Assembly (NCBI GenBank): GCA_977020255.1
Contig: CDROCS010000253.1
Span: 1,736,001 to 1,800,000 of the forward strand
Length of the DNA stretch: 64,000 bases
Origin: Obrimoposthia wandeli
Lineage: Eukaryota
Direction: 5' to 3'
Notes under the pieces: model-generated
What the model was told of the DNA's origin: nothing
The model's database searches: none
Seen by the model: only the letters and a program-made list of their open reading frames with translations
In this document: piece after piece, positions 1-64,000 of the stretch
How the letters are laid out: each line of letters opens with the position of its first letter
Numbering within the stretch: position 1 is the stretch's first letter
Program-made: the position numbers and the translations under genes

Positions 1-705
1 TACGGTGTTGAATTAGAAGTTGGTAAGCCACAAGTTGCATACCGTGAAACAATCACAACGGCAATTGAAGATTCTTACACACATAAGAAACAATCTGGTG
101 GTTCTGGTCAGTTCGGTAAAATTGATTACCGTATCAAGCCCGGCGAACCTGGTTCTGGTTTCGTATTCAGCTCTGTTGTTGTTGGTGGTAATGTTCCTAA
201 AGAATTCTTCCCAGCAATCGAGAAAGGCTTCAAAGGCATGATGGATACTGGTGTTCTTGCTGGTTTCCCTGTACTTGACGTTGAAATTGAATTATACGAT
301 GGTGGTTTCCATGCTGTCGATTCATCTGCTGTTGCATTTGAACTCGCTGCTCGTGGTGCTTTCCGTCAGTCAATTCCAAAAGCTGGTGCTCAGTTAATCG
401 AACCTATCATGAAAGTTGATGTGTTTACACCTGATGATCACGTTGGTGATGTTATTGGTGATTTAAACCGTCGTCGTGGCATGATCGGAGGTCAAGACGC
501 TGGTGTTTCTGGTGTTCGTATTAAAGCTGACGTACCTCTTTCAGAAATGTTCGGTTACATCGGAACGTTACGTACAATGACATCAGGTCGTGGTCAATTC
601 TCTATGGAATTCTCTCACTATATGCCTTGTCCTAATAACGTAGCTGAAACTGTAATTGCTGAAGTTAAAGCGGCTAAAATAGCTAAAGATGCAGCTAGAA
701 AGTAG
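1..705 (+). CDS. fusA: Elongation factor G, C-terminal part (5'-truncated by window); stand-alone copy
   Basis: Frame 1 is open from base 1 ([19 protein letters not shown]...[12 protein letters not shown]...[11 protein letters not shown]...LRTMTSGRG). Followed by a terminator, not tuf. Confidence 0.97.
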
Positions 706-734
706 AAAATAATTAATCTTTAATTATTTTGATG

Positions 735-759
735 AAAGGATGCTTCGGCATCCTTTTTT
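735..759 (+). terminator. Intrinsic terminator after fusA
   Basis: AAAGGATGC-TTCG-GCATCCTTT followed by a T-run. Confidence 0.9.
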
Positions 760-833
760 ATTGCCTGAAATTCAGTAAGCCTTGTCCTAATAAGCAGACG
801 TTAGCAAAATGAAGTCGTAATTGCTGGAGTTAA

Positions 834-872
834 TGATACTAGAGAATTATTGGCATTAATTCTCTAGTATCA
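834..872. terminator. 16-bp perfect stem-loop, likely terminator for the convergent lipoprotein gene
   Basis: TGATACTAGAGAATTA (834-849) pairs with TAATTCTCTAGTATCA (857-872). Confidence 0.6.
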
Positions 873-920
873 AAAGTTAGTTAGACTAAATATAAAATGT
901 AGTCTCTATAAATAAGTAAA

Positions 921-1283
921 TTATAGTTGACCAGTTGCAGCGCTGTTAGCTCTAGTTATATCTCGTACATAGTTTTTTGCAGCTTCAGCACGTACATCTC
1001 TCTGCTGTTGCGTGGAACAGATTTTTTGCTTAATATGAGAGCCAGTGACGGCAAAGTAAGTACACCTGTAGCCCAGTTTTCTAGCGGCCTTTTTTAACTG
1101 TGTGGAAGTAAAATTAGCTTTTCCTGCTAATTCATTTAGTTCTTTTTCAGTAAGTTGTTTACCCGAATTAATTTTGTTCTTAATCTCAGCTGGAGCAGCA
1201 CTTGCCTGATCCTGCTTTACTGTCGATGTACAACCACCGAGAGAAGCAATCGTTATTAATGCGACTATAATTTTGATCTTCAT
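921..1283 (-). CDS. Hypothetical lipoprotein
   Basis: MKIKIIVALITIASLGG-C lipobox; C-terminal C..TGSHI..KIC motif. Confidence 0.8.
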   Translation of the reverse strand: MKIKIIVALITIASLGGCTSTVKQDQASAAPAEIKNKINSGKQLTEKELNELAGKANFTSTQLKKAARKLGYRCTYFAVTGSHIKQKICSTQQQRDVRAEAAKNYVRDITRANSAATGQL

Positions 1284-1487
1284 AATATTCCATTTATGTT
1301 TATTAATAATTTCATCGACTTAAAATTATATACTACCGTTATATATTTCACAATCGGCTAGTTTAGCGTTGATTTTCTATAACGAATCATATCTAGTAGA
1401 TTCATCTGAATAGTACATTGCCCTTATGGCGCCAACTTTGGTATCTGCTGGGAATAAATGTTACCGAAGTTAAAGTGTCAACAGTCA

Positions 1488-2249
1488 CTAATTTAGTTGT
1501 AGGCCATGAGGCCAAAATTTGCGCCAACGGTGTAAAGTAACCTGAGATAAATAACTCTGCTTATTTCGCTTTATTAAGCGATGCAGTTGCCAATGTTGAG
1601 GTGTTAGATGAATAACAATATTAAGATAATTAGGAATATTAAAATAAGTAATATGATGATCTGGTTGTAACTGCTGTAATATCGTCAAAGACAAATTAAT
1701 GTCGTGATCACTGATATCAGGTAAATTAATTGACAAACATGCATGAGAATCTAACTTGCTGGTTAACACCTCAAGCTGATTTACGATGCAATCAAAACCT
1801 AATTCCTGAGATTGATAGACATCACAAATAATCCAATCTATATCGCTAGCATTTTGCTGCGCTAACCATGTCATGCCATCAGCGCAGGTTATATCCATAT
1901 CAACTTGTTCAGGATTGAAGTACTGAGTAAAACTGTCGATAACCTCCTGACTGTGATCAATCGTCGTTAACATGATATCGGGCGATAAATGCTGTAAAAA
2001 TCGAGTGAGATTACCGCCGCCTAAGCCTAATTCAATAATGCGTGTGGGCCTGAAAAGCATGAGTGGCATTAGCAGGGCAATTTGATGCGGTAAGGTTAAT
2101 TGCCAAGGTTTACGTTTGTGCATAACACTTTGCACTACGTCACTGAATGCCATCCAACGATAAGAGTCATTTTCACTCACCGTTATTGCATCTTGTTGTT
2201 GGCTTAAATACACTAACCGCCCTTGGGCTAAATGTTTTGCTAACTGCAT
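1488..2249 (-). CDS. Spermidine-synthase-like SAM-dependent methyltransferase
   Basis: ELGLGGG SAM-binding motif, ADG, D.IICD. Confidence 0.8.
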   Translation of the reverse strand: MQLAKHLAQGRLVYLSQQQDAITVSENDSYRWMAFSDVVQSVMHKRKPWQLTLPHQIALLMPLMLFRPTRIIELGLGGGNLTRFLQHLSPDIMLTTIDHSQEVIDSFTQYFNPEQVDMDITCADGMTWLAQQNASDIDWIICDVYQSQELGFDCIVNQLEVLTSKLDSHACLSINLPDISDHDINLSLTILQQLQPDHHITYFNIPNYLNIVIHLTPQHWQLHRLIKRNKQSYLSQVTLHRWRKFWPHGLQLN

Positions 2250-2292
2250 AAGCCAATTCCTAAATTTAATGTTAAAAGCGTAAGGATAGCCA

Positions 2293-3189
2293 ATGAATGT
2301 CTGCAGGTCACCAAAAACCGCTTTAGAGTTTGAGCAATACTACCAACTACGTTGGAAAATACTACGTCAGCCATGGGGACAAGTGCTAGGTAGTGAATGT
2401 GATAACCTCGAGCAAGCAAGCATTCATCGTATGATTATTGATGAAAATAATAAAGTGCTGGCTGTGGGACGACTAGAAAAATCTAGCCAATTTTCTGGTC
2501 AAATACGTTTTATGGCAGTTAGCGAAGCAGCGCAAGGGCAGGGACTCGGTCAGCAAATAATTGAAGCGCTTGAACACCAAGCACAAAAGTTGGGTATTAT
2601 CGATTTAACGTTGAATGCGCGAGAAGGTGCGGTAGGTTTTTATCAGAAACTTGATTATAGCTTACAAGGATTTTCACACTTATTGTTTGATGAAATTAAA
2701 CACTTTGCCATGAGTAAAGTCTTAACTCATGCTGTTGAACACCAGCAACAAGCATCAATAGCCTTGCAAAATGTTTGGCATGAGACTATTCCGCTGAGTA
2801 AAGCGATGAACATCCACATTAGTTATTTTGATGGTAAAGAGCTTATTACTCATTGTGATGGTGGTTTTAATAAAAACTTACATAACACTATGTTTGCGGG
2901 CAGTATTTACACTTTAGCCACATTATCTGGCTGGGGTTGGGTCTATTTGCAACTAGAGCAGCAGCAATTGAAAGGTGATATTGTCTTAGCTAAGGCGGAT
3001 ATCAAATATCACGCACCGATAACAGGACTTGGTTATGCGAAAGTCAAAGCTGAGTTAGTATTAGGTGATTTTACTCGACTAACCTTGGGGAAAAATGCGC
3101 GTATTAATTTAACTGTTCACCTTTATAGTGGTGAAAAGGTTGCAGCTACCTTTACCGGTAGTTATGCGGTGTTAGCGCCCAAACCCTAA
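2293..3189 (+). CDS. yiiD: Bifunctional GNAT acetyltransferase / hotdog-fold thioesterase (YiiD family)
   Basis: GNAT QIRFMAV...QGQGLG; hotdog domain N.N.H.TMFAGSIY. Confidence 0.85.
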   Translation: MNVCRSPKTALEFEQYYQLRWKILRQPWGQVLGSECDNLEQASIHRMIIDENNKVLAVGRLEKSSQFSGQIRFMAVSEAAQGQGLGQQIIEALEHQAQKLGIIDLTLNAREGAVGFYQKLDYSLQGFSHLLFDEIKHFAMSKVLTHAVEHQQQASIALQNVWHETIPLSKAMNIHISYFDGKELITHCDGGFNKNLHNTMFAGSIYTLATLSGWGWVYLQLEQQQLKGDIVLAKADIKYHAPITGLGYAKVKAELVLGDFTRLTLGKNARINLTVHLYSGEKVAATFTGSYAVLAPKP

Positions 3190-3227
3190 TATAAATTGAG
3201 TAGAATTGAGTAGAACTGAGTAACGCA

Positions 3228-4139
3228 ATGACGATTCAAATAATGAAGAATAAAAAAAACTCCTCCGTAGATCTTTCTGTAGGCATAGTTGGTTGTGGCT
3301 GGCTGGGTAGTGCATTAGCGCATCAGTTGAAAAAACAGGACGTAGCAGTACTCGCGACACGTAGTAATATAGACAACACCGAACAGCTGAAAAGCCAAGG
3401 CATTGAAGCTGAAGTCTTATGCTTGCCAGCTGAGCAAGCCTTGTTAAATAGCCATGCCATTTTTAAGCAGCAATGTTTAGTTATCGCTATTACGCCACAA
3501 TTTAGACAAGGTCGCGTTGATTATGCTGACAAAGTAAAACAGCTAGTTGAATCAGCCAAAGTGGGTAACTGTGTCGAGAAAATAATTTTACTGAGCAGTA
3601 GTGCGATATATAACGGTTTATCAGGGCAAGTAGTGGAAGACTGCACTCTAGATATGTCTGCTGATAAAGTTTCGGTATTAAATAATGCAGAACAAGCGGT
3701 ATTGAGTTTCAATGAAGCTAGCTGTAATGAATCAAATGATGACTTAGCTAATAAAAAAGCTTATGTACTTAGGTTATCAGGCCTTGTTGGCCCCAATCGT
3801 CACCCAGGGAAATTTTTGTTAAATGGTCGTATGCTCAAAAGCCCACAGGCAATTGTTAACTTAATTCATCAACAAGATGCCGTTGGTCTCATTCAGACAT
3901 TGCTACAAAGTGACATCCACGGCGGAATTTTTAATGGTGTTAGCTCAACACAGGTCACTAAAAAGCAATATTATCAAGCGGCAGCAAGTGCCTTAGGATT
4001 ATCAACACCTACTTTTGAAGAGAGTGACCTGACATCAGCGAGTGAACCTAAAATAGTCTCAGGTAAAAAAACTCAGGCAGCGTTAAATTATTCATTCGTT
4101 TATGATGATTTACTCAATTGGCTAGAGTTAGGAGAGTAG
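3228..4139 (+). CDS. NAD-dependent epimerase/dehydratase (YeeZ-like extended SDR)
   Basis: GIVGCGWLG Rossmann motif; LSSSAIY; LRLSGLVGP.RHP. Confidence 0.85.
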   Translation: MTIQIMKNKKNSSVDLSVGIVGCGWLGSALAHQLKKQDVAVLATRSNIDNTEQLKSQGIEAEVLCLPAEQALLNSHAIFKQQCLVIAITPQFRQGRVDYADKVKQLVESAKVGNCVEKIILLSSSAIYNGLSGQVVEDCTLDMSADKVSVLNNAEQAVLSFNEASCNESNDDLANKKAYVLRLSGLVGPNRHPGKFLLNGRMLKSPQAIVNLIHQQDAVGLIQTLLQSDIHGGIFNGVSSTQVTKKQYYQAAASALGLSTPTFEESDLTSASEPKIVSGKKTQAALNYSFVYDDLLNWLELGE

Positions 4140-4192
4140 TTCTGATACCTAAGTGATCATTTCCTTACGTTCCTATGCACATGCTTCAGGGG

Positions 4193-4272
4193 CGTCATCC
4201 CCGTGGTGTCTTAATCGGAGATCCAGTTTATAAAAAGTAATGGATCTTCGATCAGGAACTTCGAAGATGACG
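4193..4272. repeat. CGTC-type REP-like doublet
   Basis: CGTCATCCCCG...CGGAGATCCA ... TGGATCTTCG...CGAAGATGACG; same architecture at 5597, 7371, 28699. Confidence 0.85.
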
Positions 4273-4390
4273 TTTACAGCAAAACCCTGAGTTAAATATA
4301 TAATAATGTTTTCTTATATCAAAATGATTATTACACTGGATGTTAGCTCTTTTGATATACTAGCGCCGTTATTTATTAAAGAGCCAACTT

Positions 4391-4669
4391 TTGAATTTAT
4401 TTCCAACAAAATTTATAATTCGCCACCAAGCTAAACTCTTGTTTATTGCTGTATGGGCTCATGTCACTATTTTAGATCTTTGTTATGTGACTTATACGGG
4501 GCCAATATTTTTTTGGCAAGAAAACTTACAACCATACACATTATTTATTCATCTAACGGTAGCCTCCTTAACTTTAGCTTTCTATTTTTTACTTATGAAT
4601 ATCAGTACACGTTTTCGAGCAAATAAAGCCGTTAAAATACTCAACTCTACCAAGGATTCTTCATACTAA
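4391..4669 (+). CDS. Small hypothetical membrane protein, stop overlaps dusC start
   Basis: TTG start, 92 aa, two hydrophobic stretches; TAATG overlap with dusC. Confidence 0.45.
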   Translation: MNLFPTKFIIRHQAKLLFIAVWAHVTILDLCYVTYTGPIFFWQENLQPYTLFIHLTVASLTLAFYFLLMNISTRFRANKAVKILNSTKDSSY

Positions 4670-5601
4670 TGCGTGTTGTACTTGCGCCTATGGAAGGCGT
4701 GCTGGATTATCGAATGCGTGATTTACTTACCCAAGTAGGCAGTTATGACCTCTGCGTCACTGAGTTTATTCGTGTGGTTGATCAAGTGCTTCCCGATCGT
4801 GTTTTTCATCGATACTGTCCGGAGTTAATTGATGCTGACGTTTACGGTAGCTGTACTAAAGCGGGCACACCTGTTCGAGTACAGTTATTGGGACAATACC
4901 CTGAGTATATGGCTGAAAATGCCGCCAAAGTTATTGAGCTTGGCTCAAGTGGTATCGATTTAAACTTTGGCTGCCCCTCAAAAACGGTTAATAAAAGTCG
5001 TGGTGGCTCTATTTTATTAAAAGATCCTGAAAATCTTTATCAAATAATAAAAGCAGTTAAAGAAGCTGTACCTAGCGACACCATTGTCAGTGCTAAAATT
5101 CGTTTGGGTTATGAAGATAAGACCCTCGCCATAGAAAATGGTCAAGCAGTTGAGGCTGCCGGAGCCAATGAACTTACTGTACATGCCCGTACTAAATTAG
5201 AAGGTTACAAGCGACCTGCACATTGGCACTGGATTGCTAAAATTAAAAGTGCAATTAATATTCCTGTTATCGCTAATGGTGAAATTTGGAATTTAGACGA
5301 TGCAATTAAGTGTCGAGAGATTTCTGGTTGTACAGACATTATGGTTGGTCGTGGTGCGTTAACTATTCCTAATTTAGGACAGGTCATTAAACAAGAGCGG
5401 GATATTATGCCTTGGTTAGAGGTTCTGGCTATATTATCTGCCTATACAGAATTTGAAACTCACGGTGATAAGAGCAAGTATTACTGTAATCGCATCAAAC
5501 AGTGGCTGAAATATTTAAAGAGTCATTATCAGGAAGCGGATGTACTGTTTGACGAAATCAGAAGATTAAAAACAGCAGAAGGTATTAGAGCTGCATTGTA
5601 A
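4669..5601 (+). CDS. dusC: tRNA-dihydrouridine synthase C
   Basis: MRVVLAPMEG, DLNFGCPSKTV, VHARTK, ANGEIW. Confidence 0.95.
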   Translation: MRVVLAPMEGVLDYRMRDLLTQVGSYDLCVTEFIRVVDQVLPDRVFHRYCPELIDADVYGSCTKAGTPVRVQLLGQYPEYMAENAAKVIELGSSGIDLNFGCPSKTVNKSRGGSILLKDPENLYQIIKAVKEAVPSDTIVSAKIRLGYEDKTLAIENGQAVEAAGANELTVHARTKLEGYKRPAHWHWIAKIKSAINIPVIANGEIWNLDDAIKCREISGCTDIMVGRGALTIPNLGQVIKQERDIMPWLEVLAILSAYTEFETHGDKSKYYCNRIKQWLKYLKSHYQEADVLFDEIRRLKTAEGIRAAL

Positions 5602-5658
5602 TTCTTGAGTATAAGCTATTTAAAACTGGATACTCGATCAGATACTTCGGGTATGACG
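5597..5658. repeat. Internally deleted CGTC-type repeat overlapping the dusC stop
   Basis: Right unit CTGGATACTCG...CGGGTATGACG (5626-5658); left remnant TGTAATTCTTGAGT matches 10/14 to CGTCATTCCCGAGT. Confidence 0.7.
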
Positions 5659-5712
5659 GTGTCAAGCTTTGGCTATATATTTAGTCGGTTAAACCCTTTC
5701 TATCAAAGCAAT

Positions 5713-5741
5713 AAAAAAGGTAGCGATTAAGCTACCTTTTT
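5713..5741. terminator. Bidirectional terminator dusC/hutH
   Basis: AAAAAAGGTAGC-GATTAA-GCTACCTTTTT. Confidence 0.85.
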
Positions 5742-5777
5742 CGTTTTAACTTTTCAACAGCTGGAGCTGAAGCCAGC

Positions 5778-7322
5778 TTATAAACTAGGTAATAAACCAG
5801 CAGGCATATATTGATTCAAGTAACCATCAGAGATGATTTCAGATGCTTCAACAATGTCAGGTGCAAAGTATCTGTCTTTATCGTAGAAAGTGACTGTTTC
5901 ACGTAACTTCGCTTTTGCTTTTTCAATAAGGGGTGAGCCTTTAAGTGGCGCTCTAAAGTCTAAACCTTGTACTGCGGCTAAATACTCTACAGCTAATACA
6001 CCATTAGTATTCTCACTCATATCCGCTAAACGACGACCAGCGAAACAGGCCATAGATACGTGATCTTCTTGGTTAGCAGACGTTGGTAAGCTATCAACAG
6101 ACGCAGGATGAGCTAAAGACTTGTTCTCTGAAGCAAGTGCCGCAGAAGTAACTTGGGCGATCATAAAGCCAGAGTTAACACCGCCGTTATCCACTAAAAA
6201 TGGTGGTAATTTACTTAAGCTAGAGTCAATTAATAACGCCATGCGACGTTCAGATAATGAACCAATCTCAGCAATAGCCAATGCTAAGTTATCAGCAGCC
6301 ATAGCGACAGGCTCAGCATGGAAGTTACCAGCAGAGATAAAGTCACCTTCGTTAGCAAAAACTAATGGATTATCTGTTACGCCATTCGCTTCTACGTGCA
6401 GTACTTCTGCCGCTTGGCGAATTTGTGTTAAACAGGCGCCCATGACTTGTGGCTGACAACGAAGTGAATAAGGGTCTTGTACCTTTTCACAATCAACGTG
6501 TGCTTCAGCTATTTCAGAAGTATCCGTTAATACTTCACGGTAAGCTTGTGCAGAATCAATTTGACCTTTTTGGCCGCGAACAAAATGTACTCGATGATCA
6601 AACGGTGCACGGGAGCCCATCGCGGCTTCTACTGAAATAGAACCAATTACGGTACCGGCAGCAAATAAATCTTCAGCATGAAATAAACCTTCTAAAGAAA
6701 ATGCTGTTGAAGCTTGCGTACCATTTAATAAAGCTAAACCTTCTTTCGCCGCTAGTGTTACTACCTCAAGTCCTGCAATTTTTAAGCCTTCAGCCGCGGG
6801 GATTACTTGATCTTGGTAAGACATTTCGCCTTCACCTAATAACGGTAATACCATGTGAGAAAGTGGTGCTAAATCACCGGAAGCGCCTACGGAACCTTTC
6901 TTTGGTACGCACGGGTAAACTTCAGCATTCAATAAAGTAATTAATGCTTGAATCACCTGTAAACGGATACCTGAAAAACCACGAGAAAGTGAGTTTATTT
7001 TCAATACCATCATTAAGCGTACAGTCGAATCTTCCATATACTCGCCAAAACCAGCTGAGTGAGAAAGTACGATAGAGCGTTGTAATAATTCTAGCTCTTC
7101 ATTTTTAATACGAGTACTGGCTAACAAGCCAAAACCGGTGTTGATACCGTAAACAACGCGATTATCTTTAATTACTTGCTGTACTGCGTCAGCACTTTTG
7201 TTGATCTCGGCAAAAGCTGATTCATCTAAGCTGTATTTTATGCCGTCAAAACGGTTTACGTCACGTAATTGGGCTAGGGTAAGTTGCCCTGGGATAATCT
7301 TTAATTCAGTAATGTGGTTCAT
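5778..7322 (-). CDS. hutH: Histidine ammonia-lyase
   Basis: [11 protein letters not shown] (MIO-forming ASG), [20 protein letters not shown]. Confidence 0.98.
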
Positions 7323-7370
7323 TTTATTTTTCTCAATATAATAGATCTTTATTCACCTAACTCTTGAGCT

Positions 7371-7447
7371 CGTCATTCCCGAGTTGTCTTATCGGGAATC
7401 CATAAGGTTACAAATTGGATCCCCGATCAGAGACTTCGAGGATGACC
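7371..7447. repeat. CGTC-type REP-like doublet between hutU and hutH
   Basis: CGTCATTCCCG...CGGGAATCCA ... TGGATCCCCG...CGAGGATGAC. Confidence 0.85.
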
Positions 7448-7483
7448 GTTATAAAAGCTAGGTAACATGGGTAAATGTAGTGG

Positions 7484-9178
7484 TTATTTTCCGTTGGCAC
7501 CATCAATCATGGGCAAGTCGAGACCTTGCTCTTTTGCACAATCAACTGCTAAGTCATAACCTGCGTCTGCATGGCGCATAACACCTGTTGCCGGATCGTT
7601 CCATAATACACGGCCAATACGTTTAGCTGCATCATCAGTACCGTCAGCAACAATAACCACACCTGAGTGTTGGCTAAAGCCCATGCCAACGCCACCACCA
7701 TGGTGTATGCTAACCCATGTCGCGCCACCAGAAGTTGATAATAAAGCGTTAAGTAATGGCCAATCTGATACGGCATCAGAGCCATCTAACATGCTTTCAG
7801 TTTCGCGGTTTGGTGAAGCAACTGAGCCTGAATCTAAATGGTCACGACCAATGACAACGGGTGCAGAAAGCTCGCCCGTTTTAACCATTTCGTTAAATGC
7901 TAAGGCTAAACGCGCTCTATCTTTCAAGCCAACCCAACAAATACGTGCAGGTAAACCTTGGAAAGCAATACGCTCACGTGCCATGTCTAACCAGTTATGC
8001 AAATGTGGGTTATCAGGAATAAGCTCTTTCACTTTAGCATCTGTTTTGTAGATGTCTTCTGGATCGCCAGAGAGTGCAACCCAACGAAATGGTCCAATAC
8101 CTTCACAGAATAGTGGACGAACATAAGCAGGGACAAAACCAGGGAAATCGAATGCGTTTGTTACACCTTCTTCCAATGCCATTTGACGGATGTTGTTACC
8201 ATAATCGGTTGTAGCAGCACCCATTTTTTGTAAATCAAGCATGGCTTGAACTTGTACAGCCATAGATTGCTTAGCCGCTTTTACCACAGCCGCTTCATCT
8301 TTTAAGCGCATCTCTACGGCATGTTCCATGGTCCAGCCTTGTGGCAAGTAACCGTTTAAGGGATCATGTGCAGACGTTTGGTCAGTGACTACATCAGGGG
8401 TAATACCACGTTTAACTAACTCTGGGAAAACGTCAGCAGCATTACCTAAAAGACCGACTGAAATCGCCTCACCTTTTGCATTTGCTTCATTGATGATTGC
8501 TAATGCGTCATCTAATGTTGTTGCTTTTTTATCAACATAACGCGTTTTAATGCGGAAATCGATACGCGTCTCATCACATTCAACCACTAAGGCTGAAAAA
8601 CCAGCCATGGTTGCTGCTAGTGGTTGAGCACCACCCATTCCGCCTAAACCACCAGTAAGTACCCATTTGCCTTTAGCACTGCCACCGAAGTGTTGGTTAG
8701 CCATGGCAACAAATGTTTCGTAAGTGCCTTGAACAATACCCTGTGAGCCAATGTAAATCCAAGAGCCGGCAGTCATTTGGCCGTACATCATTAGGCCTTT
8801 TTTATCTAACTCATTAAAATGCTCCCAATTAGCCCAATTAGGTACTAGGTTTGAATTAGCAATTAATACGCGTGGTGCGTTTTCATGAGTTTTGAAAACG
8901 CCAACAGGTTTACCTGATTGCACCATTAAGGTTTCATCATTTTCAAGGCGATTTAACACCTCAATAATTTTGTCGTAACATTCCCAATTACGCGCTGCAC
9001 GGCCTATACCACCATATACCACTAAAGATTGTGGATGCTCAGCAACTTCAGGATCTAAGTTATTCATTAGCATGCGTTTAGCGGCTTCTGTTAACCAACT
9101 TTTTGTGGTGATTTCAGTGCCGCGGTCAGCGCGAATAACGCGTGAAGTGTCTAAACGTGTCTCTGTATTAGTTGTCAT
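7484..9178 (-). CDS. hutU: Urocanate hydratase
   Basis: [27 protein letters not shown]. Confidence 0.98.
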
Positions 9179-9300
9179 CGTGTTTCCTCATGGTACAAAT
9201 TCTGATACTCAGTGTTATAAAGGCCAATAGGTCAATAAAAGAGTATGTGGACTATAGCTGTAAATGCTTACTTGATAATGCCGATAACAAGCAATCAGGT

Positions 9301-10062
9301 TTAAAATTTAAGACGGCTGCCTAAACGATACTTATCACCAGGTGATGTCAAAATAGCGACACTCACCACACCTTGTTTTGACCAAGTTCGGCGTTTAACT
9401 TGTAAGCAAGGCATAGTTGACGGTATGCCTAAGTGCTGGCAAATATCATCATTTGCGAGAATCGCTTCTATTTCATGAGTTGCTTCAGTTAAAGGAGCAA
9501 CCGATGAAAGATATTCATGTGGGGTGATTATGGTAAAGTTTTGTAATAAATATTCAGGCACTAAACTGGCATTGACAAAACGTTGCTCTAACTGAATCGC
9601 ATCATCATTTTCATAATGTAATATCTCAGAATAAAAAACATGTTCGTTATTTTTTAAGTTGAGTAAAATAGCTATCTCTTCAGTAACGGCAATCGATCTT
9701 AATAATAATTGCTTGGCTTTATGTTGATGACCACGATCACTAATTTCATCACTAATGTTACGAATTTCTAGCAGTGATGATTGTGACTTAAATGTTGCGA
9801 CAAAAGTGCCTGCGCCTTGCGAGCGTACTAATATTCCTTGCTCTGTTAAATCTTGTAAGGCACGCCTTGCTGTCATACGGCTAACATTAAATTGCTGAGT
9901 GAGTTCGTTTTCAGAAGGTACTTTTGCATTTTGCGGCCACTCACCTGACTCAATATTTTCACGAATATATTGCTTGATAATAGTATACTTAGCAGGCTTA
10001 TTTTTTTTTGCTGAGCTTTTGTTAGTGCTGTTACTAAAATGGACAGTAGAATTAGTCGTCAT
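9301..10062 (-). CDS. hutC: Histidine utilization repressor (GntR/UTRA)
   Basis: PSENEL...VSRMTARRAL...QGAGTFV; UTRA C-terminus; hut context. Confidence 0.95.
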   Translation of the reverse strand: MTTNSTVHFSNSTNKSSAKKNKPAKYTIIKQYIRENIESGEWPQNAKVPSENELTQQFNVSRMTARRALQDLTEQGILVRSQGAGTFVATFKSQSSLLEIRNISDEISDRGHQHKAKQLLLRSIAVTEEIAILLNLKNNEHVFYSEILHYENDDAIQLEQRFVNASLVPEYLLQNFTIITPHEYLSSVAPLTEATHEIEAILANDDICQHLGIPSTMPCLQVKRRTWSKQGVVSVAILTSPGDKYRLGSRLKF

Positions 10063-10125
10063 GATTATATTTGAGTTGTTTGAACTTATTTATACGATCT
10101 CACATATTTAATGAAAAGGCAATGG

Positions 10126-10137
10126 TTGTATATACAA
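10126..10137. promoter_or_regulatory. HutC operator
   Basis: Perfect palindrome TTGTATATACAA containing TGTA-N2-TACA between divergent hutC and hutI; possible weaker copy ACTTATTTATACGA near 10084. Confidence 0.85.
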
Positions 10138-10257
10138 GTTGTGATCGGCATAATATCAAGGTAAAATTTTTCTATCATGTGGATTATTTGCAAGTTTTTA
10201 TAGATGAAGACTGGCTCACTTTTTTCGCTTTCATCACTTTCTCGATAAGGTCGCGGT

Positions 10258-11541
10258 ATGACACTCTTTAAGCACTGGCAAACCCTTTATATCAATGTAA
10301 ATTTGGCAACTATGACGGATGGCAGCAAAAGTTATGGCGAAATAACTCAAGCGGCATTAGCAATCAGCAAGGGTAAAATTGTTTGGGTAGGTAAACAAAA
10401 TGATTTACCTGAATCAATAGTAGACTCTTTATTTGACTTTTCATTAGACAAAGATGGTGACCATTCGATAGATGGCTCAGTTGATATTATAGATGGTAAA
10501 GGGCAGTGGTTAACGCCTGGTTTAATCGATTGTCATACGCACTTAGTGTATGGCGGCAACCGAGCTAACGAATTTGAAATGCGCTTACAAGGTAAAAGCT
10601 ATCAAGAAATTGCCAATGCTGGCGGCGGTATTGTTTCAACAGTTACCGCGACCCGAAAAGCGAGTGAGCAAGCATTGCTCGCCAGCGCTTTACCGCGTTT
10701 AACCGCTTTACATCAACAAGGTGTTACTACGGTTGAGATTAAGTCAGGTTATGGCTTAGATACCTTAAACGAAATTAAAATGCTTAAAGTCGCGGGTCTT
10801 TTAGCTGACGAACTACCTGTTACTATTAAACGTACTTTTCTTGGTGCGCATGCTTTGCCAACAGAGTATAAAGACAATGCAGAGGGCTACCTTGATATTG
10901 TTTGCGATGAAATGTTGCCACAAATTGTGAGTGAAAACTTAGCAGATGCCGTTGATGTATTTTGTGAAGGCATAGGTTTTAGTCTTGAGCAAACCAAACG
11001 CGTTTTTGATGCGGCACAATCATATAACTTACCTATAAAAGTGCATGCAGAACAATTATCTAACTTAGGTGCCTCGGAATTGGCGGCCAACTATAATGCT
11101 TTGTCCTCTGATCATATTGAGTTTCTAGATGAAGCGGGCATTAAAGCGATGAAAAAATCGGGCATGACGGCGGTATTATTGCCCGGTGCTTTCTATTTCT
11201 TACGTGAAACCCAGTTACCGCCAATAGAGCTACTGCGTAAACATCAAGTACCTATGGCAGTAGCTACAGATGCCAACCCAGGCACTTCACCCATTCATAA
11301 TATTCACTTAATGCTAAATATGGCCTGTACTTTATTTAGATTAACCCCATCTGAAGCTTTGGCAGGTATTACCTGTTATGGCGCTAAGGCCTTAGGGTTA
11401 AGTGAAAGCAAAGGGCAGTTAGTCGTTGGCTATGATGCGGATATTGCTTTTTGGAATATTGAGCAACCGGCCGAGCTTTGTTATCAATTTGGCGTGAATC
11501 CACTAACAAGTTTGTATCAAGCCGGAAAGAAAGTTATTTAG
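10258..11541 (+). CDS. hutI: Imidazolonepropionase
   Basis: [31 protein letters not shown]. Confidence 0.97.
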
Positions 11542-11609
11542 CTGAGTAAAGGGGTTTTGCTATTCATTGAGTGGATGAATAGCATTTTCTGGTGATTTGC
11601 AGATGATTA

Positions 11610-11645
11610 ATACCAAACGGATTAATAAATTAGTCCGATTGGTAT
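11610..11645. repeat. Minimal ATACC-ended palindrome (MITE-like, terminal arms only)
   Basis: ATACCAAACGGATTAAT-AA-ATTAGTCCGATTGGTAT, arms 15/17; left arm identical to 58481-58497. Confidence 0.7.
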
Positions 11646-11712
11646 AATACATTCTTGCTGCTTTTGCGTATAATAATAACAATGTACTACAACAAAATAA
11701 GCAGCGATTAAA

Positions 11713-12642
11713 TTGACGACCTCGACTCCCCCAAAACGTTTAAATAAATACATTAGTGACTCTGGCTTTTGTTCGCGCCGTAGTGCCGATAAAATGATAG
11801 AGGCTGACCGCGTAACCATCAATGATCGCATTCCGGAGCTTGGTACTAAAGTGTTAGCGGGAGATGTAGTTAAAGTGGATGGCTATGATATTGCGCCAAC
11901 GAGTGATGACAAATCTGATCGTATTTATATCGCTTATAACAAACCTATTGGTATTACCTGTACCACTGAAAAACATGTACGCGGCAATATCATTGATGCG
12001 ATAGGTCATAAAAAACGTATATTTCCTATTGGTCGCTTAGACAAACCATCAGAAGGTTTGATATTCCTCACCAGTGATGGTGATATTGTTAATAAAATTT
12101 TACGCGCGGAAAATGCACACGACAAAGAATATATTGTCACCGTTGATAAACCTATTAGTGAACGTTTCATCGAGAGAATGTCTCGTGGCGTACCTATTTT
12201 AGGGACCATTACCAAACCTTGTATCGTGCAAGTTAAAAGCCGTTTTGAATTTAGCATTATCCTTACTCAAGGTCTTAATCGTCAAATTCGCCGTATGTGT
12301 GAATATCTCGATTATGAGGTTTTAACATTAAAACGCTCACGTATTATGAAAGTTGAGTTGGGGGATTTAACACCGGGACAATGGCGAGAATTAACGGTAA
12401 GTGAAATGGCCGAAATTAACCAAGCGGTTGAAAGCTCGAGTAAAACCGCTATTAATACCGCTCAGCCTAAACAGACGGCTTCAAACATGAGTGACCTTGA
12501 AGCGCTATCGGCCTCGTTAAACAATGCAGATAATAAAAGCGAATCAAAAACTAAGCAGAATACACCGGCAAAAACATCTGCTAGTAAACAGGAAGATGCA
12601 AAAGATGTTTGGCCTTATAACAGCCATAAAACGAAAGACTAA
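11713..12642 (+). CDS. rluF: 23S rRNA pseudouridine synthase F
   Basis: RLNKYISDSGFCSRR S4 domain; FPIGRLDK; QGLNRQIRRMCE. Confidence 0.93.
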   Translation: MTTSTPPKRLNKYISDSGFCSRRSADKMIEADRVTINDRIPELGTKVLAGDVVKVDGYDIAPTSDDKSDRIYIAYNKPIGITCTTEKHVRGNIIDAIGHKKRIFPIGRLDKPSEGLIFLTSDGDIVNKILRAENAHDKEYIVTVDKPISERFIERMSRGVPILGTITKPCIVQVKSRFEFSIILTQGLNRQIRRMCEYLDYEVLTLKRSRIMKVELGDLTPGQWRELTVSEMAEINQAVESSSKTAINTAQPKQTASNMSDLEALSASLNNADNKSESKTKQNTPAKTSASKQEDAKDVWPYNSHKTKD

Positions 12643-12694
12643 ATCAATGCTGATTATTGATTATTGGAAGAAACTTACATAGCGTGACTATGTA

Positions 12695-12853
12695 ATACCA
12701 ATTTGATTAAATTATTGCTCACTTGTACTGGTTAAAATAGTTCATGTCGGCGTTGCTCTCACTCCTAATAGCCAGCTATTACTCAATCGAGCGCCTTGTC
12801 CTGAAATATTTTTCCTACGTACAACAAGATCACAAACTTAATTAAACTGGTAT
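12695..12853. mobile_element. About 160-bp non-autonomous MITE-like element
   Basis: Terminal inverted repeats ATACCAATTTGATTAAATT / ATACCAGTTTAATTAAGTT (16/19); internal GCGTTG-hairpin-CGCCTTG core. Confidence 0.75.
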
Positions 12854-12940
12854 AAGTTTTTTTTTCACTGTAATTATTACCATTTTGCATAAACAAGTTC
12901 TCACTAAGTGAACACTTGCTTATGCGTATAACGTCAATAA

Positions 12941-14836
12941 CTAGCCTTTGTTGATACCGATTAGAGCACCTGAAAGCTCGGTTATTACTTGGCTATCTTC
13001 TATGGTTGAAGGTATTTCAATTTCTTGTCCATCAATCATTTGTCTCAGAGTTTTGCGTAAAATTTTGCCAGAACGAGTTTTTGGCAATCTATCAATGATA
13101 AGTAATTTTTTCAATGATGCTATAGCGCCAATATCATCGCGAATACTTTGTTTTAACTCCTTAATTAGATCTTCATCACTGGTGGTTATGCCATTTTTTA
13201 TCACCACTAGCCCTAGTGGAACTTGTCCTTTTAAGGCATCGTTAATACCGACAACGGCACACTCTGCTACTGCGGGATGACCGGATAAAACTTCTTCCAT
13301 CTCACCGGTTGATAAACGATGCCCAGCAACATTGATAACATCATCAATACGACCCATGATGAAAAGATAACCTTCTTCATCAATATAACCACCATCCCCT
13401 GATGTATAATAGCCAGGTTGATTTGACAAATATCCTGATGTTAAGCGTTCTGGGTCACCATAAATTGTGGCTAAACAGCCAGGAGGAAGTGGTAGTTTTA
13501 TTGCTACACTACCTTGTTGTCCTGCAGGAACTTGCTGACCATCGGCATCAAGAATTTGTACATCAAATCCTGCGATGGGGAAGCCTGCAGAGCCAGCTTT
13601 TGTTGGCACCATATTGCCACTGCCGTCATCTAATGGCGTACTGGCAATTGCCCAGCCAGTTTCTGTTTGCCACCAATGATCTATTATTGGTAATTGTGTT
13701 TTTTCTTTAAGCCAATGATAGGTTGCCGGGTCTAAGCGTTCGCCTGCTAGGAATAAGCGTTTTAATGACGAGAGGTCGTAGTCTTTAAGTAAGTCGCCCT
13801 CTGGATCTTCTTTTCCGATAGCACGAAAAGCGGTCGGCGCTGAAAATAAAGCATTTACTTTGTACTCAGCACAGACACGCCAAAAAGCCCCTGCATCAGG
13901 TGTTCTAATCGGTTTTCCTTCATAAACAATTGTGGTGCAACCAGCCATTAACGTACCATAAATAATGTATGAATGACCAACAACCCAGCCAACGTCCGAG
14001 GCGGCCCAGAAGGTATCCCCTTCCTTCATGCCATAGATATTTTTCATACTATAAAGCATCGCGACAGCATGACCGCCATTATCTCTAACTACGCCTTTAG
14101 GCTTACCAGTGGTACCTGAGGTATACAAAATATAGAGAGGATCGGTACTTTTAACGGGTACGGGTGGAATTTCTACCGCAACATCCATTTGTTCTTGCCA
14201 GTCAAGATCTCTGTTCGGTACCAGCTGTGCTTTAACTTCTTCTCTTTGGTAAATGATGCAATTTTTTGGCTTATGCCTAGCTATCTCGATAGCTTCATCA
14301 ATTAATGGTTTATAGGGAATAACTTTTGCGATTTCAATACCGCAGCTGGCGCCAACAATTACTTTTGGCTCCGCATCATTGATACGTACAGCAAGCTCAT
14401 TGGCAGCAAAACCACCAAAAACTACCGAATGAATTGCGCCTAGTCGAGCACATGCCAGCATTGCTATAGCGGCTTGTGGGATCATTGGCATATATATTAA
14501 TACACGATCGCCTTTAGTAACACCCTGTGACCTTAGTACATCAGCAAACTTTGCTACTAAACTGGTTAGTTCATTATAACTAAATTTTTGTTTTACTCCG
14601 GTAACAGGCGAGTCATATATAAGTGCAGTTTGAGCACCTCGGCCTTGTTCAACATGATAATCCAACGCAAGGTAACAAGTGTTTAGTTCGCCGTCAGCAA
14701 ACCAATCATTCCAAGAATCAGTATTTTTCGACAATATCGTTTGAGGTTTTTTGTACCAAGCAACAAGCTCTGCCTGCTCTTGCCAGTAACTCTCGGGTGA
14801 ATTGATAGCTAATTCTTGTTGTTCAATGTGTTTCAT
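12941..14836 (-). CDS. prpE: Propionyl-CoA synthetase (acetate/propionate-CoA ligase family)
   Basis: YILYTSGTTGKPKG, DHWWQTETGW, PKTRSGKILR; start placed at MKHIEQ (14836). Confidence 0.88.
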   Translation of the reverse strand: MKHIEQQELAINSPESYWQEQAELVAWYKKPQTILSKNTDSWNDWFADGELNTCYLALDYHVEQGRGAQTALIYDSPVTGVKQKFSYNELTSLVAKFADVLRSQGVTKGDRVLIYMPMIPQAAIAMLACARLGAIHSVVFGGFAANELAVRINDAEPKVIVGASCGIEIAKVIPYKPLIDEAIEIARHKPKNCIIYQREEVKAQLVPNRDLDWQEQMDVAVEIPPVPVKSTDPLYILYTSGTTGKPKGVVRDNGGHAVAMLYSMKNIYGMKEGDTFWAASDVGWVVGHSYIIYGTLMAGCTTIVYEGKPIRTPDAGAFWRVCAEYKVNALFSAPTAFRAIGKEDPEGDLLKDYDLSSLKRLFLAGERLDPATYHWLKEKTQLPIIDHWWQTETGWAIASTPLDDGSGNMVPTKAGSAGFPIAGFDVQILDADGQQVPAGQQGSVAIKLPLPPGCLATIYGDPERLTSGYLSNQPGYYTSGDGGYIDEEGYLFIMGRIDDVINVAGHRLSTGEMEEVLSGHPAVAECAVVGINDALKGQVPLGLVVIKNGITTSDEDLIKELKQSIRDDIGAIASLKKLLIIDRLPKTRSGKILRKTLRQMIDGQEIEIPSTIEDSQVITELSGALIGINKG

Positions 14837-14898
14837 TATGTTGGCCTTGTAAATTACTCGGATACACATACATTAAAACTGTCGACAAAATTTACCTA

Positions 14899-14914
14899 TT
14901 AGACCTTAGGCTAA
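14899..14914. promoter_or_regulatory. Candidate CrbR/ErdR-type activator dyad upstream of prpE
   Basis: TTAGAC-CTTA-GGCTAA, one mismatch from the dyad TTAGAC-N4-GTCTAA. Confidence 0.45.
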
Positions 14915-15052
14915 TACCCGTACAAAACCGGTGATTTATTAAGTTTGTGTTTTATCGTTATTGGGTTGTTAATTATTGTTAATCAATAATTAATAGTGGC
15001 TATTCGTGTTTTTTATTTTCAATGAAAATGTTAAAAATACTTTTGAATTTAA

Positions 15053-15275
15053 ATAAAACTAAGGGCTTATACTGTTTATTTAGATAAGTCTGTCGACAAT
15101 ACACCATATCAAACAGGCAAAAGCAGAAGAAAATATAGCGTTAGTACAGTGACTGCTTTATGCTATAACCTGCTTTTATTCATTATGTTAATAGCTATTT
15201 TAGGGCGATTTTTACTGCGGATGTCGTTACGTGAGCTATCCGTTTTGATCAAAAACAGAGATTAATGGTGTCATT
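15053..15275 (+). pseudogene. Probable eroded DUF2975-family membrane-protein gene
   Basis: No start codon; hydrophobic NLLLFIMLIAILG, then after a frameshift AIFTADVVT*AIRFDQKQRLMV, resembling the DUF2975 C-terminus; abuts a YozG-type HTH gene. Confidence 0.45.
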
Positions 15276-15497
15276 ATGGCTGTAATTATCACGCTAGATA
15301 TCATGCTAGCAAAACGTAAAATGAGATTAAATACTTTGGCAGAACGGGTGGGAATTACGGCACAGAATTTATCAATTTTAAAAAATGATAAAGCGCGTGC
15401 TATTCGTTTTGATACACTAAATAAATTATGTAAAGCACTCGATTGTCAGCCGGGAGATATTTTAACCTATCAGGCAGATGAAGTTGAAGAAGAGTAA
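15276..15497 (+). CDS. Cro/C1-type (YozG-like) HTH transcriptional regulator
   Basis: LDIMLAKRKM...LAERVGIT.QNLSILKN.KARAIRF.TL..LC.ALDCQPGDIL. Confidence 0.92.
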   Translation: MAVIITLDIMLAKRKMRLNTLAERVGITAQNLSILKNDKARAIRFDTLNKLCKALDCQPGDILTYQADEVEEE

Positions 15498-15525
15498 TAT
15501 GCTACTACTCTTCCTCAATAGATGT

Positions 15526-16083
15526 TTAGTTTGTTACTGACATTTGATAATGCACGGCATCAAAGTCACCTATGGGATCTTTATGTAAATAGGCTCTGAC
15601 AAAGCTCATGCCCATTTTTTTCATCACGCCAACAGATGCCAAGTTATCGGCAACCGCAAGAGCAGAAACATGGGTAACATCAGAATGAGCAACTACAGCA
15701 TCTTTAATCGCAATTGCTGCTTCTGTAGCGTAGCCTTTCCCCCAAGTGGTTTTGAAAAATCGCCAGCCTAATTCTAAATCTTTAGTATTTTCTGATTCAG
15801 TAAAAAATGCCATGGGACGGATCAATACCCAACCTAAGTATTCATCGGTTACTTTGTCTGATACTTGCCAAATTCCCCAGCCTAATTTGCTATCACGATA
15901 TTTCTCCATACGCGGGATAAAGACATTGTTAACTTGCTCTATACTTGTAGGTGTCCCGCCATTAAGAAATTTCATTACTGCGGGGTCTTGATCTAACGCC
16001 CATAATGCTTGGGCATCACCGACGTCCATTAATCTAAACTTAAGTCGTTCACTGTTATTTATTTGCATAATAAACCTATTCAA
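15526..16083 (-). CDS. GNAT N-acetyltransferase (RimJ/RimL type)
   Basis: LELGWRF...WGKGYATEAA; N.ASVGVMKKMGM. Confidence 0.9.
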   Translation of the reverse strand: MNRFIMQINNSERLKFRLMDVGDAQALWALDQDPAVMKFLNGGTPTSIEQVNNVFIPRMEKYRDSKLGWGIWQVSDKVTDEYLGWVLIRPMAFFTESENTKDLELGWRFFKTTWGKGYATEAAIAIKDAVVAHSDVTHVSALAVADNLASVGVMKKMGMSFVRAYLHKDPIGDFDAVHYQMSVTN

Positions 16084-16161
16084 TTAAAGAAGTAAACAAA
16101 GCATAACGCACTCTTTCTACGTTATGCTTTTGAGCTATTACGAGTTACTAAAGCAAAAACT

Positions 16162-18993
16162 TTATTTCGACGCTAGCAAGGGTTTTAAAAATCGAGCTGT
16201 ATGTGAGGTTTTATGCTTGGCAACTTGTTCAGGAGTGCCTGTAACTAAAATTTCACCACCACCTGCGCCACCTTCAGGACCTAAGTCAATAACCCAATCG
16301 GCAGTTTTGACGACGTCTAAGTTGTGCTCAATCACTACGATAGTATTACCATGATCACGCAAGCGATGAATAACGTTCAATAATTGTTTGATATCGTGGA
16401 AATGCAAACCTGTGGTTGGCTCATCTAAAATATATAATGTTTTACCGGTATCTCTTTTTGATAACTCTTTCGATAGCTTGACGCGTTGTGCTTCACCGCC
16501 CGAGAGTGTGATTGCTGACTGTCCTAGTTTGATATAGCCCAAACCAACATCGAGTAAGGTCTGCAACTTGCGATTAATCGCGGGAATAGCTTTGAAAAAG
16601 TCAAAAGCATCTTCAATGGTCAAGTCTAATACTTGATGAATATTTTTACCTTTGTATAAAACTTCTAACGTTTCGCGGTTATAACGTTTACTTTTACAGA
16701 CATCACAAGGGACATAAACATCAGGTAAAAAGTGCATTTCTACCTTGATCATGCCGTCACCTTGACAGGCTTCACAACGTCCGCCTTTAACATTAAAGCT
16801 AAAGCGTCCGGCTTTATAACCGCGTGAACGAGACTCTTGTGTTGCAGAGAATATATCGCGCACAGCAGTAAATATTCCCGTGTAAGTTGCGGGGTTTGAG
16901 CGTGGCGTTCTACCTATCGGGCTTTGATCAATCTCGATAACTTTATCTAACAATTCTAAACCATGAATGCTTTTATAAGGAGCGGGTTCATCAACCGTCG
17001 CGCCATTAAGTTCAATGTGCGCTAATTTATATAAGGTATCGTTAATCAGTGTCGATTTTCCTGAGCCTGAAACGCCTGTTACACAGGTCATTAAACCAGT
17101 AGGAATGACTAAATCGACATTTTTTAAATTATTACCGGTGGCGCCTTTGAGTTTAACGACATTCTTTTTATCAAAGACATGACGTTTTTTAGGTATTTCA
17201 ATGCGCTCTACGCCAGACAGGTATTTACCCGTTAAAGACCCTTTACAATTGAGTATGTCATCTACGGTTCCTTGCGCGATAATTTCACCACCATGCACGC
17301 CAGCACCCGGTCCAATATCAATTACAAAATCTGCCGCACGAATAGCATCTTCATCATGTTCAACCACAATAACAGTATTACCTAAATCACGCAGGTGTAG
17401 CAAAGTGCCAAGTAAGCGTTCATTATCACGTTGGTGAAGGCCAATAGATGGCTCATCTAATACATACATGACACCAACTAAACCTGCGCCAATTTGGCTG
17501 GCAAGACGTATTCGTTGTGCTTCACCACCAGATAGGGTGTTTGCACCACGTGATAAATTGAGGTAATTAAGACCAACGTTCACTAAAAAGCCTAAACGTT
17601 CGTTTACTTCTTTTAATATTTTTTCGGCAACTTGGCCTTTTTGACCCGAGAGCGTTAAACCTTGGAAGAATTTGAGCGCATCACTAATGGAAAAATCAGC
17701 GACGACAGTGAGTGGCGTATCCTCGATAAAGACATTGCGCGCTTCTAAGCGTAATCGACTACCATTACAATCTGGACAATGTTGTGAATTAAGATATTTA
17801 CCAAGCTCTTCACGTACCGCGTTTGACTCGGTTTCTTTATAACGGCGTTGCATATTATTGATGATGCCTTCAAAGGGATGCTTACGCACCACAACATCAC
17901 CACGGTCGTTCATATATTTAAATTTAATCTCTTGTTCATCACTGCCATAAAGCACCACTTTTTGTGCTTTAGCTGATAATTTATTAAACGGTTTATCAAC
18001 TTGAAATTTATAATGCTCAGCAAGAGCTTGCAGCATTTGAAAGTAGTAAAAATTACGTTTGTCCCAACCACGCACTGCACCATCAGCTAAACTTAACTCT
18101 GCGTTGGCAATTACGCGAGTACTATCAAAATATTGTTCAATACCTAAACCATCACAGGTTTGACAAGCGCCTGCTGGATTATTAAAAGAGAATAAGCGTG
18201 GCTCTAACTCTTGCATGCTGTAGCCACAATGTGAACAAGCAAAGTTAGCCGAAAAAATTAGTTCTTCGCGGTCTGGCTCGTCCATAAAGGCAACTTTGGC
18301 GGTGCCAGAGGTTAAAGTTAAGGTCGTTTCAAAAGATTCTGATAGTCGTAATTGAATATCTTTACGCACTTTTATACGGTCAACAACAACTTCTATGGTG
18401 TGTTTTTTATGTAATTCTAGTGGTGGTGGATCGGATAAGTCACACACTTCGCCATCAATACGCGCTCGAATAAAGCCTTGGGCAGCTAAGTTATCGAGTA
18501 GCTTTACATGCTCACCTTTACGGTCTTGTACAATAGGCGCAAGCAGCATCACTTTAGTGCCTTCTTCAAGCTCTAAAACTTTATCAACCATTTGTGAAAC
18601 TGTTTGTGCTGCCAGTGCTTGACCATGCTCTGGACAACGAGGCTCACCAACTCTGGCATAAAGCAAACGCAAGTAATCGTATATCTCAGTGATGGTACCT
18701 ACGGTTGAACGCGGGTTGTGAGATGTTGACTTTTGCTCAATTGAAATCGCGGGCGATAAACCTTCAATATGATCTACATCAGGCTTTTCCATTAAGGATA
18801 AAAATTGACGGGCATAAGCGGAAAGGGATTCTACATAACGACGTTGTCCCTCAGCGTAGAGTGTATCAAAGGCAAGAGAAGATTTTCCTGAACCAGAAAG
18901 GCCGGTAATGACGACGAGTTTATCTCGAGGTATTGTTAAACTAATGTCTTTGAGGTTGTGTGTGCGAGCCCCTCTGACTTCAATATTCTTCAT
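16162..18993 (-). CDS. uvrA: Excinuclease ABC subunit A
   Basis: Two ABC cassettes ([24 protein letters not shown] twice) and Zn fingers. Confidence 0.99.
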
Positions 18994-19178
18994 GCGTTTT
19001 TAACTCAAATAGCGATAAAATAGAACCGACGATTATGCCATACAAATGACGGTATAAAAACTAGTCCAATGGATAACGGCTTGTTTTCATTGTGGGGATT
19101 TTGTTGTGCTTCTTAGCGTGGTAAACTATCGGCAATTTTTTCCTATTTCTTCATTTACTTTTAGGTTTTAGCAACGTT

Positions 19179-20543
19179 ATGAGTGTTTCAGGTTTAAACC
19201 GTATTGAGAAAAAAGCTGCCTTTTCCTTAGCCAGTGTCTTTGGCGTGCGCATGTTAGGCTTGTTCATGATATTACCCGTGTTCGCCATTTATGGTGAACA
19301 ACTGACGGGTTATAGCCCTATTTGGTTAGGATTGGCCATTGGTGCCTATGGGCTAACACAAGCTTTATTGCAAATACCTATGGGTATGCTTTCGGATAAA
19401 TATGGCAGAAAACCGGTAATTCTTGCCGGTTTAGTGGTTTTTCTTATTGGTAGTATTGTTGCGGCAATGTCCGAAACGATTTACGGTGTTGTGTTAGGTC
19501 GAGCAATTCAAGGTATGGGCGCTATTGCTAGTGCAATACTCGCTTTAGCCGCTGATTTAAGTAGAGAAGAACAACGACCTAAAGTCATGGCAACCATTGG
19601 TATGTTCATCGGTTTATCGTTTACCTTTGCGATGATTTTAGGGCCAATAGTCGCTGATGCATTTGGTTTAAGTGGCTTATTCTGGTTCACAGGACTATTG
19701 ACCATTTTTGCCATGGCGATGATTCAATTTATGGTGCCAAATTCAGTGAATAAAGCGCCTAGTGGCGATAATGTCGCCTTGCCTGAGCAAATTACTCGTT
19801 TGATTCGACATCCTCAGCTATCCCGTTTAAATTGGGGTGTTTTCATTTTACATATGGCACTTACGGCTTGTTTTATTACTTTGCCTAAGCAGTTTGTTGC
19901 CAGTGGCTTATCCCTTGAAGATCATTGGCAAATATACTTACCTGCTTTGTTAGGCTCTTTCTTTTTAATGGTACCATTTATGATTTTTGCCATTAAAAAA
20001 CAGAAAGAAAACCCCATGTTCAGTGCCGCTATTTCACTGTTAGCATTAGCTTTATTTTTGCTCTGGCTATTACCGAGTGGCTTCTGGAGCTTAGTGTTGT
20101 CAGTTGTGCTATTTTTTACTGCTTTTAACTATTTAGAAGCAACCATGCCGTCAATCTTATCGCGCATAGCACCTGCTGGCGTTAAAGGTAGTGCTATGGG
20201 GATATATTCAAGCAGTCAGTTTTTAGGGGCTTTTGTTGGTGGTATTATTGGTGGGTTTATAGCGAGTCAGTATGGCGAGCAAACTATCTTCTTAGTAATG
20301 GCCGTGGTAACTGTTATCTGGTTGGGATTAAGCCTTGGTATGCAGCCATTGAAAAAATCAAAAAGTTTTAGTTTTGCTACCAATATTACCGGTGAAGAAC
20401 AGGCCGAGAAAATGGCCGAACAGTTAATAAATATGCCGGGCGTTATTGAAGCTACACTAGTACACACCGAAGCGGTTGCTTACTTAAAAGTTGATGTTCA
20501 AACGGCTGATTTAATGGCTATTAAAGCTTTACTGCAAGGTTAG
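19179..20543 (+). CDS. yajR: MFS transporter with C-terminal YAM domain (YajR-like)
   Basis: GMLSDKYGRKPVI MFS motif A; C-terminal soluble ...AYLKVD; divergent from uvrA. Confidence 0.88.
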   Translation: MSVSGLNRIEKKAAFSLASVFGVRMLGLFMILPVFAIYGEQLTGYSPIWLGLAIGAYGLTQALLQIPMGMLSDKYGRKPVILAGLVVFLIGSIVAAMSETIYGVVLGRAIQGMGAIASAILALAADLSREEQRPKVMATIGMFIGLSFTFAMILGPIVADAFGLSGLFWFTGLLTIFAMAMIQFMVPNSVNKAPSGDNVALPEQITRLIRHPQLSRLNWGVFILHMALTACFITLPKQFVASGLSLEDHWQIYLPALLGSFFLMVPFMIFAIKKQKENPMFSAAISLLALALFLLWLLPSGFWSLVLSVVLFFTAFNYLEATMPSILSRIAPAGVKGSAMGIYSSSQFLGAFVGGIIGGFIASQYGEQTIFLVMAVVTVIWLGLSLGMQPLKKSKSFSFATNITGEEQAEKMAEQLINMPGVIEATLVHTEAVAYLKVDVQTADLMAIKALLQG

Positions 20544-20688
20544 ACTACAGAAAAAACCTGTCAATATCATAGTCTGAAGGTGTTCACGCTACCTGAATTT
20601 TACGTGGTTATCGTCGAGCACCTCTCTGCAATCTATCAAAAGCACGCTAAACTAAATATTACCTTATACCAATTTAGCGGCGCTTATC

Positions 20689-20904
20689 ATGTCTGAACAT
20701 CACATTTACAAAAAAATTGAAATGGTTGGTTCATCTAAAACCAGTATCGAAGAAGCCATAGATAATGCCTTGGCAGAGTGTTATAAAACCATCAAAAATA
20801 TGGATTGGTTTGAGGTTATAGAAACTCGAGGTCATATCGTTGATGGCACGGTCGGCCATTACCAAGTGACGTTGAAAATTGGTTTTAAAATAGTGGCAAG
20901 TTAG
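20689..20904 (+). CDS. Dodecin (flavin/CoA-binding)
   Basis: HIYKKIEMVGSS..SIEEAI..A; DWFEV.E.RG; YQVTLKIGF. Confidence 0.92.
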   Translation: MSEHHIYKKIEMVGSSKTSIEEAIDNALAECYKTIKNMDWFEVIETRGHIVDGTVGHYQVTLKIGFKIVAS

Positions 20905-20918
20905 CTCGATAAAGTTCG

Positions 20919-20958
20919 AAAAACCTTCAACGCTACTTAAGTAGCGTTGAAGGTTTTT
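20919..20958. terminator. Perfect 40-bp palindrome, bidirectional terminator
   Basis: AAAAACCTTCAACGCTACTT|AAGTAGCGTTGAAGGTTTTT between convergent genes. Confidence 0.85.
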
Positions 20959-20961
20959 TTA

Positions 20962-21447
20962 TTACTTAAGCGCAGCAATGTAGTCTTTTAGTTTATTGCT
21001 ACCGAGCATGATTTCTATATCATCATCTTGCTGTTTGCCAATTAAAGCGATTCCCATCGGAGATTTTGGTGATATCACCGTGATATTTTGTTGAGCTAGC
21101 TGACAGCGAAATCCACCTGCGGCAGGCCCAATAAAAAACCAGTGATTAGCTTCTGAATCAGCAGATAACTGTACTAAAGCACCTAAAGCAATATAACTGT
21201 CATTATTGTATTCAATTATATCGAGCCTTTTATAGGCATCGATAGCATGCTGGAACTCAATCACTCGCTTAGACTGTCCCTCAGCCAAGTAGCTCGCTTC
21301 TATCGCTAACGTATCATATTGTGTTTCCGCAACACTTTGATCATCAACCGCTGCAGCATGTGCTTCGTTTGCAGCATCAATAGCTTGTTGAAGTTCTTTC
21401 GAAAGCGCTGTGACAATAAGATCAATGAGTTTTTTTTTATTGGGCAT
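20962..21447 (-). CDS. GreA/GreB-family elongation factor-like protein
   Basis: AETQYDTLAIEASYLAEGQ; VISPKSPMG.ALIGK...DDI. Confidence 0.8.
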   Translation of the reverse strand: MPNKKKLIDLIVTALSKELQQAIDAANEAHAAAVDDQSVAETQYDTLAIEASYLAEGQSKRVIEFQHAIDAYKRLDIIEYNNDSYIALGALVQLSADSEANHWFFIGPAAGGFRCQLAQQNITVISPKSPMGIALIGKQQDDDIEIMLGSNKLKDYIAALK

Positions 21448-21582
21448 AAAGTTTTATTCTACCTTCATTTAAATGTTGCGAGTAAACCGTCAATGGTTTC
21501 TTAGTTGAGTAAATGTTAACTCGGAAATTTTATCATAACTTGTGTTTTTATCTAAATGTCAGTAAATTAATGACACTATAAC

Positions 21583-21599
21583 AACTGGTACGACCAATA
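21583..21599 (+). promoter_or_regulatory. FadR operator upstream of fadH
   Basis: AACTGGTACGACCAATA versus FadR dyad AACTGGTCNGACCAGTT, 13 bp before the ATG. Confidence 0.8.
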
Positions 21600-21600
21600 G

Positions 21601-23655
<2,055 letters not shown>

Positions 23656-23688
23656 ACACATTTAGTACTTAACCGTTGATATTAGCGA

Positions 23689-23727
23689 AGTTAACCGAAG
23701 AAAAACGCTATATTTCTTCGGTTAACT
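23689..23727. terminator. 15-bp stem-loop between fadH and pssA
   Basis: AGTTAACCGAAGAAA / TTTCTTCGGTTAACT; no long U-tract. Confidence 0.5.
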
Positions 23728-23769
23728 ATTGATATACTGTCCCGAATTAATTTTTTAAGATAGAGCACA

Positions 23770-25098
23770 GTGCAAGAAATAATTGTCGATGGCGGTGATA
23801 TTGAATTTTTTACCACGCCTAAAGAGTATAAGCAGCAGTTGTTGTTACTAATTGAGGGTGCGCGTCAGCGTATTTTCATTACTGCCTTGTATTTACAAGA
23901 TGATGACGCGGGTAGAGAAGTCCTCCACGCGTTATATCAAGCTAAAGCAAACTTTCTCGAGATGGAGATTAATATCTTTGTCGACTTTAATCGTGGTCAA
24001 CGCGGTTTAATTGGTGAAAAGGCTAGCTTAGGTAACCGTGCACTGTACTTGAAACTAGCACAAGACTACCCGCAAACAATCAACATTTATGGTGTTGCAG
24101 TAAAGCGTAAAGAAGTCTTTGGCGTTTTGCACCTAAAAGGCATGGTCTTCGATGACAAGCTTTTCTATACTGGCGCAAGTATTAATGATATTTATCTACA
24201 CCAAGGTGAACGCTATCGTTTAGATCGCTACTGCACGATCAATAGTGCTGCATTAGCGAATAGTTTTTGTCATTACTTATCGGATACTTTTATTGATTCA
24301 GGCCTAGCACCATTGCTTAATATAGAATGGTTACCTGATGCAGTCGAGCAAAAGAAAAATCTCGTAGCCTTAAAAGTTCAGTTAAAAAAGGCTCATTATA
24401 CCGTTGCTCAGCAACAAGGTCTTAATCAATCAAAGTTAGTGAGTGATAAAGCGTTTATTACGCCGCTAGTAGGTTTTGGTCGTCGTAAAAACCAGCTTAA
24501 TCAAACGACTCGTCATTTAGTGCAAAAAGCGACTAATAACATGGTGCTTTTCACGCCTTACTTTAATCTGCCTCATCCTCTTGCTAAAGATGTTATTAGG
24601 GCTTTAAAACGTGGTGTTAAAACTACTGTGGTTGTGGGTGATAAGACGGCTAATGATTTCTTTATTGGCAACAATGAAGACTTTAGTACTATCGGCATCA
24701 TTCCCTACGTTTATGAGATGCTACTTAAGCGCTTTGTAAAGCGTTATCAAAATTTTATCGATAAAGGTCTATTAAATATTCACTTGTGGAAAGATAAAGA
24801 TAATAGCTTTCATCTCAAAGGTTTACGCGTTGATGATCGCTACCATTTGATCACTGGCAGTAATTTGAACCCGCGTGCTTGGGCACTCGATTTAGAAAAT
24901 GGTTTACTTGTTGATGATGTCAGTAAGCACTTTTTACAAAAAACGGATGATGAATTACTCGGTATTTTAGTAAATACCACTAAAGTGTCACATTTCTCTG
25001 ATATTGAATCGGTAGAAGACTACCCAGAAAGACCACAGAAGTTATTGAAAAAAATACGTGTTGCTCAAATCGACAGAGTATTGAAGCGATTTTTGTAG
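23770..25098 (+). CDS. pssA: Phosphatidylserine synthase, PLD-superfamily type
   Basis: Two HKD motifs (HLKGMVFD, HLKGLRVD); QRGLIG; GDKTANDF. Confidence 0.95.
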   Translation: MQEIIVDGGDIEFFTTPKEYKQQLLLLIEGARQRIFITALYLQDDDAGREVLHALYQAKANFLEMEINIFVDFNRGQRGLIGEKASLGNRALYLKLAQDYPQTINIYGVAVKRKEVFGVLHLKGMVFDDKLFYTGASINDIYLHQGERYRLDRYCTINSAALANSFCHYLSDTFIDSGLAPLLNIEWLPDAVEQKKNLVALKVQLKKAHYTVAQQQGLNQSKLVSDKAFITPLVGFGRRKNQLNQTTRHLVQKATNNMVLFTPYFNLPHPLAKDVIRALKRGVKTTVVVGDKTANDFFIGNNEDFSTIGIIPYVYEMLLKRFVKRYQNFIDKGLLNIHLWKDKDNSFHLKGLRVDDRYHLITGSNLNPRAWALDLENGLLVDDVSKHFLQKTDDELLGILVNTTKVSHFSDIESVEDYPERPQKLLKKIRVAQIDRVLKRFL

Positions 25099-25195
25099 TC
25101 TCTATTCATTGAAGAAAAAATACTGTTTACTGCTAATGGCTAATGGCTAACGGTTAAAAGGTTCGTTGTTACAAGGGCTTCTTGTTAAAGGGAAA

Positions 25196-27004
25196 CTAGA
25201 AAGATTTCTTTGCCTGTACTTTAATTTCAAAACGGTTAATCTCAGGATTATCACTTTGCGGAAAGGCAAAGTCGATATGAATGATGGGATGGTTACCGCC
25301 GGAATGAGGTGAATGTAATCTCAAACCAATTCCTGTAGAGCCTAGCCAACCCTCTTCTATGTTCTTAACCGTTGATTCACCATAAGTACGACCTGCATCG
25401 ACAAAAGCCACACCGGCTAAATCAAATAGTTTAAAAATATTAATTTCAGGGTAGTACCTGATTTCAGAAGTGACTTTAATGCTATTTTTCCCGTGTTGAT
25501 ATTGCAGTGGGAAACCGCGTAAACCAGTATTACCTCCCATAGTTACGGGTTGGTCAAGATATTGATTCTTACTGACAACATTGTCATTACTTAAATAAAA
25601 GCCCCACCTTTTATTTAATTGATAGAAATATTCCCCACTAAGTTTTACTAATAAACGACTATCTCTTTGTTGATAAATATCATTCGCTAGTGCTAGGTCA
25701 AGTAACAACAAAGCATTATTATGTATGTTAAAGCCTTTTTTTACTCGCATTTTCCATACCGTCCATGCTGAGTTATCTTTATTACCATTGCCGATACCAA
25801 GGCGAGAGTTAAGTTGCCAGCCATGGTTAAAATCCTCTATTTGGGTGATTAAGTGCACGTTTGTTAGTTTTCTAAAATCCTTTTCTATATATTCAAATGC
25901 AAGCCACGGGTAGAGTAAATCTCTATCTTCTGGCTTAACCGTTGTCAGTGGAATGTTTGATAAATCGCTACTCTCTTCACTAGAAAGTTCGGAGAAAGTG
26001 TCTTTATCTTGTGTTATGCCTAAACGATATCTCAGTAACCGACTGTCATCGTTAAAGTTTAGCCAAGCATAGCTACCTTCTTTAAAGCTGATATCATGGC
26101 CAAAGACACTTTGATCTTTACCATTTTGAAAAAGAGTATCGTTACGAGACTCCTCATTGAAACCTAAGTTATAAGCTGTCTTAGTATGAAAACCAGCAAA
26201 TATTTTATGTAGAAATAAACTGCGTTGTTGACCATCATCATTATCGGCAAACCGTAACTTAACTGAGGTGTTTTGCTTTTGAAAAAGAGGGATCGTGGCC
26301 AGTAGTTTGTAACCTGAACGCTGGGTATTTCGGTATGATTCAATTTCAGTGTCTATGCCTAAGCCAAGTAAATTACGCTCTTTTATACCAAAGCTATAAG
26401 TATTTATTCCTCCTTTACGGCCAAAGCTAACGGTTGGCATAAGTGACCAATTATCCCACGTGGTAATCGTAATTTTCTCTACCTCGTCATCAGTGCTAAC
26501 GTCTGCATCTCTCAGGTATTTTCTGCTACGTAAATGGCGTTCGAGTTCAGCCATATCAGCAAAGGTTTTTGTACATTTTTTGATAAAAAAATTGGCTTCA
26601 TTTTCTAGGGTGATAATTTTTGTATCAATGTGAATAGCATTGGCCCAACGATGTAAAAAAGTAATACCCTCATCGCTTTCATCGAAGATAGTTTGTGGTT
26701 TGAATATTATCTTTGGCTGACTGGTATCACACAGTATTTTTTTGTCAGAGGGGTCAAGCGCCGTTTTATCTAAATTTTGCTTACTACGTGATTCAGCATG
26801 GGGATCATTAGCAGTGTTTACGTTATTCAGAGTTTCTGTCGCTATGGCGCCACAGGAAGTAGATAACACTAAGCCAGTCACTAACAATAATAGTGGCTTA
26901 AGAATTATATTATCTCGCCAAGTAAGTGAGATTCTTTGTGCAGGGATTGGCGATATAACATAAAATTTTTTTATTTTTTTTATAGCTTTTAATAAAAATA
27001 GCAT
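25196..27004 (-). CDS. Omp85/BamA-TamA-like outer membrane protein (POTRA plus barrel); start uncertain
   Basis: ELERHLRSRKYL.DA POTRA-like; TMGGNTGLRGFP (VRGY-like loop); C-terminal Phe (...KKSF). Confidence 0.75.
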   Translation of the reverse strand: MLFLLKAIKKIKKFYVISPIPAQRISLTWRDNIILKPLLLLVTGLVLSTSCGAIATETLNNVNTANDPHAESRSKQNLDKTALDPSDKKILCDTSQPKIIFKPQTIFDESDEGITFLHRWANAIHIDTKIITLENEANFFIKKCTKTFADMAELERHLRSRKYLRDADVSTDDEVEKITITTWDNWSLMPTVSFGRKGGINTYSFGIKERNLLGLGIDTEIESYRNTQRSGYKLLATIPLFQKQNTSVKLRFADNDDGQQRSLFLHKIFAGFHTKTAYNLGFNEESRNDTLFQNGKDQSVFGHDISFKEGSYAWLNFNDDSRLLRYRLGITQDKDTFSELSSEESSDLSNIPLTTVKPEDRDLLYPWLAFEYIEKDFRKLTNVHLITQIEDFNHGWQLNSRLGIGNGNKDNSAWTVWKMRVKKGFNIHNNALLLLDLALANDIYQQRDSRLLVKLSGEYFYQLNKRWGFYLSNDNVVSKNQYLDQPVTMGGNTGLRGFPLQYQHGKNSIKVTSEIRYYPEINIFKLFDLAGVAFVDAGRTYGESTVKNIEEGWLGSTGIGLRLHSPHSGGNHPIIHIDFAFPQSDNPEINRFEIKVQAKKSF

Positions 27005-27177
27005 CGCGTACCTAAGTTAAATGTTAAATAAGTAATACTTTTATATATCATTAATTTAACTAATTCTAATATTTATGATATTCCTATAAAGTTAAGATAC
27101 TATATATTATAAGTAAAAGTAATATTTACTGTACTTAAGCGAGAGCAGTAAACTTAATAATCATAAAAAGGTTAATT

Positions 27178-27582
27178 ATGTTCAGTGAAAAAATGATGCC
27201 ACACTTTAGTGATACGGACGCTTTAGGTCACATCAATAATACAAAACCACCCGTTTGGTTTGAAGGTGGGCGAGCGCCTATTTTTAAATTTTTCACGCCT
27301 GATTTAGACATCAAAAAATGGCAACTTATCATTGCTAAAATAGAAGTCTCTTATCATGGGCAGCTATTTTATGGGCAAGAAATTGAAATTAGAACCTACA
27401 TTAGCCGAATTGGTGGTGCCTCGTTTGATGTTTATCAAGAACTTTGGCAACACGGTGAAAAATGTGTATCGGGTATAGCAGCCATGGTAAATTTTGATTA
27501 TGAAGCTCAATGCTCTAAAAAAATATCAGATTGCATTCGCGCACAACTAATCGAACACTTTATTGAATTAGAAGCATCTTAA
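27178..27582 (+). CDS. Acyl-CoA thioesterase (4HBT/FadM hotdog family)
   Basis: FSDTDALGHINN...WFEGGR. Confidence 0.9.
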   Translation: MFSEKMMPHFSDTDALGHINNTKPPVWFEGGRAPIFKFFTPDLDIKKWQLIIAKIEVSYHGQLFYGQEIEIRTYISRIGGASFDVYQELWQHGEKCVSGIAAMVNFDYEAQCSKKISDCIRAQLIEHFIELEAS

Positions 27583-27606
27583 TCAGTTTTTGAGTTTATT
27601 TGGGTT

Positions 27607-27647
27607 ATACCCGTTCTGAAAGATGGATTGTGATTGGGAACGGGTGT
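27607..27647. repeat. Short ATACCC-ended inverted-repeat element
   Basis: ATACCCGTTC ... GAACGGGTGT (9/10) with TA at both ends. Confidence 0.55.
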
Positions 27648-27928
27648 AAATATTAGTGCTATGGTACTAATCCTCTGTGATAACAATTAATTAGTAGGCA
27701 AGATCACTGTCGTGTTTTTACACTATTATTTCCATGTCATTTGGTTAGATATTTTTAAAAGATAATAAAATAAAATAAATGTGCTTTTAACAAAAAATCA
27801 CTCGAATTTGATCGCCGCTCACTATAGAATTACCCCCTTAAACTAAATTTCAAAGATACCCTTTCTCTCTATTTAAATAGATAAAGAAGTGGCGTACGTC
27901 TTAATAGCTCAATTAATAGGATATTTTC

Positions 27929-28597
27929 ATGGCGGGTGTAAATAAAGTAATCATAGTAGGTAACTTAGGTAAAGATCCTGAGGTACGTTTTATGCCAAAC
28001 GGTGGTGCAGTAGCAAATATTACTGTAGCAACGTCAGACTCATGGAAAGATAAACAAAGTGGTGAGCAAAAAGAAAAAACAGAATGGCATCGTGTTGTTA
28101 TGTTTGGCAAGCTTGCTGAAATTGCTGGTGAATACTTGAAAAAGGGTTCAAAAGTATATCTTGAAGGCTCTTTGCAAACGCGTAAGTGGACCAACCAACA
28201 AGGTCAAGATCAATACACAACTGAAATAGTATTACAGGGCTTTAATGGCGTAATGCAAATGTTAGATGGTAAATCGTCTCAAGGGCAGCAACAAGGTGGT
28301 GGTTTCTCTAATCAAGGGCAACAACAGTCAGGCGGTTTCTCTCAGCAACAAGCGCCAGCTCAACAAGGTGGTTTTGCTCCACAACAGCAAACACCAGCAC
28401 AGCAGGGTGGTTACCAGCAGCAAGCGCCAGCTCAACAAGGTGGTTTTGCTCCTCAACAAAAAGCACCAGCACAACAAGGTGGTTTTGCTCCTCAACAACA
28501 GGCACCAGCACAACAAGGTGGTTATCAGCAGCAGCAAGCCCCTAAAGTGAACCCACAAGAGCCATCAATTGATTTTGATGATGATATTCCGTTCTGA
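27929..28597 (+). CDS. ssb: Single-stranded DNA-binding protein with long Q/G-rich linker
   Basis: [24 protein letters not shown]-terminal DFDDDIPF. Confidence 0.99.
28351..28540 (+). repeat. Coding tandem repeat in the SSB linker
   Basis: Five PAQQGG(F/Y) units of 33-39 nt. Confidence 0.9.
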
Positions 28598-28621
28598 CCG
28601 GAATATTTATAGAATGTAAAG

Positions 28622-28648
28622 AAAGGTGAGCGAAAGCTCACCTTTTTT
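28622..28648 (+). terminator. ssb terminator
   Basis: AAAGGTGAGC-GAAA-GCTCACCTTTTTT. Confidence 0.92.
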
Positions 28649-28662
28649 CGTTTTAAAATCAA

Positions 28663-28821
28663 CATGCCTATGTAGTTAGCTCAGGAGTTCATTAATTTCG
28701 TCATCTTCGAAGTGTCTAGTCGAAGATCCATTGTCTGGCGTTTTGGATTCCCGACAATATATCTCGGGAATGACGGTATTTAACAATATTGTCTCTTTCC
28801 TGATTGATCTACATAGGCATG
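28663..28821. mobile_element. Composite repeat: outer inverted repeat enclosing a CGTC doublet (28699-28775)
   Basis: CATGCCTATGTAG (28663-75) / CTACATAGGCATG (28809-21), extended by TCAGGA / TCCTGA. Confidence 0.75.
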
Positions 28822-28849
28822 AAAATCAATGATTATGATTTTTCTTGAA

Positions 28850-29319
28850 GATGTTAAGCCATGTCATCATAGCTTTATTAAATTCGCCATAACGGTGGCC
28901 GTAGTCGTCAAATACAATAAAACCTTGCATTTAGCTCGCTTGATTAATAATGTGCCCATTAACGAAGGCATACGATCTTTTGGTTGGCCAATATATAATA
29001 ATCCCATATATGCAGTTAATCCCGGTATACCTAGCACTCCCAGTGCATAAGATCGGTTTGAAATATCATTACCTAACTTAAGTAAGTCAACGCCATTAAT
29101 CCTGCCAACCACCGAAAGAGACAACTCAATCTCCTTGTTGGTCATCAGCGTGTTTTGACTCTTCTATTCTACAAACAGTGCCTCCTACCATTACCTCATT
29201 TAATACTACGGGATCGGCGTAATATTTGCTTCATTCATGCGTCCCCTCATATAAGGATCTAATGAAAGATATACCGTACGTAATAATACTTGTCGATTTA
29301 CTTGTTTGTTTTGATTCAT
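28850..29319 (-). pseudogene. curA: Eroded NADP-dependent oxidoreductase (CurA/YncB, MDR family)
   Basis: Across frames: MNQNKQVNRQV|LLRTVYLSLDPYMRGRMNEA~YADPVVLNEVMVGGTVC...GD*VVSFGGWQD~NGVDLLKLG...LGIPGLTAYMGLLYIGQPK|DRMPSLMGTLLIKRA~MQGFIVFDDYGHRYGEF. Confidence 0.92.
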
Positions 29320-29501
29320 CAATAATTTTCTTGTTAAAAATTAGATTCACATAGCAAATGTAGAAGTAAATAAAAGCTATGTAGTTAAAGAGTCGGCACT
29401 AAAACTTAATAAGAGAAACTCTCTCAATAAACTAAGTGCTACAGGCGTAGTTATTAGCGATTTAATTGTCTAATTAACTTTTCGACGATTAAGGCTGAAT
29501 T

Positions 29502-29833
29502 AAGTGGGTGATAGGTTTTGGTATTATTGGTACATTAGCGGGCATTATTTACAGTAAAAAAAATGCCACTTCGGTTGCCTGTTATTCGATGCTCTGGTGC
29601 TATGATGGTACTGACTATTATTGGCGTATCTTTTAGTTGCAGAGTTTGGTTACAAACCCTATCTGCCATTGTGCTAGGATTTTTTATTTTCTTTCCTATT
29701 ACTGCGCGAGTTTCTATTCCCATGCGTTGCCTAAAATGATAGGCAACGTATTACCATAGTATTTAGTTTTTTCTTGCCTGAAACGGGTAAGGTTAAAGAA
29801 TTAACAATCAAGGATAAATTATGCGCGGAATAA
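29502..29833 (+). pseudogene. Remnant of an MFS transporter C-terminal half
   Basis: VIGFGIIGTLAGIIYSKK~MPLRLPVIRCSGAMMVL...LGFFIFFPITARVSIP~HALPKMIG~RITIVFS|FFLPETGK; stop overlaps the esterase start. Confidence 0.75.
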
Positions 29834-30792
29834 TATCTCCCAAGTTAGTACCACTTCTTGAGCAAGCAAATATTGCCATTGCTACGGCCAAAGCAACAGG
29901 ACAGGCCTTTAGTGCTGAATTAGTTAGAGAGGGCTTAGATAATTTATCAGCACTCATTGGTTCAGGGCCAAATATTGCTATAGTAAAAGATGCTTCCTTA
30001 GCGACCTCTAGCCATAATATTCCAGTTCGTATTTATAATCCCGCGCCTAATGAAGTATTGCCAGTATTATTGCATTTTCATGGCGGCGGACATATGTGTG
30101 GCAGTGCCGATTTATATGATCCCATTAGTCGTAAACTCGCGCTTGCTACTCAGGCTATTGTTATTTGTGTTGATTATCGATTAGCACCTGAATACCCATA
30201 TCCAGCAGGCTTGGATGATTGTCAGGAAGTACTCGAACGCTATCAAAGCTTACTGACAAATATGAAATATAGTGATGAACTTTATATTGCTGGTGATAGT
30301 GCTGGCGGTGCCATCTGTACTAGTTTAGTGATGAATAACTTAGCTAATGAAGAAACTAACGACTCGGTAAAAGTTGATAAGCAAATTCTGATTTATCCAA
30401 GTGTGGATTACACCATGGTTAGCGCTTCTATTGATGAAAATGGCCAAGGATTTTTATTAGAAAAAGATAAGATTCAATGGTATTTTCAGCAGTACTTTCA
30501 AGTAAGTAGCTCTGACCAAGACGAGGTTACGCAAGCTAAAATAGTGAAAGCATCTCCATTGCTCGGTAAATTTTCTGCAAATATGCCAACAACCTTAGTT
30601 ATTACCGCAGGATGTGACCCGCTAAGAGATGAAGGTGTCGCTTATGCTAAATCGTTGGAAGAGGTTGGCGTAGGTGTTGAACACTATTGCTTTGCCGGAA
30701 TGACTCACGCCTATATGTTGCTAAATGATTTAGTTGGCGATGAATGCCAACAAACTTATCAGCTCATTGGACAATTTGTTAAAGCTGATTAA
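29821..30792 (+). CDS. Alpha/beta hydrolase, HSL/Aes-type esterase
   Basis: HGGG oxyanion motif, GDSAGG nucleophile, CDPLRDEG, GMTH. Confidence 0.93.
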   Translation: MRGIISPKLVPLLEQANIAIATAKATGQAFSAELVREGLDNLSALIGSGPNIAIVKDASLATSSHNIPVRIYNPAPNEVLPVLLHFHGGGHMCGSADLYDPISRKLALATQAIVICVDYRLAPEYPYPAGLDDCQEVLERYQSLLTNMKYSDELYIAGDSAGGAICTSLVMNNLANEETNDSVKVDKQILIYPSVDYTMVSASIDENGQGFLLEKDKIQWYFQQYFQVSSSDQDEVTQAKIVKASPLLGKFSANMPTTLVITAGCDPLRDEGVAYAKSLEEVGVGVEHYCFAGMTHAYMLLNDLVGDECQQTYQLIGQFVKAD

Positions 30793-30966
30793 GATAAAGT
30801 GACGTTATCAATCCAGATGTATGCTTCAAAGTGGTTGAGTAATTTCAATTTTAGACGCTGTAATGAAATAATGGTTATTCAGGTGAATATGCGCAGGATC
30901 ATTGCTCCTGCATTATCTAATAAGGTACTTCCTGTACTGTGATTATAAGTCACAGCAATGATGATG

Positions 30967-31137
30967 TTATTTTGAGTTTTCCTCTACTTTAGCTTGCTGA
31001 TCTTTGATTTTAGCTTCTTTAATACGCCATTTTTGTAATTCGGCGTAATAGTGATCCCAAACACAAGGATTACAGGCACCACCACCACAACAATCATCAT
31101 CTGCAGGTGCTATCGGTTTTTCATGGGAATTCGACAT
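30967..31137 (-). CDS. 56-aa oxidoreductase-like-domain protein (absent from the ORF track)
   Basis: MSNSHEKPIAPADDDCCGGGACNPCVWDHYYAELQKWRIKEAKIKDQQAKVEENSK; P..DDCCG..C.PCV.D.Y motif. Confidence 0.85.
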   Translation of the reverse strand: MSNSHEKPIAPADDDCCGGGACNPCVWDHYYAELQKWRIKEAKIKDQQAKVEENSK

Positions 31138-31192
31138 ATAATTTTCAACTCAAAATAAGTGGAGTTTTTACTAATTCTTATGATGCTAGAAT

Positions 31193-31227
31193 AACAAAAA
31201 AGCTCTGCATTTGCAGAGCTTTTGTTT
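31193..31227 (-). terminator. accC terminator
   Basis: AACAAAAAAGCTCTGC-ATTT-GCAGAGCTTTTGTT. Confidence 0.8.
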
Positions 31228-31247
31228 ATTACTTACTAGAGAATTTG

Positions 31248-32594
31248 TTAGTCAAGTTCAGCTAACTTGTGCTCTAAATAATGGATGTTAGCACCACCAT
31301 TAACAAAACCCTGATCATTTAAAATATCTTGATGCAAAGTAATGTTAGTTTTGATGCCATCAATCACTAACTCTGATAAAGCGTTACGCATACGCGCAAT
31401 TGCTACATCACGGTTATCGCCCCAAGTAATTAGCTTGCCAATCATAGAGTCATAATGTGGAGGAACAGAGTAATCAGCATAAATATGAGAATCCCAACGT
31501 ACGCCTAAACCACCTGGTGGGTGGAAACGGGTAATTTTACCCGGTGAAGGAATGAAGGTACGAGGATCTTCAGCATTAATACGACATTCAATAGAGTGAC
31601 CTGCAATCTTGATGTCATCTTGGGTATAAGATAATGGTTGGCCAGCAGCAACACGAAGTTGCTCTTTGATCAAATCAACACCGGTGATCATTTCAGTTAC
31701 TGGATGTTCAACCTGAATACGGGTATTCATTTCAATGAAGTAGAATTCACCATTTTCATACAAGAATTCAAAAGTACCAGCGCCGCGGTAGTTAATGTCA
31801 ATACAAGCTTTACAACAACGCTCACCAATTTTAGCGCGCATTTCAGGGGTAATACCCGGTGCAGGAGCTTCTTCTACTACTTTTTGATGACGACGTTGCA
31901 TTGAACAATCACGTTCACCTAAGTGAATTGCAGCACCTTTGCCGTCAGCCATTATTTGAATTTCAACATGACGTGGGTTTTCAAGGAATTTTTCCATGTA
32001 AACCATATCATTTTTGAATATTGTGCCAGCTTCTTTTTTGGTTAAAGCAATTGACTCTACCAATTCTTCTTCGCTGCGCACAACGCGCATACCACGACCA
32101 CCGCCGCCACCAGCAGCTTTAACGATAATAGGATAACCAATGCGTTTAGCATGGGCTTTGTTTGCTGCTTCATCATCATTTAATGGGCCGTCAGAACCAG
32201 GTACACATGGCACACCAGCAATTTTCATTGCTTTGATAGCTTGAACTTTATCACCCATGATACGGATGCTTTCTGCTTTTGGACCGATAAAGGCAAAACC
32301 AGAGTTTTCAACTTGCTCGGCAAAATCAGCATTCTCAGCAAGAAAACCGTATCCAGGATGAATAGCGACTGCATTAGTCAATTCAGCTGCAGTAATAATT
32401 GCAGGAATGTTAAGGTAACTATCAGGTGCTGGTGCTTTACCAATACAGATGGTTTCATCAGCTAATAATACGTGTTTAAGGTTTTTATCAGCAGTTGAAT
32501 GAACCGCTACCGTTTTAATACCTAACTCTTTACAAGCACGCAATATTCTTAAGGCAATTTCGCCACGGTTGGCGATAACAACTTTATCTAACAT
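31248..32594 (-). CDS. accC: Acetyl-CoA carboxylase, biotin carboxylase subunit
   Basis: [31 protein letters not shown]; start trimmed to 32594. Confidence 0.98.
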
Positions 32595-32616
32595 GGAATA
32601 ACCCTTCTGGTTGGGC

Positions 32617-33069
32617 TTATTCAATGATGAATAGCGGTTGGTCAAATTCAATGGCGTCTTCATTTTTAGCTAATACTTCTTTAATAACACCAGACTTATC
32701 AGCTTCAATTTGGTTCATCATCTTCATTGCTTCAACAATACATAGTGTATCGCCAGCATTTACATGCTTGCCAACTTCAGCAAATGCTGGGGCGTCAGGT
32801 GAAGCAGAAGCATAGTAAGTGCCAACCATTGGAGAACGTACAATATGGCCAGTAATTACTGGTGTGGCCGCTTCAGCAGGAGCTGCTGCAACGGGTGCTG
32901 CCATAGGCGCTGATTGCATCATAGGAGCTGCATGCATCATAGGCGCGGCTTGCATAGCTACAGCACCACGGCTTATACGTACTGACTCTTCACCTTCAGA
33001 GATCTCTAATTCGTTGATACCAGACTCTTCAACTAATTCGATAAGTTTTTTGATTTTACGAATATCCAT
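32617..33069 (-). CDS. accB: Biotin carboxyl carrier protein
   Basis: [12 protein letters not shown]; EAMKMM biotinylation motif. Confidence 0.98.
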
Positions 33070-33159
33070 TGGGACACCTTAATTTGGGTTACTAAAAATA
33101 ATATTTTATAAATATAAGTTAATGATTGGTCATTAACTGTTACGGTTTGTTATTAATTC

Positions 33160-33621
33160 TTACTTATCTACTTTCGTTTTATTTAAGTAGGTGTGAGCAG
33201 CATCAAGGGCAAAGCTATAACCTTGCGCACCAAAGCCGCATATAACACCTGTGGCAATATCAGATAAATAAGAATGTTTCCTGAAAGCTTCACGAGCATG
33301 CACATTCGATAAATGTACTTCAATAAAAGGTATGGCAACAGAAAGTAAAGCATCTCTTATCGCAACACTTGTGTGTGTAAAAGCGGCAGGGTTGATGATG
33401 ATAAAGTCTACTTGTTGGTAGCCATGATGAATAGCGTCGATTAATTCATGCTCAGCATTTGATTGTAGGTGTTTTAACACAATATGTTTTTGATTCGCTT
33501 GCAAACTTAGTTCAGCTATAATGTCTGCTAGGCTTTGATTACCATAAATAGTAGGCTCTCGTTTACCAAGCATATTTAAGTTTGGGCCATTTAACACTAA
33601 AACTGTAAACTTTGCGCTCAT
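33160..33621 (-). CDS. aroQ: Type II 3-dehydroquinate dehydratase
   Basis: [15 protein letters not shown]; [10 protein letters not shown]; EVHLSN. Confidence 0.97.
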
Positions 33622-33762
33622 CTTCTGTTAAAACTCATTAAAAATTAACTGACGCTAATAATTACACAAAATAGCGTCGCTGTGAATAAAAAAAGCATCA
33701 TTTCTTTATTTTTTTTGTTATTGGCGATAATGATTGTGTTTTCGAAGAATATAGCAGCAAAG

Positions 33763-33779
33763 TACTGGTCAAACCTCTT
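33763..33779. promoter_or_regulatory. Candidate FadR-type site upstream of aroQ-accBC
   Basis: TACTGGTCAAACCTCTT; left half matches ACTGGTC, right half degenerate. Confidence 0.4.
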
Positions 33780-33901
33780 TTGGGTGCAGGTAGATGTTGA
33801 TTTTTTGTTTATTTGAGCTATTATTATGAAGATATTTTTATTATTACATTGATTTTAAAAAGTTTTTTACATTTATTCGGTTTCATTATAAGGGATCCCT
33901 T

Positions 33902-34399
33902 ATTAAATATTACTCTCTGGTTATTGTTCTCACCTTTGCATGTCTTGTGTCTTCACGAACTGTCGCTATTGAGATAGTGACTCATCCGCAAGTTACTGAA
34001 GTTAGCCTAACAAAGTCACAGCTGCGCCGTATTTATACCATGCGTCAATTGCATTGGAGTGATAATAGTGCCATCAATGTGTTTGTGTTACCGAGTCAGC
34101 ATGATCTCCATAGACGATTTGCTAAAGAACGATTACAAATTTTTCCTTATCAGCTTAATCGTATCTGGCACAAATTAACTTACTCAGGGTTAGGCGTTGC
34201 ACCTACAATCGTTGCATCTGAACAGGAACTTATTCAGGCCGTTATTAAAACACCAGGCGCTATCGGTTATATAGATGACGAAACGTTAATAAAAATAAAG
34301 CAAAGTGAAAATACTATAAATATGGAAACCCCTAATATGGATACAGGTCAGAAAATTAGCGGTAAAGGAGTCTTAAATGTTATTAAAATTACAGACTAA
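33902..34399 (+). CDS. PstS-like (phosphate-binding-fold) single-domain periplasmic protein; start uncertain (ATT 33902 or GTG 33947)
   Basis: QLRRIYTMRQLHWSD...VFVLP...HRRF...G.G.AP..V.SE..LI..V..TPGAIGYI. Confidence 0.8.
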   Translation: MKYYSLVIVLTFACLVSSRTVAIEIVTHPQVTEVSLTKSQLRRIYTMRQLHWSDNSAINVFVLPSQHDLHRRFAKERLQIFPYQLNRIWHKLTYSGLGVAPTIVASEQELIQAVIKTPGAIGYIDDETLIKIKQSENTINMETPNMDTGQKISGKGVLNVIKITD

Positions 34400-35669
34400 T
34401 GCTGCAGTTGAAACATCTAGCAGAGTTAATAACTTGTATTGTTTTAGGTGCTTTATTTTCCGAGCGGTTATGCTCGCGATATTTTTTACGGGTTGCTATA
34501 CAGGCGCGACAAAAGCTGAAGAGAATAAAACATATTCTAATTCGCAAGATTTTCAATTACATGGTTTTATTTCACAAGGGGTGATTGATGTTAATGGCAG
34601 TGACTTTGTTAATGATGATGGGGACCTGTCTACAGAATTAACTGAAATTGGCCTTAATGCTTCTTATCAATTATCAGATGATTTTCGTCTTGCGGGCCAA
34701 GTGGTTTACTTAGATGGAGGAAATCGTTACTCACAAGGTGCAAGAATTGATTATGCATTAGTGGACTGGTCGGCGTTTACCAGTGAACATTGGCAAGCCA
34801 ATGTATATTTTGGGCGCTTTAAAAACAATCATTGGCTCTACTCTAGTTCTAGAGATATTCCTTTTGCTAGACCCAGTATCATTTTACCGCAATCGGTATA
34901 TTTTGATGGTTTTAGAGATATTGCGGTAGGCAGTGATGGCATTGCAACTAAAGTTAGTTATAGTACTGATGACTATGGTAATTTCGATTGGCAATTAAGT
35001 TATGGTAAATCACCTATTTCAGATGAGCAGACAAAAAATATTTTAAGTGAATTTGCTCAAGGACGTGCAGAGCAAGATTATGATGCTCAAACAAGCTTGT
35101 ACTGGCAACCCGCATTTTCACCTTGGCGTTTTGGTATTTCATTACTTGAGGCCGAATTTACTTATGACCAAGCAAATGCCGAAAGTGGTGATGTATTTTA
35201 TAATAGTGATTTTACCTTTCAATATTATACAATAAACGCTTTGTATGAAGGTGAGAATTGGGAATTTAGCGCTGAAATTTATCAACAGCGTTTCACTATT
35301 GATGGCTTTTATTATCCAGGTTTTCAACTTGATAACATTGGGCAAGGTTTCTACTTACAGACGCGTTATAAATTAACGAAAAAAGTAACGTTGTTGGCAC
35401 GTTATGAAGATTTTTACCAGAATAAAGATGATAAAGATGGTAAAAAGCAGGAACAAGCTACAGGTGGCGCTATTCCTTATTACTTCGGTTTTCATAAAGA
35501 TATTACCTTAGGACTGAATTACGATATCACCAGTGATTTTAGTGCTCGCATTGAATATCATTGGGTAAATGGCGCGGGTAAACTGACCCCTGTAGTAGTG
35601 CCTAATACCCAAATTAATGACAGCGAAGATTGGCAAATGTGGGCTATCCAGTTGATGTACTGGTTTTAG
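34377..35669 (+). CDS. Outer-membrane porin-like beta-barrel
   Basis: Alternating aromatic beta-strands, IDYALVDW, GRFKNNHWLYS, C-terminal ...LMYWF. Confidence 0.75.
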   Translation: MLLKLQTNAAVETSSRVNNLYCFRCFIFRAVMLAIFFTGCYTGATKAEENKTYSNSQDFQLHGFISQGVIDVNGSDFVNDDGDLSTELTEIGLNASYQLSDDFRLAGQVVYLDGGNRYSQGARIDYALVDWSAFTSEHWQANVYFGRFKNNHWLYSSSRDIPFARPSIILPQSVYFDGFRDIAVGSDGIATKVSYSTDDYGNFDWQLSYGKSPISDEQTKNILSEFAQGRAEQDYDAQTSLYWQPAFSPWRFGISLLEAEFTYDQANAESGDVFYNSDFTFQYYTINALYEGENWEFSAEIYQQRFTIDGFYYPGFQLDNIGQGFYLQTRYKLTKKVTLLARYEDFYQNKDDKDGKKQEQATGGAIPYYFGFHKDITLGLNYDITSDFSARIEYHWVNGAGKLTPVVVPNTQINDSEDWQMWAIQLMYWF

Positions 35670-35679
35670 AAGTAGTGTT

Positions 35680-38151
35680 ATGAATATAAAATTTGTTGGT
35701 GTACCAACCAAACTTTTGGTACTAATCGTCTCAACCCTACTGCTTTTAGCCGTAGGGTTTTCTTCGTTATCCTATTGGCGTTTACAAGCTGATTATCAAG
35801 AGTTTCAGCAAAATAATATTGCCCAAGGACAAGTACAAGTTAAGCTGCATAATAGTATTTTGCGCACTAAACTAACCGTTTGGCTAGAGTCGTTCACCGA
35901 CTTAATTCAATTATCCCAGCAAGATGACTTTTCTATTTTAGCTTTACAATTAGAAAAGCAATATGACGCGCTGCAGTTACACCTTAATGTAGAAGATATC
36001 TGGTTAGTTGATGAGAAAAAAAATATCTTATTTGCCACCAATGACTTCCCTGAAGTAGTGCAAGACAACATTGCACAAGTTTTTAGATTACAAGAACCAG
36101 AGCATCGAATATATTGCCCTCAAAGCTGTCAATTGTTATTGAGTTTACCTTTGCTCAATAAGCAAGGAGATATGGTTGTTGTTACGATGAGTACTTCACT
36201 GGTTGATATGCTGTTTGCTTTAAAGACAACATTAGCTAGGGATGTTGCTGTTATTAGTATACGTGCTAAAGATAAAAGTGAAATTAACACTTCTTCGGCT
36301 AAAGTGATCTCGGCATCTAATATGGCACTAACCGAGTCTTTGTTAGCTAGGGAAAAGTCTTATTCGACACTTAATCAAGTACTAGAACAAGGGTTACACC
36401 TAGATTTAGAAGGTAATAGTTATTTAATTAATTTATTAACCTTATCAGAACAAGGCACGCAAAGTTTTTATCTCGCTTTAATTGATGATGTAACAACCTA
36501 TAAAGCAAAAAATGACGCATACCAAAAGCGCTTTATATTATCCTTGAGTCTTATTTTTAGCTTACTTGCGGCATTTGTTTATTTTATTGCGAGTCCTTTT
36601 ACTAAACGATTATTACTGCTATCTAATGCGCTACCTTTATTAGCACAAAAAAAGTTTAGCCAGTTCCGACAAGTCGACCTAAAAAGGCCTCGAATGTTTG
36701 CGGATGAATTGGATGTATTAGCGCACTCATCTGAAGAGCTCAGCTTTGAATTAGAGCAACTTAATTTGGTGGTAGAGCAAAAAACTAAAGAGTTAGAAAA
36801 TATTGCAATGTATGATTTGCTGACGGGTTTACCTAACCGTAACATGCTGAATTATCAATTGCGTAAATCCTTAGCTAATATTGCGCGCCATAAAAGTGGT
36901 GTTGCTGTGTTGTTTCTCGATTTAGATGATTTTAAAAAGGTTAATGACAGTAATGGTCACAATATCGGTGATAAGCTACTTATTCAAGCCGCAGACCGTG
37001 TGAGAGTGAGTGTTGGTGAGATAGACTTAGCGAGTCGTTTTGGTGGTGATGAATTTGTTATTGTACTTAGCCATCTTAAAAGTATAGATGAAGCTATCGA
37101 AGTAGCAGAGAAGGTACTATTACAGTTTAAAGAATCGATAAAGCTTGGCTCTAATATATTTTATGTTTCCACCAGTATTGGTATTGCTTATACCGAATCA
37201 GCGATAGAAAAGTCGGATGATTTGATCAGTCATGCTGATATCGCCATGTATGAAGCAAAAGATAATGGTGGTGGGCAATATCATATTTATCATCAAGAGA
37301 TGTTTCAACGTGTCGCTCATCGAGTAATGCTTGAAGGTGAAGTTCGACAAGCATTAGCTAAGCAGCAGTTTAGTTTAAGTTTACAACCGCAGATCTGCGC
37401 TAAAACTAAAAGAGTATATGGTTTTGAAGCGCTATTGCGTTGGCAACATCCTGAACGAGGAATGATATCACCAGAGGACTTTATTCCTATTTTAGAAAAC
37501 TCTCAACATATGATTGAATTAGGTTATTGGATTATTCGTCGATGTTTTGAGTTAGCAATAAGTCTCAAACAATATGGGCTAGACGATGCGCGTATTGCTA
37601 TTAATTTATCTGCTGGACAGTTTATGGATGCTAATTTACCGTATTTCTTAAAAGAGTTATTAGCAGAGTTCTCATTAACCGCGCAAAATTTTGAACTTGA
37701 ACTTACTGAGCAAACGTTAGTTAAAGATATGGACCACACCATCGCTATGATGGAGTCTTTGAAGGTTATTGGCTTTAGTTTTGCTATAGATGATTTTGGT
37801 ACTGGCTATTCTTCGTTAGCGTATCTAAAGAAAATGCCTGTAGATGTTATTAAAATAGATAAAAGTTTTATTTTTGGCATGTTAGAAAATCATTCTGACT
37901 TTCAGATTATCACCTCGACTATCGCAATGGTTAAAAACTTAGGCTTGACAGTAGTGGCAGAGGGCGTTGAAACACAAGCACAATTACGCAGCTTAACTGA
38001 GAATGATTGCGATATTATTCAAGGTTATTATTATTCTAAGCCGATCCCAGAAAAAGACTTATTTACTATGCTAGACAAGCAAACAATATCAGGCTATTGG
38101 AAAGTAGCCAAGACAACTCTGCCTGATTTATCTGCAGATAAGTCAGCCTAA
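35680..38151 (+). CDS. Membrane-anchored GGDEF-EAL protein (diguanylate cyclase/phosphodiesterase)
   Basis: Two TM helices flanking a periplasmic region; RFGGDEF; GFEALLRW; DDFGTGYSSL; VAEGVE. Confidence 0.95.
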   Translation: MNIKFVGVPTKLLVLIVSTLLLLAVGFSSLSYWRLQADYQEFQQNNIAQGQVQVKLHNSILRTKLTVWLESFTDLIQLSQQDDFSILALQLEKQYDALQLHLNVEDIWLVDEKKNILFATNDFPEVVQDNIAQVFRLQEPEHRIYCPQSCQLLLSLPLLNKQGDMVVVTMSTSLVDMLFALKTTLARDVAVISIRAKDKSEINTSSAKVISASNMALTESLLAREKSYSTLNQVLEQGLHLDLEGNSYLINLLTLSEQGTQSFYLALIDDVTTYKAKNDAYQKRFILSLSLIFSLLAAFVYFIASPFTKRLLLLSNALPLLAQKKFSQFRQVDLKRPRMFADELDVLAHSSEELSFELEQLNLVVEQKTKELENIAMYDLLTGLPNRNMLNYQLRKSLANIARHKSGVAVLFLDLDDFKKVNDSNGHNIGDKLLIQAADRVRVSVGEIDLASRFGGDEFVIVLSHLKSIDEAIEVAEKVLLQFKESIKLGSNIFYVSTSIGIAYTESAIEKSDDLISHADIAMYEAKDNGGGQYHIYHQEMFQRVAHRVMLEGEVRQALAKQQFSLSLQPQICAKTKRVYGFEALLRWQHPERGMISPEDFIPILENSQHMIELGYWIIRRCFELAISLKQYGLDDARIAINLSAGQFMDANLPYFLKELLAEFSLTAQNFELELTEQTLVKDMDHTIAMMESLKVIGFSFAIDDFGTGYSSLAYLKKMPVDVIKIDKSFIFGMLENHSDFQIITSTIAMVKNLGLTVVAEGVETQAQLRSLTENDCDIIQGYYYSKPIPEKDLFTMLDKQTISGYWKVAKTTLPDLSADKSA

Positions 38152-38189
38152 ATACTTAGGCTGACAATGCTTATCAACTATTAACGTGA

Positions 38190-40034
38190 TTATTTAAATA
38201 TAGATTGTACGTGAGCACTAAACTCAGTGGCTTTCATAAAACCAGTGGTACGTTGCTTCGTTAATTCATTTCCGTGTAAATCAAAAAACAAAATAGAAGG
38301 TAAACCCAATATTGTATAATGCTGAACAAGTTCGGCATTATCGGTTGAGTCGAAGTCTGTCATGTCAATTTGCAGCCACACACTGTTAGCCAATGCCTTT
38401 TGTACTTGGGCATCCACAAAAGTATATTTTTCAAACTCTTTACACGCAATACACCAATCAGCGTACAAATCTACCATCACGGTTTTACCCTGACTGTTGG
38501 CATCTTTTACTTCATCTTCTAGTTGAGCTAAAGAGGTTACTTGTTTAAAACTAGCGTGCTGGGCATCAGTGATATCAATGGTATTACTTGGAAATACTAA
38601 CTGGTACGCAAGGTTAGCGCCAAAAAATAGCATCAAAAATATGATTAGGGAGCGTAAACCGTACCAAAAACCTTTGTCTTGTTGAGCATTTTGCGCTGCT
38701 GCATGGTTTTGGTTAGCAACATAGAAGTAACTCGCACTGGCTAATATTAATATTGCCCATAATGTTTGGCTAGCAACTTCAGGAATAAAGCGCTCAAGTA
38801 AAAAGATCGGAACAGCGAGTAATAGTAAGCCGAAGATATTTTTAATGATATTCATCCATGCGCCGGCTTTAGGTAGTAACTTACCGCCAGAACTCCCGAG
38901 AATTAATAAAGGTAAACCCATACCTAAACTTAGCGCGTATAACGCAGAAGCACCCAAAACGACATCGCCAGTTTGAGATATATAAAGTAATGCACCTGTG
39001 AGTGGGGCTGTAGTACAAGGTGATGCGACTAATCCTGAAATCACACCCATCATAAGCACACCAGTAATTGAGCCACCTTTTTGCTTGTTACTCATTGTAT
39101 TTAGCTTGTTTTGCCAGCTAGCAGGTAAAGCTAAGTTAAAGACACCAAACATAGAAAGCGCTAAAAATATAAATAAGACACTCAGACCAATTAGTACGAT
39201 AGGATGTTGAAAAACAGCTTGGAATTTAGCACCGGCCAAGGCAACTACTATGCCTAAAAGGGTGTAAGTTACCGCCATACCTTGTACGTAGAAAAATGAT
39301 AAGGTAAATGCTTTTTTAGTTGTTAACTCTTTTCCTTGACCAACAATAATCCCGGTTAAAATAGGGTACATAGGAAAAACGCAGGGTGTGAATGATAACA
39401 GTAAACCACCGACGAAAAATGCAACGAGTGTTAATAACAAACTATCTTGCTTGAGCATGTCAGATAACTGGTGTTGCTCACTTTTCTGAACTACAGCTTG
39501 ATTTGTCTGGTGATCTTCATCTTTGCTTTGAGTTAATAAGGATGATGTATTAGCAATACTCTCACCTGTCATTAATTTACTTAACTTAATTACTTTACTC
39601 GTTGGCGGATAACATAGACCTTTTTCAGCACAACCTTGGTAAGTTATTTTGATACTGGCATCACTTGATACTTGGTCGAGGTTTACGATGAATGTTAATT
39701 TATCAGTAAATATTTTTTGCACACCAAAAAATTCATCTTCGTGGTCGATACCGTCGGGTAATGTAACCGGTGTGAAGTTGATATTATTACCTTTAAACTT
39801 AAATTGATGGCGATAAAGATAATATTCAGGGGCAATGTCAAAACTAACCTCTAATTGATTATCTTTTTGATAAAAATTAAAGGCGAACGCCTGATCAACT
39901 TTTAAAAATTCATCATCATTACTAAATAAACTGGTATTAGAAACATCAAAAATAGATTGCTTTTCTTGTGCTACCGCAGGGTGAAAAGTAAAAGCTGCTA
40001 ACATCAGCAAGCATAGAGAGAGTAAGTTTTTCAT
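38190..40034 (-). CDS. dsbD: Thiol:disulfide interchange protein DsbD
   Basis: QGCAEKGLCYPP, FTPCVFPM, SPCTTAPL, WCIAC. Confidence 0.97.
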   Translation of the reverse strand: MKNLLSLCLLMLAAFTFHPAVAQEKQSIFDVSNTSLFSNDDEFLKVDQAFAFNFYQKDNQLEVSFDIAPEYYLYRHQFKFKGNNINFTPVTLPDGIDHEDEFFGVQKIFTDKLTFIVNLDQVSSDASIKITYQGCAEKGLCYPPTSKVIKLSKLMTGESIANTSSLLTQSKDEDHQTNQAVVQKSEQHQLSDMLKQDSLLLTLVAFFVGGLLLSFTPCVFPMYPILTGIIVGQGKELTTKKAFTLSFFYVQGMAVTYTLLGIVVALAGAKFQAVFQHPIVLIGLSVLFIFLALSMFGVFNLALPASWQNKLNTMSNKQKGGSITGVLMMGVISGLVASPCTTAPLTGALLYISQTGDVVLGASALYALSLGMGLPLLILGSSGGKLLPKAGAWMNIIKNIFGLLLLAVPIFLLERFIPEVASQTLWAILILASASYFYVANQNHAAAQNAQQDKGFWYGLRSLIIFLMLFFGANLAYQLVFPSNTIDITDAQHASFKQVTSLAQLEDEVKDANSQGKTVMVDLYADWCIACKEFEKYTFVDAQVQKALANSVWLQIDMTDFDSTDNAELVQHYTILGLPSILFFDLHGNELTKQRTTGFMKATEFSAHVQSIFK

Positions 40035-40039
40035 TAAGT

Positions 40040-40350
40040 CTACTTCAAAGAATTAGTGATCCAGTTTAAATGATTTTTATCACCTTGCTGGATATTCAAG
40101 GCAATAACTTCCACCACGTCATAGGGGTGTAATTGATTAATTCGATCGTTTCACATACCGAATTTTTTTCATCCGTTTTTATCAGCAATTGTACTTCACT
40201 ATCGTAATGTAATTCGTCTTGCCAACAATAAACAGAGGTAATGTTTGGCATAATATTAACGCAGGCAGCAAGCTTTTCTGTCACCAAGTGCTGAGCAATA
40301 TTTTTTGCTACTATTTCATCAGGACAGGTTGTGAGTACTAATTGATACAA
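40040..40350 (-). pseudogene. cutA: Divalent-cation tolerance protein CutA, frameshifted
   Basis: N-terminus KLAACVNI...YCWQDE...LLIKT; the C-terminus QLHPYDVVEVIALNIQQGDKNHLNWITNSLK* is in another frame; total span 311 nt. Confidence 0.85.
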
Positions 40351-40439
40351 ACTTGTTACCTAATGGTTTTGTTCTTGTTGATAGTATACCTTGAGTATTA
40401 AGGAAAACTTAGCGCTAATACGAATACTAATCAACTGGC

Positions 40440-40467
40440 CTTGAAAAAGACCTGTTTAGCCCAATAT
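40440..40467 (+). promoter_or_regulatory. Sigma-32 promoter for fxsA
   Basis: CTTGAA-N14-CCCAATAT. Confidence 0.75.
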
Positions 40468-40494
40468 AAGTTTCATAGAAAATAAGGAATCATT

Positions 40495-41001
40495 ATGTTT
40501 CAACTATTATTTGTACTTTTTATCATTATCCCTATCATCGAAATAACGGTGATTATGCAAGTGGGCGCTTTACTCGGAGTATGGCCAACAATCGCTATTG
40601 TTATTTTAAGTGCTTGGTTAGGCGCTAAATATGTACGCCAACAAGGCTTGGCTACTTTACAATCGGTACAAGCCAAAATGGCACAAGGTGAAATGCCATC
40701 GGGTGAAATAGTAACAGGGTTAATGTTATTAGTAGCGGGTGTTTTATTAGTAACCCCCGGTTTTGTTACCGATATTTTTGGTTTATTGTTACTCGTACCT
40801 AGCGTACGTGCGGCAATTGCCACTCAAGTACAAAAACATATCAAGGTTAATCAATTTGGTGCAGGCGCCTCTTTTCATCATGGCGAACCAGGCAATGTCT
40901 ATCAGCATGAAAAGGCAGAGGAACCTTTTGCTTCATCAAATAAACCTATTTCGCATCACCAAGGCGACACCCTTGAAGGTGAGTTCAAGCGTAAAGATTA
41001 A
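40495..41001 (+). CDS. fxsA: FxsA membrane protein
   Basis: PIIEI..IMQVG..LG.WPT; LLVTPGFVTD..G; upstream of groES. Confidence 0.95.
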   Translation: MFQLLFVLFIIIPIIEITVIMQVGALLGVWPTIAIVILSAWLGAKYVRQQGLATLQSVQAKMAQGEMPSGEIVTGLMLLVAGVLLVTPGFVTDIFGLLLLVPSVRAAIATQVQKHIKVNQFGAGASFHHGEPGNVYQHEKAEEPFASSNKPISHHQGDTLEGEFKRKD

Positions 41002-41018
41002 GTTTTTTCAGTTTAGGA

Positions 41019-41046
41019 CTTGTGAAGATTTATTTTATCCCCATTT
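41019..41046 (+). promoter_or_regulatory. Sigma-32 promoter for groESL
   Basis: CTTGTG-N14-CCCCATTT. Confidence 0.8.
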
Positions 41047-41134
41047 CTATTATCAACAATCTCTAGTCGTATTTAAGGCTAGAAAACTTACTAACAAATT
41101 TACTAATTAAGCAAGTAATCTCAGGAGAGAATTA

Positions 41135-41425
41135 ATGAGCATTCGTCCACTACATGATCGTGTAATTGTTAAACGTAAAGACGCAGAATCAAAATCAGAA
41201 GGCGGTATCGTATTAATGGGTAGCGCTGCTGAAAAATCTACTCGCGGCGAAGTTATTGCTGTAGGTAATGGCCGTATTTTAGAAAATGGTGAAGTGCGCG
41301 CATTAGACGTGAAAGTTGGCGATAAAGTTATCTTCAGTGAAGGTTACGGCGTTAAAACTGAAAAAATTGATGGTGAAGAAGTACTTATCCTTAGTGAGTC
41401 AGACATTTTGGCTATCGTAGAATAG
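41135..41425 (+). CDS. groES: Co-chaperonin GroES
   Basis: [12 protein letters not shown]...GGIVL. Confidence 0.99.
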
Positions 41426-41444
41426 TCGCAGATATTTTTATGTC

Positions 41445-41530
41445 GCTATTGCATCTCAATAGCTGCATCAGAAGTACTCACTGACTAGCGTCAGCTCCGT
41501 GCTTCTTCTTTGCTCTTAAGCGAAATAGCA
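41445..41530. repeat. Structured intergenic element between groES and groEL (ERIC-like hairpin)
   Basis: Nested pairing GAAGTAC..CTGAC-TAGC-GTCAG..GTGCTTC; one copy in the window. Confidence 0.4.
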
Positions 41531-41592
41531 TAATAAAAATGTTGCTTGAGAGTATATTTGAACAATTTATTTTAATGAATAACAAAATTTAG

Positions 41593-43251
<1,659 letters not shown>

Positions 43252-43259
43252 TCATGCTT

Positions 43260-43350
43260 GTCTAAATTGCTAATTTCTTCGTTGCTTTATAGTTCGTTTA
43301 AGAAACACTAAACGTCACTATAAAGCGCCTTGAACTAAACAATTTATCTT
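43260..43350. repeat. Palindromic intergenic element (CGTTG...CGCCTTG core type)
   Basis: GCTTTATAGT / ACTATAAAGC, CGTTTA / TAAACG, TAAATTG / CAATTTA nested arms; core shared with the 12695 element. Confidence 0.6.
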
Positions 43351-43388
43351 ACGCATAATGTATTAAGCTTGCTTATTGCGATACATAT

Positions 43389-43414
43389 AAAAAACTCACT
43401 TCGGTGAGTTTTTT
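43389..43414 (+). terminator. groEL terminator
   Basis: AAAAACTCAC-TTCG-GTGAGTTTTTT. Confidence 0.92.
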
Positions 43415-43520
43415 GCTTTTTTGATGTTAGAAAAACGCTTTAGCTTATAGCGAGGGAGTACTTTTTAGTGTGGGTGTCTTTGTTAAATTACATTTAAAGG
43501 GTGTGAAGATACCCTAAATT

Positions 43521-44720
43521 TTAAATAGCATTAATATAAGACGGATCAACCGTATTTGAGGTCTTTATGAGGTCATTTAGATCCTCAAGGAGAATCGTTA
43601 TCTCGACTTTTGATTTTTCATCTTTAATTGATGGTAGGTCAGTTTTCAATGTGGAAACTATTTGGCGGTATATATTTGCGACAAACTCTTTGTTATTGAG
43701 TTGCTTAAGGTAATCAGGCTTCGCTTGCGGGAATATATTCCACCATAGAGTGTCTATTATAACCTCTGTTTTTAGAAGACCAGTGTCTTTTAGAACAGAA
43801 TAAGCACGCGTGAGAGTTGGTAAAGCATTTAAAGAACCTGATATGACTTCATGAGTTACAGATTTGTTTTTATATTCAAGACATTGAAAGTAAAGTTTTT
43901 CTCGTGTAAATGATTGAACTATTTTCAAAATTAGATATTCATTTAAAGGTGCCAAATTAGCGAACCGCCTAAGTTCGTTAATTATAGATCTTAATGCTAA
44001 CAGACAGTCCAAACCTTGAGATATATTGAAATAGCTGTTACGTTCGTTTTTACCTAAGCAAATTGTTCCAGGTAATTCTTTTTGTCTAATCTGTGCCCCT
44101 ATAGCGTTAGTTACATAGTAAATTTTAGTGAAAAAATTAAAGACCTCACGATTGTCTGTCTCATTGTTAGCTATTTGTTCTCCTAACTTTCTGATATCTT
44201 CAAGTACAGACTGTATATTATTTATAGGACTAAAATTATCACCGGTACTTGCAGAGAAATCTAATTCACAGTTAACTAGACTATTATTAGGAAATAAAAG
44301 ACGATAAGCCTGAGTGCGCTCAGGAAAGATATAAATCCCCTGATATATATCTTCACTTTCGATGCGATCTAACAACTGGTTATATAACTTAAAATGAGTT
44401 TCATACTTCTGAAACGTGAGCATTTGTTTTTGTTCAGCCCACATATTTAACTGTTCTTTCTCATGTTCTTCGCGTTTTTTACGCTCGGTATCTAAGTCTT
44501 GACGTTGTTTCGCTTCTTCTATTTTTCGTTCTTTTTTATCTTTTTTCTGTTCAAGTCGTATTTGCTTATTTTGTCTAATGGCAAAAAACAATGTTGAAAC
44601 TGTACCAATAGCAGCCATCCAAGTTGCCATATCACCAAATACCGTATCGAATTCAGTAAACGCAGCTAAGCCAACGCCCACGATAAAAGAAGTAAGGGCG
44701 GAGATAATTACTGCAAGCAT
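43521..44720 (-). CDS. Hypothetical membrane-anchored coiled-coil protein (start 44720 ATG or 44771 TTG)
   Basis: Two N-terminal hydrophobic helices, charged coiled coil, then a FQKYETHF...YRLLFPNN domain. Confidence 0.85.
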   Translation of the reverse strand: MLAVIISALTSFIVGVGLAAFTEFDTVFGDMATWMAAIGTVSTLFFAIRQNKQIRLEQKKDKKERKIEEAKQRQDLDTERKKREEHEKEQLNMWAEQKQMLTFQKYETHFKLYNQLLDRIESEDIYQGIYIFPERTQAYRLLFPNNSLVNCELDFSASTGDNFSPINNIQSVLEDIRKLGEQIANNETDNREVFNFFTKIYYVTNAIGAQIRQKELPGTICLGKNERNSYFNISQGLDCLLALRSIINELRRFANLAPLNEYLILKIVQSFTREKLYFQCLEYKNKSVTHEVISGSLNALPTLTRAYSVLKDTGLLKTEVIIDTLWWNIFPQAKPDYLKQLNNKEFVANIYRQIVSTLKTDLPSIKDEKSKVEITILLEDLNDLIKTSNTVDPSYINAI

Positions 44721-44875
44721 AGTAAAAGGATCAGTACGTTTCAAAAGGCGACCGTTTGGCAAATAGCACAAAGTTAGAATTCTACACTATATGCAAAAAT
44801 ATTAAACACTTAACAAAATTGAAATAACAGTGACACTCATCGTTAATGGATAATTCAGAGCCTCTCAACTAGTGA

Positions 44876-44923
44876 AAAAAGACACACACCATTAATTGAT
44901 AAATCAATGGTGTGTGTCTTTTT
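44876..44923. repeat. 18-bp perfect inverted repeat
   Basis: AAAAAGACACACACCATT (44876-93) / AATGGTGTGTGTCTTTTT (44906-23). Confidence 0.9.
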
Positions 44924-44962
44924 ACAATATATGGTATATAAATTACTTTATCATCTGTTACC

Positions 44963-44991
44963 TTGAATTATGCGCATATCATGCGCATAAT
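44963..44991 (+). promoter_or_regulatory. parDE sigma-70 promoter with overlapping operator dyad
   Basis: TTGAAT-N17-CATAAT; palindrome ATTATGCGCAT-ATC-ATGCGCATAAT at 44967-44991. Confidence 0.8.
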
Positions 44992-45020
44992 ATGATTAAG
45001 AGATAATTGGAGTGTTAATT

Positions 45021-45308
45021 ATGAATATTACTTTAGGTAAAGAATTTGAACGAAGAATTACCGAAAAGGTATCTGATGGTTTATATACCTCAGCAAGTGA
45101 AGTGATCCGTGATGGATTAAGAATGTTATTTGAAAAAGACGTTGCTAAAAACAAGCAGCTGGAGATCTTACGAGAAGAAGTAGCTAAAGGTTTTGAACAG
45201 CTAGCTGCTGGAGAATCATCAAAGCACAGCGTAATGGATATATTTGAACAAGCCTCCCTTGCAGTAGATAGTAAGTCTACAAGTAAGGCTGACAATGTCG
45301 AACTATAG
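45021..45308 (+). CDS. parD: ParD-family antitoxin (RHH)
   Basis: MNITLG...V..GLYTSASEVIRDGLR; GGAG RBS before ATG 45021. Confidence 0.93.
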   Translation: MNITLGKEFERRITEKVSDGLYTSASEVIRDGLRMLFEKDVAKNKQLEILREEVAKGFEQLAAGESSKHSVMDIFEQASLAVDSKSTSKADNVEL

Positions 45309-45585
45309 GTTATCTCCTTTAGCCGAAGAGGATTTATTCAAAATAATTTCAACAACAATTGAATCTTGGGGAAGCGCACAGGCAAAGGTATATGCTCAAA
45401 CCGTAGACTCAGCCTTATTGAAACTAGCTCAATACCCTGACTTCGGTAGGGAAAGAAGTGATATTTATAATGGAGCTAGAAGCTTTCCTGTAGAAAAGCA
45501 TATTGTGTTCTACCAAGTTAGTGATGACGGTATTGATGTTGCTCGTATTCTTCATCAGCGCATGGATCCCTCAAAACACTTTTAA
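45295..45585 (+). CDS. parE: ParE/RelE-family toxin
   Basis: YRLSPLAEEDL..I...T...WG..QA..Y; P.FGRER; HIVFY; VARILHQRMD. Confidence 0.93.
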   Translation: MSNYRLSPLAEEDLFKIISTTIESWGSAQAKVYAQTVDSALLKLAQYPDFGRERSDIYNGARSFPVEKHIVFYQVSDDGIDVARILHQRMDPSKHF

Positions 45586-45609
45586 TCATATTTTGGTAAG
45601 GTTATCATC

Positions 45610-46758
45610 ATGCCTGAAAACCATATTAATAAACTTGCTAAAATAGATGTTCGTCTTCAATTATTAAATGAAGAGCGGCTTGCTTTGCTTAATGATCGCC
45701 AAGCGTTAATAACGCAACATGAAGCTGAATTAGCCCAAAATTTCAATCTACACGCCTCTCCTGAATCTAAAATTGACCTATTTCTTTCATACTTTAAAGG
45801 CCGTAACGATGTTTACCCGTTTAGATGGGAATCAAAAAACGGTAGAAGTGGTTATTCACCTGCTTGTTGGAATGAATGGAAGCCAAAAATTTGCAACAAA
45901 CCTAAAATTAGTTGTACTGAATGTAAAAATCAGAACTTTAAAGTACCAGATCACCAAGCCGTTTATGGTCATTTGAAAGGGTTTAAAACCATCGGCATCT
46001 ACCCTCTATTAAGTGATAATTCAACACATTTACTTGCAGCATATTTTGACAAAGAGGACTGGTTTGAGGCTACATATGCCTTTGCAACGACTTGCAAATC
46101 ATTAAATATTCCCTATCTATTAGAACGCTCAAGAAGTGGTAACGGTGGCCATATATGGATCTTTTTCTCGGAAGCTGTAGCTGCTAGTGATGCTCGGCGC
46201 TTAGGCAATGGTTTACTTCGTAAAACTAAGCCTCATATATCTCAGGTTTACAAACATCTAGTTTGTGATGAGGAAAGAAATGAGATGATCGTTAACAGCA
46301 TCAAGCAGTCTGTTAATAATGACAGATCTGTCATGGTGCTTACCGAAAGAAAAGAGCATATTGAATTACTTGCTAAAATGATGACTTATAAGGGTATAAC
46401 GGTTGTTGAACTACATGGAGGTATTTCAACAAAGCAAAGGCAGGAACGAATAGCTTTATTATCTAACAAGGCTGAGGGAGATGAAGCTTTAGTCATATTA
46501 GCTACAGGAAAATACGTTGGTGAAGGTTTTGATATACCGCATTTAGATACTTTATTTATAACACTACCGATAGCTTGGAAAGGAATTTTAGCGCAATACG
46601 CTGGACGAATTCAGCGAGAATGGAGTAGTAAAACTGTCATTCAAGTTTACGATTTTATTGATGATTTCCCGACATTACAGCGTATGTGGAATAAACGGGA
46701 AAAAGGTTATAAAGCGTTAGGATATCAATTCAATGAACAAAAAAACTTATTGATTTAG
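45610..46758 (+). pseudogene. TOTE-type AEP primase / SF2 helicase fusion with a large in-frame internal deletion
   Basis: Primase N-part (RWESKNGRSGYSPAC, IGIYPLL, YFD in place of DFD, RSRSGNGGH) joined directly to helicase motifs IV-VI (LTER.EH, ATGKYVGEGFD, QYAGRIQR); no Walker A/B. Confidence 0.8.
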
Positions 46759-46913
46759 GGCGAAAGGTTAAAAAGAGAGGGTAGGGGTATAATAAGGGGG
46801 ATTTAATTTTCAGAATATTTAGTGCCCTTATCTGTGGGGTCATAGCTCGTATGGACGGCATGATGTAAATAGATTTTTAACTCTATTTGTGTAACTCGAA
46901 CACTTAATAAACG

Positions 46914-46944
46914 AAAGCCCGAATAGAAAAATTCGGGCTTTTTT
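46914..46944. terminator. Terminator between island and metR
   Basis: AAAGCCCGAAT-N6-ATTCGGGCTTTTTT. Confidence 0.8.
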
Positions 46945-47018
46945 ATTGATTTTTTTATTAATATGCAACAACATTTTTACTATCTTAATTATAGGTATTA
47001 CTGATGTTAGCTTATTGA

Positions 47019-47903
47019 TCATTTCGTTTTTTTAGCTTGGGCAATGAAATCGTTTAAGTAGTCAATATGCTGGTCGGTCTTGCGAATACCTACAAAGATC
47101 TGTTTACTAATACCATTCTCTCCAAAACGAATACTCTTGATAGGCATTGATTTTGAGTACTCATCTACTAGCCAACCCGGCAAGGCACAAACACCTCGAC
47201 CAGCAGCGACCATCTGTAACATGATCTCAGTTGTTTCAATGTTTTTGTGTTTCTTTACTGAACACTTTGCTGGATTAAGAAATTGACTAAAAATATCGAG
47301 CCTCAGCGGCTCAACAGGGTAACTAAACAGTACCTCATCGCTTAGTTGTTCTGGTAAAACAAAATCTTGCTTTGCAAGTTTGTGAGACGCTGAAACGACG
47401 AGTCTATGTTCATAGTCAAAAACGGGTATGTAGACTATTTTAGGTTTAAAGAGCGGATCTGGTGTAATAAGTACATCTATTTCGTAGCTAAGTAATGCAC
47501 CTAAAGCGCCAAATTGAAACTCTTGCTTCACGTCCATATCTATGTCTGGCCACTGGCCTAGATAAGGCTGAATGACTCTAAGTAACCATTGATAACAAGG
47601 ATGGCACTCCATTCCAATTCGTAGCGATCCCATTTCACCTTTTGCAATTTGATTCAGTAATAATTCCGTATGTAAAAACTGAGGCAATACTCTATTAGCA
47701 AGCGTTTGAATGCGCTCTCCCGCAGCCGTAAGGCGCAGATTTCGACCATCTTTTTTCCATATCGGAGTAGCAATTTGGCCTTCTAATTTTTTGATACTGT
47801 GACTTAACGCAGATTGGGATAAGTACAACGAATCAGCCGCTTTAGTTAGGGTTCCATGCTCTTTTATTGCGGTTAGTATTTCTAAATGGATCCTCTCTAA
47901 CAC
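47019..47903 (-). CDS. metR: LysR-family regulator MetR
   Basis: LRIGMECHPCYQWL is MetR-typical; LSQSALSH HTH; near methionine synthase genes. Confidence 0.9.
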   Translation of the reverse strand: MLERIHLEILTAIKEHGTLTKAADSLYLSQSALSHSIKKLEGQIATPIWKKDGRNLRLTAAGERIQTLANRVLPQFLHTELLLNQIAKGEMGSLRIGMECHPCYQWLLRVIQPYLGQWPDIDMDVKQEFQFGALGALLSYEIDVLITPDPLFKPKIVYIPVFDYEHRLVVSASHKLAKQDFVLPEQLSDEVLFSYPVEPLRLDIFSQFLNPAKCSVKKHKNIETTEIMLQMVAAGRGVCALPGWLVDEYSKSMPIKSIRFGENGISKQIFVGIRKTDQHIDYLNDFIAQAKKTK

Positions 47904-47932
47904 CTGCGAACTCCTATTTTTAGCTTTAATGA

Positions 47933-47962
47933 TGAACTTATTTGATTAATCAATGCAGTTCA
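47933..47962. promoter_or_regulatory. Candidate MetR autoregulatory dyad
   Basis: TGAA-CTTAT-TTGA and its mirror TCAA-TGCAG-TTCA around TTAA. Confidence 0.45.
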
Positions 47963-48031
47963 TTTTATCAATCAAATAAGTTAATTTACAATTACCATTT
48001 ACAGTTCAACAACAATTAACAGGAATAAAAC

Positions 48032-48862
48032 CTATAAGGAAAGTTGTGCCAGCATACGTAAGCCAGTAAATAGTAATACGAAGGCAAAGATTTTTTTCAG
48101 TTTTACCGCATCTAATTTTGCTGCTAATGATGCCCCTACCGGTGCGAATAATACTGTTAGCGGCACAATACAAATGAAGGAAAATAGATTGACCAAGCCA
48201 AATGTACCAGCGGGAGCATCGGTTGGTGTACTGCCCAATGTCAACATTGTTAGCGCACCCGGCAATGAAATGATTAACCCTATTGCCGCAGCTGTGCCAA
48301 TGGCCTTGTGAGTGGGATAGTTATATAGGGTGAGTAGTGGAACCGAGATAGTGCCGCCGCCGATACCCACCATAGAACTGAAAAAGCCAATGGATGCCCC
48401 CATAACCGTTTGTCCTGTTGTATTAGGAAGTTTTTGGTACAGAGCAGACTTCCCCGTTCGGAACAGCATGTTTAGTGCCGATAAAACCGCTATCACCCCA
48501 AACATCATAGTAAGCATAGTGCCTTCAACGCGAGTCACTAACCAGCTACCAACCAATACCCCCATAAGAATAAATACAGCCCAACGTTTGAGAAGGTCAA
48601 AATCCACATTCCCTTTTTTATTGTGAGAACGAATTGAACTAATAGATGTTGGTACTATAGTGGCCAGTGAGGTTGCTGTCGCAACTAGCATTGCAGACTC
48701 TGGCGATACGCCAAAGCTCTGGAACAAGAAAAATAATACAGGTACGATTACGATACCGCCACCTACGCCTAACAAGCCAGCTAAAATTCCTGCGAATACA
48801 CCTGTGGCAACCAATGCCAAAAAGGTAGAGGTATTATTTGTTATAAATTCAATGATATTCAT
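48032..48862 (-). CDS. TauE/SafE sulfite-exporter family protein
   Basis: AGLLGVGGGIVIVP and MVGIGGGTISVP repeats. Confidence 0.92.
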   Translation of the reverse strand: MNIIEFITNNTSTFLALVATGVFAGILAGLLGVGGGIVIVPVLFFLFQSFGVSPESAMLVATATSLATIVPTSISSIRSHNKKGNVDFDLLKRWAVFILMGVLVGSWLVTRVEGTMLTMMFGVIAVLSALNMLFRTGKSALYQKLPNTTGQTVMGASIGFFSSMVGIGGGTISVPLLTLYNYPTHKAIGTAAAIGLIISLPGALTMLTLGSTPTDAPAGTFGLVNLFSFICIVPLTVLFAPVGASLAAKLDAVKLKKIFAFVLLFTGLRMLAQLSL

Positions 48863-49122
48863 TAACTACTACTTTTATTTTTAATAACGGCAAAGACCTT
48901 TATCTCAATTCAAGGGGCAACTGCGGCCTCCATTGTTAGGTCTTTAAGTAAAACAACAGCTCAATTATGCCCACCTACTCGGTTTTGGCAAAACCCAATA
49001 TAACGTATTGTCGACATTATTTATTCCTATTCTATGGCTCTCTATGATTTTATCCTTCACTGAAGAGTTACCAATTTGGCAATGGGGTGAAAACCAATCC
49101 CCCCAATTTTATTTACTAAACA

Positions 49123-50169
49123 TTATTCTATTGGTTCGTTACTCTTGCTGAGTTCTCTTCGGACTATTTCTGCACCTGCAGTTAACGCATTTAACTTCCC
49201 CCTTGCTACATGACGAGATAAAGGGGCCATGCCACAGTTGGTGCAAGGGTAAAGCTTGTCGGCATCTACATACTTAAGTGCTTTTCGTAGGGTATCTGCT
49301 ACTTCCTCAGGTGTTTCAATGGTATCGGTTGCGACATCAATGGCACCTACCATTACTTTTTTACCACGAATGAGTTCAAGTAACTCCATTGGAACATGAG
49401 AGTTGTGACATTCTAGTGAGATAATATCGATAGTAGATTTTTGCAGTTTGGGAAAAGCGTCTTCATATTGTCGCCACTCAGACCCTAACGTTTTTTTCCA
49501 ATCAGTATTGGCTTTGATGCCATAGCCATAGCAAATATGTACAGCCGTTTCACACTTAAGCCCTTCAATTGCTCTCTCTAAACAAGCAACACCCCAATCA
49601 TTAACCTCATCAAAAAACACATTAAATGCAGGTTCATCGAATTGAATAATATCAACCCCCGCTGCCTCTAACTCTCTGGCTTCTTGATTAAGGATTTTGG
49701 CAAATTCCCAAGCTAGCTTTTCACGACTTTTATAATGGTCATCATGAAGCGTATCTATCATCGTCATGGGACCTGGCAGAGCCCATTTAATAGGCTGCTT
49801 TGTTTGCTGACGTAAAAACTTGGCATCTTCAACAAAAACGGACTTTTGGCGAGAAACAGCACCAACGACCGTTGGTACGCTTGCATCATAACGATCACGA
49901 ATTTTAACTGTCTTACGTTTCTCAAAGTCAACTCCATTGAGGTGCTCAAGAAACGTAGTGACAAAATGTTGGCGTGTTTGCTCGCCATCACTGACGATAT
50001 GAATACCTGCTTGTTGTTGATCTTGTAATGACAAACGTAAAGCATCTTGTTTGCCCTCAATTAATTCCTCACCTTGCAATTTCCAAGGTGACCAAAGAGT
50101 CTCTGGTTGTGCAAGCCAAGAGGGTTTAGGTAAGCTGCCTGCCGTTGAAGTAGGTAATAATGTCTTCAT
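49123..50169 (-). CDS. mesD: Core (folate-independent) methionine synthase, MesD type
   Basis: TAGSLPKP, SDGEQTRQHFV, QFDEP, HICYGY, PCTNCG; downstream of DUF1852. Confidence 0.9.
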   Translation of the reverse strand: MKTLLPTSTAGSLPKPSWLAQPETLWSPWKLQGEELIEGKQDALRLSLQDQQQAGIHIVSDGEQTRQHFVTTFLEHLNGVDFEKRKTVKIRDRYDASVPTVVGAVSRQKSVFVEDAKFLRQQTKQPIKWALPGPMTMIDTLHDDHYKSREKLAWEFAKILNQEARELEAAGVDIIQFDEPAFNVFFDEVNDWGVACLERAIEGLKCETAVHICYGYGIKANTDWKKTLGSEWRQYEDAFPKLQKSTIDIISLECHNSHVPMELLELIRGKKVMVGAIDVATDTIETPEEVADTLRKALKYVDADKLYPCTNCGMAPLSRHVARGKLNALTAGAEIVRRELSKSNEPIE

Positions 50170-50223
50170 AATAGTTGATGCCGTAAGTTTGGGGTATTTA
50201 TTAAAGATAAGTATTAAAAGTAG

Positions 50224-51201
50224 TTATTGAGCGTAACTAGCAGACCATTGCTCAAGCACAGTTTGGTATGGTTTGATGAAGTACTCCTCAGCAAATTTTC
50301 CCTGGTCATTAGCCATCTGGCTACGTTCTTCTCGATCATAAACAATGTGAGTTAATGAATGATCTAAATTCTTCAAATTTGGTTGATAGCATTTACCTGC
50401 AACGGCATTAGCATTATAAATCTCAGGTCGGTAGATTTTTTGAAAAGTTTCCATCGTACTGATGGTGCTTAAAAGCTCAAGATTCGTGTAATCATTAAGC
50501 AAATCACCAAAGAAGTGAAAAGCCAAGGGTGCAACACTATTTGGTGGCATAAAATAGCGAACCTGTAAGCCCATTTTTTTGAAATATTGCTCGGTCAAAG
50601 AAGATTCATTTGGCTGGTATTCAACACCTAATACGGGATGTTGATTTTCAGTCTGATGATAGGTCTTGTTATCAGAAACACTGAGGCATATTACCGGTGG
50701 CTTATTAAAGTGTTGCTTGTAAGCGCTAGAATTTACAAAAGATTTAAAGAGCTTGCCATGCAGATCGCCAAAATTATTTGGAATGCTAAATTTTGGTTGA
50801 TTCTTATTATGCTCCATCAACAATACGCTGAAATCATAATCTCGCACATAAGAGGAAAAATTATTTCCTACAATGCCTTCAATGCGTTTATTAGTTTTAT
50901 GATCAACAATATTCGTTTTCAATATTTCAATTGATGGAAAGGTTTGACCACTGCCTTCAATATCTATATCAACGGAAATGATTTCAAGTTCGACAGAATA
51001 ACGATCTGCTTGGGTGTTATCCCAATGTGCCAACGCATTGAAACTATTGTCAATCATATTTAAGGCATTGCGCAAGTTCGCTTGACGGCTGTTTCCTCTC
51101 GCTAAATTAGCAAAGTTGGTCGTGATACGCGTATTGTCTGAGGGCTGATAATCTTCATCAAGACAAGTGCTCTTAATAGTAAATGTAAAGTCTTTATTCA
51201 T
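50224..51201 (-). CDS. mesX: DUF1852 protein (MesX, MesD partner)
   Basis: RITTNFANLARG..RQ.NLRNAL; GNNFSSYVRDYDFS; start trimmed to 51201. Confidence 0.9.
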   Translation of the reverse strand: MNKDFTFTIKSTCLDEDYQPSDNTRITTNFANLARGNSRQANLRNALNMIDNSFNALAHWDNTQADRYSVELEIISVDIDIEGSGQTFPSIEILKTNIVDHKTNKRIEGIVGNNFSSYVRDYDFSVLLMEHNKNQPKFSIPNNFGDLHGKLFKSFVNSSAYKQHFNKPPVICLSVSDNKTYHQTENQHPVLGVEYQPNESSLTEQYFKKMGLQVRYFMPPNSVAPLAFHFFGDLLNDYTNLELLSTISTMETFQKIYRPEIYNANAVAGKCYQPNLKNLDHSLTHIVYDREERSQMANDQGKFAEEYFIKPYQTVLEQWSASYAQ

Positions 51202-51438
51202 TGTGATCCGGTATCCTATTTCCTGAGATAAAAGCTGAGGTGAAAGCTTGAGATAAAACCTAAATTTATTTTTTGCTCTTTCCAGATTTTCCAATCTGAT
51301 TTTTCTGATTTTCCCAGTCAATTGTCTTCATCGTCTTTTTTGGTATATACCTAAAGGTTTAATTGAGAACCAACTGTCATATTGTCTAAAGTTAAAAGCA
51401 GAGTGTGTTTTATACTTGGTTCATTACATGAATAAAAT

Positions 51439-51472
51439 TGACTTTATTTCATTGATATATGAACTATGCTCA
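51439..51472 (-). promoter_or_regulatory. Tandem MetR boxes upstream of mesXD
   Basis: TGAA-CTATG-CTCA (51460-72) and TGAC-TTTAT-TTCA (51439-51), 21 bp apart. Confidence 0.65.
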
Positions 51473-52161
51473 TATATTGCTTTATTCGTAAGGTTTGGAG
51501 CATTCCTACCAGTAATTTTGAGGTTATACGATCACACATTTAGCCTTAAACTGATTATTGATCAAACACCCCTTTAGAATAATTACGCTCCTTTGGATTT
51601 ATTCAAATGCGAGTATTACTGAACGGCTATTTTTTTCGATATAAGTTGAGTTGGTAGATAAAGTGGGGGTGTCACTACTTGCTCCCATGTAACTAATTTA
51701 ATAAAAAATAGGTAAGTGCTGTCTGGGTGGCATGATGTGATGCATTTATCCTACGCATAGATCTCGTTTAAATGAGCTCACTTTTTATAAAAATAAAAAT
51801 AAAAAGATGCCATACATTGAAGTATCGTCTGCGTCAGGATTATTGTTGATTCAATTACTTTTATGAATAGACACCGATCTATAAGCCAAAGCAGCTGATT
51901 ACCAAAAGTTTCAAGTCATGTGGCTTAATTTTGATCCGTGGGTGACGGTTTTATCGTTTGAAGAGGATTTTTTTAGCTAAGACAGTGGTATTGTCTTTAG
52001 CCGTTGGAGTAGTTGGAGCGACTGTGCGTATCGGATAAGAAGAAACGGTATTATTCACTTTTACATTACCGGTAATGAACTCACGAGTTAATAATGTCAT
52101 TTTTTTCATAGTGTTCCCATATCTCGATGAACTTGTGTAGGGCTTTGGCATAGCGTTAAAT

Positions 52162-52192
52162 AAAAGGAGGAAGAAAGTACTTACTTCCCCCT
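52162..52192 (-). terminator. ompA terminator
   Basis: Minus strand AGGGGGAAG...CTTCCTCCT followed by T-run. Confidence 0.6.
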
Positions 52193-52205
52193 AACTAACG
52201 AGATT

Positions 52206-53264
52206 TTAGTTTTTTATCATCATTTTTTTAACGGTAGCTTCAATTTTTGCAATAACTCTACGATTTAAGTCATGATCTGCAGCTGTATTTCCCTTAGAGA
52301 TTAGTTGTGTTTCACCAAAACCTTTTGCAGATAAACGGTTTTCCTCTATATCAAACTTATTAATTAATAGGCTTTTAACCGCATCAGCACGTTTTTGTGA
52401 AAGCGTTAAGTTATATTTAGCACTACCTGCAGCTGAGCTATGCCCCTCAATAACAACACTGGTGTTTTTGTATTCCTTCATAAAATCAGCTAAACGTTGA
52501 ATATCATTTATTGTTGCTGCTTTTAACTGTGAACTATTGTTTTCAAACGCCACGTTTAAATCAACATCTACTGCTGTTTCTAAAAAAAGTGGACAACCAC
52601 TTGAGTCAACTTTTACGTTTGCTGGCGTATTGTTACAAGTATCTTGCTTATCATTAATGCCATCATTATCAGTATCAACAGCGACTACTTTTGCAACAAC
52701 AGGTATTGCTGCAACTTCTTGATATACAACTTTATTAACAACAGGTGATTTTTTAACGTCACCAAAAGCATACTTTAAACCAAATTTAAAGCCTTGATCG
52801 GTATAGCCGTAGTCGACATCACGATAAACAACCGCTTCGCTATATAAAGAGAAACGATCACTAATATCAACGTTATAACCAACACCTACATTAACAGCGT
52901 TGTAACTTTTCACGTTATTAAAACGTTTTACACCAGCGAAAGCGTAAAGACCGCTATCTTCAACCTTATAAATAGCGTCAAGGCCAAAACGTGTACCATA
53001 ATCAGTATCATTGCCATTGTTAATGTCGTAACGAGTTTTTGCTAACTCTAAGCGAGCATTCCATTGTTCATTAATAATTTTTTGTAAATCAATACCTAGC
53101 CCTCTACCTGCTTCAGTATATTGCCAGTCCATTTTATTTTCTTTAGCTGTAGCCGATTTTATGTAGTCGCCAAATACGCCTATTTCCCATGTTTTATCAA
53201 TGTCTTCTGCAGCTAATGGAGAGCTTATTAATGCAGCTAACAGAGTTATTTTAAAAGTTTTCAT
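52206..53264 (-). CDS. OmpA/OprF-family outer membrane protein
   Basis: Signal peptide, N-terminal barrel, DTDNDG..D..D.C...P....VD..GC TSP3-like linker, IEGH...YNL.LSQKRA.AV...NRRV. Confidence 0.93.
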   Translation of the reverse strand: MKTFKITLLAALISSPLAAEDIDKTWEIGVFGDYIKSATAKENKMDWQYTEAGRGLGIDLQKIINEQWNARLELAKTRYDINNGNDTDYGTRFGLDAIYKVEDSGLYAFAGVKRFNNVKSYNAVNVGVGYNVDISDRFSLYSEAVVYRDVDYGYTDQGFKFGLKYAFGDVKKSPVVNKVVYQEVAAIPVVAKVVAVDTDNDGINDKQDTCNNTPANVKVDSSGCPLFLETAVDVDLNVAFENNSSQLKAATINDIQRLADFMKEYKNTSVVIEGHSSAAGSAKYNLTLSQKRADAVKSLLINKFDIEENRLSAKGFGETQLISKGNTAADHDLNRRVIAKIEATVKKMMIKN

Positions 53265-53315
53265 GGATAAATCCTTATTGAGTTTTATGTGATTATTATT
53301 TAATTTCTGGTTCTA

Positions 53316-53342
53316 TAACGGATAATAAATTAAAAAGTCACA
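53316..53342 (-). promoter_or_regulatory. ECF-type promoter directed at the ompA-family gene
   Basis: Minus strand TGTGACTTTTTAA-TTTATTATC-CGTTA. Confidence 0.7.
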
Positions 53343-53462
53343 AATTTTTAATGATTTTTTACAATTACGACTCAAACAAGTCAAAAATCAATTTATTAGC
53401 GTAGAATGCACCCGATTGAAAATTTATATATAAAAATAAGAATAAAAATCATACAAATTTAA

Positions 53463-53489
53463 TGTGACTTTTTAACGACTCAATCGTTA
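53463..53489 (+). promoter_or_regulatory. ECF-type promoter directed at cfrX-cmpX-sigX
   Basis: TGTGACTTTTTAA-CGACTCAAT-CGTTA, identical in 18 fixed positions to the minus-strand copy. Confidence 0.7.
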
Positions 53490-53526
53490 AAGAGTTAAGC
53501 GATAAAAATTATTGCTCGAGGATAAG

Positions 53527-53799
53527 ATGAAAAACATAGAACAGAATATAGCAGCAGAACTTAAAAACGAACCTGAAGTAGTCTTTAGTACTTCAGACGA
53601 CGATTTTTTTAAACGTGCAACAATCACAGCCAATAACCAGCAAGGTACTAAAGATCTTCTAGGGTTAGGTATGGCTTCACTTTGGGTTGTTTTTATTAGT
53701 ATATTTATGAAAATTTTAAAACCAATATTTAAGAAAATGGCAGTGAAGCCGCAGCAAATAAGCATGAAGATTAATACAACCAATGATAGGGTCAAATAA
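53527..53799 (+). CDS. CfrX/CrfX-like small membrane protein (putative anti-sigma)
   Basis: DDDFFKRATITANNQQGTKDLLGL then a TM helix; resembles Pseudomonas CrfX; GAGGA RBS before ATG 53527. Confidence 0.65.
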   Translation: MKNIEQNIAAELKNEPEVVFSTSDDDFFKRATITANNQQGTKDLLGLGMASLWVVFISIFMKILKPIFKKMAVKPQQISMKINTTNDRVK

Positions 53800-54623
53800 T
53801 GGATACTGAAAACATCACAGAAAAAGCTTACTCTGGCTTTATGACTATATGGCATAAAGTGGTAACTTTTTTGCCTGACTTAATTGTCGCTACGATATTT
53901 TTACTGGTTGGTTGGTTAGTTTCATCAATGGTTAAAAGGTTTTTAAATAAATTTTTAATTAAAATTGGCTTTAATACTTTTTTAGATAAACTTGGCTTAG
54001 ATGCCTTACTGAAAAAAATGGAAGTGAACGTTACTGGTAGCCAAGTAGTTGCGAGTATTGTCTCAACATTCTTTCTCTTAATATTCTTATTAGCGGCTTT
54101 AGATATTGTTGGCTTAACGGTGCTTTCAGGGTTAATTGATACCTTAGTACTGTTTCTACCTAAATTACTCGCTTCACTCGCGGTACTACTGTCTGGTTTT
54201 TTTGTTGCTCAAATTGTTTTTAATGGCGTAAAAATAGCGGCTAAAAATACTGGTATTGATTATGGTCGCTCTGTTGCTGAAGTATGTCGCGGTATTATTA
54301 TTGTTATCACTGTTTCATTATCAATAACGCAACTTGATATTGATGTATCTCTATTGAATAACATTATGACCGTAATCATTGCTAGTGTTGGTTTAGCGGC
54401 GGCTATTTCTTTAGGTATTGGTACAAAATCAATGGCACAAGAAATTGTTGCGGGTGTTTATTTACGAGAAATGTACCAAGTAGGCGATAATATTGAAGTA
54501 AAAGATATCAAAGGCACCTTAGCCTCTATTGGTAGCGTGGCGAGTAAAGTAATGGGTGAAGGTGAGTCGATGACTACCGTACCTAATACCTTCTTATTAG
54601 CCAACAAAGTTACTAAGCAATAA
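53799..54623 (+). CDS. cmpX: CmpX-like small mechanosensitive channel protein
   Basis: Two TM_helix repeats (FLPDL, FLPKL); AISLGIGTK..AQEIVAGVYLRE.YQVGD.I. Confidence 0.82.
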   Translation: MDTENITEKAYSGFMTIWHKVVTFLPDLIVATIFLLVGWLVSSMVKRFLNKFLIKIGFNTFLDKLGLDALLKKMEVNVTGSQVVASIVSTFFLLIFLLAALDIVGLTVLSGLIDTLVLFLPKLLASLAVLLSGFFVAQIVFNGVKIAAKNTGIDYGRSVAEVCRGIIIVITVSLSITQLDIDVSLLNNIMTVIIASVGLAAAISLGIGTKSMAQEIVAGVYLREMYQVGDNIEVKDIKGTLASIGSVASKVMGEGESMTTVPNTFLLANKVTKQ

Positions 54624-54640
54624 CTAGGGTTGTTTAACGT

Positions 54641-55174
54641 TTGACTACGCTTAGTGAACGGCAGCTTGTTGCTTTAGTGCAAGAGAATCTGCCTTATGAT
54701 ACGCGTCTTTTCCAGCAATTAATTACACCATACTTACCTATTTTAAAGGGGTATTGTGCAAAGTTACTCAATAACCAATCTGATGCTGAAGATGTTGTAC
54801 AGGAAACCATTATCAAGATACTCACTCACTTGAAGGATTTTAAGTGGGCGGTGTCTTTTAAAGCGTGGCTGTTCAAAATTGCTCACAACGAATGCATTAA
54901 CAAAATAAGAGACCGTCGTTGGGATACCTTAGAACAAAATGATGAATATTTAGAAAATATAATTGCTCCTGAACATACTCATCAAGATTTAGCTACAGCG
55001 TTGTCCGCGTTAATGGTCAATTTATCATTTGAGGATCGTAATATTATGCTACTCCGCTATCGTACTGAGTTAGAGTTTCAGGAAATAGCAGATATTTGTA
55101 ATTTAAAACTTTCTGCGGTTAAAATGCGTCATAAAAGAGTAATAGAGTTCTTAAAAGGGCAGTTAAAGGAATAG
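54641..55174 (+). CDS. sigX: ECF sigma factor, SigX-like
   Basis: DAEDVVQE..IK; SFKAWLFKIAHNECI; LEFQEIADI.NLKLSAVKMR. Confidence 0.8.
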   Translation: MTTLSERQLVALVQENLPYDTRLFQQLITPYLPILKGYCAKLLNNQSDAEDVVQETIIKILTHLKDFKWAVSFKAWLFKIAHNECINKIRDRRWDTLEQNDEYLENIIAPEHTHQDLATALSALMVNLSFEDRNIMLLRYRTELEFQEIADICNLKLSAVKMRHKRVIEFLKGQLKE

Positions 55175-55473
55175 AGTTAACTAGCTAACATCTTCGGTAT
55201 TATTATTTACTACAGGTAAATTTTCATCCAACCTCAACAGCCAATATTGATATTCCACGACAGGCAAGGGCTAATAAAGGTTTTTTAGTTTAAAAATCAG
55301 TAGCTTATGCTTAATGGTAAATTGATTTATAATAATTATATCGAAGTTTTTGTGGATCAAATTAGCTCATTTATATTACATTCTGTTGCAGAATTTAATT
55401 AGATGTATTTATATACTTAACTCTATAATTAAGTCAGTATTGAAGTGTTAATACATATGTATAGGATTGAATA

Positions 55474-56040
55474 ATGAAGAAAAATATTAGTTTAGCCGTT
55501 GCTCTGTTTAGTAGTTTATTTGTTAGTGCTTGTGTGACTGTTCCTCAAGAAATACAAGTGAATAAAAATCAATTGGCCATATCTAGTGTTCGCGATATTC
55601 CAATTTCTTATTCCCAAGGCAGTCTGTTTTCATTAGCGCCTAAATATGTAAAAGAAACATCATTAAAAGCTAATCAAACTCAAGCGATATATAAGCTTTA
55701 TGCGGATGCCATTATTGCTGATCTAAATGGTCACGGTTTTAAAAATACCGATGATGCCAGTAACTCAGCTTTTCATGTTGGTTTTGGTATTGCTTTAGCG
55801 AGTGATTTATCAGATAAAACGATCAATGATAAGTTTGGCATTACGCCTGGTTTACCTAACAATGATGAGTTCAAAAAAGGTAGTTTTTTAATTTACATTG
55901 AAGATGTACTCACTGGAAAAAAAGTATGGCGTGGCGCTGTACAAGGTTTCGCTCATGAAGATAAGAGTGATAGACAAAGAGAACAACGAACAGCAGCAAT
56001 TGTTAGTCGCGTAATGAAGCAGTTTTACGCCACAAATTAG
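55474..56040 (+). CDS. DUF4136-like lipoprotein
   Basis: FVSA-C lipobox; GSFLIYIED...GKKVWRG. Confidence 0.75.
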   Translation: MKKNISLAVALFSSLFVSACVTVPQEIQVNKNQLAISSVRDIPISYSQGSLFSLAPKYVKETSLKANQTQAIYKLYADAIIADLNGHGFKNTDDASNSAFHVGFGIALASDLSDKTINDKFGITPGLPNNDEFKKGSFLIYIEDVLTGKKVWRGAVQGFAHEDKSDRQREQRTAAIVSRVMKQFYATN

Positions 56041-56123
56041 CACATGTTAGTATCAAATTGACACTGATCTAGCAGGGGTTTTCTGTTTTACTTAAGTTGA
56101 ATAGTTAATTTGAGGGATAACAT

Positions 56124-56627
56124 ATGAAACAATCTATTTTAATGGTTACATTATTTACAGCCAGTTTTTTACTTGCACCAAATGCTTTTGCAGCAACCAG
56201 TGAAGTAACCTGGACGGATTATAAAAGTTACCGTGATATTGATTCTGGTACTGACAGTCGTAAACAGTTTAGAGAGCGTATTTTCAAACAGATTGAAAAA
56301 CACTTTGCGAAACTAGCGGCAACATTACCTGGCGAACAGGTTCTTAAAATTGATGTTACTGATGTCGATTTAGCAGGTGATACTAATATTGGAGGCATTA
56401 ACCGTACACGTATAGTTAAGCATATGTATTCGCCCCGCATGAATTTTTCATATTACCTCAGTGATGCAGACGCCAAGGTGATTAAATCAGATGAAGTGGT
56501 GCTAAAAGATATGAATTTTATGTCGGGTAGCAACGTCAAGTATCGCCATGAGTCATTAGGCTATGAGAAGAAAATGCTCGACGATTGGTTTAAAGCAACC
56601 TTTGATAAATTGATTGTTAGTAAATAA
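56124..56627 (+). CDS. DUF3016-like periplasmic protein
   Basis: Signal peptide; V.W.D...YRDI; DVDLAGD; PRMNFSY; YEKKMLDDWF. Confidence 0.8.
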   Translation: MKQSILMVTLFTASFLLAPNAFAATSEVTWTDYKSYRDIDSGTDSRKQFRERIFKQIEKHFAKLAATLPGEQVLKIDVTDVDLAGDTNIGGINRTRIVKHMYSPRMNFSYYLSDADAKVIKSDEVVLKDMNFMSGSNVKYRHESLGYEKKMLDDWFKATFDKLIVSK

Positions 56628-56660
56628 ATGTTACTAGGTAAACATAATTAGATATCCTAT

Positions 56661-56686
56661 AAAAAGTCACTTCGGTGGCTTTTTTT
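56661..56686 (+). terminator. Terminator after the DUF3016 gene
   Basis: AAAAAGTCAC-TTCG-GTGGCTTTTTTT. Confidence 0.85.
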
Positions 56687-56770
56687 ATTCTTGCCAATTG
56701 TATTTTAACAAAGATAATTAAGTTATTATCTTTGTTAAAATACTTTATGTTATCGCAAGGAAAAGGCTCA

Positions 56771-58435
56771 ATGAAGCTCGCCCAACATGCTACTTTTTTT
56801 ATCCGTTCTTCTGTGATTTTTACCCTTATCTTATTTCTATTACTTAATAGTCAAAGTGCATTTAGTGCACAACCACCTAACAGTGGCGATGATGTATCTA
56901 TTAAAAAGATGCTCGACAGTAAAGAAAGATCAGATAAAAATCTAGAAAAGCCTACTTCTTCTGATGGGTATAATGTTCCTAAAGATGACTTTGAACGAGG
57001 ACAGCCTCGTAGTGCAATTGCGGGCTACTTAAGTGCTATGCGTTCAGGAGATCTAACATTAGCGACCAATTACTTAGATTATCGTAACCTTTCAGCAAAA
57101 ACGCTCAGTGTTGGTAAAGAGGAATTGGCTAGACAATTAGGCGTGGTATTGAATCGTACTCTTTGGGTTGATCTTAATAGTATTAGTTCACTACAAGAGG
57201 GACGGAAAAATGATAATTTACCTTCTTATAGAGAGTTGGTCGGGCAGGTTGATTATGAAGGTAATGACGTCGATATATTATTACAGCGTGTTCCTCGCGC
57301 GCAAGATAAAGTTAAAATATGGAAAATATCAAATGCCACAGTAGAGAAAATTCCGCGTTTATTTAAACGCTATTCATATTCTCCATTGGGGGAGCTCTTA
57401 GCTCAAAAGTTACCTGCGGTAGACTTGTTCGGTGTCATGCTTTGGCAATGGATATATTTCATCTTGATGCTGGTGTTGTATTATCTTATTGCAAAAGTAC
57501 TTACCTGGGTGGTAGCTTTTGCTATAAAACACGTTTACAAAAAAGTCTCAAATGAAGTATTAAGATTTATTAAAGAGCCTTTTGCGTTATTAATCGCAGT
57601 GATTTTTGCGCGTAATTTTCATGATGAAGCCAATGTTACTATTGCGCTTAAGGCTGTGACAGAGGGAAGTACGCTACTGATCATCGCTTGGTGTTGGGTA
57701 TCTTTCCGCTTTATTGATTTAATGAAAGCACTCTTAGCAGAGAAGTTTATCGCTCAAGATAAACCTTTAGCCGTGTATTTGCTTAGACCAGCAGGCACAG
57801 TGATAAAGCTCATCCTTTTTAGTATTGCCGCATTAAACTGGTTGGAAAACCTTGGTTTTAATGCCTCTACCTTATTAGCAGGTCTAGGTATCGGTGGTTT
57901 AGCCATTGCTTTAGCTGCACAAAAAACAGTAGAAAACATTATTGGTGCTATCACCTTATACACATCAGCCCCTATTAAAATTGGTAACTTTTGTCGGTTT
58001 GGTAACAGTTTAGGTGTGGTAGAGGAAATTGGATTACGCGCTACACGTATTCGTACGTTAGATAGAAGTGTTATTTATGTCGCTAATGCGAAATTTATTG
58101 ATATGAATATAGAGAACTATTCAGAACGTGAAAAAATTGCCTTTAAGCCTAAGATTTTCTTAGCGCCAAATACGCCTAAAGAAAATATTGATGCATTATT
58201 AGTGGCAATTAGGGCAATGCTTAGTTCAACCGATAGCCTTGCTACAGCACCGCTACGTAGCCATTTTAAAGCGTATACTATCTATGGTTTAGAGTTGGAC
58301 GTTTTTGCTTATGTTAATACGACAGATTTCGATGTGTTTTTAGATGAAATCAATCAACTCAATCTGAATATTTTGGCTTTACTCAACGAGCATGATTGTA
58401 AAGTACAAGTGATCACAGAAAGAGTTGTCGAATAA
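56771..58435 (+). CDS. MscS-family mechanosensitive channel with large periplasmic domain
   Basis: LLAGLGIGGLAIALAAQKTVEN; GVVEEIGLRATRIRTLDR; start placed after the terminator. Confidence 0.9.
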   Translation: MKLAQHATFFIRSSVIFTLILFLLLNSQSAFSAQPPNSGDDVSIKKMLDSKERSDKNLEKPTSSDGYNVPKDDFERGQPRSAIAGYLSAMRSGDLTLATNYLDYRNLSAKTLSVGKEELARQLGVVLNRTLWVDLNSISSLQEGRKNDNLPSYRELVGQVDYEGNDVDILLQRVPRAQDKVKIWKISNATVEKIPRLFKRYSYSPLGELLAQKLPAVDLFGVMLWQWIYFILMLVLYYLIAKVLTWVVAFAIKHVYKKVSNEVLRFIKEPFALLIAVIFARNFHDEANVTIALKAVTEGSTLLIIAWCWVSFRFIDLMKALLAEKFIAQDKPLAVYLLRPAGTVIKLILFSIAALNWLENLGFNASTLLAGLGIGGLAIALAAQKTVENIIGAITLYTSAPIKIGNFCRFGNSLGVVEEIGLRATRIRTLDRSVIYVANAKFIDMNIENYSEREKIAFKPKIFLAPNTPKENIDALLVAIRAMLSSTDSLATAPLRSHFKAYTIYGLELDVFAYVNTTDFDVFLDEINQLNLNILALLNEHDCKVQVITERVVE

Positions 58436-58480
58436 CTTAGCGGGTAGTTTGAGCCGCTAAATAAGTTGAGCAATGTTATT

Positions 58481-58497
58481 ATACCAAACGGATTAAT
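58481..58497. repeat. Solo ATACC arm overlapping a stop codon
   Basis: ATACCAAACGGATTAAT identical to 11610-11626; contains the TAA of the 58493 gene. Confidence 0.65.
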
Positions 58498-58795
58498 TAT
58501 AACTTTGCTCAAAGTTAGCTAATACAGTAAATAGCTGCTCAATCTTTTTAACTAACGTAATTAGCAGTGCTTGCTCTTTACTTGCTTGCCATTGCAAAAG
58601 GTCATCAGCAACTTCTTCAACGTAGGGTTGAAAAGTGTCTGCAGAGCTATTAAATACCGAATCAGTGGTAAAAATAGCTTTAAAACTCGCTTTTTTATTT
58701 TCACGTAAATCGGCTAAGGTCGCATCAGCCGTTAATGATTTCTTTAAAATAACTGAAATATTTTCAATAAGTTGTTGTTCGATAGCTTTAGTCAT
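58493..58795 (-). CDS. Hypothetical helical protein (100 aa)
   Basis: Clean ORF with plausible codon usage; no recognisable catalytic motif. Confidence 0.7.
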   Translation of the reverse strand: MTKAIEQQLIENISVILKKSLTADATLADLRENKKASFKAIFTTDSVFNSSADTFQPYVEEVADDLLQWQASKEQALLITLVKKIEQLFTVLANFEQSYN

Positions 58796-58824
58796 AACAT
58801 TTCTTACTTTGAGGTGAGGACTTT

Positions 58825-58883
58825 ATACCCGTCTACTAAATGTAATTTCGTTGAGTGGAAAATTCACTTAATAGACTTAGTAT
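58825..58883. repeat. Degenerate ATAC-ended inverted-repeat element
   Basis: ATACCCGTCTACTAA ... TTAATAGACTTAGTAT. Confidence 0.45.
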
Positions 58884-58895
58884 TCATTTGGACAA

Positions 58896-59936
58896 TTATG
58901 CCAGATTGATAGGCGTTTTGTTAGCTTGTCCGGCAATTTCCTGCACCAATTTAGGCATTAAAAATCCCGGTAAGCTAGCGAGCATAGTTTTAACAATAAC
59001 TACCGCATCTGCTTCAGTAACATCAAAGTGAGCAGCGCCTTGTACTGCATCAAAAAGGTGTAAATAATACGGCTGAATGCCAGCATCAAATAATGCTTCA
59101 CTTAAGTTAATTAATACTTGTGCGTCATCATTTATTCCAGCTAAAAGTACACTTTGATTAAAGAGTGGTATACGTGCTTCACGAAGCGGTTCTAGTGCGT
59201 CGATTAACTCTTGATTAATTTCATTGGGATGATTGATGTGTAATACCATAGTGGCTTTTAAACGAGAGTGCTTTAAAAGTGTCACCAATTTTTTTGTGAT
59301 CCTCTTGGGTATCACCACGGGCAAACGACTATGAATACGTAAACGTGAAACATGGGGGATTTTTTCTATTTGATCAATCAACCAGGACAAATGATCGTCA
59401 TTAGCCATTAAGGGATCACCACCACTAAAAATAACCTCACTGATCTCATCATGAGCAGCAATATAGTCAAGAGCACTTTGCCAGCGCTTTTTATTAGGGC
59501 TATTATCTTGATAAGGGAAATGGCGGCGAAAGCAATAGCGACAGTTAATAGCACAGGCAGATTTTACTATCATTAATACGCGGTTTTTGTATTTATGCAA
59601 TAAGCCTTCAGCAACGGTATCGTGTTCGTTTAATGGATCAGCAGAGTAACCATCGGTGAGTGAAAACTCGTTCGATAACGGCATGACTTGTTTAAGTAGC
59701 GGATCGTCAAAGTCACCTTTTTTCATACGCTTAATAAAGGAAATAGGCACACGCACGGGAAATAATTTACGCGCTTTAAAATGCTGTAAATAATCATCAG
59801 GGTTAATATTTAGCAGTGTTAACAGTTTTTCTGGCTCTGTCACCACATCACGTAAGTCTTTTTGCCATGATTTTTCATCACAAAGATGCAAATCGTGATC
59901 AATTTGGGTTATTATCTGCGGCAATTCTAATTTCAA
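58896..59936 (-). CDS. epmB: EF-P beta-lysylation radical SAM protein
   Basis: CAINCRYCFRR; SGGDPL; divergent from efp. Confidence 0.95.
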   Translation of the reverse strand: MKLELPQIITQIDHDLHLCDEKSWQKDLRDVVTEPEKLLTLLNINPDDYLQHFKARKLFPVRVPISFIKRMKKGDFDDPLLKQVMPLSNEFSLTDGYSADPLNEHDTVAEGLLHKYKNRVLMIVKSACAINCRYCFRRHFPYQDNSPNKKRWQSALDYIAAHDEISEVIFSGGDPLMANDDHLSWLIDQIEKIPHVSRLRIHSRLPVVIPKRITKKLVTLLKHSRLKATMVLHINHPNEINQELIDALEPLREARIPLFNQSVLLAGINDDAQVLINLSEALFDAGIQPYYLHLFDAVQGAAHFDVTEADAVVIVKTMLASLPGFLMPKLVQEIAGQANKTPINLA

Positions 59937-60033
59937 TTGAACATCTCTTGCTAGCTACTTCGACCATTATAACGGTTATAGGTTAGTGAAGATCAAATAA
60001 ATAACTCAGTAATTAATAAAGAGCACTCTTACT

Positions 60034-60609
60034 ATGGCTAATTTCAGTACCAACCAGTTCAAAGCTGGACTTAAAATCATGCTTGATGGCGAACCTTGTA
60101 ATATTCTTGAAAATGAATTGGTAAAACCAGGTAAAGGTCAAGCCTTTAGCCGTGTTAAAATTCGTAAACTTGTTTCAGGTAAAGTATTAGAAAAAACCTT
60201 TAAATCAGGAGAAACTGTTGAAGGTGCTGACGTAATGGAAGTTGAACTTGCTTATTTATACGCTGATGGTGAATTCTGGCACTTTATGAACAACGAGACA
60301 TTCGAGCAAATTGGCGCAGAAGAAAAAGCGCTAGGCGAGACGGTTAAGTGGTTAGTTGAAGGTGATATTTGTACTATTACTTTATGGAATGGTACGCCAA
60401 TTACCGTAACGCCAGCAAACTTTGTTGACATTGATATCACAGAAACAGACCCTGGCTTAAAAGGTGATACAGCAGGCACGGGTGGGAAACCAGCAACATT
60501 AGCCACCGGCGCCGTTGTACGTGTACCTTTATTTGTTCAAATCGGTGAAAAAGTTCGTATTGATACACGCTCAGGTGAATATGTTTCACGAGCAACAAAA
60601 GCACTATAA
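60034..60609 (+). CDS. efp: Elongation factor P
   Basis: VKPGKGQAF (Lys34 loop); PGLKGDTA. Confidence 0.98.
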
Positions 60610-60649
60610 TTTATCTAGCTAAAGCCAATAGTGTTATTAGTTAATAAAG

Positions 60650-60687
60650 AAACCCAGCAAGCAGCATCACTGTTTACTGGGTTTTTT
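60650..60687 (+). terminator. efp terminator
   Basis: AAACCCAG...CTGGGTTTTTT. Confidence 0.8.
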
Positions 60688-60848
60688 ATTGCTTAGTAAA
60701 TAATAATACTGTTTAGCCACACAAATAACTAACAAATTTGTCAGTGAGTTAATCGAGTTTACAGTACAGCTATCTATACATAAGATAGTCGCTAAGGTAT
60801 ATTCTTTAGTAAGTTTTATTCTTGTTATTTTATTTTTGAGTAGGTCAC

Positions 60849-61871
60849 GTGAAAGAAAAATCCACATCATTTGATATCGCATATAAAGCAGGGGTGTCTC
60901 AATCTACTGTCTCAAGAGCTTTGCGAAATAGTCCATTAGTGAATGAGGCAACACGAGAAAAAATTCAAGCGATTGCCAAAGAGCTAAATTACAAGGTTGA
61001 TAAAAATGCCAGTAATTTACGCTCACAGCAAAGTGATACGCTTGCTTTGTTGTTATTTGAAGACCCTACCAATGATAATTCAGCAATAAATCCTTTCTTC
61101 TTATCGATGTTGGGTAGTATCACTCGGGCTTGTTCACAAAAAGGTTATGATCTATTAGTGTCTTTTCAACAAGCAAGTGATGACTGGCATGCTGATTTTG
61201 AAGATAGCAATAAAGCCGATGGTTTAATTTTATTAGGTTATGGCGACTATGTTGACTACGAAGAAAAGTTAGTTAAATTGCTAGATCAGGGGACTCATTT
61301 TGTTCGCTGGGGAGCTGAAGTTAAAAATTTACCTCTCATCTCGGTAGGTTGCGATAACTATCAAGGCGGCAAAGAAATGACAGAGCATCTCATTAATAAA
61401 GGACGTAAAAAAATTGCCTTTTTAGGTAGTGCCTCCACTCATGCCCCTGAGTTTTTTGACCGTTATAAAGGTCATTGCCAGTCTTTAGCCGACAATAACA
61501 TAACAGTAAACCCACTCTTGCAGTTTAATGCCCTTTACACCGAAGAAGCTGGCTATCAGGCCGCATGCCAATTAATCTCAAGTGGTGAACCCTTCGATGC
61601 TATTTGTGCCGCGTGTGATCTTATTGCCATTGGCGCCATGCGCGCATTACAAGAACATAATATCGACATTCCTGAGCAAGTTGCTCTGGTGGGCTTTGAT
61701 GATATCGCTATTGCTAGTTTTACTTTTCCCGCGTTAACAACAGTGAAGCAAGATACCCAATTGGCAGGTGAGTTATTAGTCAATACATTACTGACTATGA
61801 TAAATGGTGAGGAAGCAAAAACTACTTTGATCCCGCCTGAATTAGTTATTCGTAAATCTTGTGGCAGTTAA
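60849..61871 (+). CDS. LacI-family transcriptional regulator
   Basis: DIAYKAGVSQSTVSRAL; GFDDI; LTTVKQD. Confidence 0.95.
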   Translation: MKEKSTSFDIAYKAGVSQSTVSRALRNSPLVNEATREKIQAIAKELNYKVDKNASNLRSQQSDTLALLLFEDPTNDNSAINPFFLSMLGSITRACSQKGYDLLVSFQQASDDWHADFEDSNKADGLILLGYGDYVDYEEKLVKLLDQGTHFVRWGAEVKNLPLISVGCDNYQGGKEMTEHLINKGRKKIAFLGSASTHAPEFFDRYKGHCQSLADNNITVNPLLQFNALYTEEAGYQAACQLISSGEPFDAICAACDLIAIGAMRALQEHNIDIPEQVALVGFDDIAIASFTFPALTTVKQDTQLAGELLVNTLLTMINGEEAKTTLIPPELVIRKSCGS

Positions 61872-61928
61872 GACCTAATCGCAAGTTAGGTAAGTAGTGA
61901 GTGACTAATAAAAAAGATAAATTTTATT

Positions 61929-61956
61929 GTCACCTTTAACGTTAATTAAAGGTGAC
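61929..61956. terminator. Stem-loop between convergent lacI and MFS genes
   Basis: GTCACCTTTAA-N6-TTAAAGGTGAC. Confidence 0.65.
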
Positions 61957-61985
61957 GTAGACACTGCTCATGGAACTATTTAGTT

Positions 61986-63476
61986 TTACACCGTTACTTT
62001 TTCAATCACTATTGCTTGTTCGCTATCTTCTTTAACAAAGTACACCGAAATTGCTCCTAATAACATTGAAATACCTGCCAGCATAATAATATAGATGGCT
62101 TGGTTATCGAACACAGCCGTTAAAATCCAACCGGCAAAAATTCCAGAAACTATCTGCGGAGCTGCAATGGTGAAATTAAATATTCCCATATAAACGCCTG
62201 TTTGCTTCACGGGTAATGAGCCGGCCAAAATAGCGTAGGGCATTGCTAATATTGCTGCCCAAGCGATGCCAACCCCAATCATAGGTAAAAATAACGACAC
62301 GGCTCCTTGAGGCACTGAAATTTGGGTAATACCTAAATTAACCAGCGTTAACTCAGGGTTATGTACCAACATGATACTTAAATAGCCGATACCGCCAGCA
62401 AGTAAAGAAAGTGAGTAAGTTAATTTACGGCCAATTTTATTGGCTACTTTCGCCATGAAAATGGAAGCAATAGCGGCAAATAATGAATACGCAGCAAAGA
62501 TTATGCCCACCCAGTCACCAGCGGTGCCTTTAGCTTTAGCAATATGCTCTGGTATGGTGCCTACTGACTCTAGATACGTTGGATCAAACCATTTTGCATC
62601 AATGCCCCAGATATGCTGTGCAATAGCTGGCATGGTGTAAACCCACATAATAAAGAGTGCAAACCAAGAGAAGAACTGCACTAGCGCAAGTTGCTTCATC
62701 GTGGTCGGCATAGTTTTTACTAGCGAGAAAAACTCAACTAATTTCTCGCTAAGGGATTGTGATGCTCTTTGCTCTTCTAACTCAGCTAAACCATTAGTGC
62801 CTGGTTGATACTCCTTAGTACGTAGTACTGTCCATAACACCGAGCCAAGCATTACCGTTGCGCCAATATAAAAAGCCCAAATTACTGAGGGGGCAACTTG
62901 ACCTGTGCTAGCAGTGTTTTCTAAGCCAATGACGTTGGTTAAAACAAACGGTAAAATTGATCCAAAAACAGCACCAATATTAATTAAAAAAGATTGAATA
63001 GAGTAACCGACGTTTCGTTGCTCAGCAGGCACCATGTCAGACACTAACGCACGAAATGGTTGGAAAGCTAAGTTAAAAGAAGCGTCCATTAACGCCAACA
63101 TCATAGCGCCAAAAAAGAGTGGCGTGATAAAACTTGCTAACGTTGCTGAGTTTGGCATTAATAACATACCAATGGCTGCTGCAATACCACCCGCTAAAAT
63201 ATAGGGATTACGACGGCCTAAGCGATTCCACGTTTTATCTGAGGCAGAGCCAACAATGGGTTGAATAATTAAGCCCATGATTGGGGCAACTAGCCAAAAG
63301 AGTGATAAAGAGTGTAAGTCAGCGCCTAAATCAGAGAGTATTCTACTGGCATTAGCGTTTTGTAAAGCAAAACCAAACTGTACGCCCAGAAAACCAAAGC
63401 TAACATTCCAAATTTGCCAAAAACTCAAGCGTGGTTTATGTTGATTTTGTTGATTTTGATTACTCGTATCACTCAT
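61986..63476 (-). CDS. GPH/SLC45-like MFS sugar (maltose/sucrose-type) transporter
   Basis: FLGVQFGFALQ; QPIVGSASDKTW.RLGRRNPY; MGIFNFTIAAPQI. Confidence 0.9.
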   Translation of the reverse strand: MSDTSNQNQQNQHKPRLSFWQIWNVSFGFLGVQFGFALQNANASRILSDLGADLHSLSLFWLVAPIMGLIIQPIVGSASDKTWNRLGRRNPYILAGGIAAAIGMLLMPNSATLASFITPLFFGAMMLALMDASFNLAFQPFRALVSDMVPAEQRNVGYSIQSFLINIGAVFGSILPFVLTNVIGLENTASTGQVAPSVIWAFYIGATVMLGSVLWTVLRTKEYQPGTNGLAELEEQRASQSLSEKLVEFFSLVKTMPTTMKQLALVQFFSWFALFIMWVYTMPAIAQHIWGIDAKWFDPTYLESVGTIPEHIAKAKGTAGDWVGIIFAAYSLFAAIASIFMAKVANKIGRKLTYSLSLLAGGIGYLSIMLVHNPELTLVNLGITQISVPQGAVSLFLPMIGVGIAWAAILAMPYAILAGSLPVKQTGVYMGIFNFTIAAPQIVSGIFAGWILTAVFDNQAIYIIMLAGISMLLGAISVYFVKEDSEQAIVIEKVTV

Positions 63477-63585
63477 CTCAGGGCACTCTTATTGTTAGGT
63501 GTTGTGGTGCTTGCTTTTATAAAAAGCACATTATCATTGTAGATAAATTTTAATATACGCATTTTAGCGAATAACCACTAGATGT

Positions 63586-63599
63586 TACATACGTATTCA
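63586..63599. promoter_or_regulatory. LacI-type operator upstream of the MFS gene
   Basis: TACATACGTATTCA with central-CG dyad ATACGTAT; weaker ATACGCAT near 63555. Confidence 0.65.
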
Positions 63600-63622
63600 G
63601 AGTACTGTTTATACCATTCGCA

Positions 63623-64000
63623 CTAGTTCTGTAATACAAAAGCCGCAGCGCCAAGTAACCCTGGTTGCTCTTCTGTTATCACGTAAGTGGGTGCTTGCTC
63701 GGTAATAGCTGACAAGCGGCCTTTGGTTTCGAAGCGCACTCTAAAGTCACTTGATTTTAAGTAATCAATAAAGCGCGGCACTATGCCACCAGCGATATAA
63801 ACACCGCCTTGGCTATTCATAATTAAGGCCAGATTACCGGCGAAACTACCGAGTACACTACAAAATAATGTCAATGTTTGCTCACAAATATTACACGTTT
63901 TGTTAAGAGCTTTGGTGGTGATCTCTTTAGCGGTAAGCTTATCGATCACTGTGGTGGTTTCTTTACCTTGATTAATAAATAATAACGCCTGATAGACTTG
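63623..64000 (-). CDS. glk: Glucokinase, C-terminal part (5'-truncated by window)
   Basis: Frame open to the window edge; LGSFAGNLAL, GGVYIAGGIVPR, F..KGR, PGLLGAA. Confidence 0.95.
   Translation of the reverse strand, partial: QVYQALLFINQGKETTTVIDKLTAKEITTKALNKTCNICEQTLTLFCSVLGSFAGNLALIMNSQGGVYIAGGIVPRFIDYLKSSDFRVRFETKGRLSAITEQAPTYVITEEQPGLLGAAAFVLQN

What the first reader, a model, noticed from the sequence alone, without database searches (positions are those of the whole stretch)
53316..53489. Mirror-image ECF promoters: the same 18-position motif points at both the OmpA porin gene and the sigma factor operon
Seen: TGTGACTTTTTAA-N9-CGTTA occurs on the minus strand at 53342-53316, about 50 nt before the ompA start, and on the plus strand at 53463-53489, about 37 nt before cfrX. 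Spacers differ in sequence but not in length. I found no third copy by eye. Known: ECF promoters have bipartite -35/-10 motifs, often with a CGT-type -10, and ECF genes commonly autoregulate. Inference: this gives the recognition sequence (GTGACTT-N14-CGTTA) of the adjacent SigX-like factor and a positive-feedback switch that co-activates the major porin.
Basis: partly seen in the sequence, partly recalled or inferred. Interest (0 to 1): 0.78.

Follow-up and report, generated by a model that had tools for sequence, protein, structure and literature searches.

The report
Paired SigX promoters, porin and sigma operon
Two back-to-back copies of one promoter motif sit between an OmpA/OprF-like outer-membrane protein gene and the cfrX-cmpX-sigX operon of a Colwellia bacterium. 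The same pair is kept in about 20 related genomes, so they are very probably promoters read by the SigX sigma factor, a clean new example of a circuit already known from Pseudomonas.

Summary
TGTGACTTTTTAA-N9-CGTTA lies at 53342-53316 (-) and 53463-53489 (+). About 4e-6 exact copies per strand are expected by chance in this window.

SigX scores 277 bits against the NCBIfam SigX model, whose cut-off is 194. The contig is a Colwellia chromosome inside a 1.35-Gb eukaryote assembly.

- **Conservation:** all 19 related loci with enough upstream DNA carry the same divergent pair. These come from Colwellia, Cognaticolwellia, Thalassotalea, Endozoicomonas, an Alteromonas and a Pseudoalteromonas. TGTGACTT is kept in 40/40 copies, CGTT in 40/40, and the spacer is N14 in 37/40. 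The spacer sequence itself is free.
- **Fixed distance:** the -10 box sits a near-constant distance from each start codon.
- **Specificity:** in whole genomes the strict motif occurs essentially only at this locus, and as a pair only in sigX-bearing genomes.
- **Pseudomonas:** 15 of 20 Pseudomonadaceae loci have TGTGAC-N16/17-CGTC just before cfrX, whose transcription is experimentally SigX-dependent.

The interpretation (SigX promoters, autoregulation, porin co-control) is well supported but has no transcript data behind it. It is not new in kind: Todor et al. 2020 already predicted SigX control of cmpX and oprF homologues and named Colwellia among the clades with SigX.

The scan noted the SigX module on this window, and another SigX module elsewhere in this assembly.

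The parts
53316..53342 (-). Predicted SigX (ECF102) promoter of the ompA/oprF-like gene. The -35 box TGTGACTT is at 53342-53335 and the -10 box CGTTA at 53320-53316. The start site is inferred a few nt downstream, about 53311-53308.
   Evidence: Exact motif. The same box pair in the same orientation occurs in 19/19 related loci: TGTGACTT 20/20, CGTT 20/20, spacer N14 20/20. The -10 box lies 48-52 nt before the ompA start in 16 of 17 relatives whose divergent gene is ompA-like.
53463..53489 (+). Predicted SigX (ECF102) autoregulatory promoter of cfrX-cmpX-sigX. The -35 box TGTGACTT is at 53463-53470 and the -10 box CGTTA at 53485-53489. The start site is inferred at about 53494-53497.
   Evidence: Exact motif. 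Conserved in 19/19 related loci: TGTGACTT 20/20, CGTT 20/20, N14 in 17 and N15 in 3. The -10 box lies 34-47 nt (mostly 35-37) before the cfrX start. A homologous TGTGAC-N16/17-CGTC sits before cfrX in 15/20 Pseudomonadaceae loci.
52206..53264 (-). OmpA/OprF-like outer-membrane protein gene (352 aa): N-terminal beta-barrel plus C-terminal OmpA peptidoglycan-binding domain.
   Evidence: PF13505 and PF00691. 34-44% identity to Pseudomonadaceae OprF, mostly over the C-terminal part. It is the divergent neighbour of cfrX in 17/19 relatives.
52168..52192 (-). Terminator-like hairpin just after the ompA-like stop codon.
   Evidence: Consensus scan only.
53527..53799 (+). cfrX-like gene (90 aa): acidic N-terminal part, one conserved hydrophobic helix, basic tail. 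Candidate regulator or anti-sigma of SigX.
   Evidence: No Pfam or NCBIfam hit. Collinear alignment with Pseudomonas CfrX shares a ..TAN.Q.G..DL.. block. Family alignment A1. Predicted SigX-CfrX complex gives weak support.
53799..54623 (+). cmpX-like MscS-family mechanosensitive channel gene (274 aa). Its start overlaps the cfrX stop.
   Evidence: PF05552 and PF00924. 97% identical to Colwellia relatives and 30-35% to Pseudomonadaceae CmpX.
54641..55174 (+). sigX, an ECF sigma factor of group ECF102 (177 aa, TTG start). It begins 17 nt after cmpX, so it is co-transcribed from the cfrX promoter.
   Evidence: NF007222 SigX, 277.3 bits against a cut-off of 194; Sigma70_r2 and r4. The 17-nt gap is read. 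No terminator-like site lies between the promoter and sigX on the + strand apart from a weak one inside sigX.

Best explanation
The two motif copies are divergent promoters read by RNA polymerase carrying the adjacent ECF sigma factor SigX (group ECF102). The recognition sequence is TGTGACTT (-35), 14 nt of any sequence, then CGTTA (-10). That is the same as TGTGAC-N16-CGTT, the usual ECF geometry. The plus-strand copy drives cfrX-cmpX-sigX as one operon, so SigX raises its own synthesis together with a mechanosensitive channel and a small membrane protein, CfrX, which probably restrains it. The minus-strand copy drives the OmpA/OprF-like outer-membrane protein. Activating SigX would therefore raise porin, channel, sigma factor and its likely brake together. 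In these genomes the strict motif is found essentially only at this locus, so the core SigX circuit looks like a self-contained envelope module. Shown here: the motif, its conservation, its uniqueness, the gene identities and the operon layout. Inferred: the start sites, SigX dependence, positive feedback and the role of CfrX.
For: The two copies are exact and chance is negligible. SigX is over the NCBIfam equivalog cut-off, with CmpX-like and CfrX-like neighbours. In 20/20 loci from six genera both copies are present: TGTGACTT 40/40, CGTT 40/40, N14 37/40. The spacer sequence is free, and the two copies lie 6 to 227 nt apart, so they are independent units and not one palindromic site. The -10-to-start-codon distance is conserved. 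Strict-pattern searches of whole genomes found only the two local sites in G001, G003 and G004, and 2 of 3 in G002. In a sample of 101 genomes of the same order, SigX is in 2, and both have the pair; the other 99 have 8 single hits in 7 genomes, against 20 control hits across the whole sample. 15/20 Pseudomonadaceae loci carry TGTGAC-N16/17-CGTC 20-30 nt before cfrX. cfrX-cmpX transcription is SigX-dependent in P. aeruginosa, and a proximal start site giving a 13-nt 5'UTR is reported there (PMC7641640). Todor et al. 2020 predict that SigX regulates cmpX and oprF homologues, and they list Colwellia among the clades that have SigX (PMC7776599). In Pseudoalteromonas luteoviolacea three copies flank the sigX cluster, each correctly oriented before a gene. 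Sigma-70-like matches in the region are at background level.
Against: There are no transcript 5' ends and no genetic or biochemical test of SigX dependence for any of these organisms. In the 20 Pseudomonadaceae loci I found no TGTGAC-N16/17-CGTC between sigX and oprF, so the experimentally SigX-dependent oprF promoter there may look different. One sigX paralogue, L044 in Colwellia sp. C2M11, has neither the neighbours nor the motif. The -35 box resembles RpoE/AlgU-type GAACTT, so recognition by another ECF sigma is not formally excluded. The published P. aeruginosa SigX logo could not be read as text in the papers held, and one paper says the consensus is 'not precisely defined'.
Confidence: 0.85

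Rival explanations
1. The motifs are ECF-type promoters, but they are read by a different sigma factor of the cell, for example an RpoE/AlgU-like envelope-stress sigma, and only happen to flank sigX.
For: The -35 box GTGACTT resembles the RpoE/AlgU -35 GGAACTT (own knowledge; AlgU consensus GAACTT-N16/17-TCTNN is quoted in PMC7641640). In Pseudomonas, AlgU and SigX both act on this gene cluster.
Against: The -10 box CGTTA is not of the RpoE/AlgU type. An RpoE-like regulon would give many sites per genome, yet the strict motif occurs only at the sigX locus. The pair was found only in genomes that have sigX. It moves with sigX through gene rearrangements in Pseudomonas, Pseudoalteromonas and Colwellia.
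Confidence: 0.06
2. The motifs are operator sites of a DNA-binding transcription factor that co-regulates the divergent genes, not promoter elements.
For: Two inverted copies in one intergenic region is a common layout for regulator binding sites. TGTGA is also a CRP half-site (own knowledge).
Against: Each copy is bipartite with a free spacer of fixed length. It has a fixed orientation towards, and a fixed distance from, the gene it precedes. The distance between the two copies ranges from 6 to 227 nt. No TCACA half-site follows at the CRP spacing. No regulator gene other than sigX is conserved at the locus.
Confidence: 0.05
3. The repeat is a chance match or a recent local inverted duplication with no function.
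For: The region is AT-rich, and the extra shared bases TTTAA after the -35 box are not conserved in relatives.
Against: Expected chance frequency is about 4e-6 per strand per window. The boxes are invariant across 20 genomes in which the surrounding intergenic DNA has diverged freely.
Confidence: 0.01

Closest known systems
Pseudomonas aeruginosa SigX with cmaX-cfrX-cmpX-sigX-oprF (ECF102)
   Same: The same sigma family (NCBIfam SigX equivalog), the same partners (CfrX-like, MscS-like CmpX, OprF/OmpA-like protein), SigX-dependent cfrX-cmpX transcription, and a homologous TGTGAC-N16/17-CGTC element just before cfrX.
   Different: Here the porin gene is divergent from cfrX instead of downstream of sigX, and there is no cmaX. 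sigX has no room for its own promoter (17-nt gap, against roughly 100-190 nt in Pseudomonadaceae). The -10 box is CGTTA, not CGTC(T/A)A. The porin gene carries a clean second copy, which I did not find before Pseudomonadaceae oprF. SigX identity is only about 37%.
Computational SigX regulon prediction of Todor et al. 2020 (PMC7776599)
   Same: It predicts that SigX regulates the neighbouring cmpX and oprF homologues. It names Colwellia, Glaciecola and Paraglaciecola as the other gammaproteobacterial clades with SigX. It finds that outside Pseudomonas the predicted regulon is limited to the neighbours.
   Different: I could not read their motif or per-genome site lists because no supplement is held. 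So I cannot say whether this exact divergent pair is listed there.
Bacillus subtilis SigW/SigX/SigM-type ECF promoters
   Same: A bipartite -35 ending in AAC/GAC, a 16-17 nt spacer and a CGT-type -10, for example SigW TGAAAC-N16-CGTA (own knowledge). SigW is the closest studied homologue of Pseudomonas SigX (PMC3875570).
   Different: Here the -35 box is TGTGAC followed by TT, and the partner proteins differ (no RsiW-type anti-sigma).
RpoE/AlgU autoregulated envelope-stress operons
   Same: An ECF sigma transcribes its own operon together with its regulator and is linked to the state of outer-membrane proteins.
   Different: RpoE lowers OMP synthesis indirectly through small RNAs and has a large regulon. 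Here the sigma appears to activate one OmpA-like gene directly, and the strict motif is confined to one locus.

Membership tests
ECF sigma-dependent promoter | Bipartite -35/-10 boxes separated by a spacer of fixed length and free sequence, with a CGT-type -10 | tested here: met
   TGTGACTT 40/40, CGTT 40/40, N14 37/40 and N15 3/40, with low information content in the spacer.
ECF sigma-dependent promoter | Oriented towards, and at a promoter-like distance from, the downstream gene | tested here: met
   The -10 end lies 34-47 nt (mostly 35-37) before cfrX, and 48-52 nt before ompA in 16/17 relatives.
ECF sigma-dependent promoter | Transcription starts a few nt downstream of the -10 box | not testable with these tools
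   No transcript data for this organism. Only an indirect match to the cfrX-proximal start site reported in P. aeruginosa (PMC7641640).
ECF sigma-dependent promoter | Activity depends on the cognate sigma factor | not testable with these tools
   Co-occurrence only: the pair is present in 2/2 sigX-bearing and 0/99 sigX-lacking genomes of the order sample.
SigX / ECF102 sigma factor | Sequence over the curated SigX equivalog threshold, with only sigma-70 regions 2 and 4 | tested here: met
   NF007222 scores 277.3 bits against a cut-off of 194; PF04542 and PF04545/PF08281.
SigX / ECF102 sigma factor | Conserved neighbourhood of a mechanosensitive channel (CmpX), CfrX and an OprF-like porin (ECF102 subgroup 1, PMC7826278) | tested here: met
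   All three are present, but the porin is divergent instead of downstream.
Autoregulated ECF operon | The sigma gene lies in the transcription unit driven by its own promoter motif | tested here: met
   The cfrX stop overlaps the cmpX start, and there are 17 nt between cmpX and sigX. Co-transcription itself is inferred.
P. aeruginosa-type SigX-dependent oprF promoter | The same SigX motif in front of oprF in Pseudomonadaceae | tested here: not met
   No TGTGAC-N16/17-CGTC in the sigX-oprF intergenic region of the fetched Pseudomonadaceae loci; an element GAAACTT..TCTCT overlaps the sigX stop instead.
Anti-sigma factor (CfrX-like protein) | A recognisable anti-sigma domain, or binding to the sigma factor | tested here: inconclusive
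   No Pfam or NCBIfam family. Predicted SigX-CfrX complex: ipSAE 0.57, best control 0.01, verdict 'weak support'. The runs agree in at least 92% of contacts and partner pLDDT is 61-62. The mark was reached by 51/78 solved complexes and 2/108 mismatched pairs, but a score of 0.60 or under was seen in only 5 of those 78 and in all 4 mismatches that passed.

The most novel reading that the evidence does not exclude
In Colwellia-type bacteria SigX runs a closed, single-locus circuit: two promoters, one for an OmpA/OprF-like protein and one for CfrX, the CmpX channel and SigX itself, with no other strict site in the genome. On this reading the ancestral job of ECF102 is to couple membrane-tension sensing to porin supply. 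The hundreds of SigX-affected genes in P. aeruginosa would then be later additions or indirect effects, and the clean TGTGACTT-N14-CGTTA footprint would supply the SigX consensus that Pseudomonas workers still call 'not precisely defined'. CfrX, a one-helix membrane protein here, would be the missing anti-sigma.
Probability: 0.4. Interest if true: 0.5.

Novelty: new member of a known kind. Interest (0 to 1): 0.35.

Why it matters
SigX is a major envelope, biofilm and virulence regulator in Pseudomonas aeruginosa. Its promoter consensus and its control mechanism are still unsettled. The Colwellia-group loci give an unusually clean natural experiment, with two invariant boxes in 40 promoter copies across six genera and almost no other copy in each genome. 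This fixes a testable recognition sequence. It points to the matching cfrX-proximal element in Pseudomonadaceae. It also suggests that the core regulon is only the porin gene and the sigma operon. For this window itself, the result is a confident annotation of two promoters and one regulatory loop, not a new kind of system.

Tried and rejected
- **Other sites on the contig:** the four further GTGACTT-N14-CGTT hits on C253 lack the leading T. One lies at the end of a coding region, one inside a gene on the same strand, one antisense inside a gene, and one (L018) has no ORF of 80 aa or more downstream. Rejected as promoters.
- **A conserved N15 site:** C253:454392, also present in two Colwellia relatives, lies antisense inside a conserved 592-aa ORF. 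Its conservation comes from the coding sequence.
- **Loosened pattern:** TGTGAC-N16/17-CGTTA is not enriched over the reversed-pattern control in three relatives. TGTGAC-N16/17-CGTC gives 3-6 hits in each of five Pseudomonadaceae genomes, below control. No wider regulon could be defined this way.
- **Sigma-70 scan:** 24 matches against 20 +/- 4 in shuffles, which is uninformative.
- **Rfam:** no match at E <= 1 over 52000-56800.
- **5'UTR hairpin:** a small AGC..TGCT hairpin suspected in the cfrX 5'UTR got no RNAalifold support.
- **Published logo:** the P. aeruginosa SigX logo could not be obtained as text. Blanka 2014, Bouffartigues 2012 and Brinkman 1999 are not held. No supplements are held for Todor 2020 or Casas-Pastor 2021. 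No held paper pairs 'SigX' with 'TGTGAC' in a relevant way.
- **Complex prediction:** SigX-CfrX gave only 'weak support', which is not used as evidence for binding.
- **Distant ECFs:** the 25-31%-identical ECF sigmas in Bacteroidota and other phyla (L053-L070) show no such motif and are not taken as SigX orthologues.

Full report
**1. The observation**

The region 53100-53700 shows the motif on both strands. The minus-strand copy at 53342-53316 reads TGTGACTTTTTAA-TTTATTATC-CGTTA. The plus-strand copy at 53463-53489 reads TGTGACTTTTTAA-CGACTCAAT-CGTTA.

A pattern search allowing up to 3 mismatches finds only these two in the window, both exact; shuffles give a mean of 0.17. From base composition, an exact 18-position match is expected about 4e-6 times per strand per window. 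The minus-strand copy ends 51 nt before the ATG at 53264, and the plus-strand copy ends 37 nt before the ATG at 53527.

**2. The genes and the organism**

| Coordinates | Strand | Gene | Evidence |
|---|---|---|---|
| 52206-53264 | - | OmpA/OprF-like protein, 352 aa | PF13505 beta-barrel and PF00691 OmpA domain |
| 53527-53799 | + | cfrX-like, 90 aa | no family match |
| 53799-54623 | + | cmpX-like MscS channel | PF05552, PF00924 |
| 54641-55174 | + | sigX | NF007222, 277.3 bits, cut-off 194 |

- The 90-aa protein aligns collinearly with Pseudomonadaceae CfrX and shares a ..TAN.Q.G..DL.. block.
- cfrX and cmpX overlap by one base, and sigX starts 17 nt after cmpX. The three genes therefore form one operon with no room for a separate sigX promoter outside coding sequence.
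- A terminator-like hairpin follows ompA at 52192-52168.
- The window lies on contig C253 of a 1.35-Gb, 6912-contig assembly. That is a bacterial chromosome-sized contig inside a eukaryote assembly.
- SigX is 93-94% identical to Colwellia sp. 75C3 and C. demingiae, so the bacterium is a Colwellia.

**3. Conservation**

A scan of one genome per species with SigX returned 22 orthologous loci. They come from Colwellia, Cognaticolwellia, Thalassotalea, Endozoicomonas, an Alteromonas and Pseudoalteromonas luteoviolacea. Nineteen of them have enough upstream DNA to examine, and all 19 carry both copies in the same divergent arrangement.

Over the 20 genomes (19 relatives plus the window), the 40 copies show:

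- TGTGACTT in 40/40.
- CGTT in 40/40, with the fifth base A in 35/40.
- A 14-nt spacer in 37/40 and 15 nt in 3/40.
- Almost no information in the spacer columns.

The TTTAA that the two copies share in this window is not conserved in relatives. The recognition sequence is therefore TGTGACTT-N14-CGTTA, often extended to TTGTGACTTT and CGTTATAG on the porin side.

The -10 box lies 34-47 nt (mostly 35-37) before cfrX. It lies 48-52 nt before ompA in 16 of the 17 relatives whose divergent gene is ompA-like. The gap between the two -35 boxes ranges from 6 to 227 nt. The copies are thus two independent units, not halves of one site.

The divergent gene is ompA-like in 17/19 relatives. In P. luteoviolacea it is mgtE, and a third copy right after sigX precedes an AstE/AspA-like gene and a glucosaminidase gene.

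**4. Specificity**

- The strict pattern occurs only at the sigX locus in three related whole genomes, and at 2 of 3 places in a fourth.
- On contig C253 it occurs only at the two sites. The whole assembly has 24 hits against 33 for the reversed control.
- In an even sample of 101 genomes of the same order, SigX is found in two, and both have the pair. The other 99 have 8 single hits in 7 genomes. The reversed control gave 20 hits across the whole sample.
- Looser patterns are not enriched. The other partial hits on C253 lie in or antisense to genes, or have no ORF of 80 aa or more downstream.

No wider regulon can be seen. The strict circuit is local.

**5. Link to Pseudomonas**

SigX was found in 37 of 41 sampled genomes of the family that gave the best SigX score, evidently Pseudomonadaceae from the cmaX-cfrX-cmpX-sigX-oprF gene order. 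In 15 of 20 fetched loci, TGTGAC-N16/17-CGTC(T/A)A sits at the end of cmaX, 20-30 nt before the cfrX start.

Bouffartigues et al. 2020 (PMC7641640) show that cfrX-cmpX transcription is SigX-dependent. They cite a proximal start site giving a 13-nt 5'UTR, and they say the SigX consensus 'remains not precisely defined'. The element found here is the obvious candidate for that proximal promoter.

Between sigX and oprF I found no such element in the Pseudomonadaceae loci. A GAAACTT..TCTCT element overlaps the sigX stop instead.

Todor et al. 2020 (PMC7776599) already predict that SigX regulates cmpX and oprF homologues, and they name Colwellia among the few other clades with SigX. Casas-Pastor et al. 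2021 (PMC7826278) place SigX in ECF102, with CmpX, CfrX and OprF conserved in subgroup 1.

**6. Mechanism**

The geometry TGTGAC-N16-CGTT matches ECF promoters of the SigW type, TGAAAC-N16-CGTA (own knowledge).

The best reading is that SigX holoenzyme starts transcription a few nt after each CGTTA. One promoter feeds the OmpA/OprF-like protein. The other feeds CfrX, CmpX and SigX itself, giving positive feedback.

A feedback loop of this kind needs a brake. CfrX is the literature's candidate. Here it has a conserved hydrophobic helix (alignment A1).

A predicted SigX-CfrX complex scored ipSAE 0.57 against a best control of 0.01, with the verdict 'weak support'. The runs agree in at least 92% of contacts, and partner pLDDT is 61-62. 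The mark was reached by 51 of 78 solved complexes and 2 of 108 mismatched pairs. However, scores of 0.60 or under were seen in only 5 of those 78 and in all 4 mismatches that passed. I treat this as a hint only.

**7. Rivals**

- **Another ECF sigma (RpoE/AlgU-like):** unlikely, because the -10 box differs, the motif is unique to the sigX locus, and it occurs as a pair only where sigX is present.
- **A transcription-factor operator:** does not fit the fixed orientation, the fixed spacer and the variable distance between copies.
- **Chance or recent duplication:** excluded by the conservation.

**8. Verdict**

This is a new, clean member of a known regulatory kind. Its main value is a sharp SigX/ECF102 consensus and a hint that the core regulon is a single locus.

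The scan had already noted the SigX module on this window (s1-208546) and a second, rearranged SigX module elsewhere in the assembly (s1-198778). I found a second SigX gene over the cut-off on contig C2815, with two tandem strict motif copies about 1.4 kb upstream. Whether C2815 is the piece described in s1-198778 was not checked.

Noticed in passing
whole assembly G000; window = C253:1736001-1800000: The assembly is 1.35 Gb in 6912 contigs, so it is a eukaryote. C253 is a bacterial (Colwellia) chromosome-sized contig, with motif hits out to 4.48 Mb. The bacterium is a co-assembled associate or contaminant.
   Followed up: partly
G000:C2815:17534-17560 (-), 17626-17652 (-), sigX at 18989-19519 (+): A second SigX gene over the NCBIfam cut-off (216.5 bits) lies on another contig. 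Two tandem strict copies of TGTGACTT-N14-CGTTA sit on the minus strand about 1.4 kb upstream of it. No plus-strand strict copy was found there.
   Followed up: partly
L052 (Pseudoalteromonas luteoviolacea) 2826 (-), 2832 (+), 4541 (+): There are three motif copies here. The divergent one precedes mgtE (a Mg2+ transporter, recalling cmaX in Pseudomonas). A third, right after sigX, precedes an AstE/AspA-like gene and a glucosaminidase gene. The local SigX targets therefore differ between lineages.
   Followed up: partly
L074 = G005:C8:178503-181529, motif at about 1502 (+): In P. luteoviolacea a further strict copy lies in an intergenic gap, about 85 nt before a 471-aa ORF far from sigX. It is a possible extra regulon member in that species.
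   Followed up: no
L044 (Colwellia sp. C2M11, second sigX copy at 4001-4531): This is an orphan sigX paralogue (73% identical) without cfrX, cmpX or ompA neighbours and without the motif. The same genome's other copy (L037) has the pair but faces a 185-aa protein with no Pfam family instead of ompA.
   Followed up: partly
window 53799-54623 and relatives: CmpX is more conserved than SigX: 97% against 93% identity to the nearest Colwellia, and still 77-82% in Thalassotalea where SigX is 65%. CfrX is the least conserved, at 78%.
   Followed up: no
window 53497-53517 (cfrX 5'UTR): A conserved AGC..(7-12 nt)..TGCT element lies directly before the Shine-Dalgarno sequence in most relatives. RNAalifold predicts no consensus structure, so it remains unexplained.
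   Followed up: partly
window 55175-55473: A 300-nt AT-rich gap follows sigX with no terminator-like site. The next terminator-like hairpin on the plus strand comes only after the DUF4136 and DUF3016 genes, at 56661-56684. These two genes follow sigX in only some relatives.
   Followed up: partly
many eukaryotic contigs of G000, e.g. C109:14189, C1000:8010: One 28-nt string, TGTGACTTTAATGTCAAACTTAACGTTA, recurs in dozens of contigs. It is a host repeat family that happens to match the N15 pattern and is unrelated to the finding.
   Followed up: no
G000:C370:1579861-1579888 (-): A near-copy of the intragenic N15 site of C253:454392 lies on another large contig. This suggests a second related gammaproteobacterium in the assembly.
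   Followed up: no
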